From the sequence record DRR378314_814: a stretch of DNA of 41,207 nucleotides; one strand, given 5' to 3'. A program made the translations under genes and the position numbers. Below, one piece after another: positions 1 through 41,207 of this stretch (position 1 is its first letter; the number at the start of each line of letters is the position of its first letter). The notes below the pieces were generated by a model, which saw only the letters and a program-made list of their open reading frames with translations, was not told the DNA's origin and did not search any database.

Positions 1-412
1 GCCATACCGCATGATTAAACTTAAGCTTTTGGGGGCTGGACATTTTAGAAATTTTTAGGTCAAAAAAATCATCTTCAGGCAGCAAGCTTTTTACAGAGGC
101 ATGTAGTTTAGTCTCATTTATATCATAGAGACGTGCTGAAAATCGAATAGCGTCATTACCCGTGATAAGCGGTGGAAAATTTGAAAGACTCCCTATTGGC
201 GGAGAAAAAAGACCATTTTTCCAAATATATCCACTATCCATGCGAATATTTCCGGCAATGGCTTTCGCCAACCCATCAATAATCGTATTTTCCTTCGCAA
301 GAATTGCAATTCGCTCTGCCGTATTTAACGTCAACGTCACATTGTCCAAAAACTTGTGAGGACTTTTAAAATTATGCACCTTCTTTTTTGAGACACTCAC
401 GAGACTCAACAT
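1..412 (-). CDS. KpsT/Wzt-like ABC transporter ATP-binding subunit with degenerate motifs (runs off the left edge)
   Basis: Not in the ORF track. Manual translation from the ATG at 412, which overlaps the TGA of the kpsM-like gene (TGATG): MLSLVSVSKKKVHNFKSPHKFLDNVTLTLNTAERIAILAKENTIIDGLAKAIAGNIRMDSGYIWKNGLFSPPIGSLSNFPPLITGNDAIRFSARLY..., open to position 1. It follows the KpsT layout (LDNVxL, IAG...DSGxI, ITGxxxIRFxARLY). Confidence 0.7.
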   Translation of the reverse strand, partial: MLSLVSVSKKKVHNFKSPHKFLDNVTLTLNTAERIAILAKENTIIDGLAKAIAGNIRMDSGYIWKNGLFSPPIGSLSNFPPLITGNDAIRFSARLYDINETKLHASVKSLLPEDDFFDLKISKMSSPQKLKFNHAVW

Positions 413-1277
413 CAAATCTCTCTCAAATCTCGAAACTTGACTTCCAAAAGCACTGAAAAGAAAAGCACACCTAGAATGCTTAAAAACGCGTATTCCAGTG
501 ACATTTCAGCAGCGGGATAGGTTGATGACAGAGAATATCTGATCCCTTCAATCACATGGGCAAGTGGAACATATTGAACAATTGCTTTAAGTTGCTCAGG
601 CAATTCGTCGATGGAATAGAAAACGCCAGAGAAAAAGAACAATCCTCTTTTGATCAACATTTGCGCTGTCAGAACAGCTTCAGCAATAAGAGATAGCACG
701 CCAATAATCACACCGACCGAATAACCAAACATTGCGGCTAAAAAAAGACTGAACGCTAGGATTAGAAAATTATTAATCGTGATATCAAAATGAAACAGAT
801 AAAGACCAGCCCCTAGAAAAATACCGAGCATGACGACGGGAAATACATCGAGTAATAAATTCGCAATCTTGATATCAAAGAAAGACACAACCTGATGAAT
901 ACTTAGTTTGTCACCCTTTCGTATGGACCGGATAGAAGCTGTCATCGAATTGAGAAACACAAGCCATCCCGTAATACCGGTTAGAATGAATAGTTCCAGC
1001 GACATGTTTCCGGGTTGCTTGTGCCGTATGAACGCAAAAAGTATGTAAATTAGGGCGAGCATAAAGATAGGGATAATCAACGATGCAGTATATCCCATAC
1101 TCCTTCGCCCATATGTTTGCTTCATGAATAGAAAAAAAGCGCGCCTACAGAAGCACATCTCTCCATGAAAATCGCAAATATCTTGTTGAGCGTAAACCGA
1201 GTAGTATCTAGCCGCCGCCCGCGCGGAGCTGGAAGCTGATTGATATTTTGGCCGTCTATGTCGTCAAAATCACTCAT
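412..1277 (-). CDS. KpsM/Wzm-like ABC-2 permease for capsular polysaccharide export; apparently frameshifted at 1132-1138 (track ORF 412..1158)
   Basis: Hydrophobic ABC-2 membrane protein with YGRxxMGY, FFFSGVFYSIDELP and PLAHVIEGIR motifs. An upstream frame from ATG 1277 joins it if the T7 run is read as T8. Confidence 0.75.
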
Positions 1278-1445
1278 AATAGCTTCTAGCCCAAGGACTT
1301 ATCGTAATTTCCATCCATCGGCAACCGCAGTCTACCAATACGCACCTCATCATAAATCTAAGCAGGGTTATACAGTTAGTGTCCAGAGTATTCCATGATT
1401 TTTTAGCCCTCTTATTTCCCCCATTCTCACCCCCCCACCAAACAC

Positions 1446-1474
1446 CTTGCTATCTGGCGCGTCATCGCTATACT
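1446..1474 (+). promoter_or_regulatory. sigma70-like promoter of typA
   Basis: CTTGCT-N17-TATACT, ending ~35 nt upstream of the ATG at 1510. Confidence 0.5.
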
Positions 1475-1509
1475 GCGCGCGCCTTTTAATTAGTTGATTG
1501 CGTACTATA

Positions 1510-3333
1510 ATGGAAATTCGGAACGTTGCGATTATCGCCCATGTTGATCATGGGAAAACCACCCTTGTGGATGGACTGCTGAAACAGAGTGGAACTTTCC
1601 GGGAAAACCAGAAAGTGGCCGAGCGGGCCATGGACTCCAATGACCTGGAGCGCGAACGCGGGATTACCATCCTCGCCAAATGTACCTCTGTTGAGTGGAG
1701 CGACTACCGCCTCAACATTGTTGACACCCCAGGCCATGCCGACTTTGGCGGCGAAGTGGAACGCATCCTCAGCATGGTGGACGGCGTTGTGGTGCTTGTC
1801 GATGCGGCCGAAGGGCCCATGCCACAGACTAAATTTGTCACCCAAAAAGCCCTTGGTCTTGGCCTTCGCCCGATCATCCTGATCAACAAGGCAGACCGCC
1901 CGGATGGGCGTCCTGAAGAAGTGCTCGACGAATGTTTTGATCTGCTGGTGGCTCTGGATGCCGATGAAGATCAGCTTGACTTCCCTGTGCTGTATGCCTC
2001 CGCCAAAGAAGGCTGGGCGGTTACAGATCTCAGCGAGCCAAAAGAGAATCTCAACCCGTTATTCGACCTGATCGTCAAACATGTCCCGGCGCCAACCGTC
2101 GATGAGGATGCCCCTTTTCGCATGCTGGTCACGACAATTGAAAGCAACCCCTATCTGGGCCGTCTGCTCACGGGCCGGGTTGAATCAGGTACCCTTAAAA
2201 CCAATGACCCGATCAAGGGCCTGTCGCGCGATGGCAAAAAGATCGAAGATGCCCGCGCCGCCAAAATCCTCGCCTTTCGCGGGTTGGAGCGGGAAACCGT
2301 TGATGAGGCCCGGGCTGGCGACATTGTCTCCGTTGCAGGACTTGTGAAAACCACTGTGGCAGATACGTTGATCACTCCGGATGGTACCGAGCCGCTGGAC
2401 GCCCAGCCGATTGATCCGCCAACCATCTCCATGACCTTTGCCATCAACTCCTCCCCCCTTGCGGGACGGGACGGAGACAAGGTGCAAAGCCGGGTAATCC
2501 GCGACCGTCTGATGAAAGAAATCGAAGGCAATGTCTCGATCCGTGTTGAAGACAGCGCCGAAGCAGACAGCTATGTGGTTTCTGGCCGCGGCGAGTTGCA
2601 ACTGGGCGTTCTGATTGAAACAATGCGCCGCGAAGGCTTTGAGCTGTCCATCAGTCGCCCCCGGGTTCTGTTTCGTGAAGAGGAAGCAACGGGTGACCGC
2701 CTGGAGCCGATCGAGGAAGTTGTCGTCGACGTGGATGAAGAATTTTCCGGTGTTGTGGTTGAGAAAATTGCCCTTCGCAAAGGCACCATGACGGACATGC
2801 GCCCCTCTGGTGGTGGCAAGACCCGCATTACATTCCATTGCCCGACCCGTGGCCTTATCGGGTATCACGGGGAATTCCTCACCGATACGCGCGGCACCGG
2901 TATCATGAACCGTCTGTTCCATTCCTATGCACCTTATAAAGGTGAAATTCCGGGTCGTCGGAACGGAGTTCTGATTGCCAATGCAACCGGTAAATCCGTA
3001 GCCTACGCCATCTGGAACCTGGAAGCGCGCGGGGCTTTCTTCATTAGCGGCGGCGTCGATGTTTACGAAGGCATGATCATGGGCGAGCATAACCGTCCAA
3101 ATGATCTGGAAGTCAATCCGCTGAAAGCCAAGCAGCTGACCAACATCCGGGCCGCCGGCTCTGATGAAGCGATCCGCTTGACACCACCGCGGAAAATGAG
3201 CCTGGAACAGGCTATCGCCTATATCGATGACGATGAACTGGTAGAGGTCACGCCAAACCACATTCGCCTTCGCAAACGCCATCTGGATCCGCATGAGCGG
3301 AAAAAAGCCTCTCGGGCTGGCGGCGGCGCGTAA
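1510..3333 (+). CDS. typA: Translational GTPase TypA/BipA
   Basis: [44 protein letters not shown] and NKAD G-motifs; BipA C-terminus (DDELVEVTP...IRLRK). Confidence 0.98.
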
Positions 3334-3433
3334 CAGCAAGAAGTCACCTCCCCTTCGGAAAGTGATTGGCATTGGGCGCAACTTGTGGAAACATAAGCCG
3401 TGCCCATAACAATCAAAAAAAGAGGGGGAGAGA

Positions 3434-3655
3434 ATGGCAATTGTTGAAGTCGAAAGTGAAATTGCAGGCAAAGTCTGGAAAATAGAAACCAGCGTTGGTC
3501 AATCACTTGCCGAAGATGATGCAATCCTGATCCTGGAAAGCATGAAAATGGAAATCCCGGTTGATGCGCCGGAGGACGGAAAGCTGGTGGAAATCCTCGT
3601 TGCTGAGGGGGACGCCGTCGAAGAAGGCCAGATCATCGCCAAACTGGAAGTCTAA
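3434..3655 (+). CDS. Standalone biotin/lipoyl-attachment (biotin carboxyl carrier-like) protein
   Basis: 73 aa with the ESMKME biotinylation motif; strong GGGGGAG RBS. Confidence 0.88.
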   Translation: MAIVEVESEIAGKVWKIETSVGQSLAEDDAILILESMKMEIPVDAPEDGKLVEILVAEGDAVEEGQIIAKLEV

Positions 3656-3657
3656 AG

Positions 3658-3683
3658 AAAAACCCGCCAAATGGCGGGTTTTT
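3658..3683. terminator. Bidirectional intrinsic terminator
   Basis: AAAAA-CCCGCC-AAAT-GGCGGG-TTTTT between convergent genes. Confidence 0.85.
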
Positions 3684-3688
3684 ACGTT

Positions 3689-4060
3689 TTACCACATCCA
3701 GGTTTTCGGATCCGGGACCGGGGTTTTCTGGTCCAGGTATTTAAGCCCCTTCACACATCGCAGGATGTACCAGACCAGCAACGCCAGCAGCACCAGAAAA
3801 CCAATGGCGACAGCCGTCAGGGCAGCGCCAATGAACCCGGCGATCAGCGAGATCCAGAAGGTGCGGATCTGAAATTCGTAATGGCTTTGCAGCCAACCGG
3901 TAGCATCACCTTTATTGACATAAGCCATGATCACACCGACCACACTGGCAAAGGGCACCACTATAGCGGCCAGATAGAGAAAATAAACGATCTGGGACAT
4001 CTTGGCCGTGCCTTGGTTTGTCACCTCTGGCGCAATATCTTTTGACGGCTCGTCGGTCAT
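3689..4060 (-). CDS. Small membrane protein (DUF4870-like)
   Basis: Three hydrophobic segments; GVIMAYVNK...WLQSHYEFQIRTFW...RCVKGL motif; GAGGGG RBS. Confidence 0.8.
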   Translation of the reverse strand: MTDEPSKDIAPEVTNQGTAKMSQIVYFLYLAAIVVPFASVVGVIMAYVNKGDATGWLQSHYEFQIRTFWISLIAGFIGAALTAVAIGFLVLLALLVWYILRCVKGLKYLDQKTPVPDPKTWMW

Positions 4061-4140
4061 TCTAAACCCCTCTAATCTTTATCAAAAATCTAATCTGAAC
4101 GGTAGCCATTCGGCGCCTGCCCGTCCAACGAAAAAAATGG

Positions 4141-7100
4141 TCACTCATCACCCAGCGCGTCATTCAGCATGAAATAGACCTTGCCGATATCGGAACTGGA
4201 ATAGGTTTCGAACAGCATCTTGGCATGCTCTGACTGTTCGGTTTCTTCCAGTAATTGCCGGAAGGATCGGCGATATTGATCCACATACCGACGAAAATCA
4301 CCGCTTTCCTTATACAGGGTCTTGATCTTGTCCTGATCCCGGGTTCTCAGCAGTTTCTTGGTGAAAATGCTTTTCTCCCCCTTGCGGTAGCGGTTCCACA
4401 ATTCATCAGGCAAGGTGTTATCCAAGGATCGCGCCAGATCGATGGAAATGGAATGGATGCTGTCGATGATCAGCGCGGACGCCTTTCGAAACGCCTCTCC
4501 CCCGCTGGATTTCTGGCGGGCGGAAATCTCCTCACTCTGCTGCTGAACCCGGGCGGATGCCTCTTTTAGTCGCTCTGCCTGTTTCTGGAATTTCAAACTG
4601 GAAATCAACGCTTCTTCCGAGGCGCTTGTTGAAACGTCCTTCAGGTTTCGGCTCTCCTCCTGCAACAGGCTGGAGGTTTGCTTGAGAGAATTTTCCACCT
4701 GATGGGCGGTGACTTCCAGACGCTTTTTCTGCTGCTCAAACTGCTCCAGCAACCGGCTTGACCCGGCCTGCACATTGCCCACATAAGCAGCCAGCTGCTC
4801 GGCCCGGCTCTTGAAGGTTTTTGCTGTATGATCAGAAAGATGATCAGCCCGCTCACCGGCTTCATTCATCTGGCTGGTCAGACTGTCCAGATCCACCTGG
4901 AAACGGGCGCGGGTATTTTCAATTTGCCTGCGGTGGCGGTTCAGCGCTTCATCGGCAGTTTGCAGGCCACTCAGCATCAACTCGCTGGCTTTGGCAAGTT
5001 CCAGCGTTTTACGCCGATAGGCATCCCCCGCCACATTGGAAAGGCCGCGCGTTTTCTCCAGCAACCGGGTCCGCTCGCTCAGGGATTTCTCAATATATTC
5101 AGATTTTTCGGCCAGATCTCGGGCCACTTCCGTCATGGCCGATGTTTCCTCACGCAGCACTTTTTCCATGCTTTGTGCATTGTTGCGGGCATTTTCCGAC
5201 AGCGCCGTCAAATCCTCAAACTGCTCCTTGGCGGACTTGCTGGCATCCTCGATCCGCGTCACATTGGCATGGGTTTCATCGGACAGACTTGCGCCTTCCG
5301 CCCGGGCACGGCTTGCCGCTTCTTCCAGACCTTCCACATATTGCTGCGCCTGATCCCCAAGGGCCCGCAGCTCGGCGGAGGCTTTCTCGGCTATTCGGGC
5401 CAGCTCAGCGCTTTGGGACTGGGCATTTTCCCCAGACTGGCGGGCCTGCAAAGTTGCCCGCTCTGCGCTGGCCATCAAATCCTGATGATGGCGGACCGCT
5501 TCTTCAATGGCCATGGACAGTTTGGAGCTGGACAGATCCGCACTGGTTGCCAGATCCTTCTGTTTCTGTTCCAGCTCAGACACCGCATCGCGCAGGCTGC
5601 GGGATGTGCGGGTGCCTGACTGTTCGATGTCGTGGGTTTCCCGTTTCAGGCCTTCGCCCGCTTCTTTCAACTCTTCGCGCATGCGGCTTGCCGCCATGTT
5701 CAACGCTTCCGCCTGTCGCTGGAAACCACTACCCAGTTGGGTGATCTGATTGTTCGCCTCCAGGCTTGCCCTGGACAGATTGTCCACATTGCCATCTAGG
5801 CGCGCTGACATATCCTGACTTAACTCGTCAATTTGGGCGGAGGCATCCTGCAACGCCAGGATCTGTTTCTTGAACTGATCCTGAATTTCAGTGGTCCGGG
5901 TAGCCGCCCGGCTGGTATTTCCATCCAGCTCCGCCGCGTAATCCCTCAGTCGCGCCTTTAAATCATCGGCATTGGCAAGGGATCGGGCGCCCGCCTCCTG
6001 CAGAAGCGCCTCCCCTTTTTGCAAGATCGCCTCGACATCCCCCAAATTGCTCTGGGTGGATTTGAACATCTCCTGCATCTGCTGCATCTCTGCCTGCAAC
6101 CCTTCCATGGCGCCGCGCACTTCATCGCCCAGCTCCGTCGACATGCTGGCCATTTTCCGCGCCTCATCGGACATCATGCCGCTGTTATGGCCCAGATCCC
6201 TGGCAACGCCGTCAGCTTCGCTTCGAAACTCGGCCTGACGGGCCTGCAGGGTTTCGATGGCCGCTTCGACCTGAGTGACACCGGCAATCATCTGATCTCT
6301 CAAATCCAGAAGCTTCTGGCTTCCGACCTGACTGCTTTGGCCAAGATCAGATGTTCTCTCGCGCAGCTCATCAGATGCATTTTCCAGCTCTGACCGGCTT
6401 CGGCGGCTCAAATCCTCAAGTTCCTCAATCCGCTGCTTGAACTGATCGCTCCCGCGATCGATTTTCTCCCGGGCCATATCTGATGTATTGTCAATGCTGC
6501 GGATCTGACTGCCCAGCTCACCGGTCACGCTGGTGGCTTTCTCCAGCATCCGTGCCGCCGCCGCCTCAAGCCCCTGACTGGTTTCTGATAACAGATCTGT
6601 CATACTTTGGGCCTTGGCTTCAGATTGTGCCACCGCGGCTTCCAGCGCTTCGATCTGTCGGCCAAGGGACGCTTCGATGGACGCCGTCCGGTCATCTGCA
6701 AGGGCATAGGCTTCTTTTAATTTGCCATCCTGCTCCAGCGCAATTTCATCCAGCAGCCCGGTTTGCTCCGCCGATTTTTCCAACAGCTCGTTAATCACTG
6801 CGATGCGCGCATCCAGTTCGCCCTGCAACTGATCTGAATCGCCCAGCAGTTTTTCGGTCACCTGTCGCGCCGCACTTTGCTGATCGGTTAATTGCTGGTT
6901 TACGTCGCGAAGACGGGTGGCGGCATTTTCTGTCTCCGCCTGGATTTCCCGGGCATGACGCCGAAGGGTCATGGTCAGACTGGCAACCCGGGCTTCGGCT
7001 TCTGGGCTGGGATAGGACAGCTCTCTCAACAGTGCATCCAGACTTGCGCCTTGCAGACGGTTATCAACACCACGCCGGGCATAGGCGCCCAACAGCCACA

Positions 7101-7359
7101 AAAACGCAAGCGGGGCAAAGGCTCCCGCAGAGAAAGCACCGATTTCATGGGGCAACATCTGCAATACATTTGCCCAGCCGATATTGCGATCCGCATAGAC
7201 AACGACCGCCGCCAGCCACAAAATAGAGACCAAAAACAGCATCAGGAAAAACAGCCGCGATGCCAGGGTGGAGCGGCGGGTTGCAACTTCCTGTTCGTGG
7301 CTCCCCAAAACGAGCGGAGCCTCATCCCCGTCATCAGCGTTTGGATGTTTCAGCAGCAT
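4141..7359 (-). CDS. Large membrane-anchored coiled-coil protein, TipN/GPR-like polar landmark
   Basis: Two N-terminal TM helices, ~850 aa of heptad-rich helical sequence, and a C-terminus (LWNRYRKGEKSIFT...FRRYVDQY...SDIGKVYFML) resembling that of Caulobacter TipN and rhizobial GPR/RgsE. Confidence 0.75.
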   Translation of the reverse strand: MLLKHPNADDGDEAPLVLGSHEQEVATRRSTLASRLFFLMLFLVSILWLAAVVVYADRNIGWANVLQMLPHEIGAFSAGAFAPLAFLWLLGAYARRGVDNRLQGASLDALLRELSYPSPEAEARVASLTMTLRRHAREIQAETENAATRLRDVNQQLTDQQSAARQVTEKLLGDSDQLQGELDARIAVINELLEKSAEQTGLLDEIALEQDGKLKEAYALADDRTASIEASLGRQIEALEAAVAQSEAKAQSMTDLLSETSQGLEAAAARMLEKATSVTGELGSQIRSIDNTSDMAREKIDRGSDQFKQRIEELEDLSRRSRSELENASDELRERTSDLGQSSQVGSQKLLDLRDQMIAGVTQVEAAIETLQARQAEFRSEADGVARDLGHNSGMMSDEARKMASMSTELGDEVRGAMEGLQAEMQQMQEMFKSTQSNLGDVEAILQKGEALLQEAGARSLANADDLKARLRDYAAELDGNTSRAATRTTEIQDQFKKQILALQDASAQIDELSQDMSARLDGNVDNLSRASLEANNQITQLGSGFQRQAEALNMAASRMREELKEAGEGLKRETHDIEQSGTRTSRSLRDAVSELEQKQKDLATSADLSSSKLSMAIEEAVRHHQDLMASAERATLQARQSGENAQSQSAELARIAEKASAELRALGDQAQQYVEGLEEAASRARAEGASLSDETHANVTRIEDASKSAKEQFEDLTALSENARNNAQSMEKVLREETSAMTEVARDLAEKSEYIEKSLSERTRLLEKTRGLSNVAGDAYRRKTLELAKASELMLSGLQTADEALNRHRRQIENTRARFQVDLDSLTSQMNEAGERADHLSDHTAKTFKSRAEQLAAYVGNVQAGSSRLLEQFEQQKKRLEVTAHQVENSLKQTSSLLQEESRNLKDVSTSASEEALISSLKFQKQAERLKEASARVQQQSEEISARQKSSGGEAFRKASALIIDSIHSISIDLARSLDNTLPDELWNRYRKGEKSIFTKKLLRTRDQDKIKTLYKESGDFRRYVDQYRRSFRQLLEETEQSEHAKMLFETYSSSDIGKVYFMLNDALGDE

Positions 7360-7442
7360 GGTCTTTCCCTTTTAAAACCGATCCTTAAGGTTCCTTTATA
7401 TGGGAGAAAAGGTCAAGAGTGTGACCATCTTAACGGGAAATG

Positions 7443-7468
7443 AAAAAGGCCGGAAAAAATTCCGGCCT
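7443..7468 (-). terminator. Intrinsic terminator of the CoA-transferase gene
   Basis: AGGCCGGAA/TTCCGGCCT stem followed by a T-run on the minus strand. Confidence 0.75.
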
Positions 7469-7494
7469 CTCTCAAGTGATCAGATCCTTAGATT

Positions 7495-8637
7495 TTAGCG
7501 GATGGCATTTTTGGATTTCAGATCCGCAATCGCATCGCCGTCAAATCCCCAATCCTGCAAAGTCTCATCCGTGTGCTGGCCGGGGGAGCAGGGTGGATAC
7601 TGGATCTCGCTCTTCGTGCGAGAGAATTTTGGCGCTGGTGCTGGCTGCACCACACCGTCCACCTCAACAAAGGTCCCGCGGGCCTTGTTATGCGGATGGT
7701 CGGCAACTTCGGACAGGCTCAAAACCGGAGAGAAACACACATCCGTGCCCTCCATAATCTCGCACCATTCATCGCGGGTTTTGGTCTTGAACACAGCGTC
7801 CAGCTTTTCTTTCAGCATTGGCCACTGGCTCTCGTCCATCTGATGGGGGAGTTCTTCCTGATCAAGTCCCGTCAGTTCCAGCAATAGCTTATAGAATTTT
7901 GTCTCGATCGAGCCGATGGATACATATTTGCCATCTGACGTCTCATAGACATCATAGAAATGGGCGCCGCCATCCAGAATGTTGCTGCCGCGCTCATCCG
8001 TCCAGCGACCGGCTGCTTTCAGGCCAAAGAAAGTAGTCATCAGGCTGGCCGCACCATCCACCATGGAAGTATCAACAACCTGCCCCTTGCCAGAGGTTCT
8101 GGCTTCAATGATCGCCGCCAGCAATCCCATGGCCAGATACAGCGCGCCACCGCCAAAATCCCCAACCAAATTCAGCGGTGGTGTGGGAGGGCCGTCTTTG
8201 CGGCCAATGGCATGCAAGGCACCCGACAAGGCAATATAGTTCAAATCATGGCCCGCGGCCTTGGCCATCGGTCCGTCCTGACCCCAACCGGTCATCCGGC
8301 CATAGACAATTTTCGGATTGCGGGCGAACACCACATCCGGGCCCAGGCCCAGCCGTTCCATCACCCCTGGACGAAACCCTTCGATCAGGCCGTCAGCCTG
8401 TTCGATCAGTTTGAGAATCGTCTCCTGTCCTTCTGGCGATTTGCTATCGACGGCAACAGACCGTCGGCCCCGCATCAGCAAATTATATTTGGGATCCGTA
8501 TGAACACCTAGGCCGGTTTCTTCCATTCGGTCGATGCGGACAATATCTGCCCCCATATCCGCGAGCAGCAGTGCACACATTGGCCCCGGTCCAATTCCGC
8601 CCATCTCCACGATCTTCACACCAGCTAAAGGTCCCAT
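7495..8637 (-). CDS. CaiB/BaiF family III CoA transferase (alpha-methylacyl-CoA racemase-like)
   Basis: GIGPGP...[27 protein letters not shown] and NLVGDFGGG motifs. Confidence 0.92.
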
Positions 8638-8889
8638 TGTTTTTCCTTTCTTATTTCAGCCCTGGGGCAAGCCCCATCTGGTTGTCTTTTATAAATTAAT
8701 TAGTCAGCTTATTATGTCCGGCATCATAGGCCAAGATCACGGCTCCTGTCACCCACTGTTAAACACTTTCATCGGTTTTTCGCACATCCATCCCCCGCAT
8801 TCCGATATTCGGCTGCACTAAAGAATTGCAACTCAGTTTCAAACGGCGCTATACCAAATAAAGGCATTTTTAATTCGAGGGGTTTTCCA

Positions 8890-9705
8890 ATGGGTAAAAT
8901 AATTGGTGGTGCGATCGCGGCAATTGTCGTCATCATCGCAATTGTTGCAGGCGTTCTATATTTCAATCTGGATAAAATCATCATCGCAGCCGTGGAAGAC
9001 TATGGCTCGGACGTGACCCGTTCAGAAGTCACGCTGAACGAGGTGGATATAGACATGACCTCCGGAAAGGGGGGGCTTCGCGGCCTCAGCGTTGGCAATC
9101 CGTCTGGTTTTGAAGAGCCGAATGCTTTTGAGCTGGGCGAAATTGCTGTCGAGGTCAATATTGCGGACACAAATGGGGATCTGGTGCATATCACCTCCAT
9201 CAAGGTGGATCAGCCAAAAGTTGTCTATGAGCTGAAAGAAGGCGGTAACAATCTGGATGCGCTCAAGAAAAACGTTGATGACTATATCAAAACCCTTGGC
9301 GGTAACAACGACAGCGCCAGCAGTGAAGAAGGGGATGGGCCGAAAATCATCATTGACAGCCTAGTCATTCAAGGCGGCCGCGTGGTTGTCAAATCACCGT
9401 TAACCCTCAATAAAAGCATCGAAGGCAATCTTCCAACCATTACCCTGACCAATATCGGCAAGGAAGAGGGCGGCGCCAATCCCGGTGAAGTAGCTGCTAA
9501 AATCATTCAGGCAATTACCAAAGGCACCATGTCTGTTGTCACTGATCTGGGCGTCGGTAAAACCCTGAAATCCTTGCAGGACGGTTTGGGTTCCGTCACC
9601 AAAGGCATTTCAGAGGGGGCATCTGGCGTCACCGGCGGTGCGGCTAAATCTGTCGAAGGTGTTGGCGGTGCGGTTAAGGGTCTGCTCGGCGGATCGGACG
9701 ACTAA
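8890..9705 (+). CDS. Membrane-anchored AsmA/DUF748-like protein
   Basis: N-terminal TM helix, beta-rich body (LSVGNPSGF motif), Gly-rich amphipathic C-tail. Confidence 0.65.
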   Translation: MGKIIGGAIAAIVVIIAIVAGVLYFNLDKIIIAAVEDYGSDVTRSEVTLNEVDIDMTSGKGGLRGLSVGNPSGFEEPNAFELGEIAVEVNIADTNGDLVHITSIKVDQPKVVYELKEGGNNLDALKKNVDDYIKTLGGNNDSASSEEGDGPKIIIDSLVIQGGRVVVKSPLTLNKSIEGNLPTITLTNIGKEEGGANPGEVAAKIIQAITKGTMSVVTDLGVGKTLKSLQDGLGSVTKGISEGASGVTGGAAKSVEGVGGAVKGLLGGSDD

Positions 9706-9741
9706 TAACAGCGAACGTGGCTATCAACGGGGTTAAAGAGT

Positions 9742-10629
9742 ATGGATGAGATTGAGCAAAATCTGGAAACGGTCAACAAGTATGTCGATTTCGTGATTGA
9801 GTTCGGCGTCAAATACGGTTTTCAAATCGTCGGCGCACTTGTCTTCCTGCTCTTTGGCCTGATGGTTGCCAACTGGATCGGAAACCGGGTTTCCAAGGTT
9901 GCGCTGGCCCGAAATATCGATCCAACATTAAGTGGTTTTATCGGCAGCACCCTCAAACTGGTGCTGCTGGTGATGCTGGTTATTATCACACTTGGCAATT
10001 TTGGCATCAGCATCGCCCCCCTGATTGCGTTGGCCGGTGCCATTTCCTTGGGCGCCACCCTGGCATTACAGGGGCCGATTTCCAATTTCGGGGCTGGCAT
10101 CGCCATTATCCTGACCCGCCCTTTTGTGGTTGGCAATGTGATCAACGTGCTCGGAGTTAGTGGTGTCGTGGATAAAATCACCCTCGGTATCACTTTCATC
10201 ACCGGTGAGGACGGCGAACAGATCTCTATTCCCAACAAGGAAATTGTGGGTCAGGTCATCGTCAATTCCCACGATACGCGCATTCTGGAAACCACCCTTG
10301 CTGTGCCGGCCGGTGTGGATACGGACAAGCTTGAGGAGGCATTGCTACAGATCCTGAAAGCCCATCCGGACATTGTGCAAGCACCGGCGCCCCAGGTGGG
10401 CATTCATGACTTCACCTATGGCGGTTATGTCATGGGGTTGCGGTCCTGGGTACCGGGCCGTAAATATTTTCAGGTCCGCTATGACGTCAATAAATCCGTT
10501 CGTCAGGCCCTTGCCGAGTTGCAGGTTGATCTCCTGAACCCGACAATTTCCGCCCTTGCCCTGCCGGACCTGGCCCAGGCCAATCAAAGCGCCTCTGCGG
10601 ATAGAGCGTCCAATCATCCTGCGTCCTGA
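9742..10629 (+). CDS. mscS: Small-conductance mechanosensitive channel, MscS family
   Basis: TM1-TM3 pattern, ALQGPISNFGAGIAIILTRPFVVG, SGVVDKI and IPN motifs. Confidence 0.88.
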   Translation: MDEIEQNLETVNKYVDFVIEFGVKYGFQIVGALVFLLFGLMVANWIGNRVSKVALARNIDPTLSGFIGSTLKLVLLVMLVIITLGNFGISIAPLIALAGAISLGATLALQGPISNFGAGIAIILTRPFVVGNVINVLGVSGVVDKITLGITFITGEDGEQISIPNKEIVGQVIVNSHDTRILETTLAVPAGVDTDKLEEALLQILKAHPDIVQAPAPQVGIHDFTYGGYVMGLRSWVPGRKYFQVRYDVNKSVRQALAELQVDLLNPTISALALPDLAQANQSASADRASNHPAS

Positions 10630-10662
10630 TCCGGCCCGAGCTTCAAGCCGCTGCCCCATCCC

Positions 10663-11157
10663 TTAATGGCGCACCAGCTTAAAGCCCTCTTCTTCGCGGG
10701 GCAGCTCAAAATAGCCGGTGACCATCATGAACTCTTCCGGGCTTGAAAACTTGCTGCCCTCGGGCCGGTCCTTGTTGCGTTTTTTCAACTGAACAAGGCA
10801 TTCTGCATTGCTCCGATCCAGCAGATGCAGCTCATGATCCACCGCTGTTTCCTTGATCAGGCTTTTGAACCAGGCCCGCTGCGCGCGGGTGTTGCCGGGA
10901 AAATCCATGACAACAGTGGTGCCAGAGCTCAGCAGATCCATCACATGATCTTTCAGGATCCGTTTCAGCCGCGCTGAATGGGTGATGTATTTCTCGAAAG
11001 TTGTGATCTCTTCGGGAAACAATCGGCTGAGCCAGACATCCTCACTGATCAGGATGGCCCGCTCTTTTTCGGCCAGACGGGAGGCCAGCGTCGATTTGCC
11101 AGAAGCCATCTTTCCGCAGAAAAAATGCAATTTGGGGGAACTTTGAGACGTCTTCAT
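10663..11157 (-). CDS. AAA_33 family P-loop NTPase / predicted small-molecule kinase
   Basis: FFCGKMASGKST Walker A and VVMDFPGNT; start at MKTSQ preceded by GAGGAG. Confidence 0.82.
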   Translation of the reverse strand: MKTSQSSPKLHFFCGKMASGKSTLASRLAEKERAILISEDVWLSRLFPEEITTFEKYITHSARLKRILKDHVMDLLSSGTTVVMDFPGNTRAQRAWFKSLIKETAVDHELHLLDRSNAECLVQLKKRNKDRPEGSKFSSPEEFMMVTGYFELPREEEGFKLVRH

Positions 11158-11251
11158 TTTCTTCTCCTCTCGAGGCCCGGAGGGGAAGAAAAACTGCACA
11201 ACGATCCAACCCCTCAAGGGCGGACGTTTTGAACCTTCTTAAAACTCCGCC
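11158..11251 (-). promoter_or_regulatory. Putative translational attenuator with an RBS-sequestering hairpin
   Basis: Hairpin GGCGGAGUUUU/AAAACGUCCGCC over the uORF stop; hairpin UUUCUUCCCCUC/GAGGAGAAGAAA covering the RBS; alternative partner GAGGGG between them. Confidence 0.55.
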
Positions 11252-11307
11252 ATTCTATTTTTCAGAATGACGGCCACAATGGTCATATGTGCGAGTACGT
11301 TTTTCAT
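11239..11307 (-). CDS. Putative leader peptide MKNVLAHMTIVAVILKNRMAEF (22 aa)
   Basis: ATG lies 7 nt after the -10 of a TTTACA-N17-TAACAT promoter (11315-11343); the stop sits inside a strong hairpin upstream of the AAA_33 gene. Confidence 0.5.
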   Translation of the reverse strand: MKNVLAHMTIVAVILKNRMAEF

Positions 11308-11388
11308 GGCCGCGATGTTAGCGGCGCATTCCAAACCTGTAAAGATAGAAAATACGGTTTTTGGAAATCTTATTTTTTGGGGAGAAAA

Positions 11389-11465
11389 TGGTGGGTGTAA
11401 CAAGATTCGAACTTGTGACCTCTGCCATGTCAAGGCAACGCTCTAACCAACTGAGCTATACACCC
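11389..11465 (-). tRNA. tRNA-Val(GAC)
   Basis: GGGTGTATAGCTCAGTTGGTTAGAGCGTTGCCTTGACATGGCAGAGGTCACAAGTTCGAATCTTGTTACACCCACCA: 77-nt cloverleaf, anticodon GAC, encoded CCA. Confidence 0.97.
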
Positions 11466-11495
11466 CCAGCATGCGTCTGCATGTGAAGTGGGCGT

Positions 11496-11524
11496 CTTAT
11501 AATCCGCCGGGAAAAGCTTGGCAA
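11496..11524 (-). promoter_or_regulatory. sigma70-like promoter of tRNA-Val
   Basis: TTGCCA-N17-TATAAG followed by a GC-rich discriminator. Confidence 0.6.
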
Positions 11525-11559
11525 CCCTCTTTTTTACAAGGATTGCCAATTCGGTGGTT

Positions 11560-11931
11560 TCAGGACGCCTGCTGGGCCGTGAGGGTTTTGTCCACCGCCT
11601 CGACCAGAGAATTCAAATGGAACGGTTTGGACAGAAGCTGGCTGAAATTTACATCTTCGCCAACATCCTCCATGGCGATGGCAGAAAAGCCGGTGATATA
11701 GATAACCGGCACACCAGGCTTGGCCTCTTGCGCCCGCATGGCCAGCTCCAAACCGCCCACGCGGTCCATCACAATATCGGTAATCAGGATATCAAAGGGC
11801 CCGGCCTGCACCGCTGGCAGCGCATCCTCCCCATCTGCGAATGCAAGCACCTCATGTCCGACATTTTCCAGGCTCCGAGCCAGGAAATGCCGCATCGAAT
11901 TGTCATCTTCCGCGAGTAATATACGAGCCAT
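11560..11931 (-). CDS. cpdR: Single-domain response regulator CpdR
   Basis: MARILLAEDDNSMRHFL...TDIVM...ITGFSA...LSKPFHL; position between tRNA-Val and N-formylglutamate amidohydrolase is typical of Alphaproteobacteria. Confidence 0.88.
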   Translation of the reverse strand: MARILLAEDDNSMRHFLARSLENVGHEVLAFADGEDALPAVQAGPFDILITDIVMDRVGGLELAMRAQEAKPGVPVIYITGFSAIAMEDVGEDVNFSQLLSKPFHLNSLVEAVDKTLTAQQAS

Positions 11932-12078
11932 AAGGGTAAATACGCCACTCTTGATCTAGCATTGTAATCTTTCCTTTAGCCTATACTATACGGATATGGA
12001 ACGCAAAAGGCGTGAACCAAAATGGCGGTTTTCGGCGGTTCAATTTTGTGTCATCAATTGGTTAAACTGGAGTTACGG

Positions 12079-12954
12079 GTGAAAAGCCTAGAATCGCATC
12101 CGATCAAAATTACCTACCCAGAGGTGTGGAGCCTGCCCCTGATTTTCTCCTCCCCTCATAGTGGAGACTACTATCCAGAGGCGTTTATTAAATCCTCTCG
12201 GCTCAACCTGATGGCCCTTCGCCAGTCAGAAGATTATGCCGTTCATCACCTGTTTGAAACCTGCGTATCCCTGGGTGCACCGCTCCTCGCCGCCCGCTTT
12301 CCCCGGGTCTTCTGTGATGCCAATCGGGAGGCATGGGAGTTGGACCCGGAAATGTTCGACGAACCGTTGCCGGCTTTTGTCAATCATCACTCCCCCCGGG
12401 TCAGTGCCGGTCTTGGCACCATCCCGCGGATCGTCTCCACCGATGTGCCCATCCTTGATCGCAAGCTCACCTTTGCCGAAGCGGAACAGCGCATCACCAC
12501 CTGTCACCAACCCTATCATGAAGCGCTTCACAGCCTGATTCAAAAATGTCAGCGGCAATTCGGCTTTGCGCTGGTCATCGATTGCCATTCCATGCCCGGC
12601 AATCTAGAGCGTGAAGCGGATGACCCCAAGCTCAGTGATTTTATCCTTGGCAATCGATTTGGTCGGACCTGTCCTCAGGAGATTACGGACTTAGTTGCCG
12701 CTACCCTGAACGATCAGGGCTATGAAGTGTCTTTCAACTCTCCATATGCCGGTGGATTTATTACCCGCACTTATGCAGATCTGGCGCGGAATATCTATAC
12801 GCTGCAGATCGAGGTGAACCGCGATCTCTATATGGATCCGGCCAAACTCTGCCTTCTGCCTGACGCCACAAAATTGCTGGCGAATCTGGGGTTTCTTCTG
12901 GCCCGGCTGGGCGATCATTTTCAAAGTTGCGGCGAAAAATACAAAACGGCATAG
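12079..12954 (+). CDS. N-formylglutamate amidohydrolase family protein
   Basis: SSPHSG, SED, DCHSMP, PYAGGFIT and QIEVNRDLY motifs; GTG start after GGAG (track start 12022). Confidence 0.88.
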   Translation: MKSLESHPIKITYPEVWSLPLIFSSPHSGDYYPEAFIKSSRLNLMALRQSEDYAVHHLFETCVSLGAPLLAARFPRVFCDANREAWELDPEMFDEPLPAFVNHHSPRVSAGLGTIPRIVSTDVPILDRKLTFAEAEQRITTCHQPYHEALHSLIQKCQRQFGFALVIDCHSMPGNLEREADDPKLSDFILGNRFGRTCPQEITDLVAATLNDQGYEVSFNSPYAGGFITRTYADLARNIYTLQIEVNRDLYMDPAKLCLLPDATKLLANLGFLLARLGDHFQSCGEKYKTA

Positions 12955-12997
12955 CCTTTGCATAATTTTGGTCAGAACTGGTATCAGGAGAACCTAA

Positions 12998-13684
12998 ATG
13001 TCCAGACTGACGCAAAGCTTGATCCTCTTTTTGATGCTGCTGGTAACCACGCCGGCGGCGGCGGGCGTGTTTCCTGCAAATGGCGCTAAGCATTTGACAA
13101 CATGCAGAAATGCAACCGAAGTGATGGAGAAGAAATTCAAATTGCCCAAGCGGCTTTTGAATGCAATTTCCCTGACAGAAACCGGTCGCTGGCACAAACC
13201 CAGCCGGGAAATTATTGCCTGGCCGTGGACAGTTTATTCCGAGGGGCGCGGTCGTTACCTGCCCAATAAGCAAGCCGCCATTGCCGAAGTCAAAATGCTG
13301 CAGGCCAAGGGTGTTGAAAATATTGATGTGGGCTGCATGCAGGTGAACCTTTACTGGCATCCCGATGCCTTTGACACTCTTGAAGATGCGTTCGACCCCC
13401 AAATCAATGCCAATTACGCGGGAAGTCTTCTGAAAAAGCTGCAACGCCAACATAGGTCCTGGACCCTGGCCGTTGCCTATTATCATTCCCAGACCCAGAA
13501 ATATTATATCCCTTATCGCAAAAAGGTTTTCAAAATCTGGCAGGCGCAAAAGCGCAAAGACAGCGAAGCGCGCATGGCCAAAGCCCGCGAAGCCTATAAA
13601 AAACGCCGGAAAATGATCGAGCGGAAAATCGCCGAGCAAAAGGCACAGCGCCTCGCCCAGCGCGAGGGGGAAGAAAACAGCTGA
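12998..13684 (+). CDS. Secreted lytic transglycosylase (SLT domain)
   Basis: Signal peptide; AISLTETG catalytic Glu, WPWT, IDVGCMQVN, AVAYYHS; basic coiled C-tail. Confidence 0.85.
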   Translation: MSRLTQSLILFLMLLVTTPAAAGVFPANGAKHLTTCRNATEVMEKKFKLPKRLLNAISLTETGRWHKPSREIIAWPWTVYSEGRGRYLPNKQAAIAEVKMLQAKGVENIDVGCMQVNLYWHPDAFDTLEDAFDPQINANYAGSLLKKLQRQHRSWTLAVAYYHSQTQKYYIPYRKKVFKIWQAQKRKDSEARMAKAREAYKKRRKMIERKIAEQKAQRLAQREGEENS

Positions 13685-14767
13685 TCAACCCGATTGTGTT
13701 TTTGGCACCTGTTCCAGTTCCCATTGCATCAGGGTTTCTTTTCGCTCAAGACCCCAGCGATATCCATGTAATTTCCCATCACTGCCCATAACCCGATGGC
13801 ACGGCACGATCAGGGAAACGGGGTTGGTCGCGCAGGCCCGCCCGACCGCCCGGGAGGATTTGGCCCGGCCCATTTCCCTGGCCACCTGATGGTAGGTTTT
13901 TGTGTGTCCCGGGGCGATCTTCAAAAGCTCATTCCAGACAAGCCGCTGAAAGGCCGTGCCATAAATATCCAGCGGTACATCCAGCGTGACCTGGCCCTGG
14001 GCTTCAAGATACCGGGTAATCCGATCCGCCCAATGATCCAGAACCCCAAGCTCCTGTCCGATTTCCGCTTTGGGAAATTCAGTGTGCAACTCAGCAATCA
14101 GCGTGTCATCGTCATCGCCAAAATAAACGGCGCAAATCCCCTGCCGGGTTCCGGCCACCAGCATGCGCCCCAAAAAACAATCGACGATGCTATAGGCAAT
14201 TTCCGCGCCGCGCCCGCCTTTGGCATAGGATGCAGGCGACATGCCAAGGCGGACAGTCGCCGCCTCATATAACCGGCTGGAGGAGCCAAACCCCGCGCCA
14301 TAAGCTGCATCTGCAACGGTGCCGCCAGCTTTCAGATTTTCTTTCAATCGCCGATTTCGAAGCGCGTCAAAATAGTCAAGCGGGCTCACCCCGATCAGTT
14401 TCTTGAACGTCCGCGACAGATGATCTTCACTATACCCAATCTTACCTGCCAGCATTTTAAGACTGGGCTTGCGATCTTCCCCGTCCGCCAGCCAGGTTTC
14501 CAGCAGCGAACAGATCTCCCGCACCATGCGAATTTTATCGCTGACAATGATGGAATTTTGCGGCTGACATTTACGGCAGGCCCGAAAACCAGCCCCTGTT
14601 GCCGCCAGCGCACTGGCAAAATAGGCCATATTGGCGGGCTTCGCCTGGCGGGAGGCGCAGGACGGACGGCAAAAGATCCCGGTTGTCTTCACCCCATAGA
14701 AAAAGACCCCGTCATATTCCGGATCCCGGTCCTGGACCGCCTCCAGCATCACTGCTTCTGTCAACAT
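13685..14767 (-). CDS. ada: Bifunctional transcriptional activator / O6-methylguanine-DNA methyltransferase Ada
   Basis: Zn-binding FCRPSC...FRACRKC, AraC-type HTH, active-site PCHRV. Confidence 0.93.
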   Translation of the reverse strand: MLTEAVMLEAVQDRDPEYDGVFFYGVKTTGIFCRPSCASRQAKPANMAYFASALAATGAGFRACRKCQPQNSIIVSDKIRMVREICSLLETWLADGEDRKPSLKMLAGKIGYSEDHLSRTFKKLIGVSPLDYFDALRNRRLKENLKAGGTVADAAYGAGFGSSSRLYEAATVRLGMSPASYAKGGRGAEIAYSIVDCFLGRMLVAGTRQGICAVYFGDDDDTLIAELHTEFPKAEIGQELGVLDHWADRITRYLEAQGQVTLDVPLDIYGTAFQRLVWNELLKIAPGHTKTYHQVAREMGRAKSSRAVGRACATNPVSLIVPCHRVMGSDGKLHGYRWGLERKETLMQWELEQVPKTQSG

Positions 14768-14859
14768 CTTGACGTTACCTTTCACAATTTGGATGTGAAA
14801 GTTTTAGCGGATCCGCCCACCGGAAACCATCCGCTTTCCGTTCTGCAATCTGAACGCCC

Positions 14860-15129
14860 TCAGGTTCTTGTTTCCTCAAGCTTTGGATCGTCTTCTTCGG
14901 GTTCAGGAGATGTCTTGTTTTTCCGGCGAATAATGATGTCCCCGTTTTCCAGCATTTCCGGCGCGGAATATTGAGGGATAGCATCAACAAACATGCCCAG
15001 CGCGTTCATCAGCTTGCTGATCCCTTCCAACGCCAGATCATCAGGCCCCTTTTCGTCGGCAAGACTGCCACTGGCCGCAACACACATGAGGCTGACGCCT
15101 GCAAGGCTGCCAATTAACAGTTTTCTCAT
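14860..15129 (-). CDS. Small secreted hypothetical protein
   Basis: Signal peptide, YSAPEMLENGDIIIRR motif, AGGAG RBS. Confidence 0.75.
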   Translation of the reverse strand: MRKLLIGSLAGVSLMCVAASGSLADEKGPDDLALEGISKLMNALGMFVDAIPQYSAPEMLENGDIIIRRKNKTSPEPEEDDPKLEETRT

Positions 15130-15279
15130 CCTGTTCTCCTATTTACAAAACTACAGATTAAATCATGGGGCGCGAATGGGGCTTTTTCAAGAACCTGAGG
15201 GAAAAAGGAGCCATCGCTTGCCAATTGGAGGCAGGCCAATAGAATAAAAGGCGGATCGCACATTGGGGAGGGGTAACAC

Positions 15280-15423
15280 ATGAAAAATCTGACCGGTCTG
15301 GGTCAGTTCAGGGACAGCAGCTTCGGCTTTTTTGGGGGTTTAAGTGTATTTTCCATTGAACTGAGGGCTCTTTGGTATCTCTCGCTTGATAAAAAACGGT
15401 TGGAAAACGCCGGCAAGATATGA
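15280..15423 (+). CDS. Putative 47-aa small protein (not in the ORF track)
   Basis: MKNLTGLGQFRDSSFGFFGGLSVFSIELRALWYLSLDKKRLENAGKI; GGGGAGG RBS and an upstream CTTGCC-N17-TAGAAT promoter-like element. Confidence 0.4.
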   Translation: MKNLTGLGQFRDSSFGFFGGLSVFSIELRALWYLSLDKKRLENAGKI

Positions 15424-15450
15424 GTTCCCCTTTCTGATTAAGTTGTTTTC

Positions 15451-16341
15451 ATGACTAAACCCCTGTCTTCAAATCCGGCTTTTCAACTGATTGCCGTTAT
15501 CGACTGGTCAGCGGCGGCCAGTCCCGGCCCCCTGCGGGAAAGCCCGGATCGTTGCTGGATCGGCTGGATGGATCTGGCAGGTCATCAGGGGACGGAATAT
15601 TTTCGCACCCGCCATGACTGTCGCTGCCGGTTGCAGGAACTGGCCGCCTTGGCCGGCGGGAACGCGCTGTTCGCCTTCGATTTTCCCTTTGGGTATCCGG
15701 CTGGATCGGGACTTGGCGGGGGCCGAAAAGCCGCGCTCAAAATCCAGAACTATCTGACCTCTGCGCCCAATGATGCCAATAACCGGTTTGCCGCGGCCTC
15801 CCAACTCAATGAAGGGATCTCCGCGCTGCCCGGGCCATTCTGGGGGCATCCTATGGGGCAAAGCCATCCTCATTTAAGCCGTACCAAGCCTCCTTTTGAA
15901 CATAGCGGTTTTTCCGAATGGCGCATTTCGGAGGCAAAACTCAAACAGCTCGGCTTTGGCATCATGAATGTGTGGCAGCTTCTGGGACAAGGATCGGTCG
16001 GCAGTCAGACCCTGACCGGACTTTTCGAGTTGCTGCGGCTGGCCGATGCCTTATCACCGCAGTATCCCGCCCGGTTTTGGCCCTTTGAAACCAACTGGAA
16101 CCAGCAACTGGACGGACTGATTTTTGCCGAAGTTTGGCCCAGCCTGTCTGATCATCCCGCCATAGATCATCCGATCAAGGACGCCCGTCAGGTTACCGCC
16201 TGCCGAAACTGGCTGATGGACCTGAACCTGTCTGGATCTCTGACCGCTGAACTTGCCGCCCCGGCTCTTGCCACCGCAGAGTTGAGCGCCGCCCTACAGG
16301 AAGAAGGCTGGATCGTTGGAATTAACCGATTAATATCGTGA
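15451..16341 (+). CDS. Hypothetical protein, DUF429-like (possible RNase H-like fold)
   Basis: AVIDWSA, FAFDFPFGYP, GSVGSQTLTG, FAEVWPS and EEGWIVG motifs. Confidence 0.7.
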   Translation: MTKPLSSNPAFQLIAVIDWSAAASPGPLRESPDRCWIGWMDLAGHQGTEYFRTRHDCRCRLQELAALAGGNALFAFDFPFGYPAGSGLGGGRKAALKIQNYLTSAPNDANNRFAAASQLNEGISALPGPFWGHPMGQSHPHLSRTKPPFEHSGFSEWRISEAKLKQLGFGIMNVWQLLGQGSVGSQTLTGLFELLRLADALSPQYPARFWPFETNWNQQLDGLIFAEVWPSLSDHPAIDHPIKDARQVTACRNWLMDLNLSGSLTAELAAPALATAELSAALQEEGWIVGINRLIS

Positions 16342-17529
16342 CAGCAGATCTTCTTTTGTCGGTCGAAACTTTTCATCGATCCAGAATTGCTCCAGCTCCT
16401 TCAGTTTCATCCCCATTTCCGGACCCGCCACCAGTCCGGCTTCCAAGAGGTCCTGACCACTGACTGGAAATTCCGGCATTTGCCAGTTATGTGCCGCTTC
16501 GCGCTGTTTCTGCCAATAGGGATCTGTTGGATCCTCGGCGATTAACAGGCTGACCTGGTCCAGATACGCATTTCGACCCAACCGGTAAATCTGCTCCTCA
16601 AAATCCCGGATATCGAAGCGCAAATCCCGATAGGACCACACCGCTTGTAGTCTCTGTTTTTGTTTTTTCGACAGACAAATCCGAAATTGCAGTGCATCCA
16701 AATTCGGGAGTTCCCCGGTAATCAGGGCCGCCAGACGCAGAAGCGGGTCAGGTTTTCGGTGCTGGGTTGCCAGCAATCCTTGAAACCGGTTCCAATTGGC
16801 CGGACTGGAAAACACCTGGGCCCAAACCTCAGTCTCTATCATTTTCTGGACGGCAAAAGACGGATCGTCACTGGCCAGCAGGCTCAGGATCTCCTTGGTA
16901 ACCCGCTCACAGGACAGAAATCTCAGTCCCCCCCGTTCCGCACTGCAGGCGGCCAGCGATCTTTCATCAAGCTTGCCTTCAGAAAACCGGGCAAGGAAGC
17001 GAAAAAACCGAAGGATGCGCAAATAATCCTCGCGAATGCGTTGGCTTGGCTCGCCAATAAACCGGACCAGCCCGGCTTGCAGATCTTGCGCGCCCCCGAA
17101 ATAATCCAAAAGCCTCCCCTCGCCGGTCATATAAAGCGCATTAAACGTAAAATCCCGGCGGGCAGCATCCGCAGTCCAGTTATCGGTAAAGCGCACCTTG
17201 GCATGCCGCCCATCGGTTTGCACATCTTCACGCAGGGTCGTGACCTCAAACACCCGCTCCTTGATCACGGCGGTAACCGTGCCATGATCAAGCCCTGTCG
17301 GAATCACTCGAATTCCGGCGGCTTTCAGGACTGTCATCACGGTTTCAGGCGGCAGCGTGGTGCAGATATCCAGGTCTTCACTGGTAATCCCCAAAAGCGC
17401 ATCGCGCACGCAGCCGCCAACAAAGCGCCCCTCCCCACCGGCGGCAGCAAGGCATCCCAGAAGCGCGCGGCTTTCCGGGTAATGAAGCCAGATCGGCGGC
17501 TCCTGCTTCAGATCTTTAAGTGATAGCAC
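16330..17529 (-). CDS. cca: CCA tRNA nucleotidyltransferase (class II)
   Basis: FVGGCVRD, DLDI, EVTTLR, RRDFTFNAL and EDYLRILRFFRF motifs. Confidence 0.9.
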   Translation of the reverse strand: MLSLKDLKQEPPIWLHYPESRALLGCLAAAGGEGRFVGGCVRDALLGITSEDLDICTTLPPETVMTVLKAAGIRVIPTGLDHGTVTAVIKERVFEVTTLREDVQTDGRHAKVRFTDNWTADAARRDFTFNALYMTGEGRLLDYFGGAQDLQAGLVRFIGEPSQRIREDYLRILRFFRFLARFSEGKLDERSLAACSAERGGLRFLSCERVTKEILSLLASDDPSFAVQKMIETEVWAQVFSSPANWNRFQGLLATQHRKPDPLLRLAALITGELPNLDALQFRICLSKKQKQRLQAVWSYRDLRFDIRDFEEQIYRLGRNAYLDQVSLLIAEDPTDPYWQKQREAAHNWQMPEFPVSGQDLLEAGLVAGPEMGMKLKELEQFWIDEKFRPTKEDLLSRY

Positions 17530-17543
17530 CGCCCCCTCCGGAT

Positions 17544-17819
17544 CTAGTCAGGTTCGCGCGGCAGGATCTGGCTATCAATTAGCTTTCCATCTTCATAGCG
17601 GGGCGGGATATAAACGCCGTCACGGGGATTATCCTGCACAGCCCAAAGCACAATGAAACTGCCCCCCATCAATAGAAGGCCAATGATCGCAGTGATGGCG
17701 ACAGAGCGCCCTTGGATGGTTCCTTCTCCTCCTGCCCGCTTCACCATCAGCAGGTAAATTCCGTAAATTACGAACGGAATCAGAAACAGCATCAAATGGA
17801 ACAACATTCCCCTAATCAC
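17544..17819 (-). CDS. Small membrane protein (DUF6111-like)
   Basis: Two TM helices and YIPPRYEDGKLI tail; lies between nudL and cca. Confidence 0.78.
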   Translation of the reverse strand: MIRGMLFHLMLFLIPFVIYGIYLLMVKRAGGEGTIQGRSVAITAIIGLLLMGGSFIVLWAVQDNPRDGVYIPPRYEDGKLIDSQILPREPD

Positions 17820-18469
17820 AGCTTTTTCACCCTTTCTGACAGGTCTTTCAACATCCCTGCCGTCGCGCCCCAGATATAATAATCATTATACGGCATCGCA
17901 TACCAGAACCGTTCTATACCATTATGGAAACCGGAATGCTTGCGATGGTTTGCCTCATCCAGTAAGAAGCGCAGCGGGACTTCAAAAATTTCTGCAACTT
18001 CGCTTTCCTCTGGTGTCAAATCAAAGGACGGCTCGACCAGTCCAACCACTGGAATAACGGTGTAACGGGTCACCGTGATATAGGTGGAAAGGCTACCCAC
18101 CACTTCCACCAGAGCCGGGTCCAACCCAATTTCTTCATGACTTTCACGAAGGGCGGTTGAGACCGGGCTGGTATCAAAGGCTTCGGCCCGCCCGCCGGGG
18201 AAACTGATTTGCCCCGCATGTTTGTTCATATGGATGGCACGGCGGGTCAGAATGACTGATGGCTCCGCCTCTCGCACCACAATTGGAACCAGCACGGCGG
18301 CCGGTTTAAAATCATCAACCGCGCTTGGAAAACTGGCAGGGTTGAGATCATGATCTCCCTTGAGCCCGCTGGCATCTGCCATTTGCAGAATGTCCTGCTC
18401 GGGCACCGGGTCCAGCAACCCTTGAAAACTGTCCCTTAAAATATTTTTGTCATTCGCCAAATAGTTCAT
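17816..18469 (-). CDS. nudL: Nudix CoA pyrophosphatase (NudL/PCD1 family)
   Basis: AAVLVP, LTRRA..HAGQISFPGG, ALRESHEEIG Nudix box, IWGATAGML. Confidence 0.88.
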   Translation of the reverse strand: MNYLANDKNILRDSFQGLLDPVPEQDILQMADASGLKGDHDLNPASFPSAVDDFKPAAVLVPIVVREAEPSVILTRRAIHMNKHAGQISFPGGRAEAFDTSPVSTALRESHEEIGLDPALVEVVGSLSTYITVTRYTVIPVVGLVEPSFDLTPEESEVAEIFEVPLRFLLDEANHRKHSGFHNGIERFWYAMPYNDYYIWGATAGMLKDLSERVKKL

Positions 18470-19034
18470 TTACCGATCCGAACTCATAAAACTTACCGCT
18501 ACTCCACACCCCGAACCGCATTTCACCATCGATTTCTTCTTCGGTAGACAGTTCCACCAGGTCATAAAAAACGGATCTGACGATCAAAGCTTCCAGGTTG
18601 GATCTGACCAGAACATAAGGCGACGGCTCGCCCGTTTCTTTTTCAAAGGCCATGCGAATGGGGTGTTCTTCATCTACAATAACATATTCATCCACATGTG
18701 TCCTGAAACTCAGCACCTGATCGCGACCTTCGCCTTCGTGGAACATTTCCACGGCCACAAACGGGGCGTCATCGACAACAATTCCAATTTTTTCTGCCGG
18801 TGTCACAAGATAGTAACGTCCATCCTCATCATAGCGCAGAACGCTGGAGAAAAGTTTCACCAGAGGTTTTCGGCCGATCGGCGAATTCAGATAATACCAG
18901 GTCCCATCCCGGGCAATACGGATATCCAGCTCACCGCAGAAATCTGGATGCCATAAATGTACAGGCGGATGTTTCTTGTCTTTTATCTGTTTCGCAATTT
19001 CGCTGAGTGCGTCTGTCGTTACAGGGCTTGTCAT
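18450..19034 (-). CDS. DUF1285 family protein
   Basis: PPVHLWHP..CGELDIRIARDGTWYY, LVTPAEK..IVVDDAPF motifs. Confidence 0.88.
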   Translation of the reverse strand: MTSPVTTDALSEIAKQIKDKKHPPVHLWHPDFCGELDIRIARDGTWYYLNSPIGRKPLVKLFSSVLRYDEDGRYYLVTPAEKIGIVVDDAPFVAVEMFHEGEGRDQVLSFRTHVDEYVIVDEEHPIRMAFEKETGEPSPYVLVRSNLEALIVRSVFYDLVELSTEEEIDGEMRFGVWSSGKFYEFGSVNELFGE

Positions 19035-19120
19035 ATTTTAGCCTTATCCTAGCTTATTCTGTATTATGTATTAATATGTACTCTTAGCGCTGTGAATTTC
19101 AAAAGGAACTTGGGAATCTG

Positions 19121-20119
19121 ATGGAAAAACTCGACGGCACGGCAGAAGAAACCCTTGAGGAAATCGGGGTTCTCTCAACCAAACTGGGGGATCTGAAGAC
19201 CGAAATCGGCCAACAGATTTTTGGACAGTCCGAAGTGATTGAGCAGACGCTTGTAACCCTTCTTGCCGGGGGACATGCCCTGTTGATCGGTGTTCCGGGC
19301 CTTGCCAAGACCCGGCTGGCGGAAACACTTGGCAAAGTTTTCGGCCTGAGCGAGAAACGAATTCAGTTTACCCCCGACCTGATGCCCGCAGATATTCTCG
19401 GCTCTGAAATCCTTGAAAAGGATGACAGCGGCCGTCAGCAGTTCCAGTTTGTTCAAGGCCCCGTTTTCAGTCAGCTTTTGATGGCCGATGAAATCAACCG
19501 CGCCAGTCCGCGAACCCAATCTGCCCTGTTGCAGGCCATGCAGGAGAAAAAAGTCACCGTTGCCGGTGTTTCCTATGATCTGCCCGCGCCCTTTCATGTT
19601 CTGGCGACCCAAAACCCGATCGAGCAGGAAGGCACCTATCCCCTGCCGGAAGCCCAACTGGATCGCTTCCTTTTGCAAATCAATGTGGATTATCCGGACG
19701 CGGAAACCGAACGGCGCATTCTGGTGGAAACAACCGATAACCGCACCGTTGAGGTGAAATCTGTTTTCTCGCCGGAGGAATTGATGAAAGCGCAACAACT
19801 TGCGCGGGATATTCCGGTTACCGATCAGATTATTGAAACGATTTTGCAACTGGTTCGAAACGCCCGCCCACAAAGCACCGATAATGAATTGGTTCGCCAA
19901 TATGTCACCTGGGGTCCCGGCCCGCGCGCCAGTCAGGCACTCATTCTGGCCGCACGGGCAAAATCCCTGCTGGAAGGGCGGTTCAGCCCTTCGGTTGATG
20001 ATATCATTGATCTGGCGCCGCCTGTGCTGAAGCATCGCATGGCTGTGTCCTATGCGGCCAAAGCCGAAGGGATCAGCGTCGACACTGTCATTTCCGCATT
20101 GCTGGAGGCCTACCGATAG
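19121..20119 (+). CDS. moxR: MoxR family AAA+ ATPase
   Basis: GVPGLAKT Walker A, RIQFTPDLMPAD, ADEINRA Walker B, ATQNPIEQEGTYPLPEAQLDRF. Confidence 0.93.
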   Translation: MEKLDGTAEETLEEIGVLSTKLGDLKTEIGQQIFGQSEVIEQTLVTLLAGGHALLIGVPGLAKTRLAETLGKVFGLSEKRIQFTPDLMPADILGSEILEKDDSGRQQFQFVQGPVFSQLLMADEINRASPRTQSALLQAMQEKKVTVAGVSYDLPAPFHVLATQNPIEQEGTYPLPEAQLDRFLLQINVDYPDAETERRILVETTDNRTVEVKSVFSPEELMKAQQLARDIPVTDQIIETILQLVRNARPQSTDNELVRQYVTWGPGPRASQALILAARAKSLLEGRFSPSVDDIIDLAPPVLKHRMAVSYAAKAEGISVDTVISALLEAYR

Positions 20120-20120
20120 G

Positions 20121-21017
20121 ATGCCAATCCGGGAGCAGTTTTCATCAACAGACCTGAAACTGCGGGGAGAGGCCGAAAAGCAGGCCGCCGCCCTTTCCTC
20201 ACTGCTGTTGCAAGCCCACCAGATCATCGATCATGTGGATATGGGTCAGCATGGCCGGCGCAAAACCGGCAAGGGAGAGGATTTCTGGCAATTTCGCCCC
20301 TACACGCAGGGCGACAGCAGCACCGAAGTGGATTGGCGCCAAACCGCCAAACGCGGGGATCTTTACATCCGCCAAAAAGAACTGGAAACCAGCGAAAGCG
20401 TCTGGTTCTGGCTCGATAGCGCCCCGACCATGTCCTATCAATCCCATCTGGCGGATCTGTCCAAACGCGACTATGGCTGTCTGCTGACTTTGGCACTGGG
20501 TCTCCTCCTCAATCGGGGGGAGGAAAAATACAATCTTCTGGGCAACACCAGCAAGGCAGGTCACGGCACGGCTCATTTTGAAAGTTTCGCGGCTGACCTG
20601 TTCGCCGGTGATGGGCCTGACCTGAAAAAAGCCCTGCTTGCCAGCAAAACCCCGAAACAGTCCCAGTTTGTGTTGATCAGTGATTTTCTCACCCCGACCG
20701 AGGAATTGCTGGACGCCCTTAAAGTTGCCATCAGTTCCGGTGGCCGGGGCCTTCTGCTGCAGGTCATAGACCCGGCGGAAGAAACGCTCCCCTTTACCGG
20801 ACGGACCAATTTTCTGGATATGGCCGGTAATCCCGTCATCACCTTTGGCAAGGTTGAAAGCGTCCGCGCCGACTATGAGGACCGCTTCGCCGCCCATTGC
20901 CAGGGCCTGACCGATCTGGCCCGGCAGGTTGGCTGGCGTCATTTGCAATGTGTCACCCATGATCGACCCTCCGAAACCCTGGCCCGGCTCTATGGATATC
21001 TGAGGGAGGGGATCTGA
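20121..21017 (+). CDS. DUF58 (vWA-like) MoxR partner
   Basis: GQHGRRKTGKGEDFWQFRPY..GD...VDWRQTA, ISDFL; directly follows moxR. Confidence 0.88.
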   Translation: MPIREQFSSTDLKLRGEAEKQAAALSSLLLQAHQIIDHVDMGQHGRRKTGKGEDFWQFRPYTQGDSSTEVDWRQTAKRGDLYIRQKELETSESVWFWLDSAPTMSYQSHLADLSKRDYGCLLTLALGLLLNRGEEKYNLLGNTSKAGHGTAHFESFAADLFAGDGPDLKKALLASKTPKQSQFVLISDFLTPTEELLDALKVAISSGGRGLLLQVIDPAEETLPFTGRTNFLDMAGNPVITFGKVESVRADYEDRFAAHCQGLTDLARQVGWRHLQCVTHDRPSETLARLYGYLREGI

Positions 21018-23788
21018 TGGTTACCGCTCTTTCTTCGCTGTCGTTTGCTGCGCCGTGGATCCTGTCCCTGCTGGTCCTGCTGCCGGTTTTTTACTGGTTG
21101 ATCCGCATCACACCGCCGCGCCCAAAATCGGTGACCTTTTCCGCCGTCTCCTTTTTGCTGCAGCTTCCCAACCGTGAAGACAGCACCGTCAGCATCCCGT
21201 GGTGGCTTTTACTGCTGCGGCTGGCGATTGCGGCCCTGATTATCCTCGCCCTGTCTGGTCCGCGCCTGAACGCACCGGATGAAGTGCGCGGCGATGGGCC
21301 GATTGTGATCCTTGTTGAAAATGACTGGGCCGCCGCCCCTCATTGGGACCAAATGGAGGCGCGCCTGAATGCTCTTTTGGAAAATCTGAAAGGACAAGGC
21401 CGGCTGGTCTATCTGGTCCCCATGGCCAGCATTCGCATGACCGAAGAAGAAGGGCTTCGCCCCCTCACCCCCGATCAGGCACTGGAAGAAGTGGCCTCCC
21501 TGCAGCCGGTCTCCTGGCATCCACCCACTGATCATTTGAAATCAATTATTGACCAGATGACGGAACTGAACCTGCCGCAGATTTACTGGATCAGCGATGG
21601 CACCATCGCCGGGGCAGAAACAGATCCCTATCAGGCCCAGCTGGACCGGCTGTCGGATCTGTTTGCCGTCACCCTTTACAGCCCGGCCGATAAGGATGCG
21701 CCTGTCATCATTGGCAAGCCCACCTACGGTGATGGCAAGCTTAATATCCCGCTAACCCACGCAGCCGGTGGCCTCAAACCGGAAGGGAATATCCTCATCA
21801 AATCCGCCAATGGCAGTATTCTGAGCGTTCTGCCCTACCGTTTTGACGACACCACTGAAACAACCCTGACCACTGGCCTGCCCATCAGCCTTTATAACGA
21901 CATTGACCGGATAGAAGTGCAAAGCGGGCAATCTGCCGCTTCCCTTTACCTGATCGACAGCCGCAGCAAACGCAAAACGGCCGGCATCGTGGTCAGCGAG
22001 GAAAGCACCCCTGCCCAAGCGTTGTTGAGCGAAGTGCATTATCTGGAAAAAGCGCTGCAGCCCCATTATTCCCTTCTTAAAGGGGACGTGGATAAACTGG
22101 TCCAGGAACAGGTTTCGCTGATTTTCCTCGGCGATGGGGGGATTTCCGCGATTGAGGATGAACAGGCGCTCACCCGCTGGGTCAATGCCGGGGGCACCCT
22201 GGTGCGCTTCGCCGGTCCGCGCCTTGCCAATTCCAACAGCGATCTGACCCCGGTTCGCTTGCGCGACGGCTCGCGCAACCTGGATGGCAGTATCTCCTGG
22301 ACCCGACCGCAACCGCTCGGCAGCTTTAGTGACAAAAGTCCGTTTGCCAATTTGTCGATCCCGGACGATGTCACGGTGAAAAAACAGATCCTCGCCCTGC
22401 CAACCGTTGAACTGGCAGCGAAAACCTGGGCGTCGCTGGCCGATGGGACGCCGCTGGTCACGGGCGATATCTGGCAGGATGGAACCCTTATTCTGTTTCA
22501 CACCTCCGCCACCCCCAGCTGGTCCAACCTTGTTCTGTCCGGCCTGTTTGTCGACATGCTACGGGAAATCGGCACCTTAAGCCGCAATAGCCGGCAGGAT
22601 CTTCAAACCGGCACACCGCTGCCGCCCTATCGCCTGCTGGATGGCTTTGGCCGCTACACAGATTTCAAACTGGATGCCCAATCGCTGGATTTATCGGCAG
22701 AAACGCCGGTTGCGGTCAGCCGCCTCAATCCCGCCGGTTTTTATGGCAGCGACCAACAGAATGTCGCCCTGAATATCGGCGAAGCGCCCCTCGCGTATAA
22801 AGCCCTCAACCCGGCGCATTTCACACCGCAAAATTACCCGCTGGAACTGGCGGCGGAGCTGGATCTGGTGCCGCTTTTACTGACCCTTCTGATCCTTCTG
22901 ATCCTGCTGGATCTGATCCTCGCCATTTATCTGCAGGGCAAAATGCCTGGCCTGGCGCGCCGCACACCGCGCAGCAATGTCAGTGCCCTGCTGGCCGCGC
23001 TGCTCATCGCTGGCAGTCAGCTTTGGGGGCCATCTGCCACGGCGCAGGAGGATAATCTGGACAAAGAAATGCTGGCCGCTCTTGATACGCGCCTTGCCTT
23101 TGTCAGAACCGGCAATGAACAGGTGGATCGCTTCAGCGCGGCCGGTCTGGCGGGGCTCAGCCTGACCCTGACCCGCCGCACATCGGTTGAAACCGAAGCC
23201 CCTCTGGCCCTCAATATTGAACGGGATGAGCTGTTATTCCATCCCTTCGTCTACTGGCCCGTCACGCCCGATTTTCCCGAACTGAGCACCGAAGCCGTTC
23301 GGCGGATCAATCAATATTTGAAAGAAGGCGGGACCATTTTGTTTGATACCCGCAACCAGCATCTGGCGGCCCGGTATGGCGGCGTTCTGTCCAACAGCCC
23401 GGAAAATTTACGGCTGCAGAAAATTGTCTCCCGCCTGCAGATCCCACAGCTCGTCACCGTTCCGGTGGATCATGTGCTGACTCGCTCTTTCTATCTGATG
23501 CAAACCTTTCCCGGCCGCTACGAAACCGGTAATGTCTGGATATCCTCGACCGAGGAGGGAGACGCAAATGACGGGGTTTCGCCGATCCTGATCGGCAGTA
23601 ACGACTGGGCCGCCGCCTGGGCTTTGGATGAAAATGGTCGGCCCATGGCATCGGTTATTCCCGGCGGAGAGCGTCAGCGAGAGCTTGCCTGGCGGTTTGG
23701 CATCAACCTTGCCATGTATGCCCTGACCGGCAGCTACAAAGCGGATCAGGTGCATATTCCGGCGATCCTCAATCGGTTAAGCCAATGA
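21017..23788 (+). CDS. BatA N-terminal / DUF4159 domain membrane protein
   Basis: FAAPWIL...PWWLLLLRL BatA-type N-terminus; C-terminal DUF4159-like DHVLTRSFYL...NDWAAAWA...YKADQVH. Confidence 0.88.
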   Translation: MVTALSSLSFAAPWILSLLVLLPVFYWLIRITPPRPKSVTFSAVSFLLQLPNREDSTVSIPWWLLLLRLAIAALIILALSGPRLNAPDEVRGDGPIVILVENDWAAAPHWDQMEARLNALLENLKGQGRLVYLVPMASIRMTEEEGLRPLTPDQALEEVASLQPVSWHPPTDHLKSIIDQMTELNLPQIYWISDGTIAGAETDPYQAQLDRLSDLFAVTLYSPADKDAPVIIGKPTYGDGKLNIPLTHAAGGLKPEGNILIKSANGSILSVLPYRFDDTTETTLTTGLPISLYNDIDRIEVQSGQSAASLYLIDSRSKRKTAGIVVSEESTPAQALLSEVHYLEKALQPHYSLLKGDVDKLVQEQVSLIFLGDGGISAIEDEQALTRWVNAGGTLVRFAGPRLANSNSDLTPVRLRDGSRNLDGSISWTRPQPLGSFSDKSPFANLSIPDDVTVKKQILALPTVELAAKTWASLADGTPLVTGDIWQDGTLILFHTSATPSWSNLVLSGLFVDMLREIGTLSRNSRQDLQTGTPLPPYRLLDGFGRYTDFKLDAQSLDLSAETPVAVSRLNPAGFYGSDQQNVALNIGEAPLAYKALNPAHFTPQNYPLELAAELDLVPLLLTLLILLILLDLILAIYLQGKMPGLARRTPRSNVSALLAALLIAGSQLWGPSATAQEDNLDKEMLAALDTRLAFVRTGNEQVDRFSAAGLAGLSLTLTRRTSVETEAPLALNIERDELLFHPFVYWPVTPDFPELSTEAVRRINQYLKEGGTILFDTRNQHLAARYGGVLSNSPENLRLQKIVSRLQIPQLVTVPVDHVLTRSFYLMQTFPGRYETGNVWISSTEEGDANDGVSPILIGSNDWAAAWALDENGRPMASVIPGGERQRELAWRFGINLAMYALTGSYKADQVHIPAILNRLSQ

Positions 23789-25875
23789 CAGAAACCGCAC
23801 ATTTCACCAATCTGGCTTTTGATCCGCTTCTGCCGCTGCAAGCCCTCCTCCTGCTGGCGGGCCTGAGCCTGCTGGTATTGCTGTTCGGTGTGTGGCGAAA
23901 ATCCCGGGGCATCAGCATCCGGTTTTTGCTCCTCGCCCTTGTCTTTGCCTTGCTGGCCAACCCCTATCTGGTCACCGAAAGCCGGGATTATCTGGATGAC
24001 ACCGTGTTGGTGATCACCGATCAGTCGGGCAGTCAGAAAATCGGCGATCGGCAAAGTCAGACCGCTGCTGCCCGCCTTGCCGTTGAAGAACGGCTTCGCA
24101 ATTTTGATAATCTGAATATCCAGGTTCTGGAGGTCACCAATAATCCCTCCGGCCTTGATCGCCGATCCGAAGGCACGGCACTGTTCAAGGCCCGGGATGA
24201 GTTTCTGAAAACCTTCCCGGCGAACGGCCTTGCCGCGACCCTTCTGATCACCGACGGGCAGGTTCATGACGCGCCAACATCGAAAGACACATCCAGCCCG
24301 GATGCGGGGCCGGTTCACGTCCTGCTCAGTGGAGAGAAAGACGAGGTGGACCGGATCCTGTTTGTTGAAACCGCGCCCAGTTTCGGTATTGTCGGAAAAT
24401 CGGTAACGATCGGCTATAAAGTCGTTGATCATCAGCCGGATACCAGCGCCCAGACGGTTGTGGTCACCGTCAAGCTGGACGGTGAAGTGATCCGCCGCGT
24501 GGGCAGCCGCACCGGCCGCAGCGAAAGTTTTGATCTGGAAATTCCCCATGGCGGGGCCAATCACATCACCCTGGAGGTGGAGCCCCTGACCGGCGAGTTG
24601 AGCCAGAAAAACAATCTGGCTGTTGTCACCGTCAATGGGGTTCGGGACCGGCTGAAAGTCCTTCTGGTCTCAGGCGAGCCGCATATGGGAGAGCGGAGCT
24701 GGCGCAACATTCTGAAATCCGATCCGTCCGTGGAACTGGTCCATTTCACCATCCTTCGCCCGCCGGAAAAACAGGATGGCACACCGCTCAAAGAACTGTC
24801 CCTGATCCCTTTCCCGATTGTCGAGCTGTTTGAGAAAAAGCTCGAAGAATTTGATCTCATCGTTTTTGATCGCTATCGGCGGCGGGGGGTTCTGGCTTCA
24901 CGTTTCCTCAATAACATTGTCAATTATGTGGAAAATGGCGGTGCCCTGCTGGAGGCGGCAGGCCCTTCCTTTGCCACCCCGCTCAGTCTTTATCGAACAC
25001 CGCTTTCTGTGGTGCTGCCGGGTGTTCCAACCGGCTCCGTGATCGAACAGCCTTACCTGCCGGAGGTCAGCAAAACCGGTCATCGCCATCCGGTCACCGC
25101 CTCCTTGGAAGATCGCTATCAGGCCCGCAACTGGGGCCGCTGGTTCCGCCTGATCGACAGCGATGTCACTGGCGGCGATGTCCTGATGACCGGCCCGACC
25201 GAACGGCCGCTGCTGATCCTGCATCGCCAGGGCGAAGGCCGTGTTGCCCAGCTTATGTCTGATCATGCCTGGCTTTGGGGGCGCGGCTTTGATGGCGGCG
25301 GGCCGCAATCTGAACTGTTTCGGCGCATCGCCCACTGGCTGATGAAGGAGCCGGAACTGGAAGAGGAAAACCTGACCGCAAAACCGGTTGGAGACAATCT
25401 GCAAATCACCCGCCAGACACTGGATCTGGAAGATACCGAAGTTGAAGTGACCCATCCCGATGGCACCAAAGTCACCGTGGACCTGGCGGAGACTGGCAAA
25501 GGTCAGTTTACTGCCAGCACACCCTTGGCCGGGCGGGGTCTTTATGAGCTGAAAACCACCGGGGTCAGTAATATGATCGCCGTTGGGTCCCTCAACCCGC
25601 TGGAGGAGCGGGACATCCGCGCCACCGAAACTCATCTTGGCCCGGTCACCCAACAAACCAATGGCGGGATCCACTGGATCAGTGACGGCTCAATGCCTGA
25701 CTTTCGCCGGACCGATCCGGACGGCACCCAGTCCAGTGAATACTGGTGGGGCCTTCGAGCCAATAACCGCTTTGACGTAACCGGCTATTCCCGCACCACA
25801 TTGCTCCCGCCCTATGTTGGTGTCCTGCTGTTGCTGGGAATTCTGGCGGCGCTGTGGTGGCGTGAAGGGCGCTGA
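23785..25875 (+). CDS. Membrane protein of the MoxR operon (vWA-like plus glutamine-amidotransferase-like domains)
   Basis: N-terminal TMs, DQSGSQ, ITDGQVHD, VLLVSGEPHMGER, C-terminal WWREGR; ATGA overlap with the previous gene. Confidence 0.85.
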   Translation: MTETAHFTNLAFDPLLPLQALLLLAGLSLLVLLFGVWRKSRGISIRFLLLALVFALLANPYLVTESRDYLDDTVLVITDQSGSQKIGDRQSQTAAARLAVEERLRNFDNLNIQVLEVTNNPSGLDRRSEGTALFKARDEFLKTFPANGLAATLLITDGQVHDAPTSKDTSSPDAGPVHVLLSGEKDEVDRILFVETAPSFGIVGKSVTIGYKVVDHQPDTSAQTVVVTVKLDGEVIRRVGSRTGRSESFDLEIPHGGANHITLEVEPLTGELSQKNNLAVVTVNGVRDRLKVLLVSGEPHMGERSWRNILKSDPSVELVHFTILRPPEKQDGTPLKELSLIPFPIVELFEKKLEEFDLIVFDRYRRRGVLASRFLNNIVNYVENGGALLEAAGPSFATPLSLYRTPLSVVLPGVPTGSVIEQPYLPEVSKTGHRHPVTASLEDRYQARNWGRWFRLIDSDVTGGDVLMTGPTERPLLILHRQGEGRVAQLMSDHAWLWGRGFDGGGPQSELFRRIAHWLMKEPELEEENLTAKPVGDNLQITRQTLDLEDTEVEVTHPDGTKVTVDLAETGKGQFTASTPLAGRGLYELKTTGVSNMIAVGSLNPLEERDIRATETHLGPVTQQTNGGIHWISDGSMPDFRRTDPDGTQSSEYWWGLRANNRFDVTGYSRTTLLPPYVGVLLLLGILAALWWREGR

Positions 25876-25898
25876 TCCACGCCCTGGCACCCTTCTGA

Positions 25899-26450
25899 TT
25901 ATTCTGACTTGGCAGCCTGTGAAGGGACAGCGGCGCCCGCAACCATCCCGCTGACACCGTCCAGTGCCCCCTCCTGCAGCTCGCAGACCAGAAATCGATG
26001 CGGCTCAACAGGTCCCGGCAGTTGAAAGCCCCGATCCACGGCAGAGACAAAACCGAACTTGCCATAATAGCCAGGATCGCCGACCAGCACGACCAGCTTA
26101 TGGCCCCGCTCCTTGGCAATTTTCAGGGTGTCCCGGATAAGGCCGACGCCAACGCCCTGCCCCTGCAGATCGGGTTGCACGGCGATCGGCCCCAGCAGCA
26201 AGGCTGGTGTCACCCCGCCGATCGTCAGCGGCCAATAGCTGATGGTTGCCAGAAGTTTCCCCGCCTTTCGCGCCACCAGACATAACTCTGGCAGGGCTGT
26301 TGAATTCTCACGCAATGTATAAGCCGTCTTGCGGTGCCGATCCGGACCAAAGCAAAGATCAAGGAGAGTTTCAATTGCCGCGGCATCCTGCGGCTTTTCC
26401 CGGGAAATTTCATACATGACGACGTCCTCACCTGACAGGGACAGCTCCAT
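25899..26450 (-). CDS. GNAT family N-acetyltransferase (YhbS-like)
   Basis: LLLGPIAV..QGQGVG acetyl-CoA motif and VLVGDPGYYGKFGF; alternative start at 26417. Confidence 0.88.
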   Translation of the reverse strand: MELSLSGEDVVMYEISREKPQDAAAIETLLDLCFGPDRHRKTAYTLRENSTALPELCLVARKAGKLLATISYWPLTIGGVTPALLLGPIAVQPDLQGQGVGVGLIRDTLKIAKERGHKLVVLVGDPGYYGKFGFVSAVDRGFQLPGPVEPHRFLVCELQEGALDGVSGMVAGAAVPSQAAKSE

Positions 26451-26491
26451 ACCATCCGGTCAGTAATATTTTCAACTTATGTTCGAAGGCT

Positions 26492-26541
26492 AAAAAAACA
26501 GGCAGCCCTAAAGGGCCGAGTGCGGATTGCGCACTCCCTAT
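26492..26541 (-). terminator. Attenuator/terminator in the GNAT 5' leader
   Basis: GAGUGCG/CGCACUC and GGCCC/GGGCU hairpins, closed by AUAGG/CCUGU and ending in U7. Confidence 0.6.
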
Positions 26542-26576
26542 CGTCGTCGTCGGATGAGGGTCATTACCGTGTTCAT
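26538..26576 (-). CDS. Arg-rich leader peptide MNTVMTLIRRRR
   Basis: ATG AAC ACG GTA ATG ACC CTC ATC CGA CGA CGA CGA TAG, directly followed by hairpins and a U-tract. Confidence 0.7.
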   Translation of the reverse strand: MNTVMTLIRRRR

Positions 26577-26706
26577 GATTTTTCATCTAGCATACCCCTC
26601 CGCCCAGATAAAGCTTTTTAAAAAGACACTTGCGCATTTTAGTCGAGAGACGATATTTTTAAAGGTACCGGGGCGAAATTGATAATAGACAGAAAAAGAG
26701 ACCTGC

Positions 26707-27345
26707 ATGTTTTACAAAACTTCCGATCATCACGGGCTGAAGCATAATCCGTTCAAGGCATTAGTCTCCCCTCGGCCGATCGGCTGGGTCAGCACCAAAT
26801 CCACCGAAGGGGAGTTGAACCTGGCACCGTTCAGTTTCTTTAACGCCATGGCCGATAACCCGCCTGCGGTTGTTTTATCATTCACCGGTAATCATACCGA
26901 AGGCGGCCCCAAGGACACCCTCGCCAACATCAAAGAAACGGGTGAATATGTGGTCAATATGGTGACCTATGATCTTCGCGATGCCATGAACGCCAGCTCT
27001 GAAATGGTCGGCCGCGCCGTTGATGAGTTTGAGCTGGCCAACCTGACTGCAATACCGAGCGAGCTTGTCAGCCCACCACGGGTCAAGGAGAGCCCGGTCA
27101 ATATGGAATGTAAATTATTGCAGATCATCGATCTTCCCACCAACAACCCGGATGTGCCCAGCAGCATGGTTCTGGGCCAGGTGGTCGCCATCCATATCAG
27201 TGATGACATCATCACCGATGGCATGATCGACATGACCAAATATCATCCGCTGGCCCGCCTTGGGTACCGGGATTATACCGCCGTGATGGATGTGTTCAGT
27301 CTGGACCGCCCGGATCAGGCCGTGCAGGATAAGAGCCGCCGCTAA
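26707..27345 (+). CDS. Flavin reductase family protein
   Basis: PRPIGWVST, NLAPFSFFN, KDTLANI, PPRVKESPVNMEC, LARLG. Confidence 0.9.
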   Translation: MFYKTSDHHGLKHNPFKALVSPRPIGWVSTKSTEGELNLAPFSFFNAMADNPPAVVLSFTGNHTEGGPKDTLANIKETGEYVVNMVTYDLRDAMNASSEMVGRAVDEFELANLTAIPSELVSPPRVKESPVNMECKLLQIIDLPTNNPDVPSSMVLGQVVAIHISDDIITDGMIDMTKYHPLARLGYRDYTAVMDVFSLDRPDQAVQDKSRR

Positions 27346-28079
27346 CTGCCGTAGAAAACACCGCGAATTTCCCGGGCCAGCTTTTGACGAATGGCCCGGG
27401 CGAAATCGTTAAAATCCTTGGCTACTTCAACAAATGCGCCATATCCGCCGATCATATGCTGCTGGTAATACTGATTTAAAGTCGGCTCCTCATTGAGGAT
27501 CGGCAATCCATTAATGGTAATCCCGGCGCCAGTGATCTGATCGCGGATTTTATCTGGCTCCGCCCCCAGTGTCACTCGTCCGTCGCCGGAAAGGTCAATC
27601 ACCTGACGGGTGCCCCGAAGACCATCTTCTGCCAACAGGGCGGCTGCAACCTTTAACGCCGGTGTGATGGCAGTACCGCCAAAATCAAACGCTCTTGGCA
27701 CATATTCAATGCGATCGGCAAAGGCTTCGGCATCCGCATCTGATCCGATCTCCGTCCAGTTCAGGCTGAGTTCCTGCTGATCTGATCCGGCCCATTGCAT
27801 CATGGCAACCCGGATCCGCCCGACAGTGCCGGAACGGATGGCTTCCTTCACCTCGGCGCTTCGAAACGCGGCCACATAGCCGCGCATCTGCAGGTCAAAT
27901 TCGCCATAATTCACGCTGGAGGATACATCCACCGCCAGCACCAATTGCAAATCCACCAACTCGTTGGCCTTTGCTGGCCCGGAAATTGCCGCAAACAGAC
28001 ACAGGTCAGCGGCAACCAGCAACATCGCCCTGAGCTGGCGCATATATAAAAAAGCTCCCGTCCGTATCATGCCGCTCAT
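27342..28079 (-). CDS. DUF1194 family (vWA-like) exported protein
   Basis: LVLAVDVSSS MIDAS-like motif, VIDLSGDG, TINGLPI, F..AIRQKLAREI; start uncertain (28127/28079/28070). Confidence 0.82.
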   Translation of the reverse strand: MSGMIRTGAFLYMRQLRAMLLVAADLCLFAAISGPAKANELVDLQLVLAVDVSSSVNYGEFDLQMRGYVAAFRSAEVKEAIRSGTVGRIRVAMMQWAGSDQQELSLNWTEIGSDADAEAFADRIEYVPRAFDFGGTAITPALKVAAALLAEDGLRGTRQVIDLSGDGRVTLGAEPDKIRDQITGAGITINGLPILNEEPTLNQYYQQHMIGGYGAFVEVAKDFNDFARAIRQKLAREIRGVFYGS

Positions 28080-28124
28080 TTTACCGCCGATCATGTCGGA
28101 ATTTTGTCCATGCCGGTCTCGCAT

Positions 28125-28157
28125 CAAAAAAGGCGCCCCGATTGAAGCGCCTTTTTG
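28125..28157 (-). terminator. Intrinsic terminator after dctM
   Basis: CAAAAAAGGCGC...GCGCCTTTTTG inverted repeat. Confidence 0.75.
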
Positions 28158-28176
28158 AGGTTTATAAGATCCCTGG

Positions 28177-29574
28177 CTAGTAGCCCCGCCAACTGTCGAT
28201 CAGTTCCGGCAGGAACAGGGATATTTGCGGGATATAGGTTATTAGGATCAGGAAGAACAGCAACAGACCCAGCCACGGCGTTGCCGCCTTGACCACCCAA
28301 AGGATATCCCGCCCGGTAATCCCGGCAGTGACAAACAAATTCAGGCCCACCGGTGGGGTGATCATGCCGATTTCCATATTGACCACCATGATAATCCCCA
28401 GATGAATAGGATCGATCCCGTATTCCATAGCAATCGGGAACAGGATGGGTGCCATGATCAGCAGGATCGCAGACGGCTCCATAAAATTCCCGGCGGCCAG
28501 CAGCAGCAGGTTCATCACAATCAAGAAGCCCCAGGCCGGCAAGCCCATCCCGGTAATTGTTTCAGCGATTACATGGGGAATGCGTTCTGTTGTCAGCACA
28601 TGGGCAAACAGCATGGCGTTGGCAATGATGAACAGCAGCACAAAGCTGACCTTGGCACCATCCAGAACGGTTTTGCGCACATCGGCCGAAAACGCTGCCG
28701 TTGGAATGGCATATAGGCTGAGCATCAGGTTGCGGCTGATCGCTGTGCCCAGTGTTTCGCCCTCATTGCGCCAGGGGACCCCTTTCAACGGTCCCATATC
28801 CCGATAGCCAATAACCGCAATCAAAAAGGCATATACGGTGGAAACCGCGGCCGCCTCCGTTGGGCTGGCAACACCGCCATAAATGGCGCCCAGAATAATC
28901 ACGATCAGGATAATCCCGCCAGAGGCACTAAAGCCCGATGACAGGAATTCCCGAAGGGAGGCGCGCGCCTGCGCCGGCAGGCCTTTGATCCGCGCATAAA
29001 TATAAATGGCCAGCATCAACAGCAGGCCCATCATAATGCCCGGAATAAAACCCGCCATAAACATGCGGGCTGCCGAGACCTCGGTCGCGGATGCATAAAC
29101 CAGCATCACAATGGATGGCGGGATCAGAATACCCAGGGTGCCCGCATTGGAAATCACGCCCGCCGCAAATTTTTCCGGATACCCGGTTTTCACCATTCCG
29201 ACAATCACGATGGAGCCGATGGCCGCCACCGTTGCCGGAGACGATCCGGAAACCGCCGCGAACAGCATACAGGCCATCACCGATGCCATGGCAAGACCGC
29301 CGCGGATATGCCCGACGCAGGCCACCGCAAACCGGATCAGTCGTTTGGCCACCCCACCGGTCGATAAGAAAGAGCTGGACAGCACAAAAAACGGGATCGC
29401 CAGCAAGGTATAATGTTCCGTGAGGTTATCAATAAACTTGAGCCCCATGGAGGCGATGCTGTCGCCAGAGAGAAAATAAATGGTCACCACACTGGAAAAT
29501 CCCAGGGCGATGGCAATTGGCATGCCCATCAGCATGCAAACGAATAGAATGAGGAATAAAGCTGTTGCGGTCAT
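28177..29574 (-). CDS. dctM: TRAP transporter large permease (C4-dicarboxylate type)
   Basis: LLAIPFF, SGSSPATVAAIG, GTLGILIPPSI, TPPVGLNLFV. Confidence 0.92.
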   Translation of the reverse strand: MTATALFLILFVCMLMGMPIAIALGFSSVVTIYFLSGDSIASMGLKFIDNLTEHYTLLAIPFFVLSSSFLSTGGVAKRLIRFAVACVGHIRGGLAMASVMACMLFAAVSGSSPATVAAIGSIVIVGMVKTGYPEKFAAGVISNAGTLGILIPPSIVMLVYASATEVSAARMFMAGFIPGIMMGLLLMLAIYIYARIKGLPAQARASLREFLSSGFSASGGIILIVIILGAIYGGVASPTEAAAVSTVYAFLIAVIGYRDMGPLKGVPWRNEGETLGTAISRNLMLSLYAIPTAAFSADVRKTVLDGAKVSFVLLFIIANAMLFAHVLTTERIPHVIAETITGMGLPAWGFLIVMNLLLLAAGNFMEPSAILLIMAPILFPIAMEYGIDPIHLGIIMVVNMEIGMITPPVGLNLFVTAGITGRDILWVVKAATPWLGLLLFFLILITYIPQISLFLPELIDSWRGY

Positions 29575-30122
29575 CGGCTATCCCCCCGATCACCCACATC
29601 CGGTTTTTCGACCAGATCCTCCAGCGCTTCTTTGGCTTCATCGGCCAGCTTAAAGCCGTATTCCTCTTTGCGCAGCATTTTCCACAGAAGCTGCAAAAAA
29701 CGGAAAAACAGCAATCCAAAGCCGATCACCAGGATCGAATGGGCCATCCATTTCTGGATGGTCATGTCCTGCATTTCCAGGCCGATTTTCTGCATCTTGG
29801 CCAGATATTCCCAAGACCCGACGAATAACAACCCGCAATAAGAAAGACAGAGCAGAACCGCAACGATGGAAATCCACCGACGGGTTTCTGGCTGGAAAAG
29901 TTTGACCAAAGCATCGACGCCGATATGCGCACCCACACGCACCCCATAGGATGCCCCCAGCAGCACAAACCAACCCGACATCAGCAAGGTCAATTCCTGG
30001 ATCCACAAGAACCCTGAATTGAACCCAAAGCGCATCACAACCTCAACAAATACCAGTAAGGTCATGGCAACGAGAAGGAGGGAAATTAATCCCTCCTCCA
30101 GTTTTCCGACATATTGACGCAA
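29571..30122 (-). CDS. dctQ: TRAP transporter small permease
   Basis: Four TM helices, WIQEL, GASYGVRVGAHIGVD; TTG start after GGGGA. Confidence 0.9.
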   Translation of the reverse strand: MRQYVGKLEEGLISLLLVAMTLLVFVEVVMRFGFNSGFLWIQELTLLMSGWFVLLGASYGVRVGAHIGVDALVKLFQPETRRWISIVAVLLCLSYCGLLFVGSWEYLAKMQKIGLEMQDMTIQKWMAHSILVIGFGLLFFRFLQLLWKMLRKEEYGFKLADEAKEALEDLVEKPDVGDRGDSR

Positions 30123-30176
30123 GATCAGTCCCCCTTGTCGCGCAAAGTCGTTCGCCCGTTACAGGCGGTCAGCCTC

Positions 30177-31214
<1,038 letters not shown>

Positions 31215-31400
31215 TTATGGCGGATAAGACTTTTCGCAGACCGCTTCTTCTCTATTTACCGCAATTCTATGGGAAAAACCATCCAATGGTTAAAAGTATG
31301 ATATTTTTTCTGATCCTAGTCTCTTGCGCCCAGGTCAAATCCCCCCTTAAACTGAAGGTAACGCGCTCCGGCCTCCTCTTGTCCAATTGATAGCCCTTTC

Positions 31401-32324
31401 ATGTCCCTGCCCACTTCCTATCATGCTCCGATTTATGTCGTTGCTTTCGGCTTCCTTTTCGGCACCACAATCAGTATGGCAAAATTTGGGGCGTCCCACG
31501 GGATTGATCCGGTCAGTCTTGTTTTTTGGCAAATGACTTTTGGGGGTCTGCTGCTGACGGTGACGGCGCACCTGCGGGGCCATCCGGTGCGTCTTGGCGG
31601 CCGGTTTCTGCGCTATTATTTCATCGCCGGGCTGATGGGCAATGCCATTCCAACAACGCTGGCTTTTGTCGCATCCGTCAAGATCGGTGCGGCACTGACA
31701 GGGCTGGTCTACCCACTTTCTCCGCTGACCACCTATCTGTTTTCCATCGCCCTTGGAATTGACTGGATCCAGTCGCGAAAAGTTGCCGGAACCCTGCTCG
31801 GCCTGGCGGGGGCCGCACTGATCGTTGTGCCGCCGATTTTAACCGCAGGGGGGCCGGACGCGACAGAAGGGCTATCCATCCTCTGGCTGATCCTCGCCTT
31901 CACAATTCCCATATTTTTGGGGATCGGCAACGTATATCGGCGGATGGACTGGCCCGAAGGGTCAGGCTCACTGCCCCTGGCGGCGGGCATGTTACTGGCC
32001 ACCAGTATTCTGATGCTGCCGCTGTTTTTCTGGATCGATGCCCCAGTTTGGCCTGATTTATCCGCCAGCATTGCCCCTTGGATCTTCATCGGCAATATCA
32101 TTTTGTCATATCTGGGGTTCATGGTGTATTTTGAACTGCAACGGATCGCGGAGCCTGTTTATTTCAGCCAGATCTCCTATTTCATCACTATAGCCACCAT
32201 GATATTTGGTTTTGTGTTGTTTAATGAGTCCATCGAGTTTTATGTAGTTCCAAGTATCGCACTGATTTTTACGGGCCTGGCCCTGGTGAGCATGAAGCCC
32301 AGGAACCAGGCCAAAGCAGACTAA
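31401..32324 (+). CDS. DMT/EamA family transporter
   Basis: About 10 hydrophobic helices in two EamA-like halves. Confidence 0.82.
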   Translation: MSLPTSYHAPIYVVAFGFLFGTTISMAKFGASHGIDPVSLVFWQMTFGGLLLTVTAHLRGHPVRLGGRFLRYYFIAGLMGNAIPTTLAFVASVKIGAALTGLVYPLSPLTTYLFSIALGIDWIQSRKVAGTLLGLAGAALIVVPPILTAGGPDATEGLSILWLILAFTIPIFLGIGNVYRRMDWPEGSGSLPLAAGMLLATSILMLPLFFWIDAPVWPDLSASIAPWIFIGNIILSYLGFMVYFELQRIAEPVYFSQISYFITIATMIFGFVLFNESIEFYVVPSIALIFTGLALVSMKPRNQAKAD

Positions 32325-32339
32325 AACGAGAGGCGCCCA

Positions 32340-34316
32340 ATGAAAAAAATAGCCTATGGCATCGTCGCAATCCTTGTCCTGTTGATTGTTGCTGTCATTG
32401 CCCTGCCCTTTGTGATCCCGGCAGAGCGGATCAAGCAGGAAATCATGATTGCAGCCAATGACGCAACTGGCCGAACCTTGACCATCGACGGGGATTTTGG
32501 GGTCAGTGTCTTCCCGGTTCTGGGCCTGAACGCCAGTAAGGTTGCTTTTTCCAATGCGCCAACCAGTGAAGTGCCGAACATGGCCACCATTGAAAACCTC
32601 ACGCTGGAGCTGAACCTGCTTCCGCTGCTCAGCGGTCAGGTTTCAGTCGATAAATTTATTCTGGATCAGCCGGTCATTGTTCTGGAAGTGGCCAAGAACG
32701 GCCAAAAAAACTGGGAATTTGAAACTGCCGCTGCGGCCCCTGCAGAACCGGCAGAAGGCGCTGAAAGTGGCGGCGCTGCGGATCTTGGTATCAGTGATCT
32801 GAACCTCGGCGATGTGCAGATCAAGGATGGCTCCATCACCTATCGTGATCTTCAGGGCGGAACAACGCATGAAGTGACAGAAGCTAATCTCGCGCTAGTG
32901 CTCAACGGTCTGGATCAGCCTTTCAAAACCGAAGGCTCCGCCGTCTGGAAAGGCGAAAAGGTTGAGGTGAATACCGAACTGGGCTCTTTACGCGCGGTTC
33001 TTGAAAACCAAGCCACAACTGCCGCCGTTGGCGTAAATTCCAGCAAGGTGACACTTAATTTCGATGGGAATATCAACAGCCTGACGCCAGTTGATGTGAC
33101 CGGCGCGACGGAGCTCAATGTACCCTCCTTAAAAGATCTTATGGCCTGGGCCGCAGAGCCGATGGAGGCCAAAGACGGCACCATGGAAGCCGTGATCATT
33201 AAGGGCAACGTCGGCGTGAAAGGTGATACTTATTCTTTCACCGATGCGGATCTTTCTTTTGATGCCATCAAGGCCACCGGTAATTTCGCAGCCAATCTGG
33301 GCGGAAAAGTCCCTTCCTTAAAAGGCGACCTGACCGTTCCGCTGCTCGACATAAACCCCTATATGCCGGCTGAGGGCGGTGAAGCGGATCAATCCGCGAC
33401 TGAGGCAACCTCCGCCAAATCCGGGGAAAAATGGGACAGCACCCCCATTGATTTCAGTCCGCTGAAAGCCTTGAACGCTGACTTCAAACTGTCCATCGGC
33501 CAATTGCTGGTTCAGAAAATGAAGATCGGCCAGACAAGCCTTGCTGCCCTGATCAAAGACGGCGTTTTGACACTCGATCTCAGTGAACTTGCGCTGTATG
33601 AGGGCACCGGCAAAGGTCGCGTGACCGTCAATGCTCAAGGTGAGCAAGCCAAAATTGCGGAGAGTTTCTCGCTGACCGGGTTAAACCTGCAACCCTTCCT
33701 TAAAGACGCTGCGGATTTTGACAAGCTGGAAGGAACCGGGAATTTTGACCTGAATGTCACTTCTGTTGGCACTTCGCAGAAAACCTTCGTTGATAACCTC
33801 AACGGCGACGGCGGGATCCTGTTTACCGACGGGGCGATTAACGGCATCAACCTTGCCGCCATGGCCCGCAATGTTACCAGCGCCTTCACCGGCGGTGGCG
33901 ATGTGAAGAAAACAGATTTTGCGGAACTTTCCGGCACCTACACGATTACCAATGGTCTGCTGAAAAACAATGACTTGAAAATGCTCAATCCGTTCATTCA
34001 GGTGACCGGCAAGGGAACGGTCAATCTGCCGCCGCAAACCCTTGATTACCGGCTGGAGCCAAAAGTCACCGCCTCCAGCAAGGGACAGGGCAGCGATGAG
34101 GCCTCTGGTCTGATGGTGCCGATCAATATTACCGGCAGCTGGCAGGATCCAAAATTTGCCCCCGATCTGAAAGGCATCATTTCCAACGCTGTCGATACGG
34201 ATAAGCTGAAGGAAAAAGTGGAAGATGCCGCCAAAGAGAAGGTCAAAGACAAGCTCAAAAAAGATCTTAAGGGTGGCCTGAAAGGACTGGGCGGTCTTCT
34301 GGGTGGCAGCGACTAA
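32340..34316 (+). CDS. AsmA family protein
   Basis: N-terminal TM, ATGRTLTIDG, GQKNWEF, LYEG, TDFAELSGT and VPINITGSWQDPK AsmA-type motifs. Confidence 0.85.
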   Translation: MKKIAYGIVAILVLLIVAVIALPFVIPAERIKQEIMIAANDATGRTLTIDGDFGVSVFPVLGLNASKVAFSNAPTSEVPNMATIENLTLELNLLPLLSGQVSVDKFILDQPVIVLEVAKNGQKNWEFETAAAAPAEPAEGAESGGAADLGISDLNLGDVQIKDGSITYRDLQGGTTHEVTEANLALVLNGLDQPFKTEGSAVWKGEKVEVNTELGSLRAVLENQATTAAVGVNSSKVTLNFDGNINSLTPVDVTGATELNVPSLKDLMAWAAEPMEAKDGTMEAVIIKGNVGVKGDTYSFTDADLSFDAIKATGNFAANLGGKVPSLKGDLTVPLLDINPYMPAEGGEADQSATEATSAKSGEKWDSTPIDFSPLKALNADFKLSIGQLLVQKMKIGQTSLAALIKDGVLTLDLSELALYEGTGKGRVTVNAQGEQAKIAESFSLTGLNLQPFLKDAADFDKLEGTGNFDLNVTSVGTSQKTFVDNLNGDGGILFTDGAINGINLAAMARNVTSAFTGGGDVKKTDFAELSGTYTITNGLLKNNDLKMLNPFIQVTGKGTVNLPPQTLDYRLEPKVTASSKGQGSDEASGLMVPINITGSWQDPKFAPDLKGIISNAVDTDKLKEKVEDAAKEKVKDKLKKDLKGGLKGLGGLLGGSD

Positions 34317-34335
34317 AACTGTTCGGAGTATTCAT

Positions 34336-34376
34336 AAAAAAAAGGCGGCGAGCAGAATTTCACTCGCCGCCTTTTT
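34336..34376. terminator. Bidirectional intrinsic terminator
   Basis: A8-GGCGGCGAG...CTCGCCGCC-T5 between convergent genes. Confidence 0.85.
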
Positions 34377-34393
34377 CATTTTTGGAATTTGGC

Positions 34394-34786
34394 TTATTTG
34401 GGGGATTTTTCTTCTGTTGCGCCGCCCGCTTCTTTCCAGGCGCCAAAGCCGCCTTCAATATGGCAGACATTTTCAAGACCCATGGCGCGGGCCGTATCCG
34501 TCGCAAGGGCAGAACGCCATCCCGCCGCGCAGAAAAAGACAAATTTCTTGCCGCTGGCAAATTCAGGACGATGATAAGGGCTTTCCGGATCGACCCAGAA
34601 TTCCAGCATACCGCGCGGGGCATGCATCGCACCGGGCATGGCGCCATCGCGGTAAAGCTCCCGAATGTCGCGGATATCCACAAACTGAACCGCTTCCTGA
34701 CCCAGCATATCTTTTGCCTGATCCACTGAAATTGTCTCAATCCGGCTGTTTGCGTCCGCAACCATTTCTTTTACTGTTTTTTTCAT
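34394..34786 (-). CDS. Single-domain rhodanese-like protein
   Basis: FVDIRD, HAPRGMLEFWVD, FCAAGWRSAL active-site Cys, GGFGAW; GGAG RBS. Confidence 0.88.
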   Translation of the reverse strand: MKKTVKEMVADANSRIETISVDQAKDMLGQEAVQFVDIRDIRELYRDGAMPGAMHAPRGMLEFWVDPESPYHRPEFASGKKFVFFCAAGWRSALATDTARAMGLENVCHIEGGFGAWKEAGGATEEKSPK

Positions 34787-34907
34787 TTCTTCTCCGTGAA
34801 ACTGGTTGTATGCTTCCCTCATCCCATTAATGACAGAAACTCATTTATGCTACAATTTCCGCCCGCTCGGCGCTAGTTGGAATATAAGTAATAAAAAAGA
34901 GGAAAGC

Positions 34908-36113
34908 ATGGATCTCTCATTTTCAAGCAAGGACAACGCCTTTCGCGAAGAGGTTATCGACTTCATCACGTCAAACCTGACGGATGATTTGAAACAGAAA
35001 ATGGCGGCGAACCGCAACAGCTACCTGCCAAAGGACGATCATGTCCGTTGGCAAAAAGCGCTCAATGACAAAGGCTGGCTGGCCCCTGACTGGCCGGTAA
35101 AATATGGCGGGCCGGGCTGGACGACAACGCAGAAATATATTTTCGATACGGAAATGGCCAACCATAATGCGCCGGGCATTATGCCCTTTGGCATTAAAAT
35201 GTGTGCACCGGTCCTGATGAAATTTGGCAGTCAGGAACAGAAAGACCATTACCTGCCGCGCATGCTGAGTAACGAGGATTGGTGGTGTCAGGGATATTCA
35301 GAACCGGGTTCCGGCTCCGACCTTGCCTCCCTTCAGATGAAAGCCGAAGATAAAGGCGATCACTTCCTCTGCAACGGCTCCAAAATCTGGACAACTCTGG
35401 CCCAGTATGCGGACTGGATTTTCTGCCTCGTGCGGACCAGCAAGGAAGGCAAGCGTCAGGAAGGCATCTCCTTTCTGCTCATTGACATGAACACGCCGGG
35501 CATCAGCATTGATCCCATCTACACGATTGACCAGCCCAGCGAAGGCGCGCAGGAAATCAATCAGGTCTTCTTCCAGGACGTGGTTGTCCCCAAAGAAAAT
35601 CTTGTTGGGGAAATGAACAAGGGCTGGACCTACGCCAAATACCTTCTGGAGTTTGAGCGAGGCAATGCCTATGCAGGCCGCCTAAAACGGGGCGCGCAAA
35701 AAGTGCGTGCCATCGCAAATACCGAAGTTGAAGGCGGAGAGCCGGTCATCAATAATCCCGATTTCCGCAGCAAGCTGGCCAAACTGGAAGTGGCTATTCA
35801 GGCCCTGGAAATGACGGAACTTCGGATCCTCAGCAAGCTGACATCCGGTCAGAATATGGGTCCGGAAAGCTCCCTGATGAAATGCCGCGGCACGGACCTG
35901 TATCAGGAAGTAGTGGAACTGGCCCTGGAAGCGGTCGGCACATACGGCATTCCCTTCCTGCCACTGGTGCCGGGACAGAATACGAACCCTGTCGGCCCTG
36001 AATATGCCAGCGGCACGGCGCCGCGCTATTTCAATGCCCGTAAAGTTTCCATTTATGGCGGGTCCAATGAAATTCAGCGCAATATCATGGCGAAGCTGAT
36101 CCTCGGCCTATAA
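34908..36113 (+). CDS. Acyl-CoA dehydrogenase (PimC-like)
   Basis: WCQGYSEPGSGSDLASL, NGSKIWT, GWTYAKYLLEFER, SIYGGSNEIQRNI; GAGG RBS. Confidence 0.9.
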   Translation: MDLSFSSKDNAFREEVIDFITSNLTDDLKQKMAANRNSYLPKDDHVRWQKALNDKGWLAPDWPVKYGGPGWTTTQKYIFDTEMANHNAPGIMPFGIKMCAPVLMKFGSQEQKDHYLPRMLSNEDWWCQGYSEPGSGSDLASLQMKAEDKGDHFLCNGSKIWTTLAQYADWIFCLVRTSKEGKRQEGISFLLIDMNTPGISIDPIYTIDQPSEGAQEINQVFFQDVVVPKENLVGEMNKGWTYAKYLLEFERGNAYAGRLKRGAQKVRAIANTEVEGGEPVINNPDFRSKLAKLEVAIQALEMTELRILSKLTSGQNMGPESSLMKCRGTDLYQEVVELALEAVGTYGIPFLPLVPGQNTNPVGPEYASGTAPRYFNARKVSIYGGSNEIQRNIMAKLILGL

Positions 36114-36169
36114 GCGTTTGGGGGTGAATTTGGGGGGACGCGCTCGTCCCCCTTCGATTTGGAGGTAAC

Positions 36170-36919
36170 ATGTCTCACGGCGGAGAAGCCACGATCCTGT
36201 CCATGTGGTCCGGACCCCGCAATATCTCTACCGCTCTGATGCGCGCCTTCGGCAGCCGCCCCGACTGCCAACCGGTTGATGAACCCTTCTATGCCTATTA
36301 CCTGACGCAAACGGGGCTCAATCACCCCATGCGGGATGACATCCTGCAAAGCCAGCCGGCTAACTGGCAGCAGGTCATCAAAGACATCAACGGGCCATTG
36401 CCACCGGCGCAGTCCTTGCGATATCTCAAACATATGACCCAGCATATGCTGGCGGATATTGATCTGGGGGGCTTTGCCCATCACAAACACTGCTTCCTGA
36501 TCCGTGATCCGCGCCTCGTCATCGCCTCCTTTTCCGCCAAATACGATCAGGTCACGGCGGAGGCAACGGGTTTTCCCCATCAAATGCATCTGTTCGATTA
36601 TTTTTACCGTCATGCAGATCAGCCACCGGTCATTATTGAGGGGGAGGATATTCAGCGAAATCCGGCTGCCTTGTTGCTGAAGTTGTGCAGCGCGCTTAAA
36701 ATTGCGTTTTATCCCCAAATGCTGAAATGGGAAGCGGGACGCAAACCCGAAGATGGGGTCTGGGCCGCGCATTGGTATAATGCCGTAGAAGCCTCAACGG
36801 GATTTGCGCCCTTCAAGGCAAAAGAAGTGACCCTGAACCCGGCGCAGGAAAAACTGGCGCGGGAGCTGGAGCCCATATACCTGGACCTGAAATCCCGGAA
36901 ACTAACCCTTTCGAGTTAA
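36170..36919 (+). CDS. Sulfotransferase-like P-loop protein
   Basis: MWSGPRNISTALMRAF, DEPFYA, KHMTQHM, FLIRDP, W..HWY..V..STGF. Confidence 0.75.
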   Translation: MSHGGEATILSMWSGPRNISTALMRAFGSRPDCQPVDEPFYAYYLTQTGLNHPMRDDILQSQPANWQQVIKDINGPLPPAQSLRYLKHMTQHMLADIDLGGFAHHKHCFLIRDPRLVIASFSAKYDQVTAEATGFPHQMHLFDYFYRHADQPPVIIEGEDIQRNPAALLLKLCSALKIAFYPQMLKWEAGRKPEDGVWAAHWYNAVEASTGFAPFKAKEVTLNPAQEKLARELEPIYLDLKSRKLTLSS

Positions 36920-36931
36920 GGACACGAATAA

Positions 36932-37606
36932 ATGCTGAGCCGCGAAGATTTTACCCCGGAACGGGTTGATTTACTGATAGCCGAGGCTCGCAAATTTGGG
37001 CGCTTCGATGCCCTCACCCATCAGGAGCGCGAAGAAAGCCGCCAACAGTTTCTGCAATCCGCCCCCCTCCCGGCGGAAGGCCTTTGGGTCTTTGGTTACG
37101 GATCGCTTTTATGGAACCCCGCCTTTCATTATATCCAGTCCGCCCCCGCCCGGCTTTACGGCTATCGGCGGCATTATTGCCTGCATCTGACCATGGGCCG
37201 GGGCAGCCCTGATAAACCGGGGATCATGCTGGCCCTGGACACCGGCGGCTCCTGCAATGGCCGCGCCTTTCTGATCGAACCGGACAAGGTGGAAAGCGAA
37301 ACCCGGATCCTCTGGCTTCGTGAAATGCTCTCAGGTGCCTACCTGCCCCGCTGGGTTAGCATGAAAAAAGGCGACGGGACACCAATCAGGGGCCTGACTT
37401 TTGTTGTCAACCGCTCCCACAGCCGCTACCGCGATGATCTGACACCTGAAGACCTGGTTCTGCGGATATGTCAGGGGGAGGGGCATCTTGGGAGCAGCCG
37501 GGAATATCTGGACAATACCATCGCCCATCTTGAGGAAATTAACGTGCGGGACAGATATCTGCATGACCTGCAGAAACGGGTACGGGCATCTGATAAAAAG
37601 CCATAA
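36932..37606 (+). CDS. chaC: Glutathione-specific gamma-glutamylcyclotransferase, ChaC family
   Basis: LWVFGYGSLLWNP, RGSPDKPG..LALD.GGSC.G, LWLREM. Confidence 0.88.
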   Translation: MLSREDFTPERVDLLIAEARKFGRFDALTHQEREESRQQFLQSAPLPAEGLWVFGYGSLLWNPAFHYIQSAPARLYGYRRHYCLHLTMGRGSPDKPGIMLALDTGGSCNGRAFLIEPDKVESETRILWLREMLSGAYLPRWVSMKKGDGTPIRGLTFVVNRSHSRYRDDLTPEDLVLRICQGEGHLGSSREYLDNTIAHLEEINVRDRYLHDLQKRVRASDKKP

Positions 37607-37657
37607 GCCGCGAAGGAAAGGGCATTTCGGGTAAATCCTGGCCCGTTGAACACCCCC

Positions 37658-37701
37658 AAAACGAAAATGACCCGGCACGAGGGGTATGTGCCGGGATCAT
37701 T
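37658..37701 (-). terminator. Intrinsic terminator of the candidate sRNA (may also stop chaC transcription)
   Basis: CCCGGCAC (37671-78) / GTGCCGGG (37688-95) stem extended by AATGA/TCATT; the minus strand continues UUUUCGUUUU. Confidence 0.7.
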
Positions 37702-37733
37702 ATATCTCTGGTTAAGCCGAAGCTTTTCCAGTG

Positions 37734-37854
37734 GGGTATTGGGTACTTGGTACATACTATATGGGTACATAGTATTACTTCTATACTTGGGTACTTGGTA
37801 CTAAGGGTACTTGGTACATGTTGCGCATTTGGGGTACTTGATACAACTTGGTAC
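37734..37854. repeat. Cluster of short direct repeats GGGTACTTGGTAC
   Basis: Exact copies at 37741, 37789 and 37805; variant GGGTACTTGATAC at 37832; partial copies at 37734, 37763, 37784 and 37846. Confidence 0.9.
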
Positions 37855-38140
37855 TCATCGAGTATCGAGGGGGGGTGATACCCGAACAAACGGTGCGCGT
37901 CCGTTCGATGAAGAGAGTATCTCCAGAGTGGATGTAATTAGCAAGTTGAAATACGAAAAAGACTGTTTTTGAAAACAAACCGTTAGCAAGTCATTTAGGT
38001 ATATCGCAGTTATCTTTTTAGAATTACTTTGCTGTTCCTAATTATCGTTTATGTAATATTTTAATTTCCGAAACTCATCGCTTAGAAATAAATTTATTAC
38101 AAATTTTCCGAATCATCGCTGGTATTGGAAAAACCCACGG

Positions 38141-38170
38141 AAAAACGGCGCTCCCAAAGGAAGCGCCGTT
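38141..38170 (-). terminator. Intrinsic terminator of the VPLPA-CTERM gene
   Basis: AACGGCGCT...AGCGCCGTT stem with a T-run on the minus strand. Confidence 0.8.
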
Positions 38171-38195
38171 CAAATTCGTCGTGGATTAAAGACTG

Positions 38196-38858
38196 TTAAG
38201 CCGCGTTTTTACGCCGGCTGAACCAACCCAGACCCAGCATCGCACCACCGAACAGCAGCATCGCAGGTGGCAGCGGAACAGCAGAGATCTGAACATTGTC
38301 AATGTAACCACCAAGAGTGTCATCTGCACCTGATGCCCAGAATTCCAGTGTGTAGTCACCTGCAGTCAAAACGTTGAACAGAACTGTTACTGTGGTCCAA
38401 CCATCAGATTTCTCACCAGTCACAGATTCGTTGAACAAACCTGTTGTATAGGTTACGCCGTTGGTTACTGCACCATCTTCCAAAGCGTAGTTAATACCGT
38501 TTGTATTCTCATCGTTTGTGCGGCCAATATATTCAAATGAGAACTCGTGCGCACCAGCATTCAGGCTTACAGTCTGGTACATGCCTGAATTGGTGTTCTG
38601 CCCACCATGACTGTCCAGTTCAACCTTGTTGTTACCCCAGTTTGTTGAAACACCGCCAACTGGATTTGTCTGAACTTCAATTCCGGATGTGTTCCCGAAT
38701 TTTGTCCAGCCATCAATGTTAGCATAAACGTTCCACTCACCTGCATTTTGAACAGGATCTTCAAAACTTCCGTTTGTGACGATCGCGGCAGACGCTGTCG
38801 ATACACCAAATACACACGCTGACAAAGCAGCAGCAGCAACCCAATTCTTAATAGCCAT
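38196..38858 (-). CDS. VPLPA-CTERM (PEP-CTERM-like) exosortase-sorted surface protein with a DUF642/CBM-like beta-sandwich domain
   Basis: Signal peptide, IVTNGSFE, YIDNVQIS, C-terminal VPLPPAMLLFGGAMLGLGWFSRRK (motif, TM helix, basic tail). Confidence 0.88.
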   Translation of the reverse strand: MAIKNWVAAAALSACVFGVSTASAAIVTNGSFEDPVQNAGEWNVYANIDGWTKFGNTSGIEVQTNPVGGVSTNWGNNKVELDSHGGQNTNSGMYQTVSLNAGAHEFSFEYIGRTNDENTNGINYALEDGAVTNGVTYTTGLFNESVTGEKSDGWTTVTVLFNVLTAGDYTLEFWASGADDTLGGYIDNVQISAVPLPPAMLLFGGAMLGLGWFSRRKNAA

Positions 38859-39151
38859 TACTAAATTCCTTTTTAGCGTCTCCCATGCTTTTTATGGAAC
38901 CCCAATGTCCATGAGCAGGTTGAGACTTGATAAGTACGCTACTTCAATACATGCGAATTAACTAAATTTTTGCGCATATTTTGTCAATGCGTTCTTTTCA
39001 AAATCGCAGTTTTCAGGGAAAAATCGGCAAATATTTCCCAATTTGAGCTCCGAAAATGGTTAATTTATTCTCTGTTATGGTTAACGGCAGCCCAACACAT
39101 GAGAATCTTCTTATTTTAATTGAGAATCACTCTTTTTACCTTCTATAACCG

Positions 39152-39178
39152 AAAACAGGCCGGGAATACCCGGCCTGT
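39152..39178 (-). terminator. Intrinsic terminator of ahpCF
   Basis: CAGGCCGGG-AATA-CCCGGCCTG with a T-run on the minus strand. Confidence 0.8.
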
Positions 39179-39208
39179 CTATCGCGTCCTCTTCAGCTCA
39201 GAGGGAGG

Positions 39209-40768
39209 TTATTTCTTCAACAGATAGTCAAAAGCGGAAAGGGCAGCTTTGGAGCCTTCTCCCATAGAGATGACAATCTGTTTATAGGGAACGGTTGTCA
39301 CATCACCGCAGGCATAGATCCCTTCCACATTGGTTTCACATTTCTCGTTAATCAGGACTTCCCCATATTTGGAAAGATTAACAACGCCTTTGAGAAACTC
39401 ACTATTGGGCAGCAGACCGATCTGCACAAAGATCCCGTCCACTTCGGCAACCTTCACATCTTCACTTTGCCGGTCCTGATATTGCAGACCCTTTACTTTA
39501 CCGGCATCGGCAAGCACCTGCTGACTGGCAACATTCTTGAGAATATTGATATTCTCGGTTTTCAGGGCTTGATTGACCAATACCTGATCGGCTTTCAGTT
39601 CGGGAAGGAATTCCAGAACGGTGACGGATTTCACAATCCCGGCCAGATCCAGCGCCGCTTCAATCCCGGAGTTACCGCCGCCAACAACCGCAACATCCTT
39701 ACCTTTAAAGAAGGGGCCATCACAGTGCGGGCAATAGGCAACACCGTTCCCAACATTTTCTTTCTCACCAGGGATACCTAATTCGCGCCATTTGGCGCCT
39801 GTTGCAATGATCAGGGTCTTGGAGGTGATCTTCTCCCCTGAAGAGAGATAAATGGTTTTGGGATCCCCATCCTCGATACGCTCGACCTTTAAATGCTCTT
39901 TCAAGGTTACATCATGCTGCATCAGGTGATCCATCAGCTTGGCTGAAAGTTCCGGCCCTGTTGTATAGGGAACCGAAATCAGGTTCTCAATGCCCATGGT
40001 ATCCTTAACCTGGCCACCAATCCGATCGGCAATCACAGTGACTGCCAATCCTTTCCGGGCAGCATAGATCGCCGCAGACACACCGGCCGGTCCGCCGCCA
40101 ATCACGGTCACATCCTGCAGGGGCAATTCCTCTGCAGACGCGGCCAGCGCCTCGGTAATATTCGGGTATTTCTCCATCAATTTTTCCAGAAGCTGGCCGG
40201 TGTCAATCTTACCATTGGCAAACACCTCGCCGTTCAGGAAAACTGTGGGCACGCCCTGGATGTTCCGTTCCTCGATCAGATCCTGATACAATCCGCCGTC
40301 AATAGTCTCCGTGGAGATCTTCGGATTGAGCACGGCAAACTGGTTCAGCGCCTGCACCACATCCGGGCAGTTGTGACAGCTTAAGGAAACGAAAACCTCG
40401 AATTTCAGTTCTTCCTGTACATTTTTAATGATGCTCTGGATACTATCGTCCAGTTTGAGGGCAGTTCCGGAAGAATGCAGCACAGCCAGCACCAATGAAT
40501 TAAACTCGTGCCCCCCGGGGATTCCTGAAAACACGATGCCGTTGGGGGTGCCATCGACTTCCAGTATAAAACTGATCGGGCTGCGCAACAGGCCGTTGGT
40601 ATCGCGCTCTTCAAAGCGCAGCTTGTCCGAGACGGAGGCGAAATCCTCCAGAAACTTGGCAAGTTCAGCCCGTTTTTCGTGTTCACCGGTTTGCAGAACC
40701 AATGCCACTTCATTTGACATATTTGCCGTATAGCCTTTAAGGGCCTGTAAAATATCACTCGTTAACAT
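39209..40768 (-). CDS. ahpF: Alkyl hydroperoxide reductase subunit F
   Basis: [42 protein letters not shown]; start at MLTSD after GAGG. Confidence 0.96.
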
Positions 40769-40800
40769 AAACTCTGCCTCTAATACTCGGTGGGGGTACA

Positions 40801-40828
40801 ATGGGGTAGCGACCGATCGCTACCCCGT
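40801..40828. promoter_or_regulatory. Intercistronic hairpin between ahpC and ahpF
   Basis: GGGGTAGCGA-CCGA-TCGCTACCCC perfect stem with no U-tract. Confidence 0.65.
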
Positions 40829-40843
40829 GCCGTCAAACGGTCT

Positions 40844-41207
40844 TTAGATTTTGCCGACGAGGTCCAGGCTTGGTGTCAGTGTTTCCTGACCTTCTTCCCA
40901 AGCAGCTGGGCAAACTTCGCCGTCATGCTCAGCAACATATTGAGCGGCTTTCACTTTACGCACCATGTCTTTTGCAGACCGGCCGATGCCCAGGTCATGG
41001 ATCTCAGCAACTTTAATGATGCCATCTGGATCCGCAAGGAATGTACCGCGCAGTGCCAGGCCATCTTCTTCGATCATCACATCAAAACCGCGAGAGATCT
41101 TGCCTGTTGGATCGCCGAGCATTGGGAATTTGATCTGCCCAATTGCATCAGAAGACGCATGCCATGCCGCGTGAGCGAAATGTGTATCAGTTGATACTGA
41201 GTAAACT
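40844..41207 (-). CDS. ahpC: Alkyl hydroperoxide reductase subunit C (peroxiredoxin), 5' end outside the window
   Basis: Frame open to the window edge: [16 protein letters not shown]...MLGDPTG...ALRGTF...GEVCPAAW...SLDLVGKI. Confidence 0.96.

Follow-up and report, generated by a model that had tools for sequence, protein, structure and literature searches.

The window, i.e. the whole stretch of 41,207 nucleotides that was analysed, carries on its minus strand, from about 37909 to 37664, a free-standing RNA gene of ~246 nt as predicted from the window sequence. The gene is formed by its own promoter, two 5' hairpins (H1 and H2), a motif array, a third hairpin (H3) and a terminator. The features of the locus are the following:

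36932-37606 (+): chaC, the convergent downstream neighbour (Pfam ChaC, E 1.8e-34), found as convergent neighbour in 15 of 17 loci
37664-37909 (-): predicted sRNA transcript, ~246 nt (fold z -4.00; BLAST and two covariance models), the 3' end possibly reaching 37658
37664-37700 (-): terminator AUGAUCCCGGCAC-AUACCCCUC-GUGCCGGGUCAU followed by UUUU, with arms at 37671-37678 and 37688-37695 and an extended stem at 37700-37667
37708-37731 (-): hairpin H3, CUGG-AA-AAGC-UUCG-GCUU-AA-CCAG, with C(UUCG)G at 37722-37717 and an invariant UACCCC just before it
37733-37859 (-): motif array with 9 AGUA and 10 GUAYC cores and three exact GUACCAAGUACCC copies (pattern counts)
37753-37741, 37801-37789 and 37817-37805 (-): the exact GUACCAAGUACCC copies
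37844-37832 (-): GUACCAAGUACCC with one mismatch
37746-37734 (-): GUACCAAGUACCC with two mismatches
37775-37754 (-): window-specific hairpin AUACUAU/AUAGUAU with GUACCC in its loop
37827-37822 (-): central UGCGCA block within the array
37860-37883 (-): hairpin H2, with the C-rich loop ACCCCCCCUC at 37876-37867 (helix 2: 99.2% paired, 2 of 6 pairs changed on both sides)
37884-37906 (-): hairpin H1, GAACGGACG / CGUUUGUUC (helix 1: 6 of 9 pairs changed on both sides, 89.9% of cells paired)
37916-37945 (-): promoter with CTTG/TTGCTA (-35, 37945-37939), a 17-nt spacer and GATACT (-10, 37921-37916), from geometry and alignment
37946-38030 (-): promoter-upstream blocks AAGTAAT (38029-38023), CTGCGATATACCTA (38009-37996) and TTTGTTTTC (37979-37971), from the alignment of 16 promoters
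38052-38069 (-): palindromic box 2, GGAAATTAAAATATTACA, spaced 32 nt from box 1 and preceding the conserved CTTG by 124 nt
38084-38101 (-): palindromic box 1, TGTAATAAATTTATTTCT, preceding CTTG by 156 nt; its consensus is TGTAAT-N6-ATTACA
38144-38170 (-): terminator belonging to the upstream PEP-CTERM/VPLPA-like gene (inverted-repeat scan)
38196-38858 (-), with its terminator 38144-38858: upstream gene on the same strand, encoding a secreted protein whose C-terminal anchor is PEP-CTERM/VPLPA-like (NCBIfam PEP-CTERM subfamily matches, all below the cut-off)

An earlier note had proposed a promoter TTGCTA-N17-GATACT with a start near 37909, and this is present at 37944-37916, with TTGCTA at 37944-37939 and a predicted +1 near A37909. 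In each of the 16 full-length copies the stretch running from CTTG through the -10 measures exactly 30 nt, and the alignment of the 16 promoters has conserved CTTG and NATACT columns as well as invariant and nearly invariant ones upstream of the -35. Other elements of that description were also located: the CGAACGG/CCGUUUG hairpin lies within H1 (37906-37884), GUACCC is in the loop of AUACUAU/AUAGUAU, the CUGG...C(UUCG)G...CCAG hairpin is H3, and the terminator at 37700-37664 has the C-rich loop AUACCCCUC. A consensus promoter/terminator scan flagged neither the promoter nor the terminator of the sRNA because, on our reading of its thresholds, the promoter has 8 of 12 hexamer matches where 9 are required and the loop of 9 nt is longer than the 8 allowed.

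With up to two mismatches allowed, 13 of the 19 upstream regions have box 1 at -155/-156 and 10 have box 2 at -123/-125. Over all positions of the 19 regions, TGTAAT-N6-ATTACA gave 24 matches at this stringency against 1.2 expected from shuffles. In the window the two boxes are the arms of a 17-nt inverted repeat. A UvrY/GacA box, TGTAAGN6CTTACA, has been reported upstream of csrB genes (PMC3171408) and agrees with the consensus at 10 of 12 positions; this likeness may be the coincidence of an AT-rich palindrome.

This PEP-CTERM/VPLPA-like gene is upstream of the sRNA in 9 of 17 loci. On the other side, the gap between chaC and the sRNA terminator is 58 nt in the window versus ~1 kb of extra DNA in genome G008 (L071:10647-11623). 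On the plus strand the terminator hairpin 37664-37700 is followed by AUUAUAUCUCU, so it may be a bidirectional terminator that also serves chaC. A tRNA gene is present in the window at 11392-11465 (-), and in genome G005 a tRNA lies ~340 nt upstream of the sRNA promoter (L025:836-907).

Conservation and distribution of the RNA

The carrier genomes belong to the marine genus Sneathiella (Sneathiellales, Alphaproteobacteria). A ChaC-anchored scan of species genomes led to two Sneathiella MAGs, each with the element downstream of chaC. G008 is the genome closest to the window and collinear with it, at 76-81% nucleotide identity (AhpF 93%, ChaC 79%). BLAST with the 301-nt region gave matches in 17 of the 39 genomes of the order, four of these carriers also having matches to array fragments or a weak one outside the locus. 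Covariance model R1, which covers the 3' module, identified the identical 17 of 39 genomes with one match each. The model of the 5' module was strong in 16 of the 17, the seventeenth copy being at a contig end, and reached just E 0.04-0.09 in two further genomes. Within Sneathiella the sRNA is a single-copy element of 17 of 38 species genomes. In the class, 151 genomes were sampled and two of them matched, both being Sneathiella genomes already counted, and a pattern scan of metagenomes gave 64 stretches, of which 9 passed the motif filter and 7 were family members, comprising 4 new sequences. In five of five non-carrier genomes the chaC orthologue (58-61% identity) adjoins a convergent coding gene and the array is absent, thus the sRNA marks a subclade of Sneathiella.

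None of 200 shuffles of the whole 246-nt RNA folded as well as the RNA itself. In the 5' module, aligned over 20 sequences, pairing holds in 94% of the cells and 8 of 16 pairs have compensatory changes; none of 500 shuffles reached this, and slid controls fall to 21-47% paired. The H2 loop has C5-C7 in every aligned copy. The place of H3 forms a hairpin in the 21 family sequences, with inner stem sequences that are unrelated to each other. Judged from these alignments, compensatory changes are present in H1 and H3. The 12 pairs of the terminator are almost invariant over 17 sequences and its loop includes ACCCCUC; terminators are seldom so constant, which suggests a sequence-specific use.

The same alignments bear on whether the locus acts as RNA at all. 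A DNA-level element (iterons or a protein-binding array) would have direct repeats in the DNA, as found here, and a small protein gene with YQVP repeats would have an ORF, and frames of 11-91 aa can be drawn. However, the compensatory changes and ~40 G-U cells of the 5' module fit only an RNA of the minus strand, the promoter and terminator are kept, and no ORF is conserved among the copies: starts, frames and lengths differ and the repeats fall in different frames. Both explanations are thus very improbable.

At the gathering score, Rfam 15 contains no family matching the window or 14 homologous loci, tRNAs excepted. With E up to 10 there were just five weak matches (E 0.74-7.9), far under the gathering scores. 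No description of this RNA was found in the literature on Sneathiella or Sneathiellales sRNAs, on protein-sequestering sRNAs of alphaproteobacteria with a repeated motif, or on AGUA or GUACC motifs (supplementary files aside). The earlier note had recognised no family and had taken the element for a standalone minus-strand RNA instead of a UTR; it was right on the first point as far as Rfam goes, and the second agrees with the promoter, covarying hairpins and terminator kept in the 17 carriers. The sequence evidence as a whole argues that the sRNA is a real gene, restricted to a clade, predicted to be independently transcribed, non-coding and of a family new to Rfam.

The motif array and its possible pairing

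The array had been described as copies and variants of a motif with a UACC core. The repetition stands, conserved with a variable copy number, whereas the core had to be redefined as AGUA(C/U). In the window the 13-mer GUACCAAGUACCC has 5 matches with up to two mismatches, all on the minus strand in 37734-37844, where 0.31 would be expected and none of 100 shuffles gave as many; GTAYCAAGT equally has 5 matches (0.18 expected; 0 of 100 shuffles). Among 16 arrays AGUA is the top 4-mer, present 184 times in 1883 nt (4-27 per array), and AGUACC, CAAGUA and GUACCC are the next commonest. The usual unit of these arrays is AGUAYCAAGUACCC, with a UGCGUAW block in mid-array. Across the family each RNA has 4-28 copies of AGUA(C/U), and the core of the array is constant while copy number, spacing and flanks vary between copies. 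Recent tandem expansion was identified in three lineages: a unit of 15 nt ~13 times, another of 15 nt 5 times and one of 39 nt 3 times.

The motifs had also been taken to be single-stranded, which the folding does not bear out. The array is G-poor and its predicted mean P(paired) is ~0.55; GUAY being self-complementary, RNAfold nests 4-bp helices in it, and as modelled the array is not clearly single-stranded. An RNA that pairs with itself or with its like, through GUAY:GUAY helices of 4 bp forming a rod or linking molecules, would be recognised by structure and not by sequence. RNAfold nests GUAC:GUAC helices in every family member and the arrays are slightly more stable than dinucleotide shuffles (mean z -1.5), yet no helix exceeds 4 bp, GUA has a conserved A on its 5' side and CC on its 3' side that stay unpaired, and the stability is just -0.12 to -0.22 kcal/mol per nt. 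This explanation is accordingly held to be improbable.

If the array were to titrate another RNA, be it an sRNA or a fragment of a tRNA or rRNA, the latter would need GRUACU-type complements, and the C/U alternation at the fifth motif position would be tolerable for pairing to G. On both strands of the 39 genomes, all 36 exact matches of AGTAYCAAGTACCC fall inside the sRNA locus, which leaves no other RNA in these genomes with an extended complement. Adjacent motif pairs are no more favourable, as dimers and trimers of the motif outside the locus are at or under the control frequency in the 39 genomes and mostly coding or due to chance. A role of this kind is quite improbable.

Pairing with mRNAs has more in its favour. 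The RNA would then be an Hfq-dependent sRNA whose C-rich elements are redundant seeds for G-rich Shine-Dalgarno regions: C5-7 of the H2 loop, the UACCCC before H3, ACCCCUC of the terminator loop and the ...UACCC(C) units of the array, which would multiply seeds or act as a spacer. Each of the 20 RNAs has a minimum of three stretches of C that are four or more nucleotides long, the H2 and terminator loops are kept among the copies, an Hfq match was obtained in 4 of 5 carrier genomes, a U-tail follows the terminator stem with AU-rich sequence on the 5' side, and GAGGGG or GGGGGG is present in 23 of 1107 heuristic initiation regions of the closest genome. Against it, conservation in the repeat is highest at AGUA, and the AGUAUCA half-units lack a C-run; GGGUAC (7 vs 4.4 expected) and GGUACU (7 vs 4.3) are not enriched in the initiation regions; and sRNAs of that kind need no 13-28 copies of one seed. 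As an account of the whole RNA, base-pairing is the main rival of the decoy role discussed below and is considered somewhat unlikely; if it held, the RNA would still be a well-defined new family with no Rfam entry.

Known RNAs with repeated motifs and a possible decoy role

CsrB/CsrC and RsmX/Y/Z are the CsrA/RsmA-titrating sRNAs of Gammaproteobacteria. The RNA described here resembles them in being a standalone sRNA with one short motif present many times in a copy number that varies between species. An upstream palindrome may be a further likeness (TGTAAT-N6-ATTACA here, TGTAAGN6CTTACA there; PMC3171408). The differences are in the motif, AGUAY here and (A)GGA there, and in its setting: over 20 RNAs GGA is present 1-4 times and A.GGA 0-1 times per RNA, with GG 0-1 times per array; the GGA (e.g. 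GGAUAUC) is in the H2 stem where examined; and the AGUAY copies are mostly in a tract predicted to be weakly structured and not in hairpin loops. The Rfam models of CsrB, CsrC and RsmX/Y/Z gave no match to the sRNA.

CrcZ/CrcY are the Hfq/Crc-titrating sRNAs of Pseudomonas, in which a repeated unstructured motif is the decoy for a global translational regulator. They share with this RNA a repeated motif with a decoy role, which here is only proposed, and differ from it in that AAnAAnAA is present in 0 of 20 RNAs, at least three consecutive ARN triplets are found at most 3 times per RNA and no sigma-54 type promoter was seen at the sRNA. The alpha-r14/cuckoo/CcsR and RsaE/RoxS RNAs are sRNAs with several C-rich seeds. 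The former are similar in having several conserved C-rich single-stranded loops in one alphaproteobacterial sRNA, whereas CCUCCUCCC is found in 0 of 20 RNAs here, Rfam gave no match and AGUAY, the main repeat, has no richness in C. In type III antitoxin RNAs (ToxI and relatives) a tandem repeat array with units of ~34-45 nt is followed by a terminator and then, on the same strand, by an endoribonuclease toxin gene; a tandem array in a small RNA ending at a terminator is common to both, but the units here are degenerate and of 7-15 nt, and the next gene is convergent chaC (15 of 17 loci) with no toxin gene. To our knowledge, protein-titrating sRNAs serve few regulators (CsrA/RsmA, Hfq/Crc and, for 6S, RNA polymerase), almost all of them in Gammaproteobacteria or Firmicutes. 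The design of this sRNA would be that known layout with a new motif, in genomes with no detected CsrA or ProQ.

We regard as plausible, and hold tentatively, that the array is a decoy titrating an RNA-binding factor. Of the explanations considered it best fits the multiplicity of the motif, its expansions, the upstream site resembling a Gac box and the finding of no complementary RNA; the sense-orientation clusters elsewhere in carrier genomes, given below, were also counted in its favour. Counted against it were the lack of a binding partner among the families searched, the lack of enrichment in leaders, motif dimers and trimers elsewhere that are no commoner than in controls, the confinement of each extra cluster to one or two genomes, the possibly coincidental GacA-box likeness and an array that is predicted to be partly self-paired. 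The AGUAY array would be a multivalent decoy for a sequence-specific factor recognising (A)GUAY(C), most likely a protein other than CsrA, ProQ or a classical Hfq distal-face ligand. A transcription factor acting on the two phased TGTAAT-N6-ATTACA palindromes would set the amount of decoy, giving a Gac/Rsm-like logic from different parts. The C-rich loops (H2, UACCCC before H3 and the terminator loop) may also pair with G-rich mRNA sites, and decoy and base-pairing roles may coexist.

The protein partner that the earlier note had envisaged was looked for among RNA-binding families (CsrA, ProQ, RRM and KhpA) in five genomes, and no candidate emerged. CsrA (PF02599) was found in none of the five carrier genomes, some of which are incomplete MAGs, although control genomes did match; ProQ and KhpA were each found in 0 of 5 genomes, and RRM in 1 of 5, solely one lacking the sRNA. 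The idea that the motif marks mRNA leaders likewise found no support: among 1112 heuristically called genes covering 1.2 Mb of G008, upstream regions, initiation regions and 3'UTRs were enriched neither in the motif nor in its complement, and outside the sRNA there was one cluster of at least three AGUAY against 11 for the control pattern.

If the decoy role is true, marine Alphaproteobacteria would have a post-transcriptional regulator that has so far escaped notice. The sRNA could be the bait for finding it, with the AGUA core as the evident mutant control, and the split of 17 carriers versus 21 non-carriers inside one genus permits a phylogenetic profile. A wider scheme can be drawn, in which a response-regulator-type factor bound to the two phased boxes drives the decoy RNA and this titrates a global RNA-binding protein, i.e. 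a Gac/Rsm-like cascade made from unrelated parts, with a TctC 3'UTR, an OmpA-like leader and a second non-coding element as other ligands of that protein. Such a cascade is speculative and considered somewhat unlikely.

Occurrences of the motif outside the locus

Sense-orientation clusters of the motif were identified in three non-coding places, each in one or two genomes only, and their sequences hint at a shared reader of the motif. The first is a gene for a TctC-family substrate-binding protein with UAGUACCAAGUACCAGUACCAAGUA in its 3'UTR, between stop codon and terminator (G029:C67 ~33813-33830 (-), L068; G035:C71:12327-12344, L069), present in 2 of 39 genomes, which are themselves near-identical. 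The second, AAGUA...AAGUACCCAGUACC at G008:C1:57460-57500 (-) (L144), lies 5' of an OmpA-family lipoprotein gene, ~60-95 nt ahead of its start, and is the sole non-sRNA cluster in the 1.2 Mb of G008.

Two other candidates were rejected. The one at G022:C6:457761-457828 (L073) is an unrelated 9-nt repeat, (AGTACCCTC)n, in a long stretch that looks coding by eye, and the one at G020:C35:9250-9289 (L074) is an intergenic (GAAGTAT)n microsatellite with AGUA-like letters, unrelated to the sRNA.

The third place is a second non-coding element, a repeat of ~460 nt with three copies in G008 (95-100% identical) and two diverged ones in G001 (L222:1230-1700, i.e. G008:C1:1411014-1411534; L220, L221, L219; L217/L202:1330-1640). 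A strict pattern recovered just the three G008 copies, BLAST gave G008 and weakly G001, and Rfam had no match for it. The element ends in a long terminator-like hairpin, UCGCCGGUGAUGC...GCAUCAYCGGCGA, with a U-run, and the hairpin loop has GUAYCAAGU and UUGCGUAA, as in the sRNA array. One of the G008 copies is ~8 kb upstream of the sRNA.
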